DNA of 64,000 bases from Shigella phage A2. Below the pieces are notes generated by a model. The model had not been told where the DNA came from, did no database searches, and worked only from the letters and a program-made list of their open reading frames with translations. Shown here in pieces: positions 1 through 64,000 of the stretch. The stretch's first letter is position 1. Each line of letters begins with the position of its first letter. Made by a program: the position numbers and the translations under genes. The stretch lies in the sequence record OP197928; one strand, written 5' to 3'.

Positions 1-2178
1 TTAGGCCGCAAGGGCCTTCATAGTTTTAGCGATTTGGGAAACTTCATCATCGCTTAAAGAATTGCGATAACCGATGAAGTCGGAAACAATACGGAATTTC
101 TTGGTAAACTCAGCAACCATTTTATCACTGTTTTTTGAAGCATTATTTGATAATACATCAAAAAGATTAGTTACTGTCCAGATATCATGACCGATGGTAT
201 CTTTTCCACCATTGAAATATACACCGCGTAATGAACTAACCATATTACCAAGTCGTGTATATTCTTCAGAAACTTCATCTGTACTGAAGTACTTCATCAT
301 AAAATCTAGTTCAGGATACTTGATAATTTTATCAATATATCGTTGAGCTGAACTTGAATAACCTACATACTTATCATAATCTACAGCATCAAAAGCATCT
401 ACATATAAATCACGCAGGGTTTCAAAAATACATTGGCACTGACCAAGTTCTTTTACCTTTTTCTGCAAAAGCGGACGAATAACATAAAATTCATTAATGC
501 CAATAAGATTAGCCATACGAGTCAAAATACTCGTAGACGGATTACAAAGCGATGTAGTACCATCCATAGAGAAAATATCAGAACGATGCATGTATGCTAC
601 ATAACCAGTAATTTCATCTGCTTCTGACGTAAGTGTAAACAGTTCCTCTTTTTCCCAGCGCCCGTCTTTAATTTCAAACTTAAATGCAGTAGCAGCTTTA
701 GGACGAGGAGCTTTACTTTTAACTGCCTTTGGAATATAACTTTTAACTAAAGCTTCAATTTCTGACAAATAATGAATGTTAACTTCATCACTTTCAAACA
801 TTGCCATAATATCAGGGAGTAAATCAATCTGCGATTCTACTTCCGGATTAATAAACAGAAGACGCTCATTATGATGAATATTCAAAGTGTTATTAAATTC
901 ACTATCATCTAACGCATGTGCTAATCCACGGACAATATTAACACGATTTTTAATATTATCAATAACGATATTAATTTTTGTTGTATTAATGCCAAACAGA
1001 CGATAACTTGATGCAATGGCTGAAGTTTCATGGCTTTGCTTAATGCGTTTCAGTCGAGGGTCAAGATTTACTTCATACACAACCCCTGCATTGCATAACT
1101 TACTGTCAGGTTCAAACATGCTCTGCATCTTTTTATATGACAGATTTTTAGTCGTAAATTTGACTGAATTACTAATCATATAATCTCGAGCAGAATATCC
1201 CATCTTCATCAATTCACGGTATGTATGACGAGGAGATGTAGATTCTTTAAATCGTTTTACATCTTCATTGAATGCTTTCTCACTAAGCTCTTTAACACGC
1301 TCAATAATATTTTTACGAGTACGATCATCTAGTGAAAGAGCTTCGCGTGATGGAGCAATATCAAGTGAACCCATTGGAAACTTAATGTAATTCACTTCAT
1401 TGCGGATGCTTAACCAGTTACGGTCTCTAATAACACCATCAATAGGATAAACAATACCACCGTAGATAGCATACAATCCACCACGATCTGGCCAATATCT
1501 TTCTGGATTTACGCCGTAATAGTCATCAAAATCCGGAAAATAATCAATTTCACGGTCAAGACCATTAATGATAGCCAAATCTTTGAATGGTCGCATGATA
1601 TAAGAAACTTCATAAGCAAAGTTTCTAAAGTCTTTTTCTTCAACTGGAACTACGATTTCAATACCAGTTTTATCATCTGGACCCATTTCTTTCACGAATG
1701 TAGGTTTAATTTGTGGACCATCGCCATCCATGTAAGCTACATAACCACGAATTTCACCTTTATGATACGAAGTAATACTAAATGTATCAGTATAACTAAA
1801 CGGAGATTTAGAACCTAAACCAAATCCACCAATGAAATCATTAGATTCAGCCTTAGATGAACTAAAGTATGAATTATACAACCCAGGAGAATTATCATCA
1901 CCCTGAATATCAAAATCGCTCATACCTGGACCAAAATCTCGGCAAACAAATCGCGGATCTAATCGTCCTGGAACTTGAATGATAAATTTTTCAGGATTTC
2001 CATTAAGAGCATGGGCATCAATCATGTTGGTAATCAATTCACGGACTACTGCGCGAATCTTGTTTGTATACAAATCAGATGACAGAATTTTAAATACTTT
2101 AGGATTTGCTGCGATGCTAAATGCTTTTGATTTAGCACCATTACCAAGAATTGTTTCTTTTTCAGTGGTGATAATCAT
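1..2178 (-). CDS. rIIA: rIIA protein, complete (725 aa); window begins at its stop codon
   Basis: 725-aa ORF; N-terminal ATPase-like motifs ([15 protein letters not shown]); length and sequence as recalled for T-even rIIA. Confidence 0.92.
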
Positions 2179-2188
2179 AATTTCCTCA

Positions 2189-2392
2189 TTAATTCATATT
2201 GCGTTTAATAACTTCAGCAACTTCTAGTAGTTCATCTTTAGTTGCAGTGTCGGATTGAATTTTATCTCTAATATCCTTAAAGCGGTTTTTAAACTCTTCG
2301 GCTTCTCCCATATCGAAAAAGCGTTGAATGATTCTATATTCTCGATGAACTGCTTTATCAAAAAGTTCTAAATTTACTTTATATGATTTCAT
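2189..2392 (-). CDS. hypothetical protein (rIIA.1 position), 67 aa
   Basis: minus-strand ORF immediately downstream of early promoter at 2418-2447 and upstream of rIIA. Confidence 0.55.
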
Positions 2393-2417
2393 TTCAATAT
2401 CCTCATTTGCCCAATTA

Positions 2418-2447
2418 ATTATACCACATCCTTGTGGTAAAGTAAAC
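2418..2447 (-). promoter_or_regulatory. early promoter (GTTTAC -35, 18-bp spacer, TATAAT -10)
   Basis: reverse complement GTTTACtttaccacaaggatgtggTATAAT. Confidence 0.6.
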
Positions 2448-4267
2448 TACTGGCTCATCCATTCTTTACGAAGGTCAGCATTATCTCCCATGAGCATTTC
2501 AAAAAGCTCTTTCCAGTTCTCAGGAAGTTTAACAACATCATATACTGGGTTTTGAATCATCTCACGATATTCAGATTTTTCCAAAGAGCCAAGTCCCTTA
2601 ATATAACGGATGCTATGTTTAGGTAGAGCATCTTTGGCACTCTCATATTCAGCAACTGTATAAAACCATTCTTGTTTTTTACCGACCTGAGCGATGATTA
2701 CAGGAGTTTTGACGAAGCGAATTCTTCCTTGTTCAAACAGTTCTGGCCAATTACTAAAAAATCCGAGCAGAGAAGGATAAATGCTTCCTAGACCATCATG
2801 GTCAGCATCAGTCATAATAGCAATATTATGATAATTCAAGTTTTCAGCCTTTTCACCAAGAACTAATCCAGTGATTGCGCAAATATCAAACAGTTCTTTG
2901 TTTTTAAGCATATCAGCATATGACATACCCCAGCTGTTAAGAACTTTACCGCGCAATGGATAACCACCATGAAGTTCTTTATCGCGAACATCAATAAGAT
3001 ATCCGATAGCAGAATCACCCTCAGTCAAGAAAAGAGTAGTGTCAGCATCTTTACCACAAAGATTCGCTTTAATATGTTTATGAACCTTAGCTTTAGAAGC
3101 CTTTTTAGCTGCTTTAGTTTCTGCTGCCTTTTCTGCTGCCAATTTACGAGCCAAGGCAGCTTCAATAATTGGCATTAAAATTGCTTCATTATTTAGAATA
3201 GCGCGTGAAATCTTTTTAGCATCAAGCTGAATATGACTACGAATTTCGCCAAATGGAGAAGTCAAACGCTCTTTAGTTTGAGAATCAAATCGCATGTTTT
3301 TCATATCACGGACAAACATAACGATAGTCAAACATTCTTTGACACGTGCTTTAGTTACATCAATTTTGAACTTACGTTTGATTTGTGGAATAAGGTCTTC
3401 ACAAATATCATCCATAACACAGTCAATGTGATGGCCACCATTCTTAGTGTGAATGTTATTCACGTAAGTTAATTGACGAAATCCATCCGGTGAACGACCA
3501 ACCGCAATAGAACAATTTTCTTGTTCTTGAACAATAGCATGTTCATCATACTGTCGTGCATATTTCTTAAAATTGCCCTGAACCTTTTTACCGTTAAAGG
3601 TAAATTGAATATCAGGATAAACAACAGCAAGTGTCTGGAGACGATCTAGTGTAATGTCAAGATAAACTTGGGACAGCTCATTAGTTTCAAATGACATAAA
3701 ATCTGGAATGAAAGTAACACGAGTTCCTTTCCATTTTCCAGGAATATCTTCCCATGATTTATTTTCCATGCCGTTTGAACAACGAACTACAATATTATTT
3801 TGACCGTCGCCAGTTTCACCGACAAACATCACAGAAAAAATGTTAGTTAAACTAGAACCAACACCATTCATACCGCCAGTGACGCGTTCTTTATCATCAC
3901 CAAAGTTACCACCTGCTTTTGGAATAGTCCAGGCAGCAACAGGACCAGGAATTTCTTCACCAGTAGGTGTTTTAACCATCGCTTGTGGAATACCGCGACC
4001 ATTATCTTCAACTGTTACTTGATTATTTTTAATAGTAACATTAATTTTATTTGCGAATTTAAACTTAGTACGAATACCTTCATCTACTGAGTTATCGATA
4101 ATTTCATCAATAAGCTTAACAAGACCAGGTACATACTGAACACTTTCCCATTTACCAAACAGAAAGCGCTCATGCATTTCATTAGCTGAAGAGCCAATGT
4201 ACATGCCGCTACGCTTTTTGATATGTTCAATATCGCTCAGAATTTTAATTTCATTCTTAATCATCAC
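2447..4267 (-). CDS. 39: DNA topoisomerase II large (ATPase) subunit, single 606-aa ORF equivalent to T4 gp39 plus gp60
   Basis: GHKL ATPase motifs (IDNSVDEG, VEDNGRGIP, GGMNGVGSS); uninterrupted reading frame through the region that is split in T4. Confidence 0.9.
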   Translation of the reverse strand: MMIKNEIKILSDIEHIKKRSGMYIGSSANEMHERFLFGKWESVQYVPGLVKLIDEIIDNSVDEGIRTKFKFANKINVTIKNNQVTVEDNGRGIPQAMVKTPTGEEIPGPVAAWTIPKAGGNFGDDKERVTGGMNGVGSSLTNIFSVMFVGETGDGQNNIVVRCSNGMENKSWEDIPGKWKGTRVTFIPDFMSFETNELSQVYLDITLDRLQTLAVVYPDIQFTFNGKKVQGNFKKYARQYDEHAIVQEQENCSIAVGRSPDGFRQLTYVNNIHTKNGGHHIDCVMDDICEDLIPQIKRKFKIDVTKARVKECLTIVMFVRDMKNMRFDSQTKERLTSPFGEIRSHIQLDAKKISRAILNNEAILMPIIEAALARKLAAEKAAETKAAKKASKAKVHKHIKANLCGKDADTTLFLTEGDSAIGYLIDVRDKELHGGYPLRGKVLNSWGMSYADMLKNKELFDICAITGLVLGEKAENLNYHNIAIMTDADHDGLGSIYPSLLGFFSNWPELFEQGRIRFVKTPVIIAQVGKKQEWFYTVAEYESAKDALPKHSIRYIKGLGSLEKSEYREMIQNPVYDVVKLPENWKELFEMLMGDNADLRKEWMSQ

Positions 4268-4291
4268 TTATCCTCGTTTGGTTTCGGGAAT

Positions 4292-4317
4292 ATTATACTC
4301 CGGTAATCATAAAGCTA
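4292..4317 (-). promoter_or_regulatory. middle-type promoter upstream of gene 39 (imperfect MotA box TAGCTTTA, 12 bp, TATAAT)
   Basis: reverse complement TTTAGCTTTAtgattaccggagTATAAT. Confidence 0.35.
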
Positions 4318-4334
4318 AAGGCCCGAAGGCCTTT
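4317..4334 (-). terminator. UUCG-tetraloop stem-loop (possible terminator / RNA stability element)
   Basis: AAAGGCC-UUCG-GGCCUUU on minus-strand RNA. Confidence 0.45.
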
Positions 4335-4603
4335 TATTTAAAACGGATAGTCGAATCTTTGAAGAATAGACCAGAACATACTGTTCCTTCTACTTTCTGC
4401 CCGGTAGGTCCAACAGCACGAAATCCAGTATGTTGGAAATCATTTTCAGAACAACCGAACCAATTATATCCAGTGATTTCAATATTAGTAAAACCACTTG
4501 AAGACAAAACTTTGGTTGCATTATCAGCATCAGTACATCCTACTAAAGATACTGCTAATACTAATGCTGCAATAGAACGATTAATATATTTCATAATTTT
4601 CAC
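4334..4603 (-). CDS. putative lipoprotein, 89 aa
   Basis: N-terminal signal peptide with lipobox LVGC; stop overlaps UUCG hairpin. Confidence 0.55.
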   Translation of the reverse strand: MKIMKYINRSIAALVLAVSLVGCTDADNATKVLSSSGFTNIEITGYNWFGCSENDFQHTGFRAVGPTGQKVEGTVCSGLFFKDSTIRFK

Positions 4604-4971
4604 TTAAATTTAATGGCTTGAAGAAGACTAATAATTCTCAAGCGACTTCTTTCATCTTTAACTGTAAAAGAAAGAGGGTCACCAGATTTCATAGTAATAG
4701 TACATTCAAAATCAAAATCTTCTGTGACTTCTTCGAAGAAGTCAAATTCTTCATCATAAATTAGAACATTACTCTGACAACTATGAAGAATTTTTCCATC
4801 ATTTCCAGATGCTGTACTAATCATTGTAACATTATGACCTTTCATATCTTCAACGATAAATTCACTAGTCAATATTACGGCATTAATAGAACTATTCCTA
4901 TTACTAGCAGAAAGTAGATATTTCTGTTCTTCACCTTCACGAATACGATATTTCTTACCGATTTTAAACAT
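4600..4971 (-). CDS. hypothetical protein, 123 aa
   Basis: minus-strand ORF, 4-nt overlap with upstream gene. Confidence 0.5.
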   Translation of the reverse strand: MFKIGKKYRIREGEEQKYLLSASNRNSSINAVILTSEFIVEDMKGHNVTMISTASGNDGKILHSCQSNVLIYDEEFDFFEEVTEDFDFECTITMKSGDPLSFTVKDERSRLRIISLLQAIKFK

Positions 4972-4973
4972 AA

Positions 4974-5150
4974 TTACCCTTTAAGTAAGTCGTAAAATCC
5001 ACCATTCACATGCTTAGGAGCAGAAGGCCGACGAATAGACAGACGATGACATTTAGGGCAAACATCATTTTCTCGTTCAGAAATCTTTTTAATTTTTTCA
5101 TATTCATGCCCGCAATCTTCGGATTGGCATTTATAATCATACATTGGCAT
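4974..5150 (-). CDS. small zinc-ribbon protein (FmdB-like CxxC..CxxC), 58 aa; not in supplied ORF track
   Basis: ATG at 5148-5150 preceded by AGGA; translation MPMYDYKCQSEDCGHEYE...CPKCHRL; stop TAA at 4974-4976. Confidence 0.5.
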   Translation of the reverse strand: MPMYDYKCQSEDCGHEYEKIKKISERENDVCPKCHRLSIRRPSAPKHVNGGFYDLLKG

Positions 5151-5152
5151 AA

Positions 5153-5578
5153 TTATTCCTTAAAATGAGCTTTCAGCATCTGATACAAGGACCATGCCTG
5201 TTCATTATTTTCAATAGTAACTTTCATGACAGGAAATTCTGTGAAATCTTCTATTTGTTCTTGCTCTTGCTCTTCCTGCTCTTGCTCTTCAGCTGCCTGA
5301 TATGGATTTTCCACTTCATCAAAGAACTCGGCTTCGTTAGTAGAGAGCCAGATAAAGTTTTCGTCAAGGATATCACCATGTGTTGCATATCCAATTGTGC
5401 CAGTAAATGACATAATTTTAGTAGGACGACCAAGATGGTCAACATCTAAAATTTTAAAAGGATGCATACCTAAACGTCGTGCATAAATTCCGTTATCAGT
5501 ATGGTCTTTAATAAAAGCTTCTTGAGCTTGTTTATTTTTAAATTGATACCATTTATTAACTTCAAATTTAATAGCCAT
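5153..5578 (-). CDS. hypothetical protein with acidic EQ-repeat tract, 141 aa
   Basis: minus-strand ORF; low-complexity [12 protein letters not shown] segment. Confidence 0.5.
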
Positions 5579-5793
5579 TAATAAATTTCCTTCCAGTAAG
5601 TTGTGCCATCTTCAGTAATTTCACGAAATACACCGTAAATTGGTTGTTTATCACCAACCTTTTCATACACATAAACCGAAGTCAAGTGAGTAAACTTAAC
5701 GGTATGTTCCTTTTGAACTACTACCAAATCTGGATCGAATAATACATCTTCAAATTCGTCATTAGTGCAGTTCTGAACAATTTTACGTTTCAT
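5578..5793 (-). CDS. hypothetical protein, 71 aa
   Basis: minus-strand ORF, start/stop overlap with neighbours. Confidence 0.45.
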
Positions 5794-5806
5794 TACAATT
5801 TCCTCA

Positions 5807-6076
5807 TTAATTGAACAGTGGAGCGATGCGTTTCAGAAGAGTAGCAGCACCTTTAGCGAATTTTACATCATGAAAAACAGTTTCTTCTTCCGTTACAACA
5901 CGAGCTTTAATGTTTTCACAATCCCAATTTTTGCGAACAATCTTCAAAAGCTGCAGTAAATCTTTACATTCAGCAATATCGATAACACATCCACGAGAAT
6001 CTTCCATTATCGCACGATAACCGTAAGCCATACCATAATAATTGAAAGATTGCTCGATGATAATTAAATTTTCCAT
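5807..6076 (-). CDS. hypothetical protein, 89 aa
   Basis: minus-strand ORF downstream of promoter/inverted repeat at 6101-6149. Confidence 0.45.
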   Translation of the reverse strand: MENLIIIEQSFNYYGMAYGYRAIMEDSRGCVIDIAECKDLLQLLKIVRKNWDCENIKARVVTEEETVFHDVKFAKGAATLLKRIAPLFN

Positions 6077-6119
6077 TTTATTCTCCGAGTTGTTTTCTGT
6101 ATCAGTAGTTGATATTGAT

Positions 6120-6149
6120 ATAGTACCATAATCAACTACTGATGTATAT
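6120..6149 (-). promoter_or_regulatory. early promoter with degenerate -35 (ATATAC) and -10 TACTAT, inside 13-bp inverted repeat
   Basis: tggTACTAT -10 block as in other early promoters; AT-rich UP element. Confidence 0.4.
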
Positions 6150-6183
6150 AGTTTTATGAAAAAATTTTAAACTTTATGCAAAT

Positions 6184-6603
6184 TTATGCTAAAGCTGCTT
6201 CGCACCATTTTTTAATTTGGAATTCAGGAACTACCATGAACTGGCCTGCAAAAACAATATTGTAGAGCTTGACACCATCTTCTACCCAACGGTCCGAAAT
6301 AAAACCAGCGACTTGATTCGTTGTCCATGGAGTTCCATCTGTTGCCGCCGCAATTGTGAATTTATGGTCTTTTACAACTAAAACTGAAGAACAAAGTTTC
6401 CATTTAAATGCGCTTTCTTCTGGCTCAATGAATTGGCTTGAGACATAACCAATGTTACCATCAGCGTCACGAACTTTAACCTCGTTACGACCAAAAACTG
6501 GATCACTTACAGAAAGAACTTCAACCAACTTTCCTGCAACTTTAGAACGAGAAGCAACGGATACATATACGTAATCACCAGTAGAGAGATTTACAATATT
6601 CAT
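6184..6603 (-). CDS. hypothetical protein, paralog family member 1 (139 aa)
   Basis: shares C-terminal motif GFISDRWVEDGVKLYNIVFAGQF with the next two genes. Confidence 0.55.
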   Translation of the reverse strand: MNIVNLSTGDYVYVSVASRSKVAGKLVEVLSVSDPVFGRNEVKVRDADGNIGYVSSQFIEPEESAFKWKLCSSVLVVKDHKFTIAAATDGTPWTTNQVAGFISDRWVEDGVKLYNIVFAGQFMVVPEFQIKKWCEAALA

Positions 6604-6615
6604 AATAATAATTCC

Positions 6616-7089
6616 TTAAGCTTTACGAGGAGAAGCATAACGAGTGATTTCAGATTCTTCAACAACCCGGAAGTCACCTAAGAATACGATATTGTATAGC
6701 TTTTTACCGTCTTCAATCCATTGGTCTGTGATAAAGCCACACATCCTATCAGTTTTACTTGGACCAGCGAAATCATCAATATAATCGAATTCTTCATCAG
6801 TTACAAATTCAACGCCTTTACACAACGCCCATTTAAATTGTGCATTAGACTCAGTGGATTCAACTTCTTCAACAGAAGCAAAATGAGAGCTAACACGAGT
6901 TTCCAGAAATTTAGGACTTACGTAAGCGTACTGAGTTTCAGTTTTTCCAGAACTAGGAATGATTCGAACTTTAACTTCTATAACACGACCAGTACCATTA
7001 GTACGAAGTCCTACCACTTCAACTAGACGACCTGCAGCTTTAGAACGAGATGCAGACGATACACGCTTAATTTCACCGATAGTAATCAT
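6616..7089 (-). CDS. hypothetical protein, paralog family member 2 (157 aa)
   Basis: motif GFITDQWIEDGKKLYNIVFLGDF; N-terminal SRSKAAGRLVEV shared with member 1. Confidence 0.55.
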   Translation of the reverse strand: MITIGEIKRVSSASRSKAAGRLVEVVGLRTNGTGRVIEVKVRIIPSSGKTETQYAYVSPKFLETRVSSHFASVEEVESTESNAQFKWALCKGVEFVTDEEFDYIDDFAGPSKTDRMCGFITDQWIEDGKKLYNIVFLGDFRVVEESEITRYASPRKA

Positions 7090-7133
7090 AATTTTTCTCT
7101 CTTTGTTGTTAAGATTTATTCTCCATGAGAGCC

Positions 7134-7161
7134 ATTATAACAGGCTCTCTATAAAGTAAAC
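7134..7161 (-). promoter_or_regulatory. early promoter
   Basis: reverse complement GTTTACtttatagagagcctgtTATAAT. Confidence 0.5.
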
Positions 7162-7656
7162 TTAATTAAGGATATTAATTACTGCACTACGTGGAACTAC
7201 ACTAAAATCACCTGCATGAACAACGTTCAGAAGTTCAACACCGTCTTCAATCCACTGATCAGTTACCCATCCACTCACTGGACCTGCGAACGGACGTCGA
7301 ATTGAAACAGCTTTACACAACAAATCAGTAGGCTCAATAGGCTTAACCAGAGTACCGTACATACAAGCGATATCCATATCAATACAGATGTCTTTAACGG
7401 GTTCTACTTCTTCAATCAACAGTTCAAAGTCGGTGCTTGGAAGGGCGGTAGTAGAAATTGTACCGTATGAATTTTTAATTTCTAAGAATAACCAAGGGCC
7501 TTCAGCTTGTTTGATGAAGTTAACAATAGTGAAACTATTACCTTGAGTGGCGCCTAAAATTTCACAAAACTTTTCATAAGCTCGCACTGAAGCACCATAC
7601 CAGTTGATTTGCTTTTCGTCTTTCAGGATGTAAGTAGCTGTAGTACTGATATTCAT
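7162..7656 (-). CDS. hypothetical protein, paralog family member 3 (164 aa)
   Basis: motif GWVTDQWIEDGVELLNVVHAGDF. Confidence 0.55.
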   Translation of the reverse strand: MNISTTATYILKDEKQINWYGASVRAYEKFCEILGATQGNSFTIVNFIKQAEGPWLFLEIKNSYGTISTTALPSTDFELLIEEVEPVKDICIDMDIACMYGTLVKPIEPTDLLCKAVSIRRPFAGPVSGWVTDQWIEDGVELLNVVHAGDFSVVPRSAVINILN

Positions 7657-7668
7657 GATGTTTTCCCC

Positions 7669-8172
7669 TTAATCTAAGGTAATAAAGCCTTTTAATTCGG
7701 CATGTGACTTGCGGAACATTACTTGATGACCGCCAATGATAACTTGGTCATCAGGTACTTCGTATACAGCGAGATAAAATCCTTTAGAAGCTAATTCTTC
7801 ACGCTCTTCTCGTGTGAACCATCTCATCATATCATATTCGCTAGCGAAAGCAAAATGATAAAGAGCTATAAACCATCCTGGAATATAGTGATCTACGCCT
7901 ACATATTCTTCTTTCTCAAAGTTAGTATTAATTGCTATATTAGCATTTTTAACTAATAATTTGTCTTCGTGCGGAAGAGGAATTCTTTTATTATCATTAC
8001 TATGATGCATAAAATTAGGTCTGTCATAACCTACGTGTAATAACCACTCTTCGCTCCATGAATCCATTATACTCCTGTATGGCGTTATCTGAACACAAAG
8101 ATTTCGACGTATTGTTATAGCATCTTCATAATTAAGAATACTAAAAGATGATTCAACACGATAAATTTTCAT
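7669..8172 (-). CDS. hypothetical protein, 167 aa (start moved to internal ATG downstream of promoter)
   Basis: ATG at 8170-8172 with GAGGA SD; track start lies upstream of the early promoter. Confidence 0.5.
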   Translation of the reverse strand: MKIYRVESSFSILNYEDAITIRRNLCVQITPYRSIMDSWSEEWLLHVGYDRPNFMHHSNDNKRIPLPHEDKLLVKNANIAINTNFEKEEYVGVDHYIPGWFIALYHFAFASEYDMMRWFTREEREELASKGFYLAVYEVPDDQVIIGGHQVMFRKSHAELKGFITLD

Positions 8173-8199
8173 TTTATTATCCTCAGTAGCTATGGTGTT

Positions 8200-8229
8200 A
8201 TAATACCACAACTAACCGAGGAAGTAAAC
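8200..8229 (-). promoter_or_regulatory. early promoter
   Basis: reverse complement GTTTACttcctcggttagttgtggTATTAT. Confidence 0.55.
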
Positions 8230-8235
8230 AACTTT

Positions 8236-8919
8236 TTATCGTTTTGTTGGAAGAGAAAGAGGATCGCACTCTTCCTCTGACGGAGCATCTTCAAGACCCA
8301 TAGCATATCGCAAAGCATACTTCATCATCAGGATGTCTTTCGCACAGTCATGAATAGAATCATGTGCAACGAATCCATCTAAAGTTCCCTTTGGAAGAGG
8401 ACATGTGGTCATATCACGAACAAGCAGAAGTGCTTCAATTCTAGTACGAATATCACGTTGATTCCAGAATTTACAAGGTTCTAACTTAAACGTATCAAGC
8501 TCATTCTCGGAAACGCCGTTAAGACGTTGAATATCGCGAATGAGATCGACTAAAATTGGAAAATCAAACGACATTCCACGGCACCAGCCTTGAGATTTCC
8601 AAGGATCGATATTATGCGCATTGATGTAATCATTAAATTTTGCAATACCATCGATAGTGCTTACATCTTCATCTGATGGCGCAATATTTTTTCGAGCTTC
8701 AGGAGATTGATTCTTCCACCATTCGATAGTGCTTTTAGTAAAAAGACGATGTCCTTTTTGACTTTTTAAGTCAAATTTAATTTTAATCCCACGTGAAACT
8801 AGTTCATCGAATGTTTCAACAACTTCTGGGTTAGGGTCAAAAGCAATTACAGCCAAATCAATAACAGCTGCTTTTTCACCGCTTCCCATTGTTTCAAAAT
8901 CTATAATAAAATCAAACAT
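8236..8919 (-). CDS. dexA: exonuclease A (DEDD-type 3'-5' exonuclease), 227 aa
   Basis: 227 aa, N-terminal FDFIIDFETMG exonuclease motif; matches T4 DexA as recalled. Confidence 0.85.
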   Translation of the reverse strand: MFDFIIDFETMGSGEKAAVIDLAVIAFDPNPEVVETFDELVSRGIKIKFDLKSQKGHRLFTKSTIEWWKNQSPEARKNIAPSDEDVSTIDGIAKFNDYINAHNIDPWKSQGWCRGMSFDFPILVDLIRDIQRLNGVSENELDTFKLEPCKFWNQRDIRTRIEALLLVRDMTTCPLPKGTLDGFVAHDSIHDCAKDILMMKYALRYAMGLEDAPSEEECDPLSLPTKR

Positions 8920-9161
8920 TAAATTTTCCTCGCTAAATCACGAATTTGACCTACAGTATAGTCTTGAATATAAACTTTATTAATAGGCTCATCAATAAAT
9001 TTTGCCATAGATTCAATGTCTTTTTGTATTTCTTCAAGACTGTATACTATCTTTAAAGCTTTTTCGCGAGTAGTAATATTTTCAGGACCCTGATTTTCTT
9101 CAATGACAGCTTTAACATTTGTCATAAGAGATTTAAATTGGTACCAACTTAATTCAATCAT
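8919..9161 (-). CDS. hypothetical small protein, 80 aa, paralog of next gene
   Basis: ATG at 9159-9161 with SD; C-terminal LEEIQKDI...DYTVGQI resembles neighbour. Confidence 0.45.
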   Translation of the reverse strand: MIELSWYQFKSLMTNVKAVIEENQGPENITTREKALKIVYSLEEIQKDIESMAKFIDEPINKVYIQDYTVGQIRDLARKI

Positions 9162-9399
9162 TAATAATCGCCTCATAAAGATAGCTAATTTCGCCTAAAA
9201 CATAATCACTGATTGTAACAGTTTTCACTTCGCCACAAAAGAATTCTAACGCAATTAAATCTCGTTCAATTTCTTCTAATTGAAGCATTAACTTTCCAGA
9301 TTCAATTTTTACGTTTCTACGATTTTTACTATAAGCTAATTCATAAATTTCGCTAACTTTATCTTGAAGCAGATAAAACTGGTCTTTAGTTATTTCCAC
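9154..9399 (-). CDS. hypothetical small protein, about 81 aa (probable GTG start)
   Basis: GTG at 9397-9399 preceded by GAGGAAG; LEEIERDL...DYVLGEI motif. Confidence 0.4.
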   Translation of the reverse strand: MEITKDQFYLLQDKVSEIYELAYSKNRRNVKIESGKLMLQLEEIERDLIALEFFCGEVKTVTISDYVLGEISYLYEAIIND

Positions 9400-9646
9400 G
9401 AATAGCTTCCTCAAATTTAATTAGTAATTTACAGATACTTTCATCTAGTGTAATTACCGTATCTGTATTACTGTGATATGATTGTTTTTCAATTCGTTTA
9501 ATTGCTAATATAGTATCACTTATAAGATAAAGCTTATGAAGGAGCTCAGCTCCTGTTACCATAACATCGAGATTATCTTGCTTATTAGTATGCTTCCTTA
9601 TACCATCTATTAGACGATTTAAATATTTTGAATTGATGTTAATCAT
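9386..9646 (-). CDS. hypothetical small protein, 86 aa
   Basis: ATG with GAGGCT SD directly downstream of dda. Confidence 0.45.
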   Translation of the reverse strand: MININSKYLNRLIDGIRKHTNKQDNLDVMVTGAELLHKLYLISDTILAIKRIEKQSYHSNTDTVITLDESICKLLIKFEEAIRGNN

Positions 9647-9652
9647 ATAGCC

Positions 9653-10972
9653 TCACACATAAAACACATCATAACGACCACGTGTTACACCAACATAAAG
9701 AAGTTGTTGAGCTAATTCAGCATCTGCATAATGAATACAAGGCGTATAAATGAAAGCACGGTCTACAGACATACCCTGAGCTTTATGGAATGTTGATGCA
9801 GGAAGTGCTTTCACTTTACTAAACTGTGATTTAGCATCCCAAAAATCACTCCACGGAGCTTTTCCGCCTTTGTTCCAATTTTTATAAGTTTCTGCCGTTT
9901 TACCTAAAAATAGGTTAAACTTATATAGCTCTTCATCAGATGAAATTATTTTAATCTTTTCACGATAATATTCATCATCGCCATAAGTTTCTACTGTTAA
10001 ATCCCAATGACGAATTAAGTATTCTCCAGGAACACCACGAGCTTTAACAAAGGTTGATGTATACTCTGCTTCTATAATACGAACTAATTGTCCATTATTA
10101 AAAATAATTTCTGACACAGGCTTTCCATCAATTTTATATGTTTTAATTAATGGTTCCTGCATTACAATAATTTCACCGACAATAAAATCTTTATCAGTTT
10201 CAAAAATCTTTTTACGAATAATGCTATTTAACTTGTCAACAGATTTATTCGTAAATGCCATTACGCGATTTTCAAACAAATCATCTAGAGATTTGACGAT
10301 TGAAAAATAATTTACCATAAAATCGCGTAAAGCGGTATCACCAGTAAATCCACGTACTCCATGCCCGTCAACAACTTTATCATAAATCCACTTACCGTTA
10401 CGAACGTCAGTAGCTACATCAATAATAGGAGCATTACTGCGTTTAACTTCAGTGAGTTCACACTGATAAAAATCTTTATGCGTAAAGAATGGACTGATAT
10501 AAGCAGTATTTTCTCCTGGGTCAACAGGTCTAATTTGCTTATTATCACCTATTCCAATTATAGTACACCACGGCGGGATAGTTGAAAGCAGAATTTTAAA
10601 TAGCTTTCTATCATACATTGACACTTCATCGCAGATTAATACTCTGCATTTAGCTAAATCTGGTACTTCCTTCTGCTCAAAGAGGACATTTTCTTCATAT
10701 GTTACCGGGTTAATTTTGAGAATACTGTGAATAGTACTCGCTTCTTTCCCTGATAGTTTTGAAAGAATCTTTTTAGCTGCATGAGTAGGAGCTGCTAAAA
10801 TAATGCCAGTTTCGCCCGTAGATATTAAGGCTTCAATGATGAACTTAGTAAGAGTAGTCTTACCAGTACCAGCAGGTCCATTAATAGTTACATGATGTTT
10901 CTTTTCTTTAATAGCCCTCATAACAATGTTAAAGGCATTTTTCTGGCCTTCAGTCAAATCATCAAATGTCAT
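9653..10972 (-). CDS. dda: Dda DNA helicase (SF1B), 439 aa
   Basis: Walker A GPAGTGKT; sequence essentially as recalled for T4 Dda (MTFDDLTEGQKNAFNIV...). Confidence 0.95.
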   Translation of the reverse strand: MTFDDLTEGQKNAFNIVMRAIKEKKHHVTINGPAGTGKTTLTKFIIEALISTGETGIILAAPTHAAKKILSKLSGKEASTIHSILKINPVTYEENVLFEQKEVPDLAKCRVLICDEVSMYDRKLFKILLSTIPPWCTIIGIGDNKQIRPVDPGENTAYISPFFTHKDFYQCELTEVKRSNAPIIDVATDVRNGKWIYDKVVDGHGVRGFTGDTALRDFMVNYFSIVKSLDDLFENRVMAFTNKSVDKLNSIIRKKIFETDKDFIVGEIIVMQEPLIKTYKIDGKPVSEIIFNNGQLVRIIEAEYTSTFVKARGVPGEYLIRHWDLTVETYGDDEYYREKIKIISSDEELYKFNLFLGKTAETYKNWNKGGKAPWSDFWDAKSQFSKVKALPASTFHKAQGMSVDRAFIYTPCIHYADAELAQQLLYVGVTRGRYDVFYV

Positions 10973-11280
10973 CGTAAATTCCCTGCAATTGGTATACTAA
11001 CAATACGCCCAGTATCTAAAATTCGCCGATATAATCTTTGTGTGTCTACATCAGGCTTAACATGTTTAACTTCTATTTTATTAAACCAAAACTTGCGTGG
11101 AGTCTCAACTAATCTTGGAATTCCCTTACCTAAAGCTAATCGATACTGCTCTTTAAGAGTAGTAAATACTTTATCAGCAATATTCCATTCAAAAAATACA
11201 GCAGGACGATGTTCATCAAGCGGAACTGGCGCCGTAAATCCGTCTTTGTCTCGGTAAACTATCGCATATACATAAACCAT
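10969..11280 (-). CDS. hypothetical protein (dda.1 position), 103 aa
   Basis: ORF with 4-nt overlap to dda start. Confidence 0.55.
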   Translation of the reverse strand: MVYVYAIVYRDKDGFTAPVPLDEHRPAVFFEWNIADKVFTTLKEQYRLALGKGIPRLVETPRKFWFNKIEVKHVKPDVDTQRLYRRILDTGRIVSIPIAGNLR

Positions 11281-11281
11281 A

Positions 11282-12037
11282 TTATCCTCGGATAAGTTTA
11301 AAAATTGAACAATTTAGCGGGTATCCTCTTTTCAGTTTAAGTTTATCAATAAAAGACAAGTTTTGATACCGCTTTACACCTTGAATAATTTTATCACACA
11401 TATCATATTGCATTTCTGCTTCTGACAACTTTTTCACAATTTTCCAATCCGAGCCTTTAAGAAGAACGTTCAGTTTAACAACTTCAGCGCCTTCTGCTAT
11501 GCGAGAACCATCAATACGAGCTTTAAGTGCTATAATTCTTAGCTTAATGTCAGAGGTCTGTTTTGATTTAGAAAGCTGAGAAATGTGTTCAATTCGGTTT
11601 TCACGTTTTTTCTGTATAGCTTTAATTTGATTATAAGTCTTTTTGATTTTAGCCCATTTCTTTTCATCTAAATTTAGTTTATGAACTTTTTTCGCAGATG
11701 AACGACCAATTCGCAAAGCAAATAAATCACGCTTTTCAATCAACTCTTCTAAAGTATAATCAGAACGAAATGTATTATACTTTTTCTTTACTGCAATAAC
11801 ATTCCCTTTAATGTATCCAATGTTATTATCAAAACGTTCTAATGATAATTTCTCTCCTTCAATACGATTATCAAAAGGTTCTCCCGAGTAAGCACAAACT
11901 TTTTGATCTAAAATGTTCTTAATGTAATTGAAGTCTAAGTTAAAATCTTTAGAACGTCTTTTTGCAGATGCCTGAGTATGCTCTAAACGACGTTTAATTT
12001 TACGAATTTGGTTATTAGACATATTATGCAGTTTCAT
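11282..12037 (-). CDS. srd: Srd-like protein (position and size of T4 srd), 251 aa
   Basis: 251-aa basic ORF between dda.1 and modA, preceded by early promoter. Confidence 0.55.
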   Translation of the reverse strand: MKLHNMSNNQIRKIKRRLEHTQASAKRRSKDFNLDFNYIKNILDQKVCAYSGEPFDNRIEGEKLSLERFDNNIGYIKGNVIAVKKKYNTFRSDYTLEELIEKRDLFALRIGRSSAKKVHKLNLDEKKWAKIKKTYNQIKAIQKKRENRIEHISQLSKSKQTSDIKLRIIALKARIDGSRIAEGAEVVKLNVLLKGSDWKIVKKLSEAEMQYDMCDKIIQGVKRYQNLSFIDKLKLKRGYPLNCSIFKLIRG

Positions 12038-12073
12038 ATTTTTATCACATCTTACGGACGGTTAACTACTTAT

Positions 12074-12103
12074 ACTATAACATTTTTACTTTAACTTGTA
12101 AAC
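12074..12103 (-). promoter_or_regulatory. early promoter upstream of srd
   Basis: reverse complement GTTTACaagttaaagtaaaaatgttaTAGTAT. Confidence 0.5.
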
Positions 12104-12159
12104 AATTTTATGAAAAATGCTTTAAAAATTTCATGGTATAATGAATCTAAGTCCTTCCA

Positions 12160-12762
12160 TTATAGATTAAATCCTTCAAAATCAAGAGTATAGATAGTGT
12201 ATGTTGAATACTTTTTATACTCATATCTATCTGCAATTCTAAATACACTTCCAGCTGGTATCATTACTTCTTGTTCATCTGAAACTAATTCCATATTACG
12301 ATAACGATGGCTATCCGGAAACTTAAAGTTTGGATTGTATTCTTTACAGCGTAGAGCTTTTATAGCATACTCCTGGAAATTGAATACCATAGGAGCTTTG
12401 AATTCAAAAATAACTTGTGTGTTATACTCTAAACCAGAAGCAAAATGTAGAGCTATATTTTTATCGTATGAAGCTGATACGACTTTATCAAATGTAATAA
12501 TATCAATTCCTTGATTTAATATTTGTTTAGTCTCAACTGGAACACCTCTCCAAAGAGGTTTATCGTTTGGAACCAAACGAGATTTGATTATTTCATTTAA
12601 CCAAGTATGGTCATCTGGTTTATTAGTAATACAATGAATTAAAAGTTCAATTTCAGATAAATTAAACCCTTCAGAAAGTAATTCTTCACGAATAGAAGCA
12701 CGCACCGATGCATCCATTGATTTTATTTTAAAATCTTTTAGTTGCATTATTGAGTATTTCAT
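12160..12762 (-). CDS. modA: ADP-ribosyltransferase ModA, 200 aa
   Basis: 200 aa, paralogous to adjacent 207-aa gene; size and order as in T4 modA/modB. Confidence 0.7.
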   Translation of the reverse strand: MKYSIMQLKDFKIKSMDASVRASIREELLSEGFNLSEIELLIHCITNKPDDHTWLNEIIKSRLVPNDKPLWRGVPVETKQILNQGIDIITFDKVVSASYDKNIALHFASGLEYNTQVIFEFKAPMVFNFQEYAIKALRCKEYNPNFKFPDSHRYRNMELVSDEQEVMIPAGSVFRIADRYEYKKYSTYTIYTLDFEGFNL

Positions 12763-13382
12763 TCAACTACCTCAATATCATAAACTTTAAATGTTCCAAA
12801 TGAATCGTGTAATTTTTCTTTTGAAATAGAAGTTATTCTATACTTTCCAATTGGAATCATCCATTCTTGTTCATGCACAATCATCATTAAGTTATCAGTA
12901 CGCTCTGAATCTAACCCATCAGTATCTTCATATGTATACTTAAACTCAGTATTAGGAGAAGAAAGTATAATATCGCTGATATGGTCAGAATAATTAAAAG
13001 CTTTATCAGTTTTTAAACGAAGTATTGTTTCAGTGAAATATTCAGCATAAGAAAAAGAACACGCTGTATGCAAACTAGTAGTAAATGAATCTACCCTGTT
13101 CGTTGAAAACACTTCTCCAACTTGTAAATCTTTAATAAGTTCTTTTGTCGATTTTGATATACCACGATATAATTGATAAGGCGATTTAGTTAAATGCTTT
13201 TTAATGATTTTATTCAACTGCCTATGAATAGCTTCATTCTTTTTGGCTTCCATACATTGCCAAAGAACAGACTGCTCAAAGTCAGTAAATTTTTCACAGA
13301 CTTTTTTATACATATCATATTGAAAATCAACGCTTTCAGCTTTTATAGATAACTGTTCAACATCTGCAGGATTAATAATCAT
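12759..13382 (-). CDS. modB: ADP-ribosyltransferase ModB, 207 aa
   Basis: 207 aa; R-S-E type ART arrangement (..YRGISKSTKE..); early promoter immediately upstream. Confidence 0.7.
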   Translation of the reverse strand: MIINPADVEQLSIKAESVDFQYDMYKKVCEKFTDFEQSVLWQCMEAKKNEAIHRQLNKIIKKHLTKSPYQLYRGISKSTKELIKDLQVGEVFSTNRVDSFTTSLHTACSFSYAEYFTETILRLKTDKAFNYSDHISDIILSSPNTEFKYTYEDTDGLDSERTDNLMMIVHEQEWMIPIGKYRITSISKEKLHDSFGTFKVYDIEVVE

Positions 13383-13408
13383 GATAGCCTCCGTATACTT
13401 CAGAAGCT

Positions 13409-13438
13409 ATCATATCATTGTTAGGAAGGAAAGTAAAC
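13409..13438 (-). promoter_or_regulatory. early promoter upstream of modB
   Basis: reverse complement GTTTACtttccttcctaacaatgaTATGAT. Confidence 0.5.
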
Positions 13439-13449
13439 AACTTTTTGAA

Positions 13450-13632
13450 TTATTTTGCCCAGGGAGCCCAAGGCGGAGGGTCAAGATGGTATGAAGCTAG
13501 TTCTTCTAGAAGAGCATCTGGGGCTTCAATTCCATAATTCTGTAATACTATACGGTACTCTTTCTTATAATCACTAGAATCATTCTGGTTATTCGTAGAA
13601 TGATTATCTTCTAACATCTCAAATAAATCCAT
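13450..13632 (-). CDS. hypothetical protein, 60 aa
   Basis: minus-strand ORF. Confidence 0.35.
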   Translation of the reverse strand: MDLFEMLEDNHSTNNQNDSSDYKKEYRIVLQNYGIEAPDALLEELASYHLDPPPWAPWAK

Positions 13633-13640
13633 ATTAATTC

Positions 13641-14111
13641 CTAGCGATAAAAACCAAATTTACGATTAGCTTCAATAATCTTTCTTTCTTCTTCGGACAT
13701 TCTCCAGCGTAGTCCAACATCAAAATGAGCCCAGACCATCCTAACAAATGCATTTATATCTTTAATATCTTCAATAATGAATGTTTTACTTTTAGAAGGT
13801 TGACTCGCTAATTTAACTTTATCGTCTTCAAACAGGTCAAAAAGACCATATTCATGAGCTCTTTTATAGCCTTTAATAGTTAAAGCTTCAGAAGAAGAAA
13901 ACGGTGAATCAGTATTCTGCAAAATATCTTCAGTATGCTTTATAATTAGAATAACATTTTCTGGATATTTTCTTTCTTTTATATCTTTAATTAAAAAATC
14001 CGGATTTTCTGCTAAAGGAATAATTAATGAGCAATTTTTATCAAGTGTATTTACTGATTTACCTTCTTTAGACATAAATTCTATTGAATAATGTTTTGCT
14101 ACTTCAATCAT
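13641..14111 (-). CDS. hypothetical protein, 156 aa
   Basis: minus-strand ORF. Confidence 0.5.
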
Positions 14112-14268
14112 GTGATTTCCTTTTGCCTACTAATGGACCATCAGGAATTTTGTTTTCCTGGATATATTTCTCATTTTCTTCCATCATTTTACTGCCAATT
14201 TTAAGAAGCAAATCCATTGCTTCATTTGCTTTAGCTTTAGCCTCTTCTAACATCATATTCTTGTTCAT
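14104..14268 (-). CDS. hypothetical small protein, 54 aa; not in ORF track
   Basis: ATG 14266-14268 overlapping upstream stop (ATGA); translation [21 protein letters not shown]... Confidence 0.35.
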
Positions 14269-14468
14269 GATTTATCCCCATAGATGTCTCTCATCAATTT
14301 AAGCGCTGAGCGTTCTAATTTCTTTTCTTTCTCAGCACTAATCATTGATTTCATCCATTCTTCCGATTCGTTCTGCATTTCTTTATTTGCTTGTTCAACC
14401 CAACCATCATCAATATACATTGAGTTTGGTCTATTGAACCATTCAAGCATCTTCTTCAGAACTTTCAT
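14265..14468 (-). CDS. hypothetical protein, 67 aa
   Basis: minus-strand ORF. Confidence 0.4.
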
Positions 14469-14940
14469 TTGTTTTACCTAAAACAACAGTAGGAGCATCA
14501 TCAAATTCATGAATTTTTAGCAAATTTGGATGTAAACTATTCCATACAGAAGAAATAAAGTATGATAAAGCATCTTCGTCCACAATTATAAATTTATTTC
14601 CTTTATCTATTTTCCAACTATATACTGAATCGTACGAATAAAAAGATAAAGGTTCATCATTATATTTTTCTGTGTTAACATTAATGTATTCTGATTTAGT
14701 AAATGCTTCAATTGCTCTAAATGGAATATTTGGCACAGTTTCAATAATACCAATCTTTTTAAGTTTTATTTCAGCATCTTCTGGAACTGGCATTGAAACG
14801 AAATTTTCTACGAGATACATTGGGTCACAATAACCCTTATCAATCATTACTGCTACGGTAATTGGAACGTCTTTAGCAAACGACAAACTATTACTGCTAA
14901 TATACATTTCAAACAAAATCGCTTCCATAATTTTCCTCAA
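14443..14940 (-). CDS. hypothetical protein, about 165 aa
   Basis: minus-strand ORF, ATGA overlap with upstream gene. Confidence 0.5.
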
Positions 14941-15275
14941 TCACAAGATGTAGATGAACAACTAGAATCACAAGAACTTCCACACGAATCGCCTGCCCAT
15001 ACATGAACAGGAACATTAGTGTCATATGAATCAGAACTAGACTGTGTATTCTGCGTATTAGATGATGTAGATGTTGACCAACGCCAAGGATTTTTATAAT
15101 ATTCTTGGGCTTCTTCATAAGTCATAGTAACTGCTTCTACTGTTCCATCTCCCATATAAACATATTCAACTACAGTTAAAGGAAGGTAGTCATTTGAAAT
15201 AGGAACTACACCTTCTCCGGGAGTTGTAGAGAAAAAATCCGTAAAGAAACTTTTAAACCAATTAAAGATAAACAT
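14937..15275 (-). CDS. hypothetical protein with Cys/Ser-rich C-terminus, 112 aa
   Basis: C-terminal [15 protein letters not shown]. Confidence 0.5.
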
Positions 15276-15481
15276 TACAAAAAGCCTCTTTTGAATTCAA
15301 CTTGCTTCTCGCCATAATCATAACGAATCTCTGCATTAAATTCGACAGAACCATCTGCGTACATCATAAATGAATGCACAACAACTTCTGTAGACCATGG
15401 CTGCAGTTCATATTTCTTCATTACATGCCGTGAAATGATAATATCTAAATCTTCATTTGGTTTAATCCAGCGATTTAACAT
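15275..15481 (-). CDS. hypothetical protein, 68 aa
   Basis: first ORF after early promoter 15508-15537. Confidence 0.45.
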   Translation of the reverse strand: MLNRWIKPNEDLDIIISRHVMKKYELQPWSTEVVVHSFMMYADGSVEFNAEIRYDYGEKQVEFKRGFL

Positions 15482-15507
15482 AGTGCTCTCCTCTATAAGA
15501 TAATTTT

Positions 15508-15537
15508 ATTATACCATACTCATTTTGGAAAGTAAAC
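15508..15537 (-). promoter_or_regulatory. early promoter immediately downstream of soc terminator
   Basis: reverse complement GTTTACtttccaaaatgagtatggTATAAT. Confidence 0.6.
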
Positions 15538-15544
15538 CGGTAAA

Positions 15545-15573
15545 ATGAAAAAGGACTCCCGAAGGAGTCCTTG
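15545..15573 (-). terminator. intrinsic terminator downstream of soc
   Basis: GGACUCC-UUCG-GGAGUCC followed by UUUUU. Confidence 0.7.
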
Positions 15574-15578
15574 AATTA

Positions 15579-15815
15579 TTAACCACCTATTTCTGTAGGC
15601 GTAAACATTGCAGCATTCTTAGTTTTCCAAGTTGCTGCATCGGAAACTACATCAGAATAAGCTGCTTTTTCTGACGGAAAGATTTGATAATGAGAATCTG
15701 CAATACGGTGTTCATTTGAATATACATCAAATGCTACAGAAACTTCCATACCTTTAACTTCTTTGCCTTCACCTGCTGGATGAGTAAAGGTCTTGATGTT
15801 AACGAAACCACCCAT
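15579..15815 (-). CDS. soc: small outer capsid protein Soc, 78 aa
   Basis: VNIKTF...SVAF..YS..H.I...HYQ.FPSEKAAYS core; late promoter TATAAATA about 30 nt upstream; terminator downstream. Confidence 0.75.
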   Translation of the reverse strand: MGGFVNIKTFTHPAGEGKEVKGMEVSVAFDVYSNEHRIADSHYQIFPSEKAAYSDVVSDAATWKTKNAAMFTPTEIGG

Positions 15816-15846
15816 AATAAACTCCTTTATTGTTTAATTACAGGTG

Positions 15847-15854
15847 TATTTATA
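15847..15854 (-). promoter_or_regulatory. late promoter (TATAAATA) for soc
   Basis: exact TATAAATA on minus strand about 30 nt upstream of soc ATG. Confidence 0.6.
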
Positions 15855-16024
15855 TCAGTCTTCAATGAAAACTTGTGCTAGGAATTCGTGTTCATCATGA
15901 ATTTGTTTATATAAAGCCATTACAGCATTTATATTAGAGCTATCTACTTTAAGCTGATAAGCATACCACTCGTGTAAATTAATTAAAGCTTTTTGTCGTC
16001 TAATAAATTCTTCTTTGGATATTT

Positions 16025-16225
16025 TCATTTTGAATGCTCTATAATTAATTTTAAGGCTTCTTCACTGACAAAAATTTCATCAGGACCTTCTTCTACAACC
16101 CAATCAACCACACGAAGCTGATTAGATAAGAGCTCACATACGAGCTCCTTGTCATAATTTTTAAATAGCTGGTCAATACGTTTCTTGTGGGCTTTCTTAA
16201 GCTGGCGTTTATTTAAACGAGCCAT
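16025..16225 (-). CDS. hypothetical protein, 66 aa
   Basis: minus-strand ORF upstream of soc. Confidence 0.4.
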   Translation of the reverse strand: MARLNKRQLKKAHKKRIDQLFKNYDKELVCELLSNQLRVVDWVVEEGPDEIFVSEEALKLIIEHSK

Positions 16226-16743
16226 TAATAACCTCGGTCTTGACGAGCGAAGTTTTCAGCATTTTTCAGATAATAAAGTTTAAAGATTTCTTCAGCCGTA
16301 AGACCGAGACCTTGGAACATGTTCAGAACGAAATGAAGAATATCAATCATTTCGAATTTAATTTCCAACTGGTCTTGTGGAGACAAATCAGTAATTAAAG
16401 TTTCACGGCGTTCACCATGCTGTGACTTCCAAGGTTTCCATACAGCAGATGCATCTTTTTCACCATTGCTCATACCACCAAGAGAAGTCAATAGTTCGCG
16501 GAATTCATCATCAATATAATCTTTCTGATTACGCAGCCAATCAACAACTTCGCCTGCGGTAGCCAAATCATCAGGATGACGGTTATATTCAGGTTTATCT
16601 TTAGCTAAACGAACCTGCAGAGATTTCTGCATATCAAGCATAACCTGCAGCGGGTCTTTTTCATCACCGAGAATATCCCAGTATTCATTTTGAGCTTTAT
16701 CAGCGCCTTCAATCAGTTGTGAACATTCATTAAAGTAAGCCAT
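16225..16743 (-). CDS. 56: dCTP/dUTP pyrophosphatase gp56 (MazG-like), 172 aa
   Basis: ATG 16741-16743 with AAGGA SD; MazG-like core; size matches T4 gp56; MotA-box middle promoter upstream. Confidence 0.8.
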   Translation of the reverse strand: MAYFNECSQLIEGADKAQNEYWDILGDEKDPLQVMLDMQKSLQVRLAKDKPEYNRHPDDLATAGEVVDWLRNQKDYIDDEFRELLTSLGGMSNGEKDASAVWKPWKSQHGERRETLITDLSPQDQLEIKFEMIDILHFVLNMFQGLGLTAEEIFKLYYLKNAENFARQDRGY

Positions 16744-16777
16744 TATTTTTCCTTTCAATTCATGGGTTAGTAGATTA

Positions 16778-16802
16778 ATTATACAATAAATATATAAAGC
16801 AA
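16778..16802 (-). promoter_or_regulatory. middle promoter for gene 56 (MotA box TTGCTTTA, 11 bp, TATAAT)
   Basis: reverse complement TTGCTTTAtatatttattgTATAAT. Confidence 0.6.
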
Positions 16803-16814
16803 TAAGGAGGACAT

Positions 16815-17015
16815 ATGGTACAAAAATTAATGGCACTTGTTAATGCCATAAAAGGTAATAAAAAACGTATAGCTTTTACTATTTCTGCTATGGTAGGAAT
16901 TTTACTCTGGAACTTTATTTTATCACCAATTGCAATTGCGCATGGTGTTAATATTCCAGTAGTTACTCTTGATACATTCGTAGATCTAGCATTTGCTTTA
17001 GTTGGGTTAATTTAA
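16815..17015 (+). CDS. small hydrophobic (2-TM) protein, 66 aa, plus strand
   Basis: AAGGAGG 6 nt before ATG; lies in the 56-61 intergenic gap not covered by any minus-strand ORF. Confidence 0.45.
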   Translation: MVQKLMALVNAIKGNKKRIAFTISAMVGILLWNFILSPIAIAHGVNIPVVTLDTFVDLAFALVGLI

Positions 17016-18040
17016 ATCTTGGCATATTTAGATAGCCGCATTTTAGCCATTAACCCCTGGGCAATATTATTTTTCATATATTCCATAATTTGTTCAGGGG
17101 TTGCACCTTCCTTTCTAATCATATCATTGACATCTTTTGATTTCCAGGGAGATTTATCCCAAAACATAACCCTTTCTCCTGCATCAACTAATTTAGTCAT
17201 TCGTTTGATAGTGTCAGGGTGACGAGGTTCATTATCTAAAACCCACACTCGTCTATCTTTAAATGGAACAACTTCTAGGTCTAATTGACCACCCGTAATA
17301 GCTATACCATTTTCAATAAAAAGTGAATCTATAGGTCCTTCTAGAACATATACATCACCATCTTTAACTCGTTCGACTCCATATATTTTTGTTGCCTCAG
17401 GATAAGCTTTAATGGTGATATATTTTTGAGGAGCATCTTTCTTTAATGCACGTCCTTGAAAAGACTCAGCTTTTCCATTAGCATTATAAATTGGAATAAC
17501 AAGACGAGGCTCAGAAATTTCCTTTTTGTATGTTCCCGGTGCTATGCTATTAACTAATTTAGGCCATTCAGTTGTAAACCAAAGATATTTCCATTTATCC
17601 TTTGGAATACAACGAGCTTTTACATATTTTATAATTGGATGGTCTTCCGCCAGTTTATCTAATCTAACACATGACGGAAGAGATTTAATTATTTTCTTCT
17701 CAAGTTGTTTAGGAAGTTCTTTAGGTTTTTCTACTGGACGACTTTTACCTTTTTCTTTTCTTATTTCAAAGATATACTCACGATATAAATCAGGTTCAAA
17801 CTCCTTTAAATATATTCCGATTGGTGCATGATAGTTACAGTTATAACAATGAATATTTCCTTCATTATTATCACCATAATACCATCCACGGGCTTTATTC
17901 TGGTCGGTTTTTGAATCTCCACAAACAGGGCATCTAAAACGTAATTTAAAAGTTGAACTATTATTTACTTGTGTGAATTTAGGTAAATGAGCCAATGCAC
18001 GGTATGCAAACTCATTATCAATCCAAGGTATTGATGACAT
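17012..18040 (-). CDS. 61: DNA primase gp61, 342 aa
   Basis: N-terminal zinc ribbon CPVCGDS...CYNC; TOPRIM-like core; 342 aa as T4 gp61. Confidence 0.9.
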   Translation of the reverse strand: MSSIPWIDNEFAYRALAHLPKFTQVNNSSTFKLRFRCPVCGDSKTDQNKARGWYYGDNNEGNIHCYNCNYHAPIGIYLKEFEPDLYREYIFEIRKEKGKSRPVEKPKELPKQLEKKIIKSLPSCVRLDKLAEDHPIIKYVKARCIPKDKWKYLWFTTEWPKLVNSIAPGTYKKEISEPRLVIPIYNANGKAESFQGRALKKDAPQKYITIKAYPEATKIYGVERVKDGDVYVLEGPIDSLFIENGIAITGGQLDLEVVPFKDRRVWVLDNEPRHPDTIKRMTKLVDAGERVMFWDKSPWKSKDVNDMIRKEGATPEQIMEYMKNNIAQGLMAKMRLSKYAKI

Positions 18041-18042
18041 TT

Positions 18043-18207
18043 TTACTCTTCTTTTTCTTTAGATTCCTCTTTCTTCTTTTTAGGAATCTGTTCAGGGCCT
18101 TTATTTACTACAGCACCTGATGTTGTTCCAGTAGAGATATTTTCAGGATTACCACCTGAATCTCCAGCAACCATATCTTCTTTAATAAATTCTTTATATG
18201 TTTTCAT
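18043..18207 (-). CDS. small protein with internal-protein-type capsid targeting sequence (MKTYKEFIKE), 54 aa; not in ORF track
   Basis: ATG 18205-18207 with AGAGGT SD; N-terminus matches CTS consensus MKTYQEFIAE; Gly/Lys/Glu-rich remainder. Confidence 0.5.
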   Translation of the reverse strand: MKTYKEFIKEDMVAGDSGGNPENISTGTTSGAVVNKGPEQIPKKKKEESKEKEE

Positions 18208-18208
18208 A

Positions 18209-18565
18209 TTAACCTCTATTCATAAAAGCATTAAAAATTTGGTCATCAATCGATGGAATAGCAACTTTTTCTGCATCATTTAACAAATCATTAATTTCAT
18301 CAGATAGCATAACACATGTATCTTTATTTCCTGTAATTGTTACTGCGCAATTACGAACATTTTCTTTATTAAATTTTAGGTTAATATTTTCGTAATGAAA
18401 ATCCTTTAATGCTGAATATATTTTTAAAATAAAATTGTCTTTTACTACAATAAACCCAACCTCACTATTAAAACGTGGTTCATGGAAACTGTAATAAACC
18501 TTTTCATCTATAAAATCGTATGAAATTTTTTCCATTTTTAAATATGAAAATTCAGAACTATACAT
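18209..18565 (-). CDS. hypothetical protein (61.1 position), 118 aa
   Basis: minus-strand ORF. Confidence 0.5.
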   Translation of the reverse strand: MYSSEFSYLKMEKISYDFIDEKVYYSFHEPRFNSEVGFIVVKDNFILKIYSALKDFHYENINLKFNKENVRNCAVTITGNKDTCVMLSDEINDLLNDAEKVAIPSIDDQIFNAFMNRG

Positions 18566-18577
18566 ATCAACCTCTAA

Positions 18578-18871
18578 TTACTCACCTACCACTTCAGCGA
18601 TGATATTTTTGTTATTAAAGTTTTTATCGCAATACAGAACATAATTATACTGCATTACACCACCAGACTTAAGCTGTTTTTGTACTTCAGCTTTCATTTC
18701 AGGACGATCACGCTCAACGATATTCATAATATCCGCTTCAATTTGAGTTTCAACTTCAGTCTGATCTGCAGTCATAGACCATTCACACAAATCTTTATCA
18801 TAACCTGCCATAGCAGGCTGAGCAGCACAAGAAGCCAAAGTAAAAATTGTAGCAAAAATAAATTTTTTCAT
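18578..18871 (-). CDS. sp: periplasmic protein, probable Spackle (Sp, superinfection exclusion), 97 aa
   Basis: signal peptide MKKFIFATIFTLASCAAQPAMA; 97 aa; in the 61.x cluster as T4 sp. Confidence 0.55.
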   Translation of the reverse strand: MKKFIFATIFTLASCAAQPAMAGYDKDLCEWSMTADQTEVETQIEADIMNIVERDRPEMKAEVQKQLKSGGVMQYNYVLYCDKNFNNKNIIAEVVGE

Positions 18872-18899
18872 GATAATCTCCTCAGTAGTTTATGTTTAT

Positions 18900-18929
18900 A
18901 TAGTATCTCAATTTCCAACAAAAGTAAAC
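18900..18929 (-). promoter_or_regulatory. early promoter upstream of sp
   Basis: reverse complement GTTTACttttgttggaaattgagaTACTAT. Confidence 0.5.
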
Positions 18930-18931
18930 AG

Positions 18932-19189
18932 CTATTTTAAAACTTCTGCATAATCACATGTTACAAACTGTTTCTCTAGCTTAACGATCTTACGAAAATG
19001 CCTTTTACACTGACGAATCTGCCTCTTCGTAGGACGTACAACAAACTTAATAAATTCCACTCGACCAAATGGAGGACTTTCTTCTGCTGGAATATCTAGC
19101 ACCAATTCCCACGTATCTGCAATAAGTGCTTTGAATTGAGTATTTTTCCTGGCGTTATACGGAGTAGGTTTAAATAAAACAATATGCAT
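18932..19189 (-). CDS. hypothetical protein (61.4 position), 85 aa
   Basis: minus-strand ORF. Confidence 0.45.
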   Translation of the reverse strand: MHIVLFKPTPYNARKNTQFKALIADTWELVLDIPAEESPPFGRVEFIKFVVRPTKRQIRQCKRHFRKIVKLEKQFVTCDYAEVLK

Positions 19190-19190
19190 A

Positions 19191-19373
19191 TTATCCTCGG
19201 CAATCTACTTCACATACTTTCTTGTCATCAATGAAAGCTTTAACTAATGCTTTATTAACTTCAGCATATTGAGTAGTAGCCCATTGAACGTCATCTTTCA
19301 TCATTGTGGTTTCTTTAGTAAACATGCTTTCATTCTTAAACCACCCCATAAAAACTACCTTTACCAATTCCAT
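19191..19373 (-). CDS. dmd: Dmd antitoxin (inhibitor of RnlA/LsoA), 60 aa
   Basis: 60 aa, MELVKVVFMGWF... immediately upstream of gene 41 position; own early promoter. Confidence 0.65.
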   Translation of the reverse strand: MELVKVVFMGWFKNESMFTKETTMMKDDVQWATTQYAEVNKALVKAFIDDKKVCEVDCRG

Positions 19374-19403
19374 AACAATCTCCTCATTTAACCAACAAGA
19401 CTA

Positions 19404-19433
19404 CTATACCATAGTCTCGTCAGCTTGTAAACT
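19404..19433 (-). promoter_or_regulatory. early promoter upstream of dmd
   Basis: reverse complement GTTTACaagctgacgagactatggTATAGT. Confidence 0.55.
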
Positions 19434-20859
19434 AAAATTTTAATTCATTCGCCAAAGCATCTAACTGAGCTCGAGTGGATTCATTTCTTTGATAGCGATT
19501 CTGCTCAGCTTGTATCTGTTGTGAACCTGCTACCTCACTCACTTCAGTTGGAGTAGAATCTTGTTCAATTTCTACCCATTTCTGATTTCCTTTTTGAACA
19601 CCCATCAAAAACTTATTCCATTTGTTCTTATCGCCATATCGTGATTTGATTTGCTTAATGAGTTGTTGTTCAGCAGCTGCTAGCTCCTCGGTTTCAATGA
19701 CCGCAAGCATAAAATCGGCTGTCGCTGGAAGACCAGCCGATTCTGCGATATCACTCATGTTAACATCAGAAGAATCCCAAGCCTGTTTACCAACCTGAGC
19801 TGCAGTCCAAAGAACAGTTTCGGTTTCAACAGCCAGAGCACGCAATTCCTCTGCAATAGCTTTAACAGTTGTGTAACTATTTTCTGAATAAACTCTGATG
19901 CGGCAAGATTTACAAATACCCAGATAGTCGACAATAATGATTGTTGGAACAAAATTCTTCTTGAGCTTCAATTCGTTTAAAAGTGATCGAAATGTATTAG
20001 CATCTGCTCCACCAGTAGGATACTGTTTAACGATTAAACGACCGAGAGTAGATTTCTCACGCCATTTTTCCATTTTTCCTTTATACTCAGCGTAAGAAAT
20101 ATGCCCATCATCAATGTCATCAAGAGAAACATCAAGCATATTAGCGTCAATACGTTTAGCGCAGACTTCTTCTGCCATTTCCATGGAAATGTAAAGAACA
20201 TTATGTCCGAGCTGTAAATAATCTGCCGCTAATGAACACAATCCTAATGACTTACCAACGTTAACACCAGCCATTAAAACGTTCAGTGTTCCAGTTTCAG
20301 CTCCGCCTTTAGTAATTTTGTTTAGAATTCTGAGTTTAAATGGAACCTTACGAGCTTTATTCATATAAGATAGCCAACGTGCTTCGTAGTCATCCATCCA
20401 ATCATGACCAACGTAACTATCAAATGAAATTGATAATGCTTGGCGCATGATGTCAGGAATAGCACCAACATCCGGCATTTTCTTATTTCGTTTTTCCGGA
20501 GGAAGCTCAGCATTAGTTTGAATTTCGATTATTTTAGACGTAGCATTAAACATCGCCTTTTGCTGAACATATTTTTCTGTTTCTTTTACTAACCAGCTGT
20601 GGTCTTCTGGAGAATCAGCCAGTTTTGAAATAAGTGTTTTTACACCAGAATATTCTGTTTCAGTAAATGAACTATTTTCTAATGCAACATTTAACGCATT
20701 AATAGATGGAACGCTATGATACTCATTAACATGAGATTTAATTAATTTGAATGTATTTTTAGCTGGACCACTTTCAAAATATTCTGAATCCATATATGGC
20801 CAAACTTTTGAAAAATAAGCTTGATCAAATATGAGATGAGAAAGAATAATTTCTACCAC
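19432..20859 (-). CDS. 41: replicative DNA helicase gp41 (DnaB-like), 475 aa
   Basis: Walker A GVNVGKS; 475 aa. Confidence 0.9.
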   Translation of the reverse strand: MVEIILSHLIFDQAYFSKVWPYMDSEYFESGPAKNTFKLIKSHVNEYHSVPSINALNVALENSSFTETEYSGVKTLISKLADSPEDHSWLVKETEKYVQQKAMFNATSKIIEIQTNAELPPEKRNKKMPDVGAIPDIMRQALSISFDSYVGHDWMDDYEARWLSYMNKARKVPFKLRILNKITKGGAETGTLNVLMAGVNVGKSLGLCSLAADYLQLGHNVLYISMEMAEEVCAKRIDANMLDVSLDDIDDGHISYAEYKGKMEKWREKSTLGRLIVKQYPTGGADANTFRSLLNELKLKKNFVPTIIIVDYLGICKSCRIRVYSENSYTTVKAIAEELRALAVETETVLWTAAQVGKQAWDSSDVNMSDIAESAGLPATADFMLAVIETEELAAAEQQLIKQIKSRYGDKNKWNKFLMGVQKGNQKWVEIEQDSTPTEVSEVAGSQQIQAEQNRYQRNESTRAQLDALANELKF

Positions 20860-20868
20860 ACTTACTCC

Positions 20869-21213
20869 TTAAAAGAATTTAAACTTTTTCTTTGACCTTT
20901 TATTAAATGCATCTTGTAGTTGCATTGTAATACATTTTTCTACATGAGGAGCTAACTCAGCTTTTCTTTCTTGGTCAAGAACAGCAAAGTCCATTACGAC
21001 TTTTCCATTAACCCAATCTAATTTTGTCACATACACAATGTGTGTAGAACCATCTTCTAGTTTAATGACAATCTCCTGGATAACATTTTCCATAGCGGAT
21101 TTAATTATCTTAAGAGACTCATTAAAAAGACGTTCTTTTCTTTCTTCTTCCCCCTCCGAAGAGGGGGATTCATCGATAATTTCTAGATCTAAATCTAAAT
21201 CATCTTTATTCAT
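20869..21213 (-). CDS. 40: gp40-like protein (head assembly factor position), about 114 aa
   Basis: ORF between uvsX and 41; start chosen at ATG with GGAAGA SD overlapping uvsX stop. Confidence 0.5.
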   Translation of the reverse strand: MNKDDLDLDLEIIDESPSSEGEEERKERLFNESLKIIKSAMENVIQEIVIKLEDGSTHIVYVTKLDWVNGKVVMDFAVLDQERKAELAPHVEKCITMQLQDAFNKRSKKKFKFF

Positions 21214-22387
21214 TAAATTCTTCCATATCACTTAACTGCTCGAGGTCAGTTTCTAAATCAGCAGCTGATTTACTTTTACTTTCTGGAGATTTAAATTTTT
21301 CAACCTTTGAGTTAATCAATTCATCAACTTCAGCTTCAACAATTTCATTACTATCAATAGCACCTAACTGATAAGCACGTTTAATAGCATCTCGGAATGG
21401 TTGATGCTTAAATAAAGGACCCCAGAATGTGGTGCAGTTGGTATCTTTTGCACGCCAAGATTTTTCTTCGCGAATCATCTCACCGGTTTCTTCATCAAGA
21501 AATTCACGAGCATACCAACCATTTTTAGGTTTTACCACGAATCCTAATTCTAGAGCCATATCTAACAATCCAGAATAAGGATCGATACCGCCGTCAAATT
21601 TAACATCAATAAAGAATTTACTTTTTTCTTTAACGGTACGAGATTTTTCTACATTTAGAACAAATTGATACCCTTGAAGATCAGAACCATCTTTAATCTG
21701 ACGTTTACCGATAATGAATACGGTATCAGCCGAATACATTACGCCTGTACCACCTGTCATCACGGTTTTACTAAACATTTCAATTGTTTCAATTGTATGG
21801 TTAACCGCAACGCACGGAATATTTTTAATGCTAAAATAAGGAGTAACAATACGGAATAATGACTTCAGTGATTTAGCACGAGTCATATCTGCCACAGATT
21901 TTTCATTCAAGGCATCTTCCGTTTCTTTCTTAGAAGCCATATTACCAATTGAGTCGATGAATACAATAACTTTTTCACCGCGCTCAATAGCTTCAAGCTG
22001 ATTCACCATATCAATTTTCAGCTGTTCAACTGACTGGATTGGCGTATGAATTACTCGTTCCGGGTCAACTCCCATTGATCGCAAATAAGCTGGAGTAATA
22101 CCAAATTCGCTATCATAGAATAGACAAACCGCGTCAGGATATTTGTTCAAATACGCCGCAACCATAGTCAAAGACATATTTGATTTAAAGTGTTTAGAAG
22201 GCCCTGCGAAAATAGTTAAACCAGACTGCATACCACCATCAATCGCACCAGAAATAGCAATATTAAGCATTGGAATTTTTGTACGAATTACATCCTTTTC
22301 ATTAAAGAATTTAGATGTAGTCAGTTCAGCAGTCATTTTAGAAGTGGAAGCTTTAATCAAACGGGATTTTAAATCTGCAATAGACAT
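21206..22387 (-). CDS. uvsX: UvsX recombinase (RecA-like), 393 aa
   Basis: RecA fold motifs (GPSKHFKS Walker A); close to T4 UvsX as recalled. Confidence 0.9.
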   Translation of the reverse strand: MSIADLKSRLIKASTSKMTAELTTSKFFNEKDVIRTKIPMLNIAISGAIDGGMQSGLTIFAGPSKHFKSNMSLTMVAAYLNKYPDAVCLFYDSEFGITPAYLRSMGVDPERVIHTPIQSVEQLKIDMVNQLEAIERGEKVIVFIDSIGNMASKKETEDALNEKSVADMTRAKSLKSLFRIVTPYFSIKNIPCVAVNHTIETIEMFSKTVMTGGTGVMYSADTVFIIGKRQIKDGSDLQGYQFVLNVEKSRTVKEKSKFFIDVKFDGGIDPYSGLLDMALELGFVVKPKNGWYAREFLDEETGEMIREEKSWRAKDTNCTTFWGPLFKHQPFRDAIKRAYQLGAIDSNEIVEAEVDELINSKVEKFKSPESKSKSAADLETDLEQLSDMEEFNE

Positions 22388-22440
22388 TCATTTTTTCCAT
22401 AGGCATCATTATATTTTCCTCACTGGTTAAAGATAGAGTA

Positions 22441-22465
22441 ATTATAACACAATAAATTTAGGCAT
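22441..22465 (-). promoter_or_regulatory. possible middle promoter upstream of uvsX (imperfect MotA box)
   Basis: reverse complement ATGCCTAAAtttattgtgtTATAAT. Confidence 0.3.
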
Positions 22466-23307
22466 TAATCAACTGCTATCGGATGAATAGCATTAAACTT
22501 ATGAAATGCTTCTGATTTTTCTTTACGAGAAACACACATGCGAAGAACCTTTAATGGCTCGTCTTCTTCACCCAACGATTTTCGTTTTTCAATATTAGAA
22601 GTTTTCCAACGAGCTTGCTCTGGAAACTCTCTATTGATTTGCTCAAGCGCTCTATTATGTTTAGAATTACTACGAATTGAACTACACCCACCAGGAGCTT
22701 GCGCTTTACCTGATACAACCAGATATTTGAACAAGGCCAAATGCGGATAACCTTGATTAATTAAATTGAGAAATGCATACATATCTTCGCACAAATCAAT
22801 TTTTCCATACCCAATTTGTTCTGTCGTAAGTTTTCCAAGGTCATACCATGTATTCGTGAATCCATATGAATTTTCACGATAATTACCCCAAGATGAAGTA
22901 ATTTTAAAAATAGGTAGACGAGCATGGCCATGATAATACCCGCAATCCATGGCATCCTCAACATATTGAATCAATTCATAGAACTGTTCACGAGTCAATT
23001 GATTGACTTTATCTACGCAACGACGGTCATCTCTTTTTCGCATTGAACTCATACGAATAGTAGTATCATCGTCAATCATCCAGATTCGTTGACCTGCATA
23101 CATATCAGTAATTGCTTTACGAGTACCAGCAATTCCGTTTACATCATCAGGAATAGTTATAATTTTAGCTCTAGACCCATAAGCGTCATAATAAGCTTTT
23201 TCTTCATGTTCACGCACTACAATATGGGGTTCATAATCAGTCGGAAACATATCAAGGGCAGAAACTGCCCCGACCCGCTGATAACTTGGAATTACGAATT
23301 GAATCAT
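22465..23307 (-). CDS. glycosyltransferase in the beta-gt slot; candidate HMC beta-glucosyl-alpha-glucosyltransferase type, 280 aa
   Basis: DxD-type motif IWMIDDDTTI; located between uvsX and 42; length unlike T4 beta-gt (351 aa). Confidence 0.5.
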   Translation of the reverse strand: MIQFVIPSYQRVGAVSALDMFPTDYEPHIVVREHEEKAYYDAYGSRAKIITIPDDVNGIAGTRKAITDMYAGQRIWMIDDDTTIRMSSMRKRDDRRCVDKVNQLTREQFYELIQYVEDAMDCGYYHGHARLPIFKITSSWGNYRENSYGFTNTWYDLGKLTTEQIGYGKIDLCEDMYAFLNLINQGYPHLALFKYLVVSGKAQAPGGCSSIRSNSKHNRALEQINREFPEQARWKTSNIEKRKSLGEEDEPLKVLRMCVSRKEKSEAFHKFNAIHPIAVD

Positions 23308-24044
23308 TTCCACTCACCGTTATAATCTTTTTTCACAATATGAGTTTCGCCAGTATTCCACCAATGATCAACCAAGTAAAAATGACGAGAATATACATGA
23401 AGACTTCCAACATTCCATATAATAGAACCTGCTTTATACTGACGAGTTGAATCGCCTGCATTCAAATCAGATACTAATTTATCTAATACGTATTTTTGCC
23501 ATGCATAATCATTACGGAATCCGAAGACCACGTCATTTGAGCGCATGCTTACTACTGCATTGACTTTCTTGTCACGAATCAGATACTGTACGGTATTCGT
23601 ACACATGAAATCTGACATACCATCTTTATTATAGTCAAACTGCATAGATGGACGAGTATAAATCATGATACCACGTCGAGAATCAGGATTTTGACCAAGT
23701 TCAGCTAAACACATATCATACTGGGCATAGTTATCTTCTGACCAAATAGCCCAACCATAATTCGAGTTAATTTCGCCTTTAGAAGATGCTACCTGCTGCC
23801 AAATCTTTGGTGTTTCACCTGGAATATCTTTAACAAACAAGCTCTTAGATTTATACCATTCAAGTTCGCGCTGAATGTATTCATCATTAAGAGCACCAAA
23901 AATAAACGGTTCATCTGCTACAAATGATGCGCCAATAATTTCAATAGTTTTAACACCAGTTTTATCAACTACGAAATCTTTTTCTTTTAATGCAAGCCCC
24001 AAATGAAGACGGATTTCTTCAACTGTCATAGAGTCACTAATCAT
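23304..24044 (-). CDS. 42: dCMP hydroxymethylase gp42, 246 aa
   Basis: thymidylate-synthase-like fold; 246 aa, N-terminus MISDSMTVEEIRLHLG. Confidence 0.9.
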   Translation of the reverse strand: MISDSMTVEEIRLHLGLALKEKDFVVDKTGVKTIEIIGASFVADEPFIFGALNDEYIQRELEWYKSKSLFVKDIPGETPKIWQQVASSKGEINSNYGWAIWSEDNYAQYDMCLAELGQNPDSRRGIMIYTRPSMQFDYNKDGMSDFMCTNTVQYLIRDKKVNAVVSMRSNDVVFGFRNDYAWQKYVLDKLVSDLNAGDSTRQYKAGSIIWNVGSLHVYSRHFYLVDHWWNTGETHIVKKDYNGEWK

Positions 24045-24151
24045 TTAAACCTCAATTGATACATTCATATTTAACTTGTAACAGTAATAAACCCCAACCT
24101 AAAATAATAGTTGGAATCATAAGAGGAACCGTTACACTATAGTATATACTT

Positions 24152-24177
24152 ATTATAATCATCAAGATTAAAAGCAA
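24152..24177 (-). promoter_or_regulatory. possible middle promoter in imm-42 intergenic region
   Basis: reverse complement TTGCTTTTAatcttgatgatTATAAT. Confidence 0.35.
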
Positions 24178-24197
24178 CACTGTTATAATTTTGCTTT

Positions 24198-24449
24198 TCA
24201 TTCCTTCTCTCTGATGATAATTACCTGATTTGGTTGTGCAGACTTTTTAGTTTCACCCGCAATTGACCAAATAAATGTAATAAACCAACCAATAATTGAC
24301 CAGTTAAACAGTAAAGATGTGAAAAAGATTCCTACTGTCGATTTTGACCCACGCATCAAAGCAATAAACCATGGAAGCATGTATATAATAATAGCCAACA
24401 CACCTGAAACTAAAACCATAAAAATTGAACCTGCTACTAAAGTTTCCAT
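24198..24449 (-). CDS. imm: immunity (superinfection exclusion) membrane protein Imm, 83 aa
   Basis: 83 aa, two hydrophobic TM segments. Confidence 0.7.
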   Translation of the reverse strand: METLVAGSIFMVLVSGVLAIIIYMLPWFIALMRGSKSTVGIFFTSLLFNWSIIGWFITFIWSIAGETKKSAQPNQVIIIREKE

Positions 24450-24464
24450 ATTTTCCTCACTTAG

Positions 24465-24836
24465 TCAAATTTTTACGCATGAATTATAAGAATTCACTAC
24501 ATACTCCATCGGAGCATTTTTACCAGTACGCCATTGGTAATTATTGGCCCAATTAGCCCAAAGCTCGGCGCAGTAGTTTTCAATTTTTTCTTCGCGTGTA
24601 ATTACATCAGAATTACGATATGCTTGAGCAGATTCATCTGGACGAATAGCTTCGTCAAAATTCGCCTGCATTTGTTCGACTGTTTGCTTTGGAGCTTCTT
24701 TATAACACTTGACATTAGGATTATAAAATTTGCTTGAACAGTTTACAATTTTTCCTGCATCAGACTGATTTACTACCGGTCCTTGAGCTACACAACCAGT
24801 AAGACCTAATGCAATAACCAAAATAGCGATTTTCAT
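24465..24836 (-). CDS. putative lipoprotein, 123 aa
   Basis: signal peptide with lipobox LTGC. Confidence 0.5.
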   Translation of the reverse strand: MKIAILVIALGLTGCVAQGPVVNQSDAGKIVNCSSKFYNPNVKCYKEAPKQTVEQMQANFDEAIRPDESAQAYRNSDVITREEKIENYCAELWANWANNYQWRTGKNAPMEYVVNSYNSCVKI

Positions 24837-24846
24837 AATAATTTCC

Positions 24847-25083
24847 TCAAATGCAAGTAGTAATTACTCCAGTAGTGCTTATGCAGGTATTACCCATTTG
24901 CACACCTAAAGATCCATTTGTATTCACATGAAGATTATCATCAATTTTAACTGATATTTTACCATTAGTGTGAATAACAGTGCTAGATTCAATCACAGGT
25001 TGAGTATCATTTTCAACACTAACAAATGGAACAGCTGCTAATGCAACTAAACACACTGCTAAACAACCATAAACAATTTTCAT
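24847..25083 (-). CDS. small secreted/membrane protein, 78 aa
   Basis: ATG 25081-25083 with GGAGAA SD; N-terminal signal-like MKIVYGCLAVCLVALAAVPFVSV. Confidence 0.45.
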   Translation of the reverse strand: MKIVYGCLAVCLVALAAVPFVSVENDTQPVIESSTVIHTNGKISVKIDDNLHVNTNGSLGVQMGNTCISTTGVITTCI

Positions 25084-25117
25084 TTTATTCTCCAAATCCG
25101 TATCAGTTGATAGTTGT

Positions 25118-25147
25118 ATAGTACCACGGAAGAACAGGGATGTAAAC
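25118..25147 (-). promoter_or_regulatory. early promoter downstream of gene 43 terminator
   Basis: reverse complement GTTTACatccctgttcttccgtggTACTAT. Confidence 0.5.
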
Positions 25148-25228
25148 AGTTTTATGAAAAATTTTTTAATGAATTCCAAAGGTCCAGAATCATCTATTTT
25201 TCTTAAGTATAGATTTATATTACTTGTA

Positions 25229-25252
25229 TGAAAAGGGGACCCGGAGGTCCCT
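25229..25252 (-). terminator. intrinsic terminator downstream of gene 43
   Basis: GGGACC-UCCG-GGUCCC followed by CUUUU. Confidence 0.65.
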
Positions 25253-25264
25253 AGATTTATTCTA

Positions 25265-27961
25265 TCAGCCAAACAGGAAGTCTAACGAAGCTTTTTCCTC
25301 ATAGTCCATACCTGCCGATTCACACATACCCGCAAGTGGTTTAACAAACGATTTTTGGAACAAAGTTGAGTAGTCAATCCAAGACAGTACGTCAGAACGA
25401 ATTTCTTTTGGAAGTTCTGTGCCCGACGGCCAAGCAATGCACTTATCACCAAACGGATTTCCTTCACGTAATGGAAGAACCATTACTTTATTTCCATCCA
25501 AAATTGGAGCTACACCTAAACCGTTAACAGCTCGACGATAAGTTAGCACACCACGAATATGGAACGGGCATTTAAACCCTGGCCAACCTTTATCATCATA
25601 TTTCGCTATATCGTTCGCGGTTTTTACTTCAGCAATAACTTTATAGTCAAGCTGACGATATTCTTTCTCGAAGTTCTTGTAATATTCTTGGACAGACTCT
25701 TCACCTTCCTGAAGAATACGACGGATACTTTCTTCAAGAGCTTCTTGGACCGCTTTAGGCGTTGAACTTTGCTGAGTTTCCATACCCATGATTTTTAGAT
25801 GCGGTTCAGCAAATCGCTTATCTTCCATATCATAAACGTTCAGAGCATAACGCTTTTTCGCTTTCCAAAATCCACCAACGCCCTTTGAACCAAGTGGAGG
25901 GCAAGAAATAGCTTCACGGTCCATATGCATCAGATGCTCGCGGTTATTCATATAATCACATAACTCACGATATGCAACATCAATCATAGGTTCCATCTTT
26001 TTCTTACCGAACTGATTCATGAATTCAACTAAATCGTTCTGCTCTTTGAATCGGTCAAGACCAACTTTTTCAATAACTTTATCTACACAAACATATACCG
26101 AATCAGTATCACCTGCTGCGATGAAATCTTCACCATTAGTTCCGCATACTTTATTCAGATATTCATTAATTTTACGAGCAATCCACTGAATACCAACTTG
26201 GCCGAAAATTGTGATAGCAGTAGCATTTCGCAAATCATAGTAACGGAAATGAATATTACCAAGAGCACCATAAAGACTGTTAATAAGAATTTTACGGTTC
26301 AGCTGATTTGTGTTAGCAAGTGTAGCTGCTTTTTCACATTCTTCGATCAGACTATTAAGAACAGATTCAGTGTAATTCGATAATTCATTTAAGAAATCAT
26401 CACTGAACTTAACATATCGTTCAACTTCAGGTTTAGTTGAACAAGACCCTGCGCCTTTCATAATAATCTTTTTAATAGCTTCGGCATTCATTTCTTCAGC
26501 GAACATTTTCTTTTTCCAATCTTTACGCTGGAAAAATACTTTAGCGATTTCCTTTGGAATGATACCTTCTTGATGCTTATCATACATCCATCCATTCGGA
26601 GAACAAGAATATTCATCACTTGGTTTAGGAGCTGTTCCTGCGATATATTCATGAATTGGATGAACTTTAAACTGACCACGAATAGTCTCAGGACTAATGT
26701 TAACCTGACGAATAATGCTCGGATACAGAGACGTCAAGTCAAAACTCATAATATATCGACGAGCAATTGGTTTAGGTTCAAACACAAATGCACCCGGAAA
26801 ACTCTGTTTAACATGCGAACCTTGTTGAGGAATAACCTTATGTTCACCTTTCAATGAGTTAAAAATAATGGCATCCCAGGTTTTAATAGGACTCATTACA
26901 CCAGAAAAAGGCATTTTAGCGTAATAAGACATACTTAAAACTAGATCGATAAACCCGCGAATTTTATCAATTGCTTGAACTGATTCTACGTCAATGATGT
27001 TATAACTAATGTATCGTTGATGATTAGTCTCACGAAGTTTATTAATAGGACCGTCGTATGGTAATTTACCTTTTTTGGTTTCATGCTGAGCAACTGATTC
27101 CAAAGAGAACGATGGCAAATTAGTAAATGCGAACTTCTTGTATAAATCTAAATAATCAAGAATAGATACGCCATCAATAGAATAAATTTCTTTGCTACCG
27201 TACATATTTTGAATTAGTTTAGATTTTACTCGACCGATTGGAGAGAAGCGTTTCATACTGCGTTCACCGAGAACCATTTTAACACGGTTCATGATATACG
27301 GAACGTCAAATCCCTCAATATTCCAACCGGTAAAAATAGCAGGTCGTTTCTGTTCCCAAAGATTGATATATTCCATGAGCATATCACGCTCATTATCGAA
27401 TGGCATATAAATTACTCGGTCAAGAATTTCTTGAGGAACTTCATCACCACCTTCACAGTCAAGCTTAGCAGCTAATTTTGCATCCCATTTTGATACTGAA
27501 CCGTACATTGAATTCAACAAATCAAAGACGTAAAAACGATCGTCAATTGAATCATAATGAGTGATAGCATCAATTTCATATTCTGCTTTCATTGGGTCAG
27601 GAAATTTATCACCAGTAACCTCAATGTCACAGTTAGCTACACGAACAAATTTTCGGTCATAAACAATTTCTGAACCATATGTATCACTGATATAAGCGAG
27701 TTTAAAATCGTTCATACCGAGAGCTTCGAGACCGATGTCTTCCATCCGCTTCATCCAGTCTCGTGCATCTTTCATTGATGGAAATTTTTGAGGAGCGCAA
27801 TTTTTACCATAAATGTCTTTGTATTTTGACTCTTCCTTACAATGCCTAAACATAGTCGGAAGATATTCTACTTCACGAGTACGTTCCTTTCCGTTTTCAT
27901 CAATATAACGTTCAACAATGTTATTTCCGACTGTTTCGATAGAGATATAAAATTCTTTCAT
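25265..27961 (-). CDS. 43: DNA polymerase gp43 (family B), 898 aa
   Basis: 898 aa; exonuclease and polymerase motifs (DIE, YGDTDS); translational operator hairpin upstream. Confidence 0.95.
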   Translation of the reverse strand: MKEFYISIETVGNNIVERYIDENGKERTREVEYLPTMFRHCKEESKYKDIYGKNCAPQKFPSMKDARDWMKRMEDIGLEALGMNDFKLAYISDTYGSEIVYDRKFVRVANCDIEVTGDKFPDPMKAEYEIDAITHYDSIDDRFYVFDLLNSMYGSVSKWDAKLAAKLDCEGGDEVPQEILDRVIYMPFDNERDMLMEYINLWEQKRPAIFTGWNIEGFDVPYIMNRVKMVLGERSMKRFSPIGRVKSKLIQNMYGSKEIYSIDGVSILDYLDLYKKFAFTNLPSFSLESVAQHETKKGKLPYDGPINKLRETNHQRYISYNIIDVESVQAIDKIRGFIDLVLSMSYYAKMPFSGVMSPIKTWDAIIFNSLKGEHKVIPQQGSHVKQSFPGAFVFEPKPIARRYIMSFDLTSLYPSIIRQVNISPETIRGQFKVHPIHEYIAGTAPKPSDEYSCSPNGWMYDKHQEGIIPKEIAKVFFQRKDWKKKMFAEEMNAEAIKKIIMKGAGSCSTKPEVERYVKFSDDFLNELSNYTESVLNSLIEECEKAATLANTNQLNRKILINSLYGALGNIHFRYYDLRNATAITIFGQVGIQWIARKINEYLNKVCGTNGEDFIAAGDTDSVYVCVDKVIEKVGLDRFKEQNDLVEFMNQFGKKKMEPMIDVAYRELCDYMNNREHLMHMDREAISCPPLGSKGVGGFWKAKKRYALNVYDMEDKRFAEPHLKIMGMETQQSSTPKAVQEALEESIRRILQEGEESVQEYYKNFEKEYRQLDYKVIAEVKTANDIAKYDDKGWPGFKCPFHIRGVLTYRRAVNGLGVAPILDGNKVMVLPLREGNPFGDKCIAWPSGTELPKEIRSDVLSWIDYSTLFQKSFVKPLAGMCESAGMDYEEKASLDFLFG

Positions 27962-27962
27962 A

Positions 27963-27997
27963 GATATTCCTTAGTTTATAGCCCGAGTTATTAGGCT
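27963..27997 (-). promoter_or_regulatory. gene 43 translational operator (autogenous repression hairpin plus SD)
   Basis: minus-strand RNA AGCCUAAUAACUCGGGCU (5-bp stem, 8-nt loop) followed by AAGGAA SD and AUG, as described for T4 gene 43. Confidence 0.65.
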
Positions 27998-28020
27998 CTT
28001 GATATATTATACTCCAAATA

Positions 28021-28036
28021 AGGGGCCGAAGCCCCT
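28021..28036 (-). terminator. UUCG-tetraloop stem-loop upstream of gene 43 operator
   Basis: AGGGGC-UUCG-GCCCCU. Confidence 0.45.
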
Positions 28037-28041
28037 TTGCT

Positions 28042-28278
28042 TTAAATTTCTATTGTGCGACGCGATATAACGGACTTGCCATCTTTATTTGTGGTTTTGA
28101 TAATCGCATGAAATGCGAGCTGGTGCGGGTAAACTAATCGTTGGAATTCTTTTTGGAATTCTATTTGTTTATCTTCCGGGAGGTCAAAAACCAGTTGGGT
28201 AGAAGACAGACCATATGTTTGTTTTAGATTTTCGAATATTAGAAAAGCTTCGGTAAACTGAATCTCTGATTGCGTCAT
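28042..28278 (-). CDS. hypothetical protein between regA and 43, 78 aa
   Basis: ATG 28276-28278 10 nt after regA stop. Confidence 0.4.
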   Translation of the reverse strand: MTQSEIQFTEAFLIFENLKQTYGLSSTQLVFDLPEDKQIEFQKEFQRLVYPHQLAFHAIIKTTNKDGKSVISRRTIEI

Positions 28279-28288
28279 ATAATTTGCC

Positions 28289-28657
28289 TTAATTACCAAT
28301 CGTATATTTAGGAACGAGTTTCCATTCGTGTTTTTGTTTAAAAGAAATAACTCGGAAGTTATTGGTTAAATCTTTCATAAAAGTTCTTTGACCAGGAACG
28401 ATTTCAATCAATCCCCAATCTTCTAACAGCCATGCAATCGAATCACGACGAACTTCATCTTCTTCTGTCATTTCAACTTGACGACCATCCATACGAAGCA
28501 TTTCTTTAAAATGAACGATATAGTATAGTCCTTTTTTCTGAAGAATATGGCAGGACTGATACAGAACTTTATCTTTATTATTAGCAATTCCCATACGAGT
28601 CAAAGTTTCTTTTACTTTCAGAAAATCTTCAGGTTTTTTAAGAGTAATTTCAATCAT
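28289..28657 (-). CDS. regA: translational repressor RegA, 122 aa
   Basis: 122 aa, MIEITLKKPEDFLKVKETL... Confidence 0.85.
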   Translation of the reverse strand: MIEITLKKPEDFLKVKETLTRMGIANNKDKVLYQSCHILQKKGLYYIVHFKEMLRMDGRQVEMTEEDEVRRDSIAWLLEDWGLIEIVPGQRTFMKDLTNNFRVISFKQKHEWKLVPKYTIGN

Positions 28658-28658
28658 T

Positions 28659-29222
28659 TTACCATTCCAATGCTAGTTTTTTGAGTTGTTTCTGTTCTTT
28701 TACGTTCTTAGTCACTTCTTTCAAAAAATCATCCGTGACTAATCCTTTAAGTTCTTTTAATACTAAAGGCAGTTTTCCATTTTTAGTAAGAATTGATTTA
28801 TAGTTAATTGCATCATTTGTATTAACTTGATACCGCTTAGCAAGTAACTTAATAATCAATACTTCGGTGGAATCTTCAACTAGTTTTGCCCATTTACCAT
28901 ATCTTTTACCACGAGGAACTGCAGCCATTAGATAATTAAAATGAGCTTCATCGCTTAAACCTGATCCAATTAAATTCATAGCATATACAGCTGGCATGCA
29001 CTCTGGAAATTGTGATAATGCATTTTCAACCATGAATTTTGAATAATCTTTTTGAGCAATAGAGCATTTAGTTTTATTATTAATAGCTCCAATTATTTCA
29101 AAAAATTCATTTTCAGCTTTTTCTTTAAAAGTATCAGCAGCAGATTGGACAGCTGTCCAATCTTTAGAATACCAAGCAACTTGATGCTCGTTTAATTGAA
29201 TATCATCTTCAAATAAGCTCAT
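28659..29222 (-). CDS. 62: clamp-loader small subunit gp62, 187 aa
   Basis: 187 aa, adjacent to gp44. Confidence 0.85.
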
Positions 29223-29223
29223 A

Positions 29224-30183
29224 TCACTTCCACTGCATTTCGCATGCTAATTGAATGAAAAGATATGCTAAATGTAATTCCGTATTAGCCGCAATTCCAT
29301 GATACTGGTTATTTTCACCAACAATTTCATACATACGAATAATACTTTGCGGAGTTACGCGTGTATAGATTTCTTCGGCAAGCTTACCTACGAACCACGA
29401 ATAATCAGCTGCGTATTTTGGCGCTAAAGCTCTGAGCTGTTTAACATCTTTATTTTTGAGAGATTCAAGAACATCATCAATAGCGCCACGATCGTTAGTA
29501 ACCAGTGATAAAATACCAGCATCCAAAACACCTTTAGATGAATAACTATCGAGCTCACCAATAGTTTTACGAAAATCAGGAAAATTCTTTTTAACCAAAG
29601 CTGCTACAACTTTCATATCAGCTATAGCAATTCCTTCATGCTTGCAGATTTCAGTCAATCGACGAATCATCTGCTTCATCATTTCAATTTTATCTTCATC
29701 GGTCGGTTGACCGAACGTAATAACTCGGCAGCGTGACTGAAGTGGTTTAATAATACCATCAATATTGTTAGCAGTAATAATAATACTACAGTTTGAGCTG
29801 TAAGCTTCCATAAAGGAACGAAGATGTCGCTGAGACTCTGCTAATCCTGAGCGGTCAAATTCATCAATAACGATTACTTTTTGACGCCCATCAAATGAAG
29901 CGGCGCTAGCAAAATTAGTCAAAGGACCACGAACGAAATCAATTTTACAGTCTGATCCATTTACAAACATCATATCAGCATTTACATCATGACACAATGC
30001 TTTCGCTACAGTTGTTTTACCTGTTCCTGGAGAAGGAGAATGAAGAATAATATGTGGAATCTTACCTTTACTTGTAATAGATTTAAAGGTTTCTTTATCA
30101 AAGGCGGGAAGAATACATTCATCGATAGTAGATGGACGATATTTCTGTTCAAGAATGTGTTCTTTTTCATTTACGGTAATCAT
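29224..30183 (-). CDS. 44: clamp-loader ATPase gp44, 319 aa
   Basis: Walker A SPGTGKTT; start at MITVNEK with GAGGAA SD. Confidence 0.9.
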
Positions 30184-30216
30184 AATTTCCTCATTCAAGT
30201 TTTAGTGTAAATTATA

Positions 30217-30234
30217 AAGGGCCGAAGCCCTTTA
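30217..30234 (-). terminator. UUCG-tetraloop stem-loop between genes 45 and 44
   Basis: AAAGGGC-UUCG-GCCCUUU. Confidence 0.45.
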
Positions 30235-30921
30235 TTAAAAATCGTGGGTAGAATCAGCTTCAAGAGCTACTACATAATTCGCGTGTTCACCTTCAAATTT
30301 AGCAGCGCCTTGTTTACCTTTTGCCCAGAGCAGAAGTTTATAATTTCCTGGTTGCATTTTCATATTTGCCATATTGATAATGAAATTAAATGTATTTTCA
30401 CCATCATAATCACCAAGAGTCAAAGAATATTTAACACGGGTCAGAGCAGAATCTTCTACTTTATTAAAACCGTTAATTACGATTTTACCTTCTTTTACCG
30501 TGATAGCAATTGTATCAATTTGCAGACCACGAGATACACGCAACAGTTGTTGAAGGTCTTCAGCTTTAATTTCAGTAACAACAGATGCTACCGGGAATGG
30601 AATTGGTTTATTAGGAGCAACTACTGTACTCGGATCGGCTGCTGGCCAAAAAATTGTTGAACGAGCATCAGCAATTTTAATATTACCATCTTCTGACTGG
30701 GAAATTTCTGCATCATCATTAACTAGAGACAGAATACCGAGAAAACCGTTCAAATCGTAAATTGCTACATCAAAATCAATAACGTCAGAAATATTTGCTT
30801 CCGCATAAGTTGTACCATTAACTGCGCGAGTCATAATAAATTGACCGGATTTAAGCATAATACCGGAGTTAATAGTAGCGAAATTTTTAAGCAGAGCAGT
30901 AGTATCTTTAGACAGTTTCAT
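30235..30921 (-). CDS. 45: sliding clamp gp45, 228 aa
   Basis: 228 aa; MotA-box middle promoter upstream. Confidence 0.9.
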   Translation of the reverse strand: MKLSKDTTALLKNFATINSGIMLKSGQFIMTRAVNGTTYAEANISDVIDFDVAIYDLNGFLGILSLVNDDAEISQSEDGNIKIADARSTIFWPAADPSTVVAPNKPIPFPVASVVTEIKAEDLQQLLRVSRGLQIDTIAITVKEGKIVINGFNKVEDSALTRVKYSLTLGDYDGENTFNFIINMANMKMQPGNYKLLLWAKGKQGAAKFEGEHANYVVALEADSTHDF

Positions 30922-30950
30922 GTAATTTCCTTCAATTCAAATGAGATTTA

Positions 30951-30976
30951 ATTTTATAACTAATTTAATAAAGCAA
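30951..30976 (-). promoter_or_regulatory. middle promoter for gene 45 (MotA box TTGCTTTA, 12 bp, TAAAAT)
   Basis: reverse complement TTGCTTTAttaaattagttaTAAAAT. Confidence 0.6.
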
Positions 30977-31366
30977 TTAACGATTAAAATCAGCCGCAAT
31001 TGTTTCCGCAACAATTTGAGCAGCAACAATTAGGCGTTCATCTGCATTGCCGCAATATTCATCTTCAAGGCGTTCACCACATGAAGTCATAATAAATTTA
31101 GCACCAGCGTTTAGGGATTCTGTAGTATGTTTACGCATTAGTTCAATCCATTTATTACTTACTTCACGATCGATAGCTTCATAATACGCATGACGAGCAG
31201 GTGCAGATTTAATTTTGTTCTGAATAACTTCCATTGCGTTATCAGAAAGAGACAAAACCCATGCTCGACGAATTTTATTTTGGTTTTGTGGATTTGATTC
31301 AGAACGCACGTGTTTTGGCTGAATATCTTTTACATCAACAGTATAATTCACAGTAATTTTAGTCAT
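30977..31366 (-). CDS. rpbA: RNA polymerase binding protein RpbA, 129 aa
   Basis: 129-aa ORF between 45 and 46. Confidence 0.6.
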
Positions 31367-31375
31367 AATACACCT

Positions 31376-31564
31376 TTAGTCATAATAATCAGTAACAGTC
31401 CAAGCTTCATTTCTATTGGACATTATTTTTGTATATTCTGCTTTAAATGCATTCCTAAGCATAGATTCAGTAACTATATGCTCTTCATTAGAAAAATTAT
31501 TTCTCAGAATATATCGTTTTATTTCAGGAATAGTTAATAGATGCTGTCCAGTTGAATATTCCAT
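31376..31564 (-). CDS. hypothetical protein (45.2 position), 62 aa
   Basis: minus-strand ORF. Confidence 0.4.
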   Translation of the reverse strand: MEYSTGQHLLTIPEIKRYILRNNFSNEEHIVTESMLRNAFKAEYTKIMSNRNEAWTVTDYYD

Positions 31565-31619
31565 GTTTTTCCTCCATAGAGATTATACTCTAATAAATTA
31601 AAGCATAATCTCTTATAAA

Positions 31620-33302
31620 TTAAACCATTACAGTAAATCGACCAACTTTCTTCATTTGAAGATGCTGACCATATTCTTGTGGGTCATGGTCTTTATGCGA
31701 AATTATAAAGACATTAGTGTTTTTCATTGAATTTATAATATTAGCTACACCTTTAATACCTTCGGCGTCAAATGACCCATCAAACACTTCATCGAGTATT
31801 AATGTACTAATACTAACACCAGATACAATAGAAGCAATATCACGCCAAGTAAATAAAAGAGCAATATCAATTCGTGCTTTTTCACCTTCACTAAATGAAG
31901 CATAACTAAAATCTTCACGACCACGGGATTTAATTGTCTCATTAAATTCTTCATCTAATGTAAACACATAATCCGCTTCCATTATTTTAAGATAATGGTT
32001 AATTTGCTTATTAAATAATGGAATGTACTTTTTAATAATAGCGCCTTTAATACCAGAATCTTTGAGCATATCAGTCAAAATTCCTCTATGGTATTTTTCC
32101 ATTACTAAATTAGTTTTTGTCTTAACAATTTTATCAAGTTCTTCTTGAAGCAGTGCTATTTCATCAGCATGGTCAATAAACTCAGAAGATGCTTTTTCTA
32201 TAGCTGCTTTAACTTTTTTAGCTTTATCTACAGTCGTGATTAGAGATTTCTTTTTATTGCGAATATCATTTGCCAACGACTGTTGAGTTTTAATATTATC
32301 TCGGTATTCATCAACAAGAACTTTTAAATTATCACGGTGTGTTGAAAGCTGTTCAAACGAATGCGTACATTCAGAAACTTTATCTTTAATTTTAGAAACA
32401 ACTTTATCACCTGAACTTAATTGTGACAAGCAGGTTGGACATAATCCACCTTCGTGATACATATTAATGACTTTATTATACGAGTCAATTTTTGATTTAA
32501 TTAAAACTGCTTCTTGACCGATTTTATTAAATGCATCAGTCGGGTCTTCATCTAAAACAATATTAACTAATCTTTCGTTAGCTTCTTCTATTTCCGATTT
32601 TAACGTTCTAGCTTCTTTTGCCAAATCATCATACATATTTTGCAGACGAGTAAGGTTGTCACCCGTTAATTTTTTCTGGCGTTCAACGTTATCATTATAT
32701 ATTTTAATTTGTTGGATAATACTATCTTTTTTAACATCAAGCACTTGGTTCTGCGAATTTAATTCGCGTATTAGTGCTTTATTAAGCTTATCCATTTCAG
32801 CTAATGTTCCTACCTCAAGCAGGTCTTCCACAAGCTTTCTTCGTGCAGGGGTCGACAAACCCATGAAAGGGGTATACCCTGCTGTACCAAGGACAACAAT
32901 CTGCTTGAAACTGGCATATGACATTCCGATAAGCTGTTCAAATTCTGCTTGGAAATCTTTACTGCTGGCAGATTCATTAAGACGTGTACCGTTAACGGTG
33001 ATTTCGAAAACGTTTGGTTTTTGTCCTCTTTTGATATAATACTTTTTCTCATCATATTCCATCCACAGTTCAACTAAAAGTTCTTTCTTATTTGTGCTGT
33101 TTATTAATTGACCTTTCTTTACATCACGAAATGGCTTGCCAAAAAGCCCAAATGTGATGGCTTCTAACATAGTAGACTTACCACCGCCATTTCGTCCAGT
33201 AATAAGAGTTTTTTGAACCTTATCTAATTGAATGTCAATAGGATTTCCACCTACTGACATTATATTTTGATACCTAACTCGGTTTAATTTAAAATTCTTC
33301 AC
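31620..33302 (-). CDS. 46: recombination nuclease subunit gp46 (Rad50/SbcC-like ATPase), 560 aa
   Basis: Walker A GRNGGGKST, coiled-coil with CPTC zinc hook, C-terminal signature. Confidence 0.9.
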   Translation of the reverse strand: MKNFKLNRVRYQNIMSVGGNPIDIQLDKVQKTLITGRNGGGKSTMLEAITFGLFGKPFRDVKKGQLINSTNKKELLVELWMEYDEKKYYIKRGQKPNVFEITVNGTRLNESASSKDFQAEFEQLIGMSYASFKQIVVLGTAGYTPFMGLSTPARRKLVEDLLEVGTLAEMDKLNKALIRELNSQNQVLDVKKDSIIQQIKIYNDNVERQKKLTGDNLTRLQNMYDDLAKEARTLKSEIEEANERLVNIVLDEDPTDAFNKIGQEAVLIKSKIDSYNKVINMYHEGGLCPTCLSQLSSGDKVVSKIKDKVSECTHSFEQLSTHRDNLKVLVDEYRDNIKTQQSLANDIRNKKKSLITTVDKAKKVKAAIEKASSEFIDHADEIALLQEELDKIVKTKTNLVMEKYHRGILTDMLKDSGIKGAIIKKYIPLFNKQINHYLKIMEADYVFTLDEEFNETIKSRGREDFSYASFSEGEKARIDIALLFTWRDIASIVSGVSISTLILDEVFDGSFDAEGIKGVANIINSMKNTNVFIISHKDHDPQEYGQHLQMKKVGRFTVMV

Positions 33303-33514
33303 AAAAGATTCCTTTTAATGTATCTTTTAGACCATTCTATCATATCATCATAATCTAAAAAGTATTCATCAAATTCAGCCATGCAAACAACACCTTGTGC
33401 TGTTTTTGATGTAATATAAATTATTCCAACATATCTGGAATCTTCTTCAGTATAATCAATATTTGCTATGAATTCATCATTAATGTCAAATGTCGAAAAC
33501 TTCACAGTATGCAT
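33299..33514 (-). CDS. hypothetical protein (46.1 position), about 71 aa
   Basis: ATG 33512-33514 with AAGGAT SD. Confidence 0.4.
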   Translation of the reverse strand: MHTVKFSTFDINDEFIANIDYTEEDSRYVGIIYITSKTAQGVVCMAEFDEYFLDYDDMIEWSKRYIKRNLL

Positions 33515-33749
33515 CCTTAATACAAGATACAGCCATATCTCGTAATGATTTAGGTGTGTCATTATCTAAAATGTTGAAGTTAAAAGATACAGCCCAGTCA
33601 GTGCACACTGTAACCTTTTTAATACAATTATCTTCAACCTCTAACGGTTCAAACCAATATTCAATAATTTCTTTATGCCCAATATCATCTTTTACTTCGC
33701 ATTCAAAATGCTGACTCATCATAACATTTTTAAATTCATCAAAAGTCAT
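33486..33749 (-). CDS. hypothetical protein (46.2 position), 87 aa
   Basis: minus-strand ORF, 4-nt overlap with gp47. Confidence 0.45.
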   Translation of the reverse strand: MTFDEFKNVMMSQHFECEVKDDIGHKEIIEYWFEPLEVEDNCIKKVTVCTDWAVSFNFNILDNDTPKSLRDMAVSCIKDAYCEVFDI

Positions 33750-34765
33750 TGTGTTGCCTCTACATATAACTGATTCGCATATTGAATAAGTGCTTCACGG
33801 TCAGAATCAGTGATGTCTGGAATTGCATTAATGTATTCTTCCATTAACGTCTGAAGAGATTGAACTTCAACTTCTTCACTGTCATCTGACTCGACAGAGT
33901 TATCAATTTTTGACACAACTCGTAATGAATGCACAACTTTTTCTAGTTCAGATTCGAACTTAGTTAAATTTTTGTCTACTTCAGTTACTATAACACGTAC
34001 TGATAGATTTGTAAAATCTTTATAGTCAATTTTTCCTTTAAATGGATAATGAATTCTACGATGCCAGGTAGTGTTGTTTGGAATAAATTCCATTCGTTCT
34101 GTTTCTGTATCAAACATCCAGAACCCACGAGGGTCATTCTCGTCACCTGCAGTTAGTGTCCATGGTGTCCCAATATATCTGACGTTAGCAGCCTCAGAGA
34201 TAGTATGGAAGTGACCAGACCACACTTCTTTATAAGTCTTAAGGAAATCGGGTTCAAGACCGTGAGATTTCATTCCTTTATAAAAATAAAATCCGTTCAG
34301 CTCCCAGTGACCAACACAAAAAGAAGCAGATGAAGTTTTGATGTGCTCAAGAATTTCACCAGTATTTTCTTCACACATCCAAGGAATTAAATCAATTAAA
34401 CATCCGTCAAAATCTACTGTAGTAGGCTTATCATATACTTTAACATTAGGATATTTAGCCAAAAGCTCAGTAGAGGCATTTGGAGTTAAAGTATTTTTAA
34501 AGTGCATATCATGGTTTCCTACAACAGTATGTAGGGTAATACCAGCATCATCAAGCATTTGAACTATTTCACGAGCGAACTCCATAGTTTTATGTGTGAT
34601 TGCTTTTCGCACATCAAAAATATCGCCATATTGAATCCAGGTAGTAATTCCATTTTTCTTAGAATATTCTATTGCTTGTTTAATTCCATCCAACTGAATG
34701 GATTGAACCCACTCATCATCGGCTTTAACGCCTAAATGCCAATCACCTAAATTTAAAATTTTCAT
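33746..34765 (-). CDS. 47: recombination nuclease subunit gp47 (Mre11/SbcD-like phosphoesterase), 339 aa
   Basis: metallophosphoesterase motifs (GDWHLG, GNHD, GHxH). Confidence 0.9.
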   Translation of the reverse strand: MKILNLGDWHLGVKADDEWVQSIQLDGIKQAIEYSKKNGITTWIQYGDIFDVRKAITHKTMEFAREIVQMLDDAGITLHTVVGNHDMHFKNTLTPNASTELLAKYPNVKVYDKPTTVDFDGCLIDLIPWMCEENTGEILEHIKTSSASFCVGHWELNGFYFYKGMKSHGLEPDFLKTYKEVWSGHFHTISEAANVRYIGTPWTLTAGDENDPRGFWMFDTETERMEFIPNNTTWHRRIHYPFKGKIDYKDFTNLSVRVIVTEVDKNLTKFESELEKVVHSLRVVSKIDNSVESDDSEEVEVQSLQTLMEEYINAIPDITDSDREALIQYANQLYVEATQ

Positions 34766-34925
34766 ATATCAAGAACCGTCATTGAAATGCAAAATAAAAT
34801 TATTGAAATAAACCCATCTGGTGTGCTAAAGAACCCAATCCAACATGCTCTAGTGAATAGATAAAATGCAAGAAAAAGTATCACATATCCAAGAAATATC
34901 ATTATATCAAACTCCGTATAAAGCT

Positions 34926-34943
34926 AAAGGGCCGAAGCCCTTT
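34926..34943 (-). terminator. UUCG-tetraloop stem-loop downstream of alpha-gt
   Basis: AAAGGGC-UUCG-GCCCUUU. Confidence 0.45.
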
Positions 34944-36144
34944 ATTTTGTAATAATGTCAAACTGTTCTTTAAAGCAGAAGCTTGAATCTTGATGCTGAT
35001 ACAAAAATTCATAAGCTTTTTCACGTTCGCGGTCATAAAGAGTTCGGTCAGATGACAGTTCTTTAATACGTTCAAATGTTGATTCCATATCATTTTCATC
35101 AAACCAAATGATACCGCTATCATGCGAGGTCAAAGGAGTATTATCAACACGGAATTTTAAATTTTCGCCAGTAGATTTCCAAAATACCGGAATTGTTCCG
35201 CATGCACCAAGCTCGAGATGAGTATATTCTAAAGAACGCTGTAGATATTTTTTGTCCAACTTACTCAGCTGATAACCAAATCCGGATTTACTCATACGTT
35301 CAAGCATTTCGCTATTTACATAACGGTCAAGAATTTGCGTTGGCAAATTAGGAGCAATTTTAATTTGGTCTACTTGATGAAGACGATAATACTCGTATGG
35401 AATTCCTTTTTCTTTAATAGGAATGAACGCTGGAGAACGTTCCAGACCTTCCATAATAGTACTTAGTCCTGCAGGTTTAAGATGTTTTTCGTGAAAATCA
35501 AACATCTGATAAAAACCTTTCCATGTAGTCGTACGACCAATCCAACGGTTGATATTCATGTTAATTTCAGAAACATCTTTCCAGTAGGTTGATCGAACTT
35601 TCGCAATATCCATAGGAGGCTGAAAGTTATATACTGTCGGTGCTTCTTCAATATCATCAAACAGAGAAACAGTTTCTGGATACCATTCTTTCATCAGAAC
35701 TTTATTAAAATCACCATTATCAGAATGGCTAAAAATAACATCAGCTCGACGAACAGTTTCTTCTAATCCCAAATTTCGGCGCAAAGAAAGAGAAGAATGG
35801 TCATGTTGATAAACTACAACACGAACCGAAGGTTTAATGTTATCAATAATTTTTTTATAGTTATTAATAGTGTCTTCTTCGACTGAAGTAGCAGGAACTG
35901 AATTGATAATTAGAATATCACAATCATTTACCAGCTTAAGTGTTTTATCGTATTCTTTTGCCAATAAAACCGGAATTGAAAATGACTTATAATCATGCGC
36001 GCAATTACGAGTAAATGATTTATCTTTAGCATAAACCAAAGTTACTTCATGACCATTTTTAATAAACCAATCACGTTGCTCAAGAGAAAATTTAGTTACG
36101 CCGCAACCTTCAAGACCTCGAGCCATAAAAATGCATACTTTCAT
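34942..36144 (-). CDS. a-gt: DNA alpha-glucosyltransferase, 400 aa
   Basis: 400 aa; sequence as recalled for T4 alpha-gt (..CIFMARGLEGCGVTKFSLEQRDWF..). Confidence 0.9.
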   Translation of the reverse strand: MKVCIFMARGLEGCGVTKFSLEQRDWFIKNGHEVTLVYAKDKSFTRNCAHDYKSFSIPVLLAKEYDKTLKLVNDCDILIINSVPATSVEEDTINNYKKIIDNIKPSVRVVVYQHDHSSLSLRRNLGLEETVRRADVIFSHSDNGDFNKVLMKEWYPETVSLFDDIEEAPTVYNFQPPMDIAKVRSTYWKDVSEINMNINRWIGRTTTWKGFYQMFDFHEKHLKPAGLSTIMEGLERSPAFIPIKEKGIPYEYYRLHQVDQIKIAPNLPTQILDRYVNSEMLERMSKSGFGYQLSKLDKKYLQRSLEYTHLELGACGTIPVFWKSTGENLKFRVDNTPLTSHDSGIIWFDENDMESTFERIKELSSDRTLYDREREKAYEFLYQHQDSSFCFKEQFDIITK

Positions 36145-36168
36145 TTAATATCCTCATTGTTTTGGTTT

Positions 36169-36193
36169 ATTTTACCAAAAATTTATAAAGCAA
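36169..36193 (-). promoter_or_regulatory. middle promoter for alpha-gt (MotA box TTGCTTTA, 11 bp, TAAAAT)
   Basis: reverse complement TTGCTTTAtaaatttttggTAAAAT. Confidence 0.55.
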
Positions 36194-36195
36194 TA

Positions 36196-36212
36196 TAGGA
36201 GCCGAAGCTCCT
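36196..36212 (-). terminator. UUCG-tetraloop stem-loop upstream of alpha-gt promoter
   Basis: GGAGC-UUCG-GCUCC. Confidence 0.35.
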
Positions 36213-36387
36213 ATCCGCATAATACACCATACAGAGGCTCATTAGAGCTTCTAAATTTTATACGCTTATATGTTATAGTTCCTTCTGCTTTAGCTTTATC
36301 ATGAGACTCTTTAAAGCGTCTCATCATTTCTACTTTAGAGGAACGAATTTTATTATAATCTATTTCAGAAGTCTGGGTGTTCATCTT

Positions 36388-36591
36388 TCATAACTGCCAC
36401 CATTTTTTGACTTGATAAGAATCAACCCACACTTTCATATTAGGGTCTGCTCTTACAATAGGAGGATTAACTTCTTTAATTGAACTATCATGGTATTCTT
36501 TTTCAGAAATTTTCACACAAAGATGACCATTCAAAGATTCAGTAAATCCTGCATTAATTTTAAGACGCTTGAATTTTACGTGTGTAAGCAT
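36388..36591 (-). CDS. hypothetical protein, about 67 aa
   Basis: ATG 36589-36591 with GAGGAT SD; overlaps upstream gene by about 30 nt. Confidence 0.35.
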   Translation of the reverse strand: MLTHVKFKRLKINAGFTESLNGHLCVKISEKEYHDSSIKEVNPPIVRADPNMKVWVDSYQVKKWWQL

Positions 36592-36877
36592 CAATCATAT
36601 CCTCAATCTGCGATCTAGTAGTCTTCCAAAGAATACTGATGAGTTCATCGTTATATGGCTGTTTTAGAATATCCCGACTTTTCTTGATAGCATATTCGTA
36701 TTGAGCAAAATTATTGTTTTCAGCTGCAATCTGAGCATGCTTATAAAGACGGTTCAGTTCGCGTTTGTTTTTAGACAATAACTTATTTGCTTTTCTTTCT
36801 GCTTCAAGACGGTTCTTTTCTTCAATAGAAGAAATAAGCTTTTCCACTTCATCATTAATTTCGGGTTTATCAGTCAT
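36560..36877 (-). CDS. hypothetical protein, 105 aa
   Basis: minus-strand ORF. Confidence 0.5.
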   Translation of the reverse strand: MTDKPEINDEVEKLISSIEEKNRLEAERKANKLLSKNKRELNRLYKHAQIAAENNNFAQYEYAIKKSRDILKQPYNDELISILWKTTRSQIEDMIDAYTRKIQAS

Positions 36878-36878
36878 A

Positions 36879-37097
36879 TTATTTCTCTAATATAAAATAA
36901 AAATCATCATCTGTTAAATGATACCGATAGTTTAATTCTACACCATTAGATTTAAAAGCGGTATCATACGGATTTTCTGGATCAATATCAATGTCAAGAG
37001 CTAAAACTTCCCTGAGATACATTTTAAGTAAATAGGGAATAGCTTCAACTTCAGGTATTTCTTCCAAGAATCCGGAGAGGTTAATCGTTAGCCTCAT
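36879..37097 (-). CDS. hypothetical protein, 72 aa
   Basis: minus-strand ORF directly downstream of gene 55. Confidence 0.45.
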
Positions 37098-37638
37098 ATA
37101 AAAAATCCAAACTAGGAGAATCGTCTACAACACTTTTCTTTTCAGCCCCCGGTGTTCTATAGGTTGATTCTTCGTAATGCGTCATTTTATCGTAGATGTC
37201 TTGAATAAAAGTTTCATCTACTAACGCAACCATATCGTCGTCACGGCTGTCATAGACATTGTGAACGAAGTAACTATATTTCTTTGCAACTTCCTTACGT
37301 TCTTTTTTAATACGTTGGACGAATGCATTAAAACAAGCTTGAGTTATATATGCATGCGGGTTTTTATATTTCGTTTCATCAAAATTGTGAAGCCCCTTAA
37401 TAGAAGCTTCTATACCATCTGCAATCATTTCTTGTTTCCAAGACTGGGTGTATCCTGAAAAGTTGAAACGTTTAGATAAGCCTTCTGCAATAAGCATAAT
37501 GGCTAATCCGATAGTATCATTCTGACGAACTACTTTATTTGGGTCTTTATTATTTGCTAATTCTGTTTTCCAATCAATAATAGCTTGTAAAAGCTCTTTA
37601 TTGTTTACGTAATTATATTTAGGCTTAGTTTCTGACAT
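37081..37638 (-). CDS. 55: late-transcription sigma factor gp55, 185 aa
   Basis: start [17 protein letters not shown] with GAGGTG SD; 185 aa. Confidence 0.85.
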
Positions 37639-37716
37639 TTTCACCTCTTAGCTCAATTCATAGATCTATTATATCATAATATTTGAAGATCTATCTTAAA
37701 GCACAGAGGATATCAG

Positions 37717-37986
37717 TTATCTAAGTAAACAGTATGCTTGGAATACTTTCTCCATCATCTTTTTAAATTCATGAATATCTATATAATGACTAGTTAGATC
37801 AGCATGATATAAAAAGTCTAAAAACTTTTCATGTGTACTAACATATTCACTTTCATTTAATTCAGAAACATGACTTTCCCAATATCCAACACCAGTCTTA
37901 TTTGGGAAAAATGAAATTTTCATGTATTGGTCAACATAGAAAATGCCATAATTTTCAATAGTAATAGAAATATTAATAAATTTCAT
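37717..37986 (-). CDS. hypothetical protein, 89 aa
   Basis: minus-strand ORF. Confidence 0.45.
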   Translation of the reverse strand: MKFINISITIENYGIFYVDQYMKISFFPNKTGVGYWESHVSELNESEYVSTHEKFLDFLYHADLTSHYIDIHEFKKMMEKVFQAYCLLR

Positions 37987-38204
37987 ACATTCATCAACTT
38001 AGCCGCTTCGAGAGCTGCATCTAGTGAATCAAACTGGTCAACGTATTCAATCAATTCGCCATAATTAGCGTATAACCACCATTGGCTAAATTCATACTCA
38101 AGGATGAATCCATTTCCTTCAATTTGAGTTAAACCAATGCCATTTGTATTTACTTCATATCCGGCAAGACGTAAATCGTTAATAAGAGCTTCGTTCATAT
38201 TCAT
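37983..38204 (-). CDS. hypothetical protein, 73 aa
   Basis: minus-strand ORF, 4-nt overlaps. Confidence 0.45.
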   Translation of the reverse strand: MNMNEALINDLRLAGYEVNTNGIGLTQIEGNGFILEYEFSQWWLYANYGELIEYVDQFDSLDAALEAAKLMNV

Positions 38205-38527
38205 ACCTTAGCAATTTTCAGGTCAGCAAATTTTTTCTTGCGTTGATTTTTCATACGACGAATAGTTTTATCGGAAATTTCATGTTTTTGATAAGCTTTA
38301 GATTCTACACCAAAAGCTTTAACATCAAATTCTGACAAGATATATTGAACCAACAATTCACGGACAGTATTTCGTCCAATCTTCTGATCATTCTGTTTCA
38401 TCGTCTGATGAAGCTCTTTTTCCCATTTATCCAAAATTTGAGGAGTTACAATATCGCCTTTTTCTAGCAGAGAAACTACTTTATCATATGCATAAGAATT
38501 GATGGCGTTTTTAATTTGAATAGTCAT
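38201..38527 (-). CDS. hypothetical protein, 108 aa
   Basis: minus-strand ORF following terminator at 38561-38582. Confidence 0.5.
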   Translation of the reverse strand: MTIQIKNAINSYAYDKVVSLLEKGDIVTPQILDKWEKELHQTMKQNDQKIGRNTVRELLVQYILSEFDVKAFGVESKAYQKHEISDKTIRRMKNQRKKKFADLKIAKV

Positions 38528-38560
38528 ACATTATCCTCAATTGCGTTAAAATTTTATTAT

Positions 38561-38582
38561 CCAAAAAGGGCCGAAGCCCTTA
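38561..38582 (-). terminator. intrinsic terminator
   Basis: AAGGGC-UUCG-GCCCUU followed by UUUUUGG. Confidence 0.6.
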
Positions 38583-38780
38583 GCTAAACTGTTTGGCACC
38601 CTTCCAGCCTTCGTACATCATTGCGGCTGATATTAATATTGCTCCTGCGCATTTTGAATATTTGTGATTCCAAAACCAGTTCAGAAAAACTTCGTCATCA
38701 ATACCCTGGGCTATCATATTTTCAAAGAACTGGCGACGAGCTTCAGCAATTCGTTGCGATAATTTAGATTCAGGATTCAT
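38580..38780 (-). CDS. hypothetical protein, 66 aa
   Basis: minus-strand ORF. Confidence 0.4.
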   Translation of the reverse strand: MNPESKLSQRIAEARRQFFENMIAQGIDDEVFLNWFWNHKYSKCAGAILISAAMMYEGWKGAKQFS

Positions 38781-38996
38781 TTAAATTTTCCAATTACCAT
38801 TTTCATCAATAAATTTAATCCAGTCATTTACTGACCACTTGGTCGTATCGCCTTTTGGAGCAACATTTAAAGTATATAATCCCTGTTTAAAAAGCATGCG
38901 TTTGATATTCATATTTTCCTCAGCTGTAACGATAGCACTCGTTTGATTTACGCTTAGCAACTCGTTGAGAAGTATTGTAATCAAAATCATCGTCAA
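38781..38996 (-). CDS. hypothetical protein, 71 aa
   Basis: minus-strand ORF. Confidence 0.4.
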   Translation of the reverse strand: MTMILITILLNELLSVNQTSAIVTAEENMNIKRMLFKQGLYTLNVAPKGDTTKWSVNDWIKFIDENGNWKI

Positions 38997-39258
38997 TGTA
39001 AACTGATTTTTTCAACTTTCTTACTTCACCACGCAGTTGACGATTCAATTCATTTTTAACCTCTGAATCAACACCTCGCATACGTCGCCATTTATCTGAA
39101 CGAAAAATGTTTTCAACCATATCTTTATGACTTACCCCATCAGGAGCTTTACGCTTTCCGAAATAGTCATAATCACGAACTTTCAAGTCTTTACGACGAT
39201 ACGTTTTACCCATGGAGTTTAATTTCCTTAGCAACTGAACTAAATACAGCACGATCAC
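38920..39258 (-). CDS. hypothetical basic protein, 112 aa
   Basis: minus-strand ORF; Arg/Lys-rich. Confidence 0.4.
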   Translation of the reverse strand: MIVLYLVQLLRKLNSMGKTYRRKDLKVRDYDYFGKRKAPDGVSHKDMVENIFRSDKWRRMRGVDSEVKNELNRQLRGEVRKLKKSVYIDDDFDYNTSQRVAKRKSNECYRYS

Positions 39259-39388
39259 AAATCATGTGTTTATGTAACTTAAGTATAAGATAATAAACAT
39301 CATAACCATTTACGTAAGTAACACGAACAACATTACCATTAATAAAATAATATTGTCCCTTTTTAATTTCTTTATCAACCACAACCAT
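39206..39388 (-). CDS. hypothetical protein, 60 aa
   Basis: first ORF after early promoter 39419-39448. Confidence 0.4.
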   Translation of the reverse strand: MVVVDKEIKKGQYYFINGNVVRVTYVNGYDVYYLILKLHKHMICDRAVFSSVAKEIKLHG

Positions 39389-39418
39389 ATCAAATCCTCA
39401 AAGGCAATTCATATGTTA

Positions 39419-39448
39419 ATAATACCACGGTTTGAACTTGTTGTAAAC
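39419..39448 (-). promoter_or_regulatory. early promoter
   Basis: reverse complement GTTTACaacaagttcaaaccgtggTATTAT. Confidence 0.55.
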
Positions 39449-39518
39449 AACTTTGTGAAAATTATTTTAGGGAATGATAAGAAGGGAACGATAGCTTAGA
39501 ATGGTAATATACAGAATG

Positions 39519-39544
39519 TAAGAAAGAAAGGCCCAGAGGGCCCG
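39519..39544 (-). terminator. intrinsic terminator downstream of nrdH-like gene
   Basis: GC-rich stem GGGCC/GGCCC followed by U-rich tract UUUCUUUCUU. Confidence 0.5.
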
Positions 39545-39546
39545 TC

Positions 39547-39918
39547 TTAGTCTTCTATGATATCTCTATCATATCCAAGTGAAATGAGAGTTTCTTTGAA
39601 GTGTTTAATGTTCTTTTGTCTAGAATCATTAATGAAAATGACAGGATACCGAATATTAAGAGATGTGAATCCGGCGCGTTTGGCAAGAGATACAATCAAT
39701 GGGCGATCGTACTCAATCTTACCATTATTAGTAAGAACTTTATAGAAAGTAAAAGGAGCATTGAGCTCCTTTAGAAGTTTTGTAACTGATTGACATCCAG
39801 GACAACGACCTACTTCATCTGGAATTCCATAGACTTCAATCTTATTCTTTAAGTTCGAGTTTTGTTCCACGAGAAATAATTCCTTGATAAGCCCAGTATG
39901 GCGGGTTAACAGAATCAT
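39547..39918 (-). CDS. glutaredoxin-like protein (NrdH-like), about 123 aa; start uncertain
   Basis: redox motif CPGCQ after beta-strand KIEVYG; start placed at first in-frame ATG, overlaps upstream ORF. Confidence 0.5.
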   Translation of the reverse strand: MILLTRHTGLIKELFLVEQNSNLKNKIEVYGIPDEVGRCPGCQSVTKLLKELNAPFTFYKVLTNNGKIEYDRPLIVSLAKRAGFTSLNIRYPVIFINDSRQKNIKHFKETLISLGYDRDIIED

Positions 39919-40153
39919 CGCCAGAATTTTCTTCAGGAAAATAAACCTGGATAACGAAGCCGGATTCATCAAAGGTGAAATAAGTAGTAGGCAGTTCACC
40001 TAACAAATCGGCACGAGCGTTGATTTCTTCGAGGTCTTGTTCACGTCCAGCCCAGAAGCTTGGGTTCAGACTACATTCATAGAAATAATAGTCATTACCG
40101 AACATATCAAACCCATTCCAACTCTCTACTACATACCGCTCAAAACTAATCAT
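39842..40153 (-). CDS. hypothetical protein, 103 aa
   Basis: minus-strand ORF. Confidence 0.4.
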   Translation of the reverse strand: MISFERYVVESWNGFDMFGNDYYFYECSLNPSFWAGREQDLEEINARADLLGELPTTYFTFDESGFVIQVYFPEENSGDDSVNPPYWAYQGIISRGTKLELKE

Positions 40154-40155
40154 AA

Positions 40156-40371
40156 TTAAGCCTTTTTATCAAGAACAGCATTCAGCTTGTTAGTAATTTT
40201 ATCCAGACGCTCATTGAACTCACTAGAAGATAGTCCTTTTTCTGGAGAAATCAAACTAATCACGAAAAATATAGCAATAAAAGGAATAAGGAAAATAGCT
40301 CCAACTGCCATAAACAAAAAGAATGTTACAGTTGTAAGAAAATCAGCTAAACCTTTACGAAATTTATACAT
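40156..40371 (-). CDS. small membrane protein, 71 aa
   Basis: two hydrophobic segments. Confidence 0.45.
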   Translation of the reverse strand: MYKFRKGLADFLTTVTFFLFMAVGAIFLIPFIAIFFVISLISPEKGLSSSEFNERLDKITNKLNAVLDKKA

Positions 40372-40485
40372 ATTTACCCTTAATTAATTAACCAAGCATT
40401 GATAAGCACTAAACTATATTGCGAATAAAATTCTGGACCAAAATGAAAAATCATATCATTTATAGTATCCATAATGTAATTCAAT

Positions 40486-40956
40486 TTAATCATGTGTCCA
40501 CACCCCATCGGTATTTGACCAAAGTCGCTGATTATCTGATCCTCGCCACAGCTTTTTGGTCGGAAGATTTTTCTCATACTTCCCATCAATAATAACATCA
40601 ACATATTTAAGCATTTCTAGTTGTTTAATATCTTCAAACTTATATCCTGTCCACAACCAAATGCTTTTATTGGGATAAAGATTTTTAATAGTTTGAACCA
40701 CAGAGTGAATCACGTCTCTGTTATCAGGATAAAGAGGGTCACCTCCGGTTATAGTTAATCCTTCTATATAATCATTATTCAAACATTCAATTAATTGTTC
40801 TAGTGTTTCACCAGTGAATGGAATACCATTTCTAGCATTCCATGTTGATTTATTATAACACCCTTCGCATTTATGCAAACAACCTGTAACGAAAAGAACG
40901 ACCCTGCAGCCAGGGCCATTCACAAAATCGCAAGGATAAAATCTATCATAATTCAT
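40486..40956 (-). CDS. nrdG: anaerobic ribonucleotide reductase activating protein NrdG (radical SAM), 156 aa
   Basis: Cys cluster CRVVLFVTGCLHKCEGC; 156 aa; directly downstream of nrdD. Confidence 0.85.
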   Translation of the reverse strand: MNYDRFYPCDFVNGPGCRVVLFVTGCLHKCEGCYNKSTWNARNGIPFTGETLEQLIECLNNDYIEGLTITGGDPLYPDNRDVIHSVVQTIKNLYPNKSIWLWTGYKFEDIKQLEMLKYVDVIIDGKYEKNLPTKKLWRGSDNQRLWSNTDGVWTHD

Positions 40957-42770
40957 TGGTGTTTAACCCTATGCATGATTTCTTTATTTTTACCGAGATT
41001 AAATCCGCGTTCGTTCGGATTTCCCAAATAGCCGCATGTTCTTCTTATTGTGTTCATCTTTTTAGGATCAGTTTCTCCACAAATAGAACAAACAAATCCG
41101 TTTTCAGTAGGAGTCATTTCATGAGTACTTCCGCATGTAAAACATTTATCTACTGGCATATTAACACCAAAATAATCTAAATGTTGTGCAGCATAATCCC
41201 ACACGGCCTCAAGACCCTTTAAATTGTTTTTCATATCTGGAAGTTCAACATAAGAAATGTGACCGCCTGTTGCAATGAAATGATATGGCGCTTCACGAGA
41301 AACCTTTTCAAACGGAGTAATATTTTCTTCTACTGAAACATGGAAACTATTAGTGTACCAGCCTTTATCAGTAACATCCTTTACACTTCCATATTTTTCA
41401 GTATCAAGTTTACAGAAGCGATAACAAAGGTTTTCAGCAGGAGTCGAATATAAACTAAAAGCAAAACCGGTTCTTTCAGTCCACTGTTTAAGATGAGCAT
41501 TCATTTTAGTTAAAATTTCCTGTCCAATATCACGACCGACAAGAATATTCAATTCATGAATACCAATGTATCCTAAAGACACTGAACTTCTGCCATTTTT
41601 AAATAACTCAATTATATCGTCATCAGGTTTAAGACGAACCCCGAATGCACCTTCTTGGTAAAGAATAGGAGCAACAGTCGCTTTAACTCCTTTTAAGGAA
41701 CTAATTCTACACATCAATGCTTCAAAACACAAATCCATTCGTTCATTGAACAATTCGGCAAATTTCTGTTCATTGAACTGTGTTCCAATATAAGAATCTA
41801 ATGCAATACGAGGAAGATTCAATGTTACAACGCCAAGATTATTACGTCCATCAAGAATTTCATTACCAGTCGAATCTTTCCATACGCTCAAGAAACTGCG
41901 GCAACCCATTGGAGAAACAGGAATAGATGAACCTGTGATAGCTTTATTGTTCTTAGCTGAAATAATATCAGGATACATTCTTTTGCTTGCGCACTCTAGA
42001 GCAAGCTGTTTAATATCATAGTTCGGATCGTCTTTATAAAGATTAACACCTTCTTCAACGAACATAACAAGCTTAGGGAAAATAGGAGTTATCCCATCAC
42101 GACCTAGACCTTTAATACGATTTTTCAGAATTGCTTTCTGAATCATTCGTTCAGTCCAGTCAGTTCCTGTACCAAATGTAATTGTTACAAAAGGTGTTTG
42201 TCCGTTTGAACTAAAGAGAGTATTTACTTCATATTCATAAGCTTGGAATGCATCGTATACGTCTTTTTCTGTTTTAGATTGGGCATAATTCAACGCATCA
42301 GCGATTTGCCATTTTTCTGCATCCTCAATATGTTTTGCATAGGTGCGTTTAACGTAAGGAGAAAGTACTTTATCTACATTAGCAAAAGTCGTTCCGCCGT
42401 ACTGATGCGAAGCAACCTGTGCAGTAATTTGTGCCATAATTGCAGTCGCAACGCCAATTGATTTAGGAGTTTCAATCTGCGCATTACCAAGCTTAAATCC
42501 GTTCTCAAGCATTCCTTTTAAATCTACTAAACAACAATTAGTAAATGGAAGAGCAGGGGAATAATCAATATCATGGAAATGAATAATTCCGCTTTCATGC
42601 GCTTTCATAATAAAAGACGGGACCATATTTTTGGCAATGTGTTTAGACACAATACCAGCCATAAGGTCCCGTTGAGTTGGAAAAACACGAGAATCTTTAT
42701 TAGCATTCTCGTTTAAAAGGTCTTTATTAGTTTTATGAATCAATCCTTCAATTTCTTTTTCAATTGTCAT
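40953..42770 (-). CDS. nrdD: anaerobic ribonucleoside-triphosphate reductase NrdD, 605 aa, uninterrupted (no intron)
   Basis: C-terminal glycyl-radical motif RRTCGYLG and Zn ribbon CFTCGS...CSICG; single continuous ORF. Confidence 0.9.
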   Translation of the reverse strand: MTIEKEIEGLIHKTNKDLLNENANKDSRVFPTQRDLMAGIVSKHIAKNMVPSFIMKAHESGIIHFHDIDYSPALPFTNCCLVDLKGMLENGFKLGNAQIETPKSIGVATAIMAQITAQVASHQYGGTTFANVDKVLSPYVKRTYAKHIEDAEKWQIADALNYAQSKTEKDVYDAFQAYEYEVNTLFSSNGQTPFVTITFGTGTDWTERMIQKAILKNRIKGLGRDGITPIFPKLVMFVEEGVNLYKDDPNYDIKQLALECASKRMYPDIISAKNNKAITGSSIPVSPMGCRSFLSVWKDSTGNEILDGRNNLGVVTLNLPRIALDSYIGTQFNEQKFAELFNERMDLCFEALMCRISSLKGVKATVAPILYQEGAFGVRLKPDDDIIELFKNGRSSVSLGYIGIHELNILVGRDIGQEILTKMNAHLKQWTERTGFAFSLYSTPAENLCYRFCKLDTEKYGSVKDVTDKGWYTNSFHVSVEENITPFEKVSREAPYHFIATGGHISYVELPDMKNNLKGLEAVWDYAAQHLDYFGVNMPVDKCFTCGSTHEMTPTENGFVCSICGETDPKKMNTIRRTCGYLGNPNERGFNLGKNKEIMHRVKHQ

Positions 42771-43240
42771 TTTAAACTCTTTCTAAGCTGCTTCTTAAAT
42801 GAAGCTATTAATTGTGTTTTAGTGTCAGATTCATTATATTCAAATCCTCTTTGAAGCATCTCAGCCATCATTTCCTCTTTTCCTAAACGAGAAAATTCCT
42901 TTGATTTATCTCCAACAAAGTTAGGGTGAATATTATTTTGGGTGTAATCGGATTTTAAATAAGTAAGTAAATTTTCTAACCATTCAAGATAATCAACACC
43001 TTGTCCCTTTAAGCCAGAACGATTAAATTTATGCTTCATTTGACCTTCTGCGGCATTGCAGAGATTACAAAGCAATCCACGTACCTTTCCTGCTTTTGGT
43101 CCATTTAATTCATGGTCATGGTCGAGGTGATTAGCTTGAACATCAGGATTTAGTTCTCGTTGGCAAATTAAGCATTTACCATTTTGTGCATCATAAAATT
43201 TCTGTTTTTCTTCTTTATATAATTTGCCAGTCAATAACAT
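42767..43240 (-). CDS. 49: endonuclease VII (Holliday junction resolvase) gp49, 157 aa
   Basis: sequence as recalled for T4 endo VII (MLLTGKLYKEEKQKFYDAQNGKCLICQ...HLDHDHELNG). Confidence 0.9.
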   Translation of the reverse strand: MLLTGKLYKEEKQKFYDAQNGKCLICQRELNPDVQANHLDHDHELNGPKAGKVRGLLCNLCNAAEGQMKHKFNRSGLKGQGVDYLEWLENLLTYLKSDYTQNNIHPNFVGDKSKEFSRLGKEEMMAEMLQRGFEYNESDTKTQLIASFKKQLRKSLK

Positions 43241-43245
43241 AATAA

Positions 43246-43270
43246 ACCCTTACCTTAAATAGATAAGGGT
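43246..43270 (-). promoter_or_regulatory. hairpin sequestering the gene 49 ribosome-binding site
   Basis: 7-bp inverted repeat ACCCTTA/TAAGGGT whose 3' arm contains the AAGGG SD 5 nt before the gene 49 AUG. Confidence 0.45.
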
Positions 43271-43282
43271 ATTTATTATTTT

Positions 43283-43768
43283 TCAAGTATTGTAAAACAT
43301 TTGATTCAATCGCTTATATTGCCGAATCTTTTGGTCAGAAAAAGAAATTTGGGTTTCAAGCCATTCAATATATTCTGCCGCAGCTTGCATCAAATTTCCT
43401 TCATAGCCATCGTTATTTTCTTGTGCAGCTAATTTAGCTAATGCGTATGAAATACGTTCACCTTGAAAATCAGCTTTAGGCTTCTGAACAACTTGATTAG
43501 TTCTCTCTACAACTTCTTCAATTTCGCCATTTTCTACTGATTCAGTATTCCACAAGCACCAATACGTAATTGGCTTATCGTAGATGTTAATAATCTTTCC
43601 ATCAGAAAGTTCAATTTCAATAATTCCAGTATCAGGCTCTATATCATCTTCACATTCTTTTGCAAGTTCACGAACTTTAAAGACAGTACCTGCACTAAGT
43701 TCCGGCCAGTAATTACACAGCCCTGTATCAGCACGATTAATTCTAAACCACTTATCTACTGTAATCAT
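43283..43768 (-). CDS. hypothetical protein at pin position (possible Lon protease inhibitor Pin), 161 aa
   Basis: ATG 43766-43768; 161 aa matches recalled Pin length; position between 49 and nrdC. Confidence 0.45.
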   Translation of the reverse strand: MITVDKWFRINRADTGLCNYWPELSAGTVFKVRELAKECEDDIEPDTGIIEIELSDGKIINIYDKPITYWCLWNTESVENGEIEEVVERTNQVVQKPKADFQGERISYALAKLAAQENNDGYEGNLMQAAAEYIEWLETQISFSDQKIRQYKRLNQMFYNT

Positions 43769-43891
43769 GTCCCATCTCCATATCAATTAAGTCATTTATC
43801 GTTGGTTCATTATATATTGTTTCTTCATCAGTGTAAACCGGTTCTTCCGGCTCTGGCTCTACAGTTTCCCATCTAGCCGCCCACCAAGGTT

Positions 43892-44212
43892 TTATAGCGT
43901 AATCCATTCTCGTACTGTCTGAGTTACTACACGTTCATGGGGCTCGACTAGTTCAACAGTCGGAACTGCATAATACCAGTCAGAATGATAAGAACCTGAC
44001 CGAGATTCATTTACAGCCACATGTACATTATGTTTTGGACTAAAGTAAACACACTGACGATATTGACATTTACCATCTTGCACCCAGTCTTCTATTTCGA
44101 CAGGTTTAAGATAATCGGAAAAATCGAAATCATAGTTTTCCGAAAATGCATCATGGTCTTCAATGATTTCGCTCAGAACTGCATCAACATCTAATTTATT
44201 TTCAATAGTCAT
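43892..44212 (-). CDS. hypothetical protein, 106 aa
   Basis: minus-strand ORF. Confidence 0.45.
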   Translation of the reverse strand: MTIENKLDVDAVLSEIIEDHDAFSENYDFDFSDYLKPVEIEDWVQDGKCQYRQCVYFSPKHNVHVAVNESRSGSYHSDWYYAVPTVELVEPHERVVTQTVREWITL

Positions 44213-44222
44213 TTTTCACCAA

Positions 44223-44417
44223 TTAATTTCGCAATTTATTAAGTTCTTCATAATCAATCCAGGATTCTAATCCTGATGGCAAATCAGATTCAATTTCCCA
44301 AAGAAGCTCTTCAATTTTCTGAAGACGATCTAGTTCTTCAGCTGGAATAGTAACCATTGATGGAGTTCTTGATACACTAATATCGTAAATCATATTTACC
44401 CCAGTTTGACCATGCAA
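44223..44417 (-). CDS. hypothetical protein, 64 aa
   Basis: minus-strand ORF. Confidence 0.4.
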   Translation of the reverse strand: MHGQTGVNMIYDISVSRTPSMVTIPAEELDRLQKIEELLWEIESDLPSGLESWIDYEELNKLRN

Positions 44418-44611
44418 TCACCGTATTTCCACTTAGAAATAGACTTTTCACCATTAGAATAATGAACTTCGAGTTTAGCACGATTATTTTTAATTTGAAT
44501 AACCTTGGCTGTCATCAAAGTTCCATACCCATAATAAACTGCAACTTCATCACCTACATATACCGCGCTTCCGCGGTAATCATGAATATAGTCAGTTCCT
44601 TCGAGCATCAT
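44396..44611 (-). CDS. hypothetical protein, 71 aa
   Basis: minus-strand ORF. Confidence 0.4.
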   Translation of the reverse strand: MMLEGTDYIHDYRGSAVYVGDEVAVYYGYGTLMTAKVIQIKNNRAKLEVHYSNGEKSISKWKYGDCMVKLG

Positions 44612-44871
44612 TTAAAATATTCTCGCAGTTGGTCAAATCCACCAATATGACTTCCATCAGGAGCAAATACCTGGGGCATTGTCAAGCCGATTTGAGTATC
44701 ACGACCTAGTTTAGTTAGAAGCTCAGCGATTTTCTCATCATCAAAAACACCTTTTTCCGGCATAATGTTGATAAATTCAAATGGCTGTTTCTTCACAGTC
44801 AAAAGACGTTTTGCATTATCGCAATACACGCATTTATGAATGTTGCTATCATAACCATATACTTTAAACAT
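44608..44871 (-). CDS. nrdC: glutaredoxin/thioredoxin NrdC, 87 aa
   Basis: active site CVYC; 87 aa; as recalled for T4 thioredoxin. Confidence 0.85.
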   Translation of the reverse strand: MFKVYGYDSNIHKCVYCDNAKRLLTVKKQPFEFINIMPEKGVFDDEKIAELLTKLGRDTQIGLTMPQVFAPDGSHIGGFDQLREYFK

Positions 44872-44872
44872 A

Positions 44873-45115
44873 TTATTCCTTAATTCCTAGTACTTGTTTA
44901 AAAGTCTCGTCGTAATCAAGACTTTGGCCCGTTTGTTCTTTATGTTTGTATATAATATCACTTACTTCTGATAGCATATTTTTATATGAACGAGTTAAAG
45001 CAGATTTAAGCACGCTATATCTATCAGGAAATTTACCATGTTCATTATAATAAGCTATTGCTAATTCACGGACTGCCTTTTCAGCAGTCTCCATATATTC
45101 TTTACGCTTTGTCAT
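44873..45115 (-). CDS. hypothetical protein, 80 aa
   Basis: minus-strand ORF. Confidence 0.45.
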
Positions 45116-45419
45116 TTTCTTCTCGGTTAAATCGGTGTTTGCAATGACGGCATTTATAACGAAGATTACTAGTCTGCCAATGAACTAATTGTACCTGTTC
45201 GGTACCACATTTTGGGCAGTTCGGAACACTCTTAGAAGCCCTTTCGCGACGTTCAACCATAGCCATAATAGCATCCCAGGCTGGAGGTTTAAAATCTAAA
45301 TCGTCACAACCATGAATCTTTCCACGCATTTCTAAATCGTCTTCTTCACCATCCATAATAATTTTAATTAGACTGGAATTACTTGAAGCTGCAATATCTT
45401 CTAATAAGCGCTTTTTCAT
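45102..45419 (-). CDS. hypothetical protein with C-terminal C4 zinc ribbon, 105 aa
   Basis: CPKCG...CRHCKH. Confidence 0.45.
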
Positions 45420-46345
45420 TTCAATACCTCAATAGCATTACGTAAACCATTTGCTTTTGCATTAAGAGCTTTTAACAATTTGGTGTGTTCGGCAATCTGG
45501 GATTCAACTTCAATTAAGCGAGCATTGAGATATTCACGTTCTTCGCTCAGGTTATCAACCTTTTCTACTTTAGGCTCTTTTACAACTGTCTTATATGTAT
45601 TAGGGTTCTTCAGTTTAATTAGAATGCGTGAACTGTATAACATTGAACCATTATCTTCGATTTCGTCATACATTTCTACTACGTCCATGATTTTTAACAT
45701 CATGCGGAGTTTATAAGACAATGAACGAATAGTTTTGTTGTGCTTATTAATTTCTCTAGAGTTCATGGTGCCGAGATTACGTGAGTAATAATAAGGAACC
45801 TGAATATTAATTAACACTGATGAACCACCTGGCTTGTGTGTTACTTCATCAGCAATAACCCAATCCTTAACATGAACTGTATTTGTACGGTCATCGCCTG
45901 CGGTAAATAGTTTGCGAGCATGCTTAAAAAGCATATTCACTTGGTCATTGAATTGACAAGCAAATTTATCAGCAAATTTAGTTTCAGGAATGGTAGATAA
46001 CCAATCAGCCAAATGGGTCTTTTTAACATCGTTAACAATAGTAAATTCAACCAAATCGGTTATAGATGTCTCAGATTTAATGAAGCTCGGCTTCATAAAG
46101 TTTTTAATGTTATCACGAGCTACAGTAGAAGATAACATACGAGAACGTTTAAACCATTCAAGCAAATTGCCTAACGAATGAGAATAAGCGTTTTGAGTAT
46201 CTTTACAGATATGATTTTCCTGACCAACATATTGAAGGAAATCACGAAGAATATTATTGATTACTGCTCTGTGTCCGATCTGATAATTACGGTGTTTAGT
46301 AATAAGACTGTCAAAATAATCAATATAATGTTTACGAGTTTTCAT
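45416..46345 (-). CDS. hypothetical protein with C-terminal coiled-coil tail, 309 aa
   Basis: globular N-domain plus about 45-aa heptad-like C-terminus. Confidence 0.55.
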   Translation of the reverse strand: MKTRKHYIDYFDSLITKHRNYQIGHRAVINNILRDFLQYVGQENHICKDTQNAYSHSLGNLLEWFKRSRMLSSTVARDNIKNFMKPSFIKSETSITDLVEFTIVNDVKKTHLADWLSTIPETKFADKFACQFNDQVNMLFKHARKLFTAGDDRTNTVHVKDWVIADEVTHKPGGSSVLINIQVPYYYSRNLGTMNSREINKHNKTIRSLSYKLRMMLKIMDVVEMYDEIEDNGSMLYSSRILIKLKNPNTYKTVVKEPKVEKVDNLSEEREYLNARLIEVESQIAEHTKLLKALNAKANGLRNAIEVLK

Positions 46346-46398
46346 GTTCTTCTCACTTGGTTAATGAATTTATACTCCGAGCCATCCTTGGCTTTAAA

Positions 46399-47400
46399 TT
46401 ACTTAATTAACTGTAAAGCTTGTTCCAAACGATCAAGGCGATTAACAGATTCTTCCCAAATCCTTTTAGCCTTCTCATATTCTTTCTGCGCTTTATTAGA
46501 AATTTCTAGAACTTCTTTATAAGCTTTTTCTAGTGCAATAACTTCTGGACGAACTTCTATCGGTTCAGGCGAATCGTCAAGACATTCCATTAGTTCTTCA
46601 AGGGTAGTTTCTTCTTTAGGAGTATTCACAATTTCATCACATTTTTGTTGGTAAATTTCTTTATCAGTCGGTGAGTACGTACGTTTCACTTCACGAAGGC
46701 TAATTATAATTTTATATCCTTCCCAACCACACATATTTTTGAAAGGATATGTATGAATACTTTTTACGGTTTCCATACAGCCCAAAGCCGCCTCTAATTG
46801 ATAAGTTATAGTGCTAGCAATTGAGAAAAATTTATTAATATTCTTTTGGTTAGCGTTTGGTGTAAAAAATCCATAATTCACAAAAATAGCTACTTTATTT
46901 TTATCAAGCTCATATTCTTTTACGATAATCATATCAGAAGCCAAAGGATGAATTTGACGATAATCGCCATAACATAATTTAGAAGCTGATTTTAGAATTT
47001 GTCCTTTGAAAAGTCTGAAATTACTAATCCAACGACGAGTAAAAATATTCTCAGGGTCTTCTTTATTATTAAGATGATAAGAATTAACATCACCGAACCA
47101 ATTATATCCTACTACATCTTTAGTTCGTTTAATTTCTTTCCCAAATTTACTAAGAATATCTCTGTTGACTAAGTATGAAAGAAGACGAGACCCTTTAAAG
47201 GTTTTCTTAATGTCATCTTTATCTGTACGACTAGAAATTTCACGAACTTCGTGAATAAATCTGCTGGAAGAAACAATGCTTACATCAATATTATTGAGCC
47301 ATTGATTGATAATAGAAAGAACACTATTCTGACTAGACATAGGTTTAACTTTATCATCAATAACGCTATTGAATGATTTGATATATTCGTTACGAGTCAT
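46399..47400 (-). CDS. hypothetical protein with C-terminal coiled-coil tail, 333 aa
   Basis: start ATG 47398-47400 with GAGGAG SD downstream of early promoter; coiled-coil C-terminus. Confidence 0.55.
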   Translation of the reverse strand: MTRNEYIKSFNSVIDDKVKPMSSQNSVLSIINQWLNNIDVSIVSSSRFIHEVREISSRTDKDDIKKTFKGSRLLSYLVNRDILSKFGKEIKRTKDVVGYNWFGDVNSYHLNNKEDPENIFTRRWISNFRLFKGQILKSASKLCYGDYRQIHPLASDMIIVKEYELDKNKVAIFVNYGFFTPNANQKNINKFFSIASTITYQLEAALGCMETVKSIHTYPFKNMCGWEGYKIIISLREVKRTYSPTDKEIYQQKCDEIVNTPKEETTLEELMECLDDSPEPIEVRPEVIALEKAYKEVLEISNKAQKEYEKAKRIWEESVNRLDRLEQALQLIK

Positions 47401-47428
47401 ATTAATCTCCTCAGTAGAAAGTAAGAAC

Positions 47429-47458
47429 ATTATACCACATCCTTGTGGCAAAGTAAAC
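47429..47458 (-). promoter_or_regulatory. early promoter
   Basis: reverse complement GTTTACtttgccacaaggatgtggTATAAT (near-duplicate of promoter at 2418-2447). Confidence 0.6.
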
Positions 47459-48483
47459 TAGTTTAGTGCATTTAGTGCATTGTTCAGTTTAGAACGTTGC
47501 TTCGTAAGATTTTTGACTTTTTCTTGAGCTTTTTCTAGCATCTTTTCAGCTTCTAGCACTTCATTAGTTGCTTTAACGAGTTCATCATCTACTGCCTTGA
47601 TAGACTTCTCAATCGCATCGGCATGCCATTTTTCAACAGGTTTAAGACTCGGATTTTCAACAGGAAGAAAATTCACTTTATTGAATTTCCATGCATCCTT
47701 ATTACCTGAACTATACATCCAAAATTTAGGATCGTTTGATGAGTAATTAGATAAATTTAAATTTAAGTTATCTTGCACTTCTTGCTTTTTCTCTTGTGTA
47801 ACTTCGTCCTTTCTCAAAAAATCATATTTAAATGAAACGATCATATCAAGTTCATATGTTGTCGTATCTAATTTAAATCGTTCGAAATGCTGCGAAATCT
47901 TAGATTGAACAGCAGCAACAACATCCATATACTTAAATGCTTCTGTCAACTGCGATTTAAGGCATTCGCAAATTGAAAGAGAATTTTTAGTACTAGGTTT
48001 AAAGCTAATTCGTGCAGTTCTATTATTTTCTTTTAATGGTCTTACTTCCATCTGAAGAGTATAACCATCAAATTTCAGGTTCTTTAAGTTAATGTCAGAA
48101 CCTTTTAATCGACTAGCCGTCGACAAAATTTGCTTTAATTGTTTACGGAATAGAGCAATAAATCTCCATTCAATACGATAATGATTTGGATTAAAAAATC
48201 CAGATGATAAATCGACCTTACTCTGACCAACGCCTTGAACAAATAGAGGATTTTTATAATCAATAGTTTTACAGAAATCGGTGAGCTGCTCACGAGCCGT
48301 CATTTGTGTAATATACCCCGCTTTACTAAAATGACGTAACCATTCATTGCTATTCATATATTTAAAGTGAATATCACGATTAACTTTATCAGGGTCTAAA
48401 TTATTTTGGCACAAAAATGTCATAACATTACGGGTATAGCTGGCATTACGAACCATATCTTCAATTTGAGAACGAGTTTTCAT
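47458..48483 (-). CDS. hypothetical protein with C-terminal coiled-coil tail, 341 aa
   Basis: coiled-coil C-terminus DDELVKATNEVLEAEKMLEKAQEKVKNL. Confidence 0.55.
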   Translation of the reverse strand: MKTRSQIEDMVRNASYTRNVMTFLCQNNLDPDKVNRDIHFKYMNSNEWLRHFSKAGYITQMTAREQLTDFCKTIDYKNPLFVQGVGQSKVDLSSGFFNPNHYRIEWRFIALFRKQLKQILSTASRLKGSDINLKNLKFDGYTLQMEVRPLKENNRTARISFKPSTKNSLSICECLKSQLTEAFKYMDVVAAVQSKISQHFERFKLDTTTYELDMIVSFKYDFLRKDEVTQEKKQEVQDNLNLNLSNYSSNDPKFWMYSSGNKDAWKFNKVNFLPVENPSLKPVEKWHADAIEKSIKAVDDELVKATNEVLEAEKMLEKAQEKVKNLTKQRSKLNNALNALN

Positions 48484-48491
48484 AGTGTTCC

Positions 48492-49400
48492 TTAAGATTT
48501 AAGTAAATCAACAATTTTAATTAATTTTTCACGCTCAGATTTAGCTTTACTACTCAATCCAGATAGTCTGAAAATTTCATCGTCATACTGTTGAATAGAA
48601 ATATTCAGCTCTTCAATTTGCTTATTAAAATAATCAATTTGCTCAGAATGTTTTTCATTACTGCGAACTGGTACAGGTTTTGTAGGTAATTTAGATGAAC
48701 TGGATTCATCCGGGCGATAAATTAAAATACAACTTGAACCAATCGGGCATTTAGCACCAGACACATATTCTAATGTTCCGGCTTCTTTTAAAACTTCAAA
48801 AGCTAAACAGAGATGATGCCCCATATTAACATAATCTGTAGAGCGAGCTCTGACGTAATAATCATCGCCGCGAATACTAAATTTAAAGCATTTAAGGTCT
48901 TCTGTATTATTGGTCTTAAAAATCATTTGTTTATCTAGACCTTTAGCTAATCGAGCGCCTAATGCTAATAATCGTCGTTGATTTTCCCACAAATCTGCGA
49001 TCATTTGGTCAAATGATAATTTCGGCATTAGTCGACCGTAAAGATCATAGCCTTTATTATAATTGCGAAGAATTTCACTTGCATTAATACGAGACAATGC
49101 TCCAATTTTATTAAGGGCTTTCATAATGCGATTAGATAAACCCATTCCAGACCCGTTTGTTCGCTGTAAATGTTTTTCTAATCCAAATCCAATATCAACT
49201 TTAAACTTATCTAAAATTTCTGCATGAACATCTCTGTCAATAACATCCAAATCCAAAGTTGGGTTAAATCTATGAAAAAATTTATCTGGCTCTCCACGAC
49301 GAAGTACAGTCCATTCATTCAATTTTTTATTAACTAAAGATTTAATTACTGCATTGACATTATTAATTACTACTGACATATTTTCCTCACTCAATTTCAA
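48492..49400 (-). CDS. hypothetical protein with C-terminal coiled-coil tail, 302 aa
   Basis: coiled-coil C-terminus. Confidence 0.55.
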   Translation of the reverse strand: MKLSEENMSVVINNVNAVIKSLVNKKLNEWTVLRRGEPDKFFHRFNPTLDLDVIDRDVHAEILDKFKVDIGFGLEKHLQRTNGSGMGLSNRIMKALNKIGALSRINASEILRNYNKGYDLYGRLMPKLSFDQMIADLWENQRRLLALGARLAKGLDKQMIFKTNNTEDLKCFKFSIRGDDYYVRARSTDYVNMGHHLCLAFEVLKEAGTLEYVSGAKCPIGSSCILIYRPDESSSSKLPTKPVPVRSNEKHSEQIDYFNKQIEELNISIQQYDDEIFRLSGLSSKAKSEREKLIKIVDLLKS

Positions 49401-49794
49401 TTTTACTAAATATACAGAATATGATGGAAAAGACTATATAAGCACCGCATACAGATTGAACTAATACCATTCCAAAGAACCAAACAATATTATCAAACAA
49501 TGTCTGTTTTACGTCGAAAGGACGTAAACTTACAGTAATATTATCGCCTTTTTCTATTGATGAATACATCTCTGGGGAAATATATTCGCTAAATCTATAA
49601 CCGTCTTTGAGTTCATATACGGCAATAAACGATAAACTAGACCCCTTTCCTTGAGTTCCTGTAAGGGTATTAACTACAGTAACATCATAATCTTTATAAT
49701 GCATATAATCATTAATTGCGTAATAACCATATGCAATTACTATACATAAACAACATATCAATAAATTCAATCTTTTAATTATCAACTGTTTCAT
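49387..49794 (-). CDS. membrane protein, 135 aa
   Basis: N- and C-terminal hydrophobic segments. Confidence 0.5.
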   Translation of the reverse strand: MKQLIIKRLNLLICCLCIVIAYGYYAINDYMHYKDYDVTVVNTLTGTQGKGSSLSFIAVYELKDGYRFSEYISPEMYSSIEKGDNITVSLRPFDVKQTLFDNIVWFFGMVLVQSVCGAYIVFSIIFCIFSKIEIE

Positions 49795-49849
49795 AATAAT
49801 CTCAATTAAAAGGGCTTAGAACCATTATACCATCCTTGGTATAAAGCGG

Positions 49850-50377
49850 TTATGCGAGTACCGTCTTTAACCGTTCTTCAAATTTCCGAAGAGTGTTCTG
49901 GCGTTCAGCTCTTTGCTTTTTGTAAGTTTCAATACGCTCTGAAATGAGAGTGTATCGTTCATTTACTGATTCTTTCATAAAATCAGGAATTTCACGAGAA
50001 GCTTTAATCTCGTCAAATTTATCAATAACAGCTTGCTCTTCAGCAATTAAGTTATCATACATCAAAATATCTTTCTTGATGAACTCAATATCTTCTTGAG
50101 TTACACGAGATAATTTAGATGCTTTATCCTTTTTGTACTGTTCGTTAGTATCACGAGACCAGTGTAATGTACGATTTTTATTCGTATTCTTGTAAATTTC
50201 TACAATACCAATCTCATCGATAATAACGATCCAATTCCAACGGGATTTGTAAATTTGTCCTCCATCAACCGTGATTTCACCACCGATTGAGACATCATTA
50301 AAGAACTTGCTTTGAGCTTCAGATTTAAATTTACCATCATTGTAGTTTACCAAGTTGAAAATATCTTTAGCATTCAT
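49850..50377 (-). CDS. hypothetical protein, 175 aa
   Basis: ATG 50375-50377 with GGAGGA SD downstream of early promoter 50406-50435. Confidence 0.55.
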   Translation of the reverse strand: MNAKDIFNLVNYNDGKFKSEAQSKFFNDVSIGGEITVDGGQIYKSRWNWIVIIDEIGIVEIYKNTNKNRTLHWSRDTNEQYKKDKASKLSRVTQEDIEFIKKDILMYDNLIAEEQAVIDKFDEIKASREIPDFMKESVNERYTLISERIETYKKQRAERQNTLRKFEERLKTVLA

Positions 50378-50405
50378 TTTCTGTTCCTCCGTAGTTGATA
50401 GTTGT

Positions 50406-50435
50406 ATAATACCACAGAGGAACAGTCTTGTAAAC
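50406..50435 (-). promoter_or_regulatory. early promoter
   Basis: reverse complement GTTTACaagactgttcctctgtggTATTAT. Confidence 0.55.
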
Positions 50436-50437
50436 AA

Positions 50438-50752
50438 CTAAAAGAAACTTCTTTCACAATTTTTTCCACTGAACCAAGCGCTCACTGCTTTCTTAGTCTC
50501 AGGAGCAGTGTTATCCATAAACCATTCAAAGGCAGCCTTTTTATGATTCTGGAGGGCTTCTCGGGCTTTAATCTGCTCACGGTCTATTAACACTAACATA
50601 TGAGCCTTTCTTGTCACCAAGGGCTTCTTATGATTCTTGGAGTATTCCCAGTCATTTGTCCAACGCATTGTCGTTGCGAACTGATGAACCGCGTCTTTAA
50701 TTTTAGTTTCGTAAATTTCACGAGCCTTTGAGTATAACATCATTACCTCCAT
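50438..50752 (-). CDS. hypothetical protein, 104 aa
   Basis: GGAGGT SD; minus-strand ORF. Confidence 0.5.
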   Translation of the reverse strand: MEVMMLYSKAREIYETKIKDAVHQFATTMRWTNDWEYSKNHKKPLVTRKAHMLVLIDREQIKAREALQNHKKAAFEWFMDNTAPETKKAVSAWFSGKNCERSFF

Positions 50753-50841
50753 TTACCAGTTTAATTCTAGTCATCTTTTTGATGGCAGTCCATATAATCT
50801 ATTTCTGAACTGCCTTTTTGTCATAGAAGGCCTCTTATGAA

Positions 50842-51810
50842 TTATTTCAGAAGAGTAACCTCAGCAATTTCTTCCCAACCGTTTTTGTCTGTCATAATAA
50901 AGTCAGCAAGATAAAGAGCAGTACGCAGTGAAACATTGCGTAAACGATTAACATTGACTTTCATCCATGATAATGCTTTATAAGTTTCTTCATCAGAAAG
51001 ACCGCGCTTTTGCATCATGTCAGTTGAAAGAATAACATCTTCAACCCTGACCATAATTTCTTCATTAGTGTGAACACCCAAATCCAAATAAACTGAGCGG
51101 GAAACTAATGCTTGTAAATGTGGAGCAAGTTTAGTACCACGATCTAATTCGCGGTCAATATCAACGTTTGTGATAAAAACAATCGTTCCTTTAAATTCAA
51201 ACTCACGCTCAATGCCTTTTTCTTCTAAGTAAGAAGATGCAGTGCTCCAGCAGACTTTACGGGTCTCTCCAGTGTCCAGAGCAGCTTTTAGAAGATTAAG
51301 AATGTCCATATCAGAGAAAACATCCACATCATCAATCAAAAGGACAGAATTCTCTTCACGATTATTCCAAAGCTGTTCATAAAGACCGATACCAGAGATT
51401 TTACCATTAATGCTTTTATATTCAATGTATCCAATATCATTTGCTTTATTTAAAGCTTTATCTAAAGAATACGTTTTACCAATACCCGCCGCACCAGAGA
51501 TAATTAATGAACGAATGTTTCCGTTAATAATACCATTCGTCATCATTCCCATAACATTAAATCTTTTATTAATGCGGGTTTTCATATCTTCATACGATTC
51601 TTTAACTTCTTCAACTTTTACACCATCATATGAAATGTCTGATTTGTAAACCCAAACACCGCGACGCTTACCGTCAATTTCAACAAAAACTTTACCATCT
51701 CCTTGTGCATCTACCGGAGCATTATCTGGGAACCATTCGCCTAAGAGCTCAAAAGTTCCAGAGATTTCTTTACCGAAGTAGATACCCTTATTGATAGTTA
51801 CAGTTTTCAT
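50842..51810 (-). CDS. AAA+ family ATPase, 322 aa
   Basis: Walker A ISGAAGIGKT, Walker B VLLIDDVD. Confidence 0.6.
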   Translation of the reverse strand: MKTVTINKGIYFGKEISGTFELLGEWFPDNAPVDAQGDGKVFVEIDGKRRGVWVYKSDISYDGVKVEEVKESYEDMKTRINKRFNVMGMMTNGIINGNIRSLIISGAAGIGKTYSLDKALNKANDIGYIEYKSINGKISGIGLYEQLWNNREENSVLLIDDVDVFSDMDILNLLKAALDTGETRKVCWSTASSYLEEKGIEREFEFKGTIVFITNVDIDRELDRGTKLAPHLQALVSRSVYLDLGVHTNEEIMVRVEDVILSTDMMQKRGLSDEETYKALSWMKVNVNRLRNVSLRTALYLADFIMTDKNGWEEIAEVTLLK

Positions 51811-51867
51811 TTTATTCTCCTTTGATTTGATAGGACTACTATAACATAGTCCTATCAGTTTGTATAC

Positions 51868-52068
51868 TTATTTTGACATTTCTTCGATGTCACGACGATA
51901 CCCGTCACGAACTTCACGAAGAGCTTCAAGGCCACACATAGGCTCGATACCAGTAATGTGAACTTGATTAATCTGATACTCTACATCTTCTAACTGAGCG
52001 AAAACATAACGACGTTCAGCTGCACAACCAGATTTAGCTTTACCGAAACGTTTATTCAAAGTAGTCAT
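51868..52068 (-). CDS. hypothetical protein, 66 aa
   Basis: minus-strand ORF after early promoter 52107-52136. Confidence 0.45.
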   Translation of the reverse strand: MTTLNKRFGKAKSGCAAERRYVFAQLEDVEYQINQVHITGIEPMCGLEALREVRDGYRRDIEEMSK

Positions 52069-52106
52069 TTTGTATCTCCAATTTACTCATTTGTTTTGAT
52101 AGTTGT

Positions 52107-52136
52107 ATAGTACCATAAAGCTTTATGCCTGTAAAC
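52107..52136 (-). promoter_or_regulatory. early promoter immediately downstream of terminator
   Basis: reverse complement GTTTACaggcataaagctttatggTACTAT. Confidence 0.55.
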
Positions 52137-52154
52137 CGTTTTGTGAAAAATTTT

Positions 52155-52184
52155 TAAAATAAAAAGGGAGCCCGAAGGCTCCCT
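52155..52184 (-). terminator. intrinsic terminator downstream of nucleotidyltransferase gene
   Basis: GGGAGCC-UUCG-GGCUCCC followed by UUUUUAUUUU. Confidence 0.75.
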
Positions 52185-52185
52185 A

Positions 52186-53199
52186 TCATTTATAATAACT
52201 TCGGTGGTTTTCAAGATAAACCCTCTCAAGGAAGTCATCCCAGAAACCCATGTCTACTTTTTGCTGCATACCGTTCTTAGAAGCTTCAATAGATGCTGCT
52301 TCTACTTGATCGACCACATCTTCCAAAAACTCTTGAACAGTTTTAAATGGGTGTTTACCCAGCTTCACGTCGAGAATAAATGGAGCGTCTTGAAGTGGAT
52401 AGACTAAGTCACCAGTTTTGTAAATTTCCAATAGTTGGAGTCCACCACGACAAGCATGACTCAGTGCTTTCCAGTCAATGCCCTCATTCGCTTCAGCCTT
52501 ACGAGCACGTTCACCGTATTCGGCATCAAGTTTATTCAAAGACTGCTTAAGCTCAATAAGAGAAAGTGTTGTCTGATATTTACGACCCAACACAGTGTAG
52601 AACGTTTGTGGACCGGTTTTCTCATGATTATGGAATACCCATTCACAAAACTCGTTTTCAGGGAGTCGGTGTTTGATATCTTCTACCTTAGTTCGGCGTA
52701 AACGATCTGGAATTCCCTCTTGGTAATCAACCCACTGGTCAGGGATTTGATTAACTACTTTCAATACATCACGTAATGCGGCCAAACGAGAACCCTTGAC
52801 ACCGTATTTAGAAGCTTGCTTGCGAACATATCCTAAATAGGATTTCATGTTAGTCGTATAAAAACGAGAACGATTGTCTTGAATAAACTTCCATACATCA
52901 GGCAAATCAGATTTAACTACCAGTTCAGGTGGAGTGTGGAGCATATCCAATGCTACGGTTTCACCATCTGCTGCTAATTTAAAGAAATACTTAAGACTGT
53001 ATAGTTCATGGTCAATATCATCTTTGGTGTTTTTAGATGATGTGTTGTTAGTGTTTTTACTCATATGCTCTTTAACATTTCCAATAAGAATATCGCGAGC
53101 AGGAGGAACAAAGATTTCTTTAAAATCTACATCAGATTCTGGAGTAGAAGTTCCATAAAGATGACTACCAAAATAGCTTTTCATTACTGTTTTCATCAT
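52186..53199 (-). CDS. putative polymerase-beta superfamily nucleotidyltransferase, 337 aa
   Basis: N-terminal GS-x10-DVD motif (GSHLYGTSTPESDVDF); followed by strong terminator. Confidence 0.5.
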   Translation of the reverse strand: MMKTVMKSYFGSHLYGTSTPESDVDFKEIFVPPARDILIGNVKEHMSKNTNNTSSKNTKDDIDHELYSLKYFFKLAADGETVALDMLHTPPELVVKSDLPDVWKFIQDNRSRFYTTNMKSYLGYVRKQASKYGVKGSRLAALRDVLKVVNQIPDQWVDYQEGIPDRLRRTKVEDIKHRLPENEFCEWVFHNHEKTGPQTFYTVLGRKYQTTLSLIELKQSLNKLDAEYGERARKAEANEGIDWKALSHACRGGLQLLEIYKTGDLVYPLQDAPFILDVKLGKHPFKTVQEFLEDVVDQVEAASIEASKNGMQQKVDMGFWDDFLERVYLENHRSYYK

Positions 53200-53657
53200 T
53201 CAGCCTTATATTCAATAACAGGACATACTTTAGCTTTACGCGCTTTTAAAAATTCGACGATAATAGATTTCTTTGGTTGAATAGGAGGTAAACCTTTATA
53301 CGCCCTATCAATATTTTCTACATGTAAAGCATAATCCTTTTTCCATTTATAATCTTTATATTTTTCATGCAGTTGTGCAGGAATAACAAATGAACCAATA
53401 ATAAGTAAAACAAGCAAAATAGCAAGTATAAATGCTGATGGAATAAGAGTCCATAAACTACCAAAAATAAGCCATTTCTGCATGATTTCTGCGCAGATGA
53501 TAGTTAGACCTGCGAGTATAGTACATCCGAAAAAAGAAACGAAAAATGTAGGGATAACAATAGACCAAAAGTATGCACACAGTGTCTTAGGTCGTTTCCA
53601 TTCGTCGTTAAACAGTTTGAATAATTTATAGTGCCAAGAGTTTTCATTAATAATCAT
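53196..53657 (-). CDS. integral membrane protein, 153 aa
   Basis: two long hydrophobic helices. Confidence 0.5.
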   Translation of the reverse strand: MIINENSWHYKLFKLFNDEWKRPKTLCAYFWSIVIPTFFVSFFGCTILAGLTIICAEIMQKWLIFGSLWTLIPSAFILAILLVLLIIGSFVIPAQLHEKYKDYKWKKDYALHVENIDRAYKGLPPIQPKKSIIVEFLKARKAKVCPVIEYKAE

Positions 53658-53659
53658 AA

Positions 53660-54181
53660 TTATCCTTTCATTGAAGGTGTAACAGTTGTTAAATACTTAA
53701 TCATAGCCTCAGCTTCTGATTTTGATAGTGAAATTTCTTCACCGTTTTGGCGAATAGAAACAAAATCTGGATGACGATCACCACCAGCTTTTAAAACACA
53801 CATATAAGTATCAGCTTCGCCTTCAATATTTGAAATGATTGAAGCAGTTCCACACGAATGTGGTTTTTGATAAATCAATACAGCTTTTCTTCCACCATTT
53901 GACTGTTCATAGGCTTTTAATACATCAAACAAATCAGTTCTTTTATCAATAGCTAAAATGTTATTTTCATCTTCAATGTTAAATCCTTCGGATACTTCAT
54001 AAAGTGTCACCCATAAATCGCCAATATCAATAACAGCGTTCACTTTTCCATGACTTTCAAGAGCATGACAAATTTTCTTGATTTCGTCATAACTCATTTT
54101 AATAATATCATCTCCTTGAATAAGAAAGATGTCATTTTTAAATTCAACACGAATTAAACCACTTTCACTTGAAATAAACAT
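53660..54181 (-). CDS. hypothetical protein, 173 aa, paralog of next gene
   Basis: C-terminus SKSEAEAMIKYLTTVTPSM resembles neighbour. Confidence 0.5.
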   Translation of the reverse strand: MFISSESGLIRVEFKNDIFLIQGDDIIKMSYDEIKKICHALESHGKVNAVIDIGDLWVTLYEVSEGFNIEDENNILAIDKRTDLFDVLKAYEQSNGGRKAVLIYQKPHSCGTASIISNIEGEADTYMCVLKAGGDRHPDFVSIRQNGEEISLSKSEAEAMIKYLTTVTPSMKG

Positions 54182-54187
54182 ATTTCC

Positions 54188-54733
54188 TCACTTTGAAATC
54201 ATAGTTGGAATGACAGAATCAAGATAAGTCTTTAGTGCAATAGCTTCGTCTTTGGTAAATGTGACAATATGTGCTCGAAAATCATCAATTTGACGAATAG
54301 TTAAGACATCTCCATCTTCATAACATTTTGATACGTTTAAAACAGTTTCATCATTCTGATTGCAAGCGTTAGTAATAATAGCATTGCAATTTTTAAACCA
54401 TTTTAAACTATGTTTTCTTTCATTAGAATAATAAAAATATTTAATCTTATCTATAAAACTATCCCAATGGATAACTGATAAGCATATTGACTCGCTTTCA
54501 ATATTAAATCCTGGGCATGAAGAATAAAAATGAATTTTATGCTCATCATTAATGCTTACAATTTTATCAGTATAAGGATTTTCAATTTTGGTTAAATGAA
54601 TGATTTCACTAGGCGTAAAATACAGCATATCGTCTTCTTGTGTCAAACGATACATATTATTTACTTTTTCTATAGCCAATTCACCAAAAAGTGAACTAAC
54701 TTCTAATACTAATCGTTTCGCCGCTACCGTCAT
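54188..54733 (-). CDS. hypothetical protein, 181 aa, paralog of previous gene
   Basis: C-terminus TKDEAIALKTYLDSVIPTM. Confidence 0.5.
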   Translation of the reverse strand: MTVAAKRLVLEVSSLFGELAIEKVNNMYRLTQEDDMLYFTPSEIIHLTKIENPYTDKIVSINDEHKIHFYSSCPGFNIESESICLSVIHWDSFIDKIKYFYYSNERKHSLKWFKNCNAIITNACNQNDETVLNVSKCYEDGDVLTIRQIDDFRAHIVTFTKDEAIALKTYLDSVIPTMISK

Positions 54734-54865
54734 TACATACTCCTCTGAATCATATCAATAATGTTGTTTACCAAATTATAAGTAAACATTGGGTAATTAT
54801 ATTGAATCATCACATACACAACAAACAAAACTTTCATTCTCTTCTCCTTGGCAGTTGACAAGATT

Positions 54866-54895
54866 ACTATACCATAACCTTGCCAACTTGTAAAC
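54866..54895 (-). promoter_or_regulatory. early promoter
   Basis: reverse complement GTTTACaagttggcaaggttatggTATAGT. Confidence 0.55.
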
Positions 54896-54897
54896 CA

Positions 54898-55071
54898 TTA
54901 AATGACGTTTTCAATAAAATTCTGAAGCTTTGTATGAGCATCAACCATGATTTTCAATTCTTCTTTAGCGAAAGCCGTACCTCTTTCCCGAGCAGAATAC
55001 TCATAGTCAGAAACTGCATTAGCATATTCTTCAATTAGCTTCATTAAAAACATCTGCTTTTCAGTTTTCAT
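54898..55071 (-). CDS. hypothetical small protein, 57 aa; not in ORF track
   Basis: ATG 55069-55071; MKTEKQMFLMKLIEEYANAVSDYEY...; early promoter just downstream. Confidence 0.35.
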   Translation of the reverse strand: MKTEKQMFLMKLIEEYANAVSDYEYSARERGTAFAKEELKIMVDAHTKLQNFIENVI

Positions 55072-55255
55072 TATTCCACCTAATCATTTCAAGATATTGA
55101 ACTAACTTAGCTTTGGATTTATCCAAATCCTTTTTAGCTGCTTCTATACCATCGTACGAATATCCTTCACAATGCTCAACTGCCAATTGGTATGAATCTA
55201 TTTCAATATCACGTGCTAATTTAATGATCTTTTCAAACTGTTCACGTGTTAGCAT
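55061..55255 (-). CDS. hypothetical protein, 64 aa
   Basis: minus-strand ORF. Confidence 0.4.
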   Translation of the reverse strand: MLTREQFEKIIKLARDIEIDSYQLAVEHCEGYSYDGIEAAKKDLDKSKAKLVQYLEMIRWNNEN

Positions 55256-55257
55256 AC

Positions 55258-55461
55258 TTAAACTCTCGTATTATGATCGATAATTTCATCAAGAAACATA
55301 TCTAAAGCTTCTACAGCATTATCAACTTTAGCTTCAAGTTCTTCAGCGCCTTTATTTGCAATGCCTGACGAAAACCAAGCAAAGTCACTAAGTTCCTCAT
55401 CTGCTTTACGAATTGAAGCCACTAATTCCTTGATTTTATCTGCTTGCTCTATACTAATCAT
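55258..55461 (-). CDS. hypothetical protein, about 67 aa
   Basis: ATG overlapping upstream stop (TAATG). Confidence 0.4.
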   Translation of the reverse strand: MISIEQADKIKELVASIRKADEELSDFAWFSSGIANKGAEELEAKVDNAVEALDMFLDEIIDHNTRV

Positions 55462-55694
55462 TATTCCACCACATATGACAGAGAGAATATTGCACACGCC
55501 ATGTGAGTTGCAACTTCATCACACATATTATAACGTTTCTTAAGAAATTCTACAAGTTCTTCACTAGTAACTTCATCCATGTCGACGAAAAAATCACCAT
55601 TAATGATGACGTAGATATTTCCTTCTTGATTAAGTGCTTCAATTTTCATGATGTTCTCCTCTTTATCCGATGGTTGTATAGTACCACAGCTCAA
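55461..55694 (-). CDS. hypothetical protein, 77 aa
   Basis: minus-strand ORF after early promoter 55678-55707. Confidence 0.4.
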
Positions 55695-55707
55695 ACGGAA
55701 AGTAAAC
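55678..55707 (-). promoter_or_regulatory. early promoter immediately downstream of terminator
   Basis: reverse complement GTTTACtttccgtttgagctgtggTACTAT. Confidence 0.55.
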
Positions 55708-55713
55708 CGGTAA

Positions 55714-55741
55714 AATGAAAAAAGTCTCCCGAAGGAGACTA
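55714..55741 (-). terminator. intrinsic terminator
   Basis: AGUCUCC-UUCG-GGAGACU followed by UUUUUUC. Confidence 0.75.
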
Positions 55742-55744
55742 ATG

Positions 55745-56131
55745 TTATTCGAGGGAAAGAAGATACTTACTCTGGTAAAACATCCCAGTAATATCATCTA
55801 TCGTGCTTTGAATGGCTGGAGGCATTTCTTTATAAATGCTGTTAGATTGGTCTAGTATGTGATCAATCATTTTAATTGTGTCGGTAGGAAGTTTACTGGC
55901 ATCTGGAATTGAAGGTGTGTATTTTCTACCAGAATACCCCAAATATTGCTCACCAAATTTATCAATCAAATCTGGCAACTCGGAGAAAATAAAATCGTAT
56001 GCTTTGTGTCTAGCATAACTTTTAGTTTCAAAATGTGCAGAATGAAAATAAGCTTGTGCAGCCATTAATAAACCTAAGTATTCATCTGCCTTTGAAGGTT
56101 TTCCACTTTGTGAAAAGTCGCTGAATTTCAT
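55745..56131 (-). CDS. hypothetical protein, 128 aa
   Basis: minus-strand ORF followed by terminator 55714-55741. Confidence 0.5.
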
Positions 56132-56421
56132 TCAGTCTCCAATTTAATGTTCATAATTCTAGCGTATGATTGTGCCATCTCCGCGCCTCGTTCTATACAT
56201 TCAAAATCAGAAGAGCACGGGTCATTTTTATAGGTCGTTCTCATAAAACTATAGAATTGTTCAGACGATTCTACGCTTTTATTTTCAAAAAGCATATAAA
56301 CATGTCTAATACCAGATTCCATAAATTTATCAAAATGAGGATCGACATTCGCTTCAATCGATGGAGATAAAACAAATGACAATCCTAGCATGGCAAAAAG
56401 TGCCGTTGCTTTTAAGGCCAT
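56128..56421 (-). CDS. rI: lysis inhibition antiholin RI, 97 aa
   Basis: N-terminal signal-anchor MALKATALFAMLGLSFVLSPSIEA; 97 aa as T4 RI. Confidence 0.7.
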   Translation of the reverse strand: MALKATALFAMLGLSFVLSPSIEANVDPHFDKFMESGIRHVYMLFENKSVESSEQFYSFMRTTYKNDPCSSDFECIERGAEMAQSYARIMNIKLETE

Positions 56422-56433
56422 AAAGGCCTCCTA

Positions 56434-56646
56434 TCATTTTTGTCCTGTATTTACTTTATGCCGATGCACGGCCTTAACTTTATCAAGGTATTTTTCAAAA
56501 TTTCGCAATCTAGTATAGTCTGCCGGAGATTGGTTGAGTGATACTTCTCGACGCAAAGCTGAAATGATATTTCCAACTTTCCTACGAATTTCATCTAATT
56601 GAAGCACAGTAAGATTGCGAAGTTGCTTTTCAGTTAATTGTAGCAT
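56434..56646 (-). CDS. hypothetical protein, 70 aa
   Basis: minus-strand ORF between tk and rI. Confidence 0.45.
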
Positions 56647-56688
56647 ATATACCCCTTTAGTTAGATAAACCTATTTATAACTTTTGCA

Positions 56689-57270
56689 CTAACCAAGCTT
56701 TTTAGTTAATTCATTCCAATGTTTTCTGCACAAAGAAACATAAATTTCATCACCAATACAGATTTGATTACCTTCTTTAACTGGTGTTCCATCTTCCATT
56801 AATCGAGCTGTCATAATCGCTTTTTTGCCGCAATGACAAACTGCCTTTAGTTCAATAAGTTTATCTGCAATCGCTAAAAGTTCTTTAGAACCTTCAAACA
56901 ATTTTCCAGCGAAATCAGTCCTTAATCCATAAGCCATAACAGGAACATTATATGTATCAACAATTCGGCTTAATTGGTGCACCTGTTCAGTTTTTAAAAA
57001 CTGAGCTTCATCTACAAATACGCAATGAATATCTTTTTGTGCTTCAGCCCATTTATAGAACTCGAAAATATCCATATCATCTGTAATAATATTCGCTTCC
57101 TGTTTAATTCCAATGCGAGAAACAACTTCACAGACAGAATCGCGAGTATCAATAGCAGGCTTAAGAACTAATACACTCATTCCACGTTCTTTATAATTAT
57201 GTGCAGCAGTCAAAAGAGAAGCAGATTTTCCAGCATTCATTGCTGCATAAGTAAAAATTAAACTCGCCAT
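56689..57270 (-). CDS. tk: thymidine kinase, 193 aa
   Basis: P-loop AAMNAGKS, C-terminal Zn-binding Cys; 193 aa. Confidence 0.9.
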   Translation of the reverse strand: MASLIFTYAAMNAGKSASLLTAAHNYKERGMSVLVLKPAIDTRDSVCEVVSRIGIKQEANIITDDMDIFEFYKWAEAQKDIHCVFVDEAQFLKTEQVHQLSRIVDTYNVPVMAYGLRTDFAGKLFEGSKELLAIADKLIELKAVCHCGKKAIMTARLMEDGTPVKEGNQICIGDEIYVSLCRKHWNELTKKLG

Positions 57271-57279
57271 ATCACCTTC

Positions 57280-57465
57280 TTAAAGCGTATTCACATAAGC
57301 TATTAATTCATTTTCTTTCTTATCAAACCGATCAGCAAATTCTTCCTGCTGTTCTGGAGATAGCGGGCCGTATTCATCATAAAAGGTGTTTGCTTCTATA
57401 TGCTCATCTAGAAGTTCATGGATAAGCTCAAACAATTTATCTTTTTGTTCTTTGCTTAGGCTCAC
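57280..57465 (-). CDS. hypothetical protein, 61 aa
   Basis: minus-strand ORF. Confidence 0.45.
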   Translation of the reverse strand: MSLSKEQKDKLFELIHELLDEHIEANTFYDEYGPLSPEQQEEFADRFDKKENELIAYVNTL

Positions 57466-57638
57466 AGTATGTCAATCCCCAAAAGTTTTAAAATGACTCG
57501 TTTCTGATTCATAACCGCTACGATTGAATGACCGTTGGGGTCTTTTTGACCCGATCCAATTATAAATCCTTTTTGTGCAGAAAGTTCAATCAAAACATCA
57601 AGTTCACGTAATAATTGATATTTTAAATCATCATTCAT
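57462..57638 (-). CDS. hypothetical small protein, 58 aa; not in ORF track
   Basis: ATG 57636-57638; MNDDLKYQLLRELDVLIELSAQKGFIIG...; 4-nt overlaps on both sides. Confidence 0.35.
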   Translation of the reverse strand: MNDDLKYQLLRELDVLIELSAQKGFIIGSGQKDPNGHSIVAVMNQKRVILKLLGIDIL

Positions 57639-57862
57639 TTTGGTTTACCTTCTTTAACGAAATCAGGATAAGGATAAAATCCCGAATAAAATCCTTCACC
57701 TTTATGATTGATGCATCCTTTATTAGAACAATAGCACCAATAATCGAAATCACAAGCCATTTCATCGTTGCATAAAGCAAAAACAACCGGCCACTTACAC
57801 TTTTCACAGTGGGCATTTTTAAGAATATTAGTTTGGCTCATAACCATGTAACCTTTAAGCAA
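57635..57862 (-). CDS. cysteine-rich small protein (8 Cys), 75 aa
   Basis: CEKCKW...C..DEMAC.F.YWCYCSNKGC. Confidence 0.45.
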   Translation of the reverse strand: MLKGYMVMSQTNILKNAHCEKCKWPVVFALCNDEMACDFDYWCYCSNKGCINHKGEGFYSGFYPYPDFVKEGKPK

Positions 57863-58050
57863 TATTCTTCTACATGTTGTTTACGACCTTTCTTATCAAT
57901 AAAGGTATATTCAACGAATGTTCCAATGTAGTCTTTATCTACATCATGTGGACTATTAATTGGACATTTAGTACGGCAAATGCGTTCCCATTGACGAATA
58001 ATTACTGCTTTGTTTTTAGGATCAAACGGATGCGGGTAATGTACTTTCAT
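57838..58050 (-). CDS. hypothetical protein, 70 aa
   Basis: minus-strand ORF. Confidence 0.45.
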   Translation of the reverse strand: MKVHYPHPFDPKNKAVIIRQWERICRTKCPINSPHDVDKDYIGTFVEYTFIDKKGRKQHVEEYCLKVTWL

Positions 58051-58501
58051 AATCCACCACTATTAAATCAATATCAGGAGTAAACATGTCGATTAATTTA
58101 GAAACCTTATCCCAATCGCCGCCAGCAATACCACAACCTATGCGTGGAATGTAAATTACTGGTTTAAACAAAAGGGTTTCTGCCTGTAGATTTAATTCTA
58201 TCATGCAGTTTACTAAAGCACCATAATCAAGATTAGGACCTGGTTCGTATTGCGTATACAAGTTATAACATATACCAAAACCATTAGGTTTATGTTTAAA
58301 AACAATAGACATATCGCCTAATTTATCACGAGAACCGTACTCAGTAGTGGTTTTATCTATTTCTAAAATTTTAGGATAGGCTCTTGCTAATTGACCCGCT
58401 ACACCTGAACCCATAGTATGAAAACAATTGCACCCGTGCGCAATAATATTACCTTGAAGAAATAGGGCGACAATATCGCCCTTGATATATTTTACAATCA
58501 T
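58022..58501 (-). CDS. macro-domain protein (putative ADP-ribose binding/hydrolase), 159 aa
   Basis: GDIV..(x)..NIIAHGCNC..MGSGVAGQLARAYP and C-terminal PRIGCGIAGGDW resemble macro-domain signature motifs (GDIT..VNAAN..GGGGV.GAI, ..STGVYGYP). Confidence 0.5.
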   Translation of the reverse strand: MIVKYIKGDIVALFLQGNIIAHGCNCFHTMGSGVAGQLARAYPKILEIDKTTTEYGSRDKLGDMSIVFKHKPNGFGICYNLYTQYEPGPNLDYGALVNCMIELNLQAETLLFKPVIYIPRIGCGIAGGDWDKVSKLIDMFTPDIDLIVVDYESTLPASV

Positions 58502-58839
58502 CTAGTACTCAATCCTCGATTATAAGAATCTACCAAACGGTCAACCATTGAATGACAAGCGGCTTTATCTTTTTCCTCCGCAACTGAACATTCTAAGGTA
58601 TTCCACTTTTTAGCATATCGTTTTAACAATGTATCATTTTTGTATCTGCTTGATTTATCTCTTTCTCCGTCTTTATATGCATATATTAATTTCTGTGCAA
58701 ATTCAGCTTGGCATGCTTTATTTTTCCCGCAATAATCCGCTGCAGTACGGTTTACATACTCTCTAATTTCAGTATATGATGTATCTGCTAACGCAGAAAA
58801 TGAAATTAATCCTATACATAAAACCAAAATTTTAGTCAT
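58498..58839 (-). CDS. secreted protein, 113 aa
   Basis: signal peptide MTKILVLCIGLISFSALA; 4 Cys. Confidence 0.5.
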   Translation of the reverse strand: MTKILVLCIGLISFSALADTSYTEIREYVNRTAADYCGKNKACQAEFAQKLIYAYKDGERDKSSRYKNDTLLKRYAKKWNTLECSVAEEKDKAACHSMVDRLVDSYNRGLSTR

Positions 58840-59377
58840 TTACTATTTCCAAAAGTTTATTATTTTTAAGGTAATTAGCCTTTTCTAGGACTTCAGAAGC
58901 ATATTTAGAGCCTGCTTTAACATTCCATCCCGAATTATAAGAGGATATTGCTTTTCTTATATCGCCCTTATGTATATTTAACCAATAAGAAAGTTCAATG
59001 TACGCCCAGGAAGCTGAATTGGATCGTTTATTCAACATTCTTTTTATTTCAGCATCGGTCATATTATAACCAAGTTCCTTAACTCTTGCTCGCATAGTAG
59101 GCAAATAATTTTGGAACATTCCATAAGCGTGATGCTTTGGTTTAGATTTTAAATTAACTCCGCCAGAGCTTTCTTGCCATAAAATAGCAGCCATTATATG
59201 ACCTAATCCGCTCTTGTGGATATTTTTGTGTGTTTTATATTTTCCATCCTTAGAAAACTGTTCCCCGAATTGATACGCGTAACGCATGTTATCGAGTTGG
59301 ACATTACTGAAAGTATGCTCGGAGCTATGTGCCATCATTGAAATGGCCAATAGACCAGCGAGTAGTGCTTTTCTCAT
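58832..59377 (-). CDS. secreted lytic-transglycosylase-like (SLT domain) protein, 181 aa
   Basis: signal peptide; SLT-like motifs WQESSGG, YGMFQ, SSYNSGWN. Confidence 0.5.
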   Translation of the reverse strand: MRKALLAGLLAISMMAHSSEHTFSNVQLDNMRYAYQFGEQFSKDGKYKTHKNIHKSGLGHIMAAILWQESSGGVNLKSKPKHHAYGMFQNYLPTMRARVKELGYNMTDAEIKRMLNKRSNSASWAYIELSYWLNIHKGDIRKAISSYNSGWNVKAGSKYASEVLEKANYLKNNKLLEIVND

Positions 59378-59384
59378 GCTTACC

Positions 59385-59846
59385 TCATTGAGTTTTAATT
59401 ACTGCTTTAGAAGCCTTTCCTGGTAAACGACGACTATTGATAATTGCCATCCTGCACTGGAGTGACGGGTTTTTGAACTTCTCATTAGGCTTACAAACTG
59501 TAAATCCAAGCCAAAGATTTCCATCTGTGATTTCTAAACGTCCAGGACGATATTCAACCCCATCAATAAAATCCTCGTCAATGTCAGGACGCGGAGGCAT
59601 ACTCAGGAATTCATTAACTTCTAAAACATGGTCTTTTATTTTATGGAATAATTCAAAAACATATGTCTCATCAATCTCCCGTTGAATTGCACGATCAAGA
59701 AGATGCTGAGAATATTTTAGATGAAACGATGAGACCCCTGCTGCTTTTGATGCCTCACGAATCTCATTGTTAATTTGACGAAACTCCGACTCAAAGTGAC
59801 GACGAAGCTTATTTCGACGGATAAAAACTTCTGTATTGATAGTCAT
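59385..59846 (-). CDS. regB: endoribonuclease RegB, 153 aa
   Basis: 153 aa, MTINTEVFIRRNKLRRHFESEF...; early promoter upstream. Confidence 0.9.
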   Translation of the reverse strand: MTINTEVFIRRNKLRRHFESEFRQINNEIREASKAAGVSSFHLKYSQHLLDRAIQREIDETYVFELFHKIKDHVLEVNEFLSMPPRPDIDEDFIDGVEYRPGRLEITDGNLWLGFTVCKPNEKFKNPSLQCRMAIINSRRLPGKASKAVIKTQ

Positions 59847-59873
59847 GTTATTCTCCTCTTAACTGATAGAAAA

Positions 59874-59903
59874 ATTATACCACAGTCAAGAGGAAAAGTA
59901 AAC
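59874..59903 (-). promoter_or_regulatory. early promoter upstream of regB
   Basis: reverse complement GTTTACttttcctcttgactgtggTATAAT. Confidence 0.6.
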
Positions 59904-59905
59904 AG

Positions 59906-60184
59906 TTATTCTTTAAATCTAATCAATTTATTCATAGACTTTGAAACTTCTGCACGAACCTCATGTAAGTTTTTAAGCTGTTCAAGACGCTGCTCATAGT
60001 AAGCAATTTCATCTTCTTCGAGACAGTCCTGTGAATCTTCTTTAAGATAACGTGCATAGTCCTGAAAAGCTTTACGGACTACTTCCTGGAAGTCATCAAG
60101 ACTTTGAATTTTCTTAGGAGCGGCAGATACACGACGAGGTGCAGTATAATACTCATAACCAAACCCTGCACTTAATTGAGCCAT
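59906..60184 (-). CDS. hypothetical protein (vs-region), about 92 aa
   Basis: ATG overlapping upstream stop (TAATG). Confidence 0.45.
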
Positions 60185-60450
60185 TAGTATTTTTCCTCTG
60201 GTTGGAACACTGCACGACAAGCCCACATACTGGCTTCTTTGAGTTTCGTTTTAGCAATAGTTAACTGATCGAGGCTTTCAGCATAATTCTTCGCGAGTTC
60301 ATCGTCTTCACAGCTATCAAATGCTTCCCAAAATTCATCGTATAAAGCATCAAAGATAAGTCCTAAACGAACTTCAGCGTCTTTAATAGCATTTACTTTA
60401 CCGATTTTTTCGTCGGTATGTGGCTTATAACCTTTAATATCTTCAATCAT
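60184..60450 (-). CDS. hypothetical acidic protein (vs-region), about 88 aa
   Basis: ATG 60448-60450 with GAGGAAG SD. Confidence 0.45.
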
Positions 60451-60664
60451 ATTTGACTTCCTCGCCAGTACATAAATCGTATTCAACTAAACGAATAGGT
60501 TCATGAATGCCATATCCTTGAACAGAAATTTCTGTCGTAGGATAAATTCCATCAATATCACCCATATTCCAGGCTTCATTAAATTGCTGTTCGCCTGAAT
60601 TACTAAACCACTCGGCGAAAGCATTTAGCACATCTTTAGAACCTTCAATAATTATCTTTGCCAT
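60443..60664 (-). CDS. hypothetical protein (vs-region), 73 aa
   Basis: TAATG overlap with GrcA-like gene. Confidence 0.45.
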   Translation of the reverse strand: MAKIIIEGSKDVLNAFAEWFSNSGEQQFNEAWNMGDIDGIYPTTEISVQGYGIHEPIRLVEYDLCTGEEVKYD

Positions 60665-61026
60665 TACAAACTCTCAGTAAAGGTACGAGCGATAACGTCG
60701 CGCTGCTGTTCCGGAGTCAGAGAGTTAAAGCGAACTGCATAACCAGATACACGGATGGTCAGCTGCGGATATTTTTCCGGATGCTTAACTGCATCTTCCA
60801 GAGTTTCACGACGCAGAACGTTAACGTTCAGGTGTTGACCACCTTCAATTTTAACTGTAGGCTGTGGCTCAATTTCAATTTCACGAGCATGCAAACCGTA
60901 GAAAATTTCTGGGTCTACAAAAGAGTCCTCTTTAAAGGTTTTAGAGACAATAATTCGTGCTTGAATACCATCTTCAAAATAAATAGTACCTTTATGTGTG
61001 CCTTCAAGAATTTGATATGCTTTCAT
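60664..61026 (-). CDS. autonomous glycyl-radical cofactor (GrcA/YfiD-like; T4 Y06I-type), 120 aa
   Basis: C-terminal glycyl radical motif [27 protein letters not shown]; C-terminal half matches E. coli GrcA as recalled. Confidence 0.8.
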
Positions 61027-61033
61027 ATAAACC

Positions 61034-61363
61034 TCAATTAGAAAATAAATTTATCCAAGATTGTTCTTTAATTAAAAATGGCTCAGAATCATATGCCATT
61101 AAACTTTGGGTGATTAGTCCTTTAAAAGGTCCATCAATAAATTCCATGGTAAAATATGGAATTTTATTCATTAACTGTGCGTTAGGAGCAGTGCACAACA
61201 CTCTGCATCCTTTGAATACGCCTTTTTGTAATTTGTATTGCTTGGGATAAAATTCGCTTAAAATGTTGTTATTTGCCAAAATTTCAAAATGATTCACCAA
61301 TTTATTTTTAATAGTTTTTGGCGAAAAATAAAGATATTCGAAAAGCTGAGTGTCTGTCATCAT
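61034..61363 (-). CDS. hypothetical protein, about 109 aa
   Basis: ATGA overlap with upstream gene. Confidence 0.4.
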
Positions 61364-61899
61364 TGCATTCCGATTACGAAAAACTGTGGACGAGTAATAC
61401 CACCAATGCAACATTTACTATTACAGCAGTAGTGTACAGTGTCAATATGGACGCTATAAATCTTATCCATATCAGGAGATTTGACAGGCTCATCAATTAT
61501 ATACAAAATTCGCGAAAGCGATAAACCTCTGAACTTGCTTCCTTTATTACCAATAAAACTGCGCACAGAATCAGTAAATAAACGAAAACGTATATCATCA
61601 TTAGAATAACGCGAAAATTCCTTTTTAATGTTATTTGCAGAAATTTTAGCGTAAGCTGAAGTATTAGAAAGAACAATAACTGTTCCGCCATCATACAACC
61701 AATTAGCAGCAAAGTTAGTCACAGCAATTGATTTACCGGATTGACGTCCACCATCTATACGAAGTGTGCAGTACTGTTTAAGTAATTCTTCAAATGGCGG
61801 GATATATTCGTTTTTACAAATTTCTTCTACTCTAGCGTCAGAATGGTGTGTAAAAGCATTCATCAGGGATAGATAAGGACCAGTTAAAAATGTTCTCAT
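61360..61899 (-). CDS. hypothetical protein with P-loop-like motif, 179 aa
   Basis: ATG 61897-61899; Walker-A-like GGRQSGKS. Confidence 0.45.
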   Translation of the reverse strand: MRTFLTGPYLSLMNAFTHHSDARVEEICKNEYIPPFEELLKQYCTLRIDGGRQSGKSIAVTNFAANWLYDGGTVIVLSNTSAYAKISANNIKKEFSRYSNDDIRFRLFTDSVRSFIGNKGSKFRGLSLSRILYIIDEPVKSPDMDKIYSVHIDTVHYCCNSKCCIGGITRPQFFVIGMQ

Positions 61900-62039
61900 T
61901 TTATTCTCTCTAAATTTGGGCCATTCCGTGGCGCATGAATTGTCCATTCCTGCATTACCCATTACCGCACTTGGGCTCGACCTTATTACAGGTTGGCGGG
62001 AATCCCTCACAGAATCATGAGGTCCAGGTTGTTCCCATA

Positions 62040-62513
62040 TTATTTGAACGATTTAACGTACTGAATAGAACCCTTACTATTCACAAAGGCAATTTTACCA
62101 TTTTTATTATACATGGTAGCAGTACGCTGATAACCATAGGTTTGTTTACCAGATTGATAACCAACTAATGCAAAATTATCTTCACCCATTTTATTCTGTT
62201 TAGCGCGAATGCGTTCATGACCATGTGCCATAAGAACCTTAGCATCACCAGTTGCAATGGATCGACGAGTTTTTTCATCTTCAACTGCATTAACAAAGTC
62301 GTCAAATGAATCAAATTTAGCATGAGATTTATTATACAGTTTTCCATCTACTGCATAATTATATCCTTGTACATCCATCTCAACTTCTGTACCATCATCC
62401 AATACAGCAGTGATTTTTTGACCTTTTTTAAATTTCAAAAGATCAGTAAAAGATTCAGCAATAATTTGAGAATTAATAGCTGCTTCAGTAATAAATTCTT
62501 GATATGTTTTCAT
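62040..62513 (-). CDS. putative head internal protein with capsid targeting sequence, 157 aa
   Basis: N-terminus MKTYQEFITE (CTS consensus); AAGGAAA SD. Confidence 0.6.
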   Translation of the reverse strand: MKTYQEFITEAAINSQIIAESFTDLLKFKKGQKITAVLDDGTEVEMDVQGYNYAVDGKLYNKSHAKFDSFDDFVNAVEDEKTRRSIATGDAKVLMAHGHERIRAKQNKMGEDNFALVGYQSGKQTYGYQRTATMYNKNGKIAFVNSKGSIQYVKSFK

Positions 62514-62529
62514 GTGTTTCCTTTAATTT

Positions 62530-62847
62530 TTATTCTTTAGGGAAGTTTTTAGAATATGCATCATAAAGCTTATTTCCAATACGGCGGAAAACTCTAGCCG
62601 CAAAACGATTTTCTGGGTTTTTAATCATGATTTGCATCATATAAGTACCCGCGTCAGAAAGAGCTTCTTCATAGTACCCGTTAATTTCTTTAAGAGTCCT
62701 ACGTTTACCGCCAGGACCATCAACAGTGATTTTCCATTTACCTGTAGAAGTGCGACTTGGCGGCTCAACTTGTTCAATCCAGATATAACCGCCTTCTACA
62801 CGTTGTCCTGCGGCAGATTCTGCAATAAATTCTTTATACGTTTTCAT
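62530..62847 (-). CDS. putative head internal protein with capsid targeting sequence, 105 aa
   Basis: N-terminus MKTYKEFIAE (CTS consensus). Confidence 0.6.
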   Translation of the reverse strand: MKTYKEFIAESAAGQRVEGGYIWIEQVEPPSRTSTGKWKITVDGPGGKRRTLKEINGYYEEALSDAGTYMMQIMIKNPENRFAARVFRRIGNKLYDAYSKNFPKE

Positions 62848-62856
62848 ATGTTTCCT

Positions 62857-63273
62857 TTAAATGTAAATATTTTTGCCGTAATACTTGTACCAGTGTGGCT
62901 TCATTAAAATTTTTTCATCGAGTCGTTGTTGACTCAATTTAATAGCTGATTTGCATGGATTATAATCATTTTTCCATTCTGCTGGAATATCACTGATGTC
63001 AGGAACTTCAGTATCTTTTATACTAAACCCACGTTTTAAGCATTCCGTTATAATGTCTGATTGACGCTTTCGCAAAAATTCTAACTTATCGTAAAAGAAC
63101 GTAACATGACCAGAACCTAAAATAAACTCGGAAGATATTTTAAAATCTTTAACCCGCTTACCATTTGCCACGTGTTTACGAACTATACCAAAAACACGTG
63201 GCAATTCACGGTATTCTGCGATTAAATGCTGATCAGCAAGTTCAGATACTAAAGTCAAATTAATACGAGTCAT
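62857..63273 (-). CDS. denV: endonuclease V (pyrimidine dimer DNA glycosylase) DenV, 138 aa
   Basis: [17 protein letters not shown]...YRELPRVFG; 138 aa. Confidence 0.9.
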
Positions 63274-63298
63274 TTTATCCCTCCAAGTAACTGTGAAT

Positions 63299-63328
63299 AT
63301 ACTATCACAGTTCTAGGAGAAAGTAAAC
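63299..63328 (-). promoter_or_regulatory. early promoter upstream of denV
   Basis: reverse complement GTTTACtttctcctagaactgtgaTAGTAT. Confidence 0.5.
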
Positions 63329-63332
63329 AACT

Positions 63333-64000
<668 letters not shown>

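Follow-up and report, generated by a model that had tools for sequence, protein, structure and literature searches.

A T4-Type vs.6 Gene With a Probable Escherichia coli grcA Segment in Its Glycyl-Radical Domain

How does a gene of a lytic phage come to encode a protein that ends in exactly the same residues as a protein of its host, and how recently did this happen? The question arises from a small open reading frame in Shigella phage A2 (sequence record OP197928), of which a stretch of 64,000 nucleotides was analyzed (hereafter the window). An earlier note had read its product as a spare part of the GrcA (YfiD) type for pyruvate formate-lyase and had taken the host-like C-terminus as a sign of recent acquisition. 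The explanation that best joins the evidence, and that we hold to be highly probable, is that the gene is vs.6 of the T4 type, that it encodes a pyruvate formate-lyase spare part, that part of it is a patch from E. coli grcA, and that a separate event of the same kind occurred in Klebsiella phages. The gene and its biochemistry are already known; the one aspect that may be new is repeated host-to-phage exchange of the patch.

The vs.6 gene and its product

The window is a segment of a T4-type phage genome, and regB, denV, and the T4 lysozyme gene e are recognizable around the region. The gene and its immediate surroundings are as follows.

60664..61026, minus strand: vs.6 (Y06I) coding sequence, 120 aa, ATG start; predicted phage-encoded autonomous glycyl-radical cofactor (GrcA-like spare part)
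61032..61035, minus strand: GAGG, ribosome-binding site of vs.6 predicted from consensus only, 5 nt before the ATG
61034..61414: vs.7 open reading frame, upstream neighbor
60443..60664: vs.5-like open reading frame, downstream neighbor; its start ATG overlaps the vs.6 stop codon as TAATG

The translation of vs.6 ends exactly as quoted in the earlier note. Gene order is like that of T4 (regB, vs.3-vs.8, denV, e, with vs.5, vs.6, vs.7, and vs.8 consecutive). The top DNA match of the gene is in Shigella phage JK38 (99.7% nucleotide identity). Compared with T4 Vs.6 (NP_049730), the product is identical at 119 of 120 residues and the gene at ~98% of nucleotides; T4 has H73, the window protein has R73 like E. 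coli GrcA, and there are a few synonymous changes besides. T4 vs.6 (NC_000866 63557-63919, annotated as GrcA in RefSeq) lies in the same place between vs.7 and vs.5 and has the same apparently host-derived 3′ patch and phage-type tail. Based on the shared gene order, protein identity, and mosaic, the open reading frame is the Y06I/vs.6 ortholog of a T4-type phage (Tequatrovirus) and no new homolog. The earlier note had named T4 Y06I as a described homolog; it was right that this is known biology, but the open reading frame is an ortholog and not a separate relative, so T4 Y06I itself already has the host-identical C-terminus.

The predicted GAGG site of vs.6 comes directly after the vs.7 stop codon. 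A scan for promoters and terminators around vs.6 gave signals no higher than background. Nearby in the window, two open reading frames on the minus strand (62040-62513 and 62530-62847) begin with a T4 internal-protein capsid-targeting leader (MKTYQEFI.../MKTYKEFI...), and the first of these matches DUF7412 (E=9.4e-96). They lie between vs.8 and denV, whereas T4 ipII/ipIII are between denV and e, so the internal-protein locus is arranged otherwise than in T4.

Relatives of vs.6 occur in ~1,500 phage records, T5-like and Aeromonas phages among them, and the GrcA-like gene is placed in differing contexts across phage families. It lies directly between nrdG and a thioredoxin gene in Aeromonas phage ZPAH1, and it adjoins a tRNA cluster in the T5-like phage DT57C. 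In Klebsiella phage CPRSB (Slopekvirus), the vs.6 homolog at 119-487 has two frame shifts and is annotated as a 66-aa fragment only; either the gene has decayed to a pseudogene or the sequence contains errors. Escherichia phage Av-05 (NC_025830, 121 kb), classed in Vequintavirinae/Avunavirus, carries a Mosigvirus-type vs.7-vs.6-vs.5 locus, and this record may be chimeric or misclassified.

Vs.6 consists of an N-terminal half and a C-terminal glycyl-radical domain in 120 aa without a catalytic barrel, which is the layout of a stand-alone small protein. Pfam Gly_radical (PF01228) covers residues 61-101 (E=2.8e-18). By BLASTP, residues 61-120 are identical to E. coli GrcA 68-127 at 60 of 60 positions; the claimed match of the C-terminal half to GrcA therefore holds and is more than a moderate similarity. 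The N-terminal part had been described as 55 residues that differ. Divergence is confirmed, but it extends over 60 residues, and these are still homologous to GrcA (14/40 identical, 35%, in an alignment of residues 22-60 with GrcA 28-67, E=5e-6). Residues 22-120 align with positions 28-127 of PDB 6OWR (E=8.6e-42), and residues 58-120 align with PflB 697-759 (E=5e-26). The predicted radical glycine lies within this domain.

60742..60744, minus strand: GGT codon of Gly95, predicted radical glycine in RVSGYAV; aligns with PflB Gly734

The Gly95 column is invariant in 12 aligned phage and bacterial homologs. The glycyl-radical domain, the RVSGYAV motif, and the identity to GrcA and the PflB C-terminus bear out the assignment as a GrcA-like spare part. 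The GrcA equivalog model of NCBIfam (TIGR04365, “spare_glycyl”) matches residues 20-120 at model positions 25-126 with 153.3 bits (E=3.7e-45), which is below the 170-bit cut-off because the N-terminal half is divergent. The phage family phrog_1209 matches the full length (residues 1-120, E=1.2e-62) and also the N-terminal 60 aa alone (E=9.8e-16). The model for full-length pyruvate formate-lyase (TIGR01255) gives 88.9 bits against a cut-off of 994 and matches at model positions 680-744 only. That enzyme has a barrel of ~760 aa and active-site cysteines, and its name is a misnomer for a 120-aa fragment-like protein. Labels in the family are inconsistent and include “pyruvate formate-lyase,” “2-ketobutyrate formate-lyase,” “ribonucleotide reductase subunit,” “acetyltransferase-related,” “hypothetical,” and, for phrog_1209, “unknown function.” A uniform name is merited, and we suggest phage GrcA-type spare part.

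Extent and composition of the host-like segment

The gene can be divided into three parts, all on the minus strand.

60849..61026, minus strand: 5′ half, from codon 1 through the first base of codon 60; AT-rich, probably the old phage-lineage part
60675..60848, minus strand: putative host-derived patch of ~174 nt, glycyl-radical domain; near-identical to the 3′ half of E. coli grcA
60664..60674, minus strand: phage-type tail GAG AGT TTG TAA, apparently unconverted; stop codon, TAATG overlap, and GAGAG Shine-Dalgarno-like motif for vs.5

Nucleotides 179-363 of the gene are identical to E. coli grcA at 181 of 185 positions (97.8%), far more than chance would give, and the patch stretch is matched at 95-99% in 5,426 of 5,426 complete E. 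coli genomes. Upstream of nucleotide 179, identity to grcA falls to ~45%. The nucleotide-level search for a recombination junction, which the earlier note had proposed, thus located a sharp one at gene nucleotides 178/179. The upstream edge of the patch is where host-phage homology ends, roughly where the disordered half of YfiD gives way to the structured one. Composition changes along with identity: the 5′ half has a GC content of 0.34 (GC3 0.20), like the window average of 0.346, compared with 0.49 (GC3 0.42) for the 3′ module, which equals the host gene.

Three of the four differences from grcA in the patch region fall in the last 10 nt, where the phage has GAG AGT TTG and the host has GAA AGC CTG. 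At the position of the vs.6 tail, hosts read GAAAGCCTGTAAGG. This extreme 3′ tail is phage-type and common to distant phage genera, and all nine phage genomes inspected have the TAATG stop/start overlap preceded by GAGAG or GAGG. The downstream limit of the patch, ~10 nt before the stop codon, was probably set by the need of the phage for the ribosome-binding site and start codon of vs.5. The 5′ half is likewise homologous across phage genera (59-88% nucleotide identity among T4-like genera). Because distant genera share the tail and have homologous 5′ halves, the patch would lie inside an older phage gene. These data support a mosaic structure for vs.6, in which a segment of E. coli grcA appears to have written over half of the gene.

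A megablast comparison of the whole 64-kb window with the 5,426 complete E. coli genomes detected no E. coli-like DNA other than the vs.6 patch, which matched grcA at 97.4% and, more weakly, pflB at 80.7%. The higher identity to grcA points to that gene as the donor and rules out pflB. A solitary host-like stretch of this kind could also come from host reads joined into a phage contig, since host DNA is present in phage lysates. The same in-frame mosaic, however, is found in the T4 reference and in ~640 independently sequenced phage records, and these show lineage-specific private substitutions and the phage-type tail. At both junctions the translation stays in frame, and the TAATG overlap with vs.5 is kept. 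Recurrence in independent genomes refutes misassembly or contamination, and we regard the probability of such an artefact as vanishingly small.

Direction, age, and recurrence of the transfer

Phage modules were compared with a panel of 161 bacterial grcA sequences over the first 158 nt of the module, and donor support was evaluated by a bootstrapped nearest-neighbor test with 1000 replicates. Differences to E. coli-type sequences in these 158 nt were as follows.

This window: 1
T4: 1
Five Mosigvirus-type records: 0-4
Tequatrovirus EcNP1: 7

The E. coli-type phage tracts have at least 10 differences from every non-Escherichia genus sampled, with bootstrap support of 998-1000/1000 (1000/1000 for the window). 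Over 183 positions, bacterial modules differ from E. coli at 2 sites in Escherichia sp., 13 in Citrobacter, and 29 in Salmonella. In terms of dS, the module of the window is 0.095 from E. coli, with most of this in the tail, compared with 0.36 for Citrobacter and 1.02 for Salmonella. As a side observation on bacterial records, PLSDB contains entries from K. pneumoniae, E. coli, and Proteus that are labeled plasmids but have the size of chromosomes, 4-5.4 Mb (CP125156.1, NZ_OL790696.1, and others); one such entry served to assign the grcA locus L102 (below) to K. pneumoniae.

An identical C-terminus could also arise without recent transfer, by extreme purifying selection to fit PflB/PflA and possibly convergent codon usage. 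At the protein level the module is very strongly conserved in all phages, and an alignment of 12 phage and bacterial sequences has 43 columns without variation. In Cronobacter phage leE, all 60 aa are those of E. coli GrcA although the DNA differs at 29 synonymous sites (dS 1.52), so selection can keep a host-like protein where there is no near-identity of the DNA. Selection on the protein, however, cannot fix synonymous sites, and the window has one difference in 158 nt to E. coli, while the same or nearly the same peptide elsewhere differs at 13 (Citrobacter), 29 (leE), and 29 (Salmonella) of 183 sites. The jump in GC3 from 0.20 to 0.42 also falls at the junction. Selection without transfer is effectively refuted by the synonymous-site identity and is very improbable. 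The leE sequence also shows that protein identity alone is not diagnostic of recent transfer, which is a caution for methods that rely on amino acid identity to the host. The earlier claim of recent acquisition, which relied on protein identity, stands on nucleotide evidence and for the 3′ half.

Near-identity by itself gives no direction, and E. coli and K. pneumoniae could in principle have taken the 3′ half of grcA from T4-like phages. Several observations speak against this. The tract has host composition inside a phage genome that otherwise has 35% GC. Distances of bacterial modules from E. coli grow with taxonomic distance (from Escherichia sp. through Citrobacter to Salmonella), and the patch is present in every one of the E. 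coli genomes. The phage tail and 5′ half are absent from all bacterial loci examined. Of the private substitutions in the E. coli-type tract of the phages, 9/10 are GC to AT, the bias that host DNA should show as it decays inside an AT-rich phage genome. We give transfer from phage to host very little credence. Host-like GC and greater closeness to E. coli than to other genera suggest instead that a host segment overwrote half of the phage gene, and the comparisons show an apparent host-to-phage transfer after Escherichia split from neighboring genera.

“Recent” is relative in this case, as the patch is common to ~640 phage records. The module is at least 95% identical in 643 phage records, T4 included, and the 5′ half in 478 only. 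Escherichia phage EcNP1 (Tequatrovirus, gene at 301-663) has eight tract changes compared with E. coli grcA. They run in several directions (A>G, T>C, T>A, and others), unlike the GC-to-AT decay of the other phages, and suggest either an exchange of greater age or another donor within Escherichia. The changes in EcNP1 are unexplained by a single E. coli donor followed by AT-biased decay, and they count against the main account.

Several comparisons speak for more than one exchange event, the module and 5′-half counts just given among them. In their 5′ halves, Tequatrovirus and Mosigvirus are 18-23 nt apart (dS ~0.49), but within the tract only 1-2 synonymous sites differ (Fisher p=1e-4 to 6e-4). 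The 3′ junction is further upstream in Mosigvirus HX01 (module nucleotide ~162) than in four other Mosigvirus-type records, T4, and the window (module nucleotide ~174).

In Jiaodaviruses, a module with GC content of 0.56 lies beside a 5′ half with 0.36. Phages JY1 and KPNUMC01 of this genus are identical at 155 of 158 sites to K. pneumoniae grcA (locus L102, which matches a K. pneumoniae record at 100% over 981 nt), and an IMG/VR contig (L206) is identical at 157 of 158. The 5′ half of this contig's gene lacks one nucleotide. Eighty phage records match the K. pneumoniae module at 95-99%, and the sampled ones are Klebsiella phages; sampled coliphage matches are at 85-88%. Within Jiaodavirus, modules have 7-15 differences compared with 1-7 in the 5′ halves. 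In a Raoultella phage, seven of eight tract differences are shared with Raoultella-like grcA. Klebsiella T4-like phages thus appear to carry an independent second patch, 98-99% identical to that of the putative donor, K. pneumoniae grcA.

Other phages set bounds on the process. No comparable patch was found in coliphages of Krischvirus, Slopekvirus, and the T5 type, so overwriting is not general. For the modules of Slopekvirus, Pseudotevenvirus, Karamvirus, Krischvirus, T5-like, and Aeromonas phages, the 161-sequence panel held no recent donor; the nearest panel sequence is 18-37 of 158 sites away, and donors may be unsampled. No phage record exceeded 95% identity to the Salmonella module. Three phage records are at 90-95% to this module and could be a third donor-recipient pair.

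As deduced from these alignments, a stretch of ~174 nt encoding the structured domain of an old phage-lineage GrcA homolog would have been replaced by the matching segment of E. coli grcA. The likely route is gene conversion, by homologous patch recombination with host DNA fragments, and template switching is an alternative. Flanking homology outside the patch is at most 8 nt at the 5′ edge, which is unusually short for classical homologous recombination and could mean template switching. The tract would halt upstream where host-phage homology ends and downstream before the sequence that the phage needs for the vs.5 start. In Klebsiella T4-like phages, an event of the same kind would have taken place separately, and there the donor would have been grcA of K. 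pneumoniae.

More broadly, we are inclined to believe that vs.6 is a recombination hotspot where lytic T-even-type phages repeatedly overwrite the structured half with grcA of their current host genus. Tequatrovirus and Mosigvirus would then have drawn on E. coli, and Jiaodavirus on K. pneumoniae and possibly Raoultella or K. oxytoca. In that case the patch of ~160-175 nt would be a functional re-fit to host PflB/PflA and would record which hosts the phage lineage has recently used. Nature would thereby also supply direct evidence of host chromosomal DNA recombining into T-even genomes despite degradation of host DNA. No description of host-phage conversion at vs.6 was found in the searchable literature, and it may have been published elsewhere.

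Function and comparison with known systems

According to the account in PMC8683613, YfiD and T4 Y06I are the only two validated spare parts for pyruvate formate-lyase (PFL) and are activated by PFL-AE, and T4 Y06I restores the oxygen-cleaved enzyme in vitro (Wagner et al., 2001, as cited there). Residues 61-127 of YfiD have the fold of PflB 693-759, and residues 1-60 are disordered and aid binding and radical installation (PMC8683613). From the identity of 119/120 aa we infer that Vs.6 of the window probably shares the spare-part biochemistry of T4 Y06I. Vs.6 would be a 14-kDa autonomous glycyl-radical cofactor, and its structured C-terminal 60 aa would imitate the segment that PflB loses, or that is dislodged from it, on cleavage by oxygen at the radical glycine. 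Host activase PflA would put the radical on Gly95, and radical-bearing Vs.6 would dock to cleaved PflB and bring back production of acetyl-CoA and formate. The benefit may be that the phage brings its own spare part once host gene expression is shut off.

The window contains both nrdD (40953-42770) and nrdG (40486-40956), ~18 kb from vs.6, as the earlier note had stated. Their joint presence makes its reading of vs.6 with nrdD/nrdG as an adaptation to anaerobic growth plausible, and the spare part could sustain fermentative energy metabolism in the micro-oxic gut beside these two genes. A search for an in vivo role of vs.6 found none in the searchable literature. To our knowledge, no vs.6 phenotype is known.

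Vs.6 might instead be a spare part or decoy for another glycyl-radical enzyme, such as phage NrdD, or titrate host PflA. This idea draws on nrdD and nrdG in the same window and on the ZPAH1 homolog, which directly adjoins nrdG and a thioredoxin gene. Spare parts for further glycyl-radical enzymes are also a subject of speculation in PMC8683613, and one early paper conjectured that vs.6 acts in nucleotide metabolism. However, the module is of the GrcA/PflB type, as its match to PflB 697-759 indicates, and it was apparently copied from host grcA and not nrdD. It has no significant similarity to NrdD of the window (E=6.3), so Vs.6 cannot replace the lost fragment of NrdD by the logic of duplicating the missing piece. 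T4 Y06I restored PFL in vitro, by the same account of Wagner et al. (2001). A target other than PflB is therefore unlikely, and a role as PFL spare part is the reading we retain.

E. coli GrcA/YfiD (P68066; NMR structure 6OWR) has the same two-part layout as Vs.6 and the same C-terminal 60 aa including the radical glycine. The N-terminal half of Vs.6 is 7 residues shorter than that of GrcA, and vs.6 lies in a phage gene string with overlapping stop and start codons, whereas grcA is at the host ung-grcA locus. The C-terminal glycyl-radical domain of PflB (697-759; 1H16/2PFL) is a homologous module with the shared motif, and it is the piece that the spare part replaces.

In itself the window case is ordinary: the gene is familiar from T4, its function in vitro is established there, and hundreds of sequenced phages have it. 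Its value is as a clean natural case of probable host-to-phage DNA exchange that is confined to one domain and appears to recur in Klebsiella phages, and it could be used for studying how, and how often, host DNA enters lytic T-even phages. T-even phages degrade host DNA and modify their own. A parallel comes from cyanophages, where Zeidner in 2005 and Sullivan in 2006 reportedly described psbA mosaics in which the phage copy swaps segments with the host copy. As in vs.6, these are host metabolic genes carried by phages with host-like patches. Unlike the psbA mosaics, the exchange in vs.6 involves one structural domain only and is the sole host-like DNA in 64 kb, and its recipient is a strictly lytic T-even phage.

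Follow-up and report, generated by a model that had tools for sequence, protein, structure and literature searches.

Between the vs-region genes and denV of Shigella phage A2 (sequence record OP197928), two small open reading frames (ORFs) begin with the capsid-targeting sequence (CTS) of the T-even internal head proteins. They raise the question of whether this phage encodes undescribed injected effectors, relocated relatives of the internal proteins of phage T4, or proteins that have already been named. We analysed the 64,000-nt stretch of A2 DNA that contains them, referred to here as the window. From the conserved signals of the locus and the published behaviour of related proteins we conclude that they very probably are the T-even internal head proteins Ip10 and Ip4 in the variable Ip locus, which would be packaged and injected, most plausibly to act against type IV restriction.

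A2 is a Tequatrovirus with probable T2/T6-type DNA glucosylation. All genes of the locus lie on the minus strand, and in the direction of transcription their order is e, denV, ip10, ip4 and the vs.8 homologue, with the vs.7 and vs.6 homologues further downstream. Gene e, which encodes lysozyme (63333..63827; Pfam Phage_lysozyme), forms the upstream border of the variable Ip locus and is 95.7% identical to T4 e at the nucleotide level. The vs.8 homologue (61360..62010; phrog_1488) forms the downstream border, and on its side the DNA is 95.9% identical to T4 up to position 62040, where the match ends exactly. Enclosed by these borders are denV, a diverged endonuclease V allele in a replaced segment (62857..63273; Pyr_excise; phrog_1183), and the two ip genes of the ORF list. 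The ip10 gene (62530..62847) starts 9 nt past the denV stop and encodes 105 residues, with a predicted mature form of 95 residues after cleavage at Glu10 (pI 9.6). The ip4 gene (62040..62513) starts 16 nt past the ip10 stop and encodes 157 residues, 147 of them in the predicted mature form (pI 9.1). The ORF list thus returns the two minus-strand ORFs exactly where an earlier, sequence-only reading of this DNA had placed them. That reading had also described them as lying between the vs genes and denV, with denV abutting e, and this gene order is borne out: relative to denV, the ip genes lie opposite to where T4 has them, and the T4 order (e-ipIII-ipII-denV-vs.8 in NC_000866) had been given correctly.

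The assignment to the internal proteins follows from the N-termini and from the DNA around them. Ip4 begins with MKTYQEFITE (codons at 62484..62513; the 157-residue ORF begins MKTYQEFITEAAIN, MKTYQEFITEAAINS) and Ip10 with MKTYKEFIAE (62818..62847; the 105-residue ORF begins MKTYKEFIAESAAG, MKTYKEFIAESAAGQ). As summarised in PMC9026906, CTS positions 4 and 7 determine targeting, and positions 8 and 10 determine processing by gp21 (Mullaney and Black, 1996). Both proteins carry Y4 and F7, the capsid-targeting residues, and the gp21 site [LI]xE at residues 8-10 reads I8-T9-E10 in Ip4 and I8-A9-E10 in Ip10, with E10 invariant in both family alignments. Furthermore, the CTS codons belong to a 60-nt direct repeat (62479-62538 versus 62813-62872, 80% identity), each copy of which is a conserved minus-strand ip leader composed of an AT-rich stretch, a AAAGGAAACAT ribosome-binding site and the CTS codons. 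Copy 1 (62813..62872) precedes and enters ip10, its 5' part overlapping the final five denV codons, and copy 2 (62479..62538) extends from upstream of ip4 into that gene, so that each ip gene has its own AAAGGAAACA ribosome-binding site. The A2 leaders are 91-95% identical to those of T4 ipII and ipIII: copy 1 matches the ipII leader at 94.7% over 57 nt, and copy 2 matches both T4 leaders at 93% over 45 nt. Because of this repeat and its identity to the T4 leaders, the common N-terminus is not a product of chance. Judged by these residues and leaders, both ORFs carry a bona fide T-even CTS, and both genes stand in the variable Ip locus, between e/denV and vs.8, behind a conserved ip leader. 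The same traits characterize T4 IPI*, IPII* and IPIII*, which are likewise small and basic, have a CTS cleaved by gp21 after Glu and are preceded by the conserved leader with its ribosome-binding site; the IPII and IPIII genes also occupy the e-to-vs.8 locus. The earlier assignment of both ORFs as capsid-targeted internal proteins is upheld by these residues and by the leader identity.

Elsewhere in the 64 kb, a six-frame motif scan detected just one more CTS-like start, which belongs to the homologue of gene 61.1 at 18207. This gene (18043-18207, minus strand, 54 residues) lies just upstream of primase gene 61, and its product begins with MKTYKEFIKE, a CTS-like leader (Y4, F7, I8, E10); the remainder is a low-complexity tail rich in Lys and Glu. 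The T4 protein, gp61.1, begins with MKTFKEFIKE. Gene 61.1 is conserved in 1228 phage records, and in distant genera the similarity is confined to the part after residue 10. In the literature searched, a CTS on gp61.1 was nowhere mentioned.

Both A2 proteins belong to families that have names. We took the original ip4 to ip10 naming from GenBank annotations and from papers that cite the earlier work. Over residues 1-157, Ip4 (62040-62513) matches the 158-position model of Pfam family DUF7412 (PF24183; E 9.4e-96, 318.7 bits against a cut-off of 27), and it matches phrog_3155, 'internal virion protein', with an E of 1e-101. It is 99.4% identical, over all 157 residues, to the T2 protein annotated as ip4, and the homologue in PP01 is called IpIV. 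T2 ip4 has the same CTS and lies, as in A2, immediately upstream of vs.8, but in T2 it follows e directly and denV is missing, whereas in A2 denV and Ip10 intervene between e and Ip4. A tblastn search placed Ip4 in 470 phage records, 306 of them at at least 95% identity; a further 160 records, from Klebsiella, Salmonella and other phages, show 60-80% identity. Ip10 (62530-62847) matches phrog_3966 (E 5.8e-34) and is 70% identical over its full length to the Ip10 proteins of Shigella phage SP18 and coliphages VR20 and VR25, the name also being used in VR7. It is present in 189 phage records, with at least 95% identity in 131. These proteins have the same CTS, and in VR20 the gene is also immediately downstream of denV, as in A2. 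The Karamvirus homologue is approximately 52% identical, is encoded between e and denV or in place of denV, and lacks the C-terminal SKNFPKE tail; the A2 allele is the Tequatrovirus variant. The pair as such is annotated as Ip4 and Ip10 in two near-identical genomes, JLBYU22 (98.2% nucleotide identity) and teqsoen.

The genes are thus the already named ip4 and ip10, and the locus is an ordinary one with no new kind of feature. This does not sustain the earlier suggestion of novel injected effectors. One could still propose undescribed effectors in a new genomic position, since the bodies of both proteins are unlike T4 IPI, IPII and IPIII, the position of the genes is unlike that in T4 and neither protein has a structural neighbour. 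We regard such a proposal as highly improbable, because both proteins are named and catalogued (T2 ip4; Ip10 of SP18, VR7 and VR20; DUF7412; phrog_3155; phrog_3966), occur in 470 and 189 phage records, with the same stretch in about 132, and belong to variable loci that have been described before. No paper naming Ip4, Ip10 or DUF7412 was found in the literature searched, and no proteomic report on either protein.

Public records also contain misleading labels for this region. Ip10 is listed in some of them as 'IpII internal head protein' or 'internal head protein III', a homologue of vs.8 as 'large terminase subunit' and several vs genes as 'endoribonuclease RegB'. These annotation errors have apparently been propagated in part by similarity. 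The vs.8 homologue of A2 itself contains a P-loop-like GGRQSGKS motif and has weak matches to AAA_14 and to phrog_2, the terminase-large-subunit ATPase family (E 9e-6).

Are Ip4 and Ip10 nevertheless the counterparts of T4 IPII and IPIII? BLASTP comparisons of Ip4 and Ip10 with T4 IPI, IPII and IPIII, and with each other, aligned little beyond the leader, and the alignments with IPII and IPIII stop at residues 12-14, save for one low-identity stretch between Ip4 and IPII. When the mature parts, freed of the CTS, were compared with IPI*, IPII* and IPIII*, they scored like shuffled sequences (z from -1.4 to 1.25) with one exception, Ip4 versus IPII, at z 3.2. Here 18 of 2000 shuffles scored as high (p ~0.009 before correction for eight tests), and among eight tests we consider this borderline score unconvincing. 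Separately, a BLASTP alignment of Ip4 with IPI that reached residue 57 (E 3e-4) was rejected, because with the leader removed its z fell to 1.2 and was equalled by 276 of 2000 shuffles. Similarity in the mature protein past the CTS, which would mark T4 IPII or IPIII orthologues, was found for neither Ip4 nor Ip10, in agreement with the earlier remark that their bodies do not resemble IPII or IPIII. In the phage collection searched, IPIII is found in 261 records and IPII in 198, compared with 470 for Ip4, the most widespread internal protein there, and 189 for Ip10; the counts for IPIII and IPII imply that the T4 arrangement is not the commoner one.

These data bear directly on the idea that Ip4 and Ip10 are orthologous to T4 ipII and ipIII but have diverged, and simply owe their new position to an inversion or transposition of denV. 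Two ip genes beside denV, as in T4, leaders that are 91-95% identical and the databases that call Ip10 'IpII' or 'internal head protein III' could all be read in this way. Against it, the likeness ends at about residue 14 and the mature bodies score like shuffles (best z 3.2); the true IPIII and IPII homologues form separate sets, and in Klebsiella phage KEN37 an Ip4 homologue is followed by a second annotated internal virion protein. We therefore find relocation of the T4 genes scarcely credible. The earlier reading had held that high identity and synteny with ipII and ipIII would make this an ordinary known locus; that identity is absent, yet the locus is ordinary and known all the same, through the names given in T2, SP18 and VR20.

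The position of the ip genes is explained by the behaviour of the interval as a whole. Relative to T4, the breakpoints lie at 62040 and 63284, between flanks that are approximately 96% identical. The first coincides with the stop codon of Ip4 and corresponds to the position of the denV stop in T4, and the second falls inside the intergenic region that follows e. Between them are the bodies of the A2 ip genes, which have no T4 counterpart, and a denV gene that is only 77.6% identical to T4 denV in nucleotides and 78% in amino acids (E 1.5e-62 for phrog_1183). By these values denV is a mosaic insert. Its final five codons, AAAAATATTTACATTTAA, are the AT-rich sequence found 5' of T4 ipII, and the protein therefore ends in KNIYI instead of KAIYA. 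From this match between the end of denV and the DNA preceding T4 ipII, the leader can be recognised as a recombination joint.

Comparison with other phages shows how often the interval has been rebuilt. Compared with T2 (e-ip4-vs.8, no denV), A2 has an additional segment with denV and Ip10. In VR20 the order is e-ip5-denV-ip10-orf-ip7-vs.8, in Enterobacter phage myPSH1140 an Ip10-like gene lies between e and denV, and in Cronobacter phage Pet-CM3-4 an Ip10-like gene follows e and denV is absent. These four phages all differ, in line with the earlier description of internal-protein loci as hypervariable. About 132 records carry the stretch vs.8-Ip4-Ip10-denV-e, with at least 80% of 61900-63400 covered. 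Several Tequatrovirus records match this query in two pieces and over approximately 80% only, which would fit the absence of a segment roughly as long as Ip10. Ip genes thus commonly lie on the vs.8 side of denV. Ip cassettes are found before or after denV or take its place, and their shuffling proceeds via the conserved leader that contains the ribosome-binding site and CTS codons.

Descriptions of variable Ip loci go back to Repoila et al. (1994) and Comeau et al. (2007), according to later papers including PMC2839356, which also cites more than 30 IP variants. According to Arbiol et al. (2010; PMC2839356), PeSL-like elements at the two variable IP loci had been seen by Repoila et al. (1994). 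In mechanistic terms, recombination within the common leader and CTS codons and within the promoter-hairpin element would swap, insert or delete ip bodies and denV. The arrangement in A2 is unlike that in T4 because the interval from e to vs.8 is a cassette site.

The element after e is located in the intergenic region between e and denV (63274..63332, minus strand; identified from its sequence and its homology to T4 and T2). It contains an early-promoter-like sequence, GTTTAC and TAGTAT separated by 18 nt, which is overlapped by a hairpin (-20.6 kcal/mol, z -4.3) whose 3' arm holds the denV Shine-Dalgarno sequence GGAGGG. The sequence after e is common to T4, where it precedes ipIII, to T2, where it precedes ip4, and to A2, where it precedes denV. 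This element probably serves as the early promoter of denV, Ip10 and Ip4. In transcripts that read through from e, the denV ribosome-binding site would be sequestered by the hairpin, and in those that begin within the element it would be free. A promoter and hairpin after e, with short leaders flanking interchangeable ORFs, are also features of the PeSL-type mobile regulatory cassettes (Arbiol et al., 2010) and of the modular Ip loci (Repoila et al., 1994). A2 differs from the PeSL cassettes in that such an element precedes denV only, while Ip10 and Ip4 are tightly packed and have no PeSL-like element of their own, the repeated unit being the ribosome-binding site with the CTS codons.

Late expression would depend on promoters further upstream. 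Near the locus, perfect late-promoter motifs occur only as a pair of TATAAATA motifs 5' of e (63841..63861, minus strand; motif scan), and T4 has the same pair. Between e and vs.8 there is no TATAAATA late promoter, so that neither ip gene has one of its own; a scan that allowed one mismatch performed no better than chance, and no terminator-like site was found on the minus strand from e to vs.8. The late motifs that lie only 5' of e, the lack of a terminator and the separate ribosome-binding sites together suggest that ip10 and ip4 probably share transcripts with denV, which would start at the element after e and, late in infection and by read-through, at the e promoters.

Mature Ip4 and Ip10 are basic and Lys-rich, with pI values of 9.1 and 9.6, like IPII and IPIII. 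Their dN/dS values (0.03-0.29) indicate that both are under purifying selection: 0.03-0.15 for Ip4, and 0.25-0.29 for Ip10 compared with the VR20 and Karamvirus homologues. The AlphaFold2 model of Ip4 (pLDDT 73.6) consists of an N-terminal helix, a beta-hairpin, three short helices and a C-terminal beta-meander; that of Ip10 (pLDDT 83.7, pTM 0.75) is a small alpha/beta domain of three strands, a long helix and two strands. The structure prediction that had been proposed as a check gave models (pLDDT 74 and 84) but no informative structural neighbour for either of them, Foldseek against BFVD returning solely Ip10's own homologue. Sequence searches of the PDB and scans of Ip4 and Ip10 with PADLOC and NCBIfam were empty or below threshold.

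When 1.84 billion cluster representatives were searched exhaustively in HMMER with the profile of Ip4, only seven proteins were returned. Two of these distant relatives open with MNFEQFLNES and MNFKDFLNES, a variant leader that again has L-N-E at its end. Across the distant homologues of Ip4 no His, Asp, Glu or Cys is invariant, which points to a binding protein and speaks against an enzyme. A catalytic role of the conserved HGH and GEDNF motifs of Ip4 was considered and rejected, since their residues are lost in the distant homologues.

The route by which the proteins would reach the host cell is suggested by T4 biology together with the conserved signals. The CTS would direct Ip4 and Ip10 to the scaffolding core of the prohead, where gp21 would cut it off after Glu10. 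Mature Ip4 (147 residues) and Ip10 (95 residues) would then stay in the head with the DNA and be injected along with it, presumably by the same mode of delivery as the internal proteins of T4. By analogy with these, each would bind and stoichiometrically block one host defence that attacks the incoming glucosyl-hmC DNA.

Alternatively, Ip4 and Ip10 could be generic basic proteins that fill the head, neutralising DNA charge and aiding packaging or ejection, and have no specific host target. Their basic, Lys-rich mature forms would suit this, given that lysines of the T4 internal proteins touch DNA phosphates in the head (PMC3012670), and so would the published panel of GmrSD systems, which yielded no target for them. 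We nevertheless consider a purely structural role distinctly improbable. In both families the body is folded, well conserved and under purifying selection, and is not a low-complexity basic tail; the pattern of presence and absence and the cassette turnover are typical of arms-race genes, and every Ip of known function (Ip1, Ip2, Ip3 and Bas37_0260) has one specific defence target.

The published record for such targets centres on GmrSD. The GmrSD of E. coli CT596 is the target of IPI* (reviewed in PMC3012670), and IPIII is required for infection of ECOR17 and acts in the cytoplasm without its CTS (PMC9391042). Silas et al. (2025; PMC12373910) showed that T4 Ip1, Ip2 and Ip3 each block one distinct GmrSD without cross-protection, and proposed that the proteins of both Ip loci, one between e and vs.8 and the other next to 57B, all target GmrSD variants. 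According to a 2025 preprint (bioRxiv 10.1101/2025.11.20.689424), McrBC is inhibited by Bas37_0260, a CTS-bearing protein that phage Bas37 encodes at its ipI locus, and thus the target range of the CTS class extends past GmrSD. Given that each of Ip1 to Ip3 blocks one GmrSD and Bas37_0260 blocks McrBC, the target of Ip4 and Ip10 is probably a modification-dependent (type IV) restriction enzyme.

This analogy is weakened by the negative GmrSD panel. The experiment that had been suggested for these proteins, expression against GmrSD, is largely published: 'ip4-10' showed no reproducible inhibition of additional active GmrSD groups (PMC12373910, Supplementary Fig. 9), with alleles that may differ from those of A2. 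In addition, T2 is restricted by GmrSD-CT596, GmrSD-ECOR21 and GmrSD-ECOR17, all three characterised enzymes (PMC12373910). Since T2 carries a 99.4% identical Ip4 and is still restricted, these three enzymes are not targets of Ip4. Both results, together with folds for which there is no precedent, would fit injected inhibitors of defences other than type IV enzymes, such as systems that detect the entry of DNA or an early infection. We hold such inhibitors to be rather unlikely, because type IV enzymes are the targets of all four such CTS proteins that have been characterised, and because the panel comprised just eight active GmrSD systems of a very diverse family (PMC12373910). A type IV enzyme thus stays the preferred target. 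It is also conceivable, with a chance that we put somewhat short of even, that Ip4 and Ip10 each counter a common enterobacterial defence outside the tested GmrSD groups, be it an untried type IV enzyme that acts on gentiobiosyl-hmC or a system of another class.

The DNA modification of A2 is of interest in this context. A minus-strand gene at 22465-23313, which lies between uvsX and gene 42, encodes a T2/T6-type beta-glucosyl-HMC-alpha-glucosyltransferase (phrog_842, E 2e-89) and not the beta-glucosyltransferase of T4. This gene indicates that A2 DNA is probably gentiobiosylated, as in T2 and T6, which bears on the type IV enzymes that A2 meets.

If Ip4 and Ip10 do counter a defence outside the tested GmrSD groups, they would act via folds that have no known structural precedent. 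Since they enter the cell together with the DNA, internal proteins are the first line of counter-defence of a phage. Tequatrovirus phages of the therapeutic type commonly carry Ip4 and Ip10, and knowing the targets of the two proteins would help to predict the host range of these phages.
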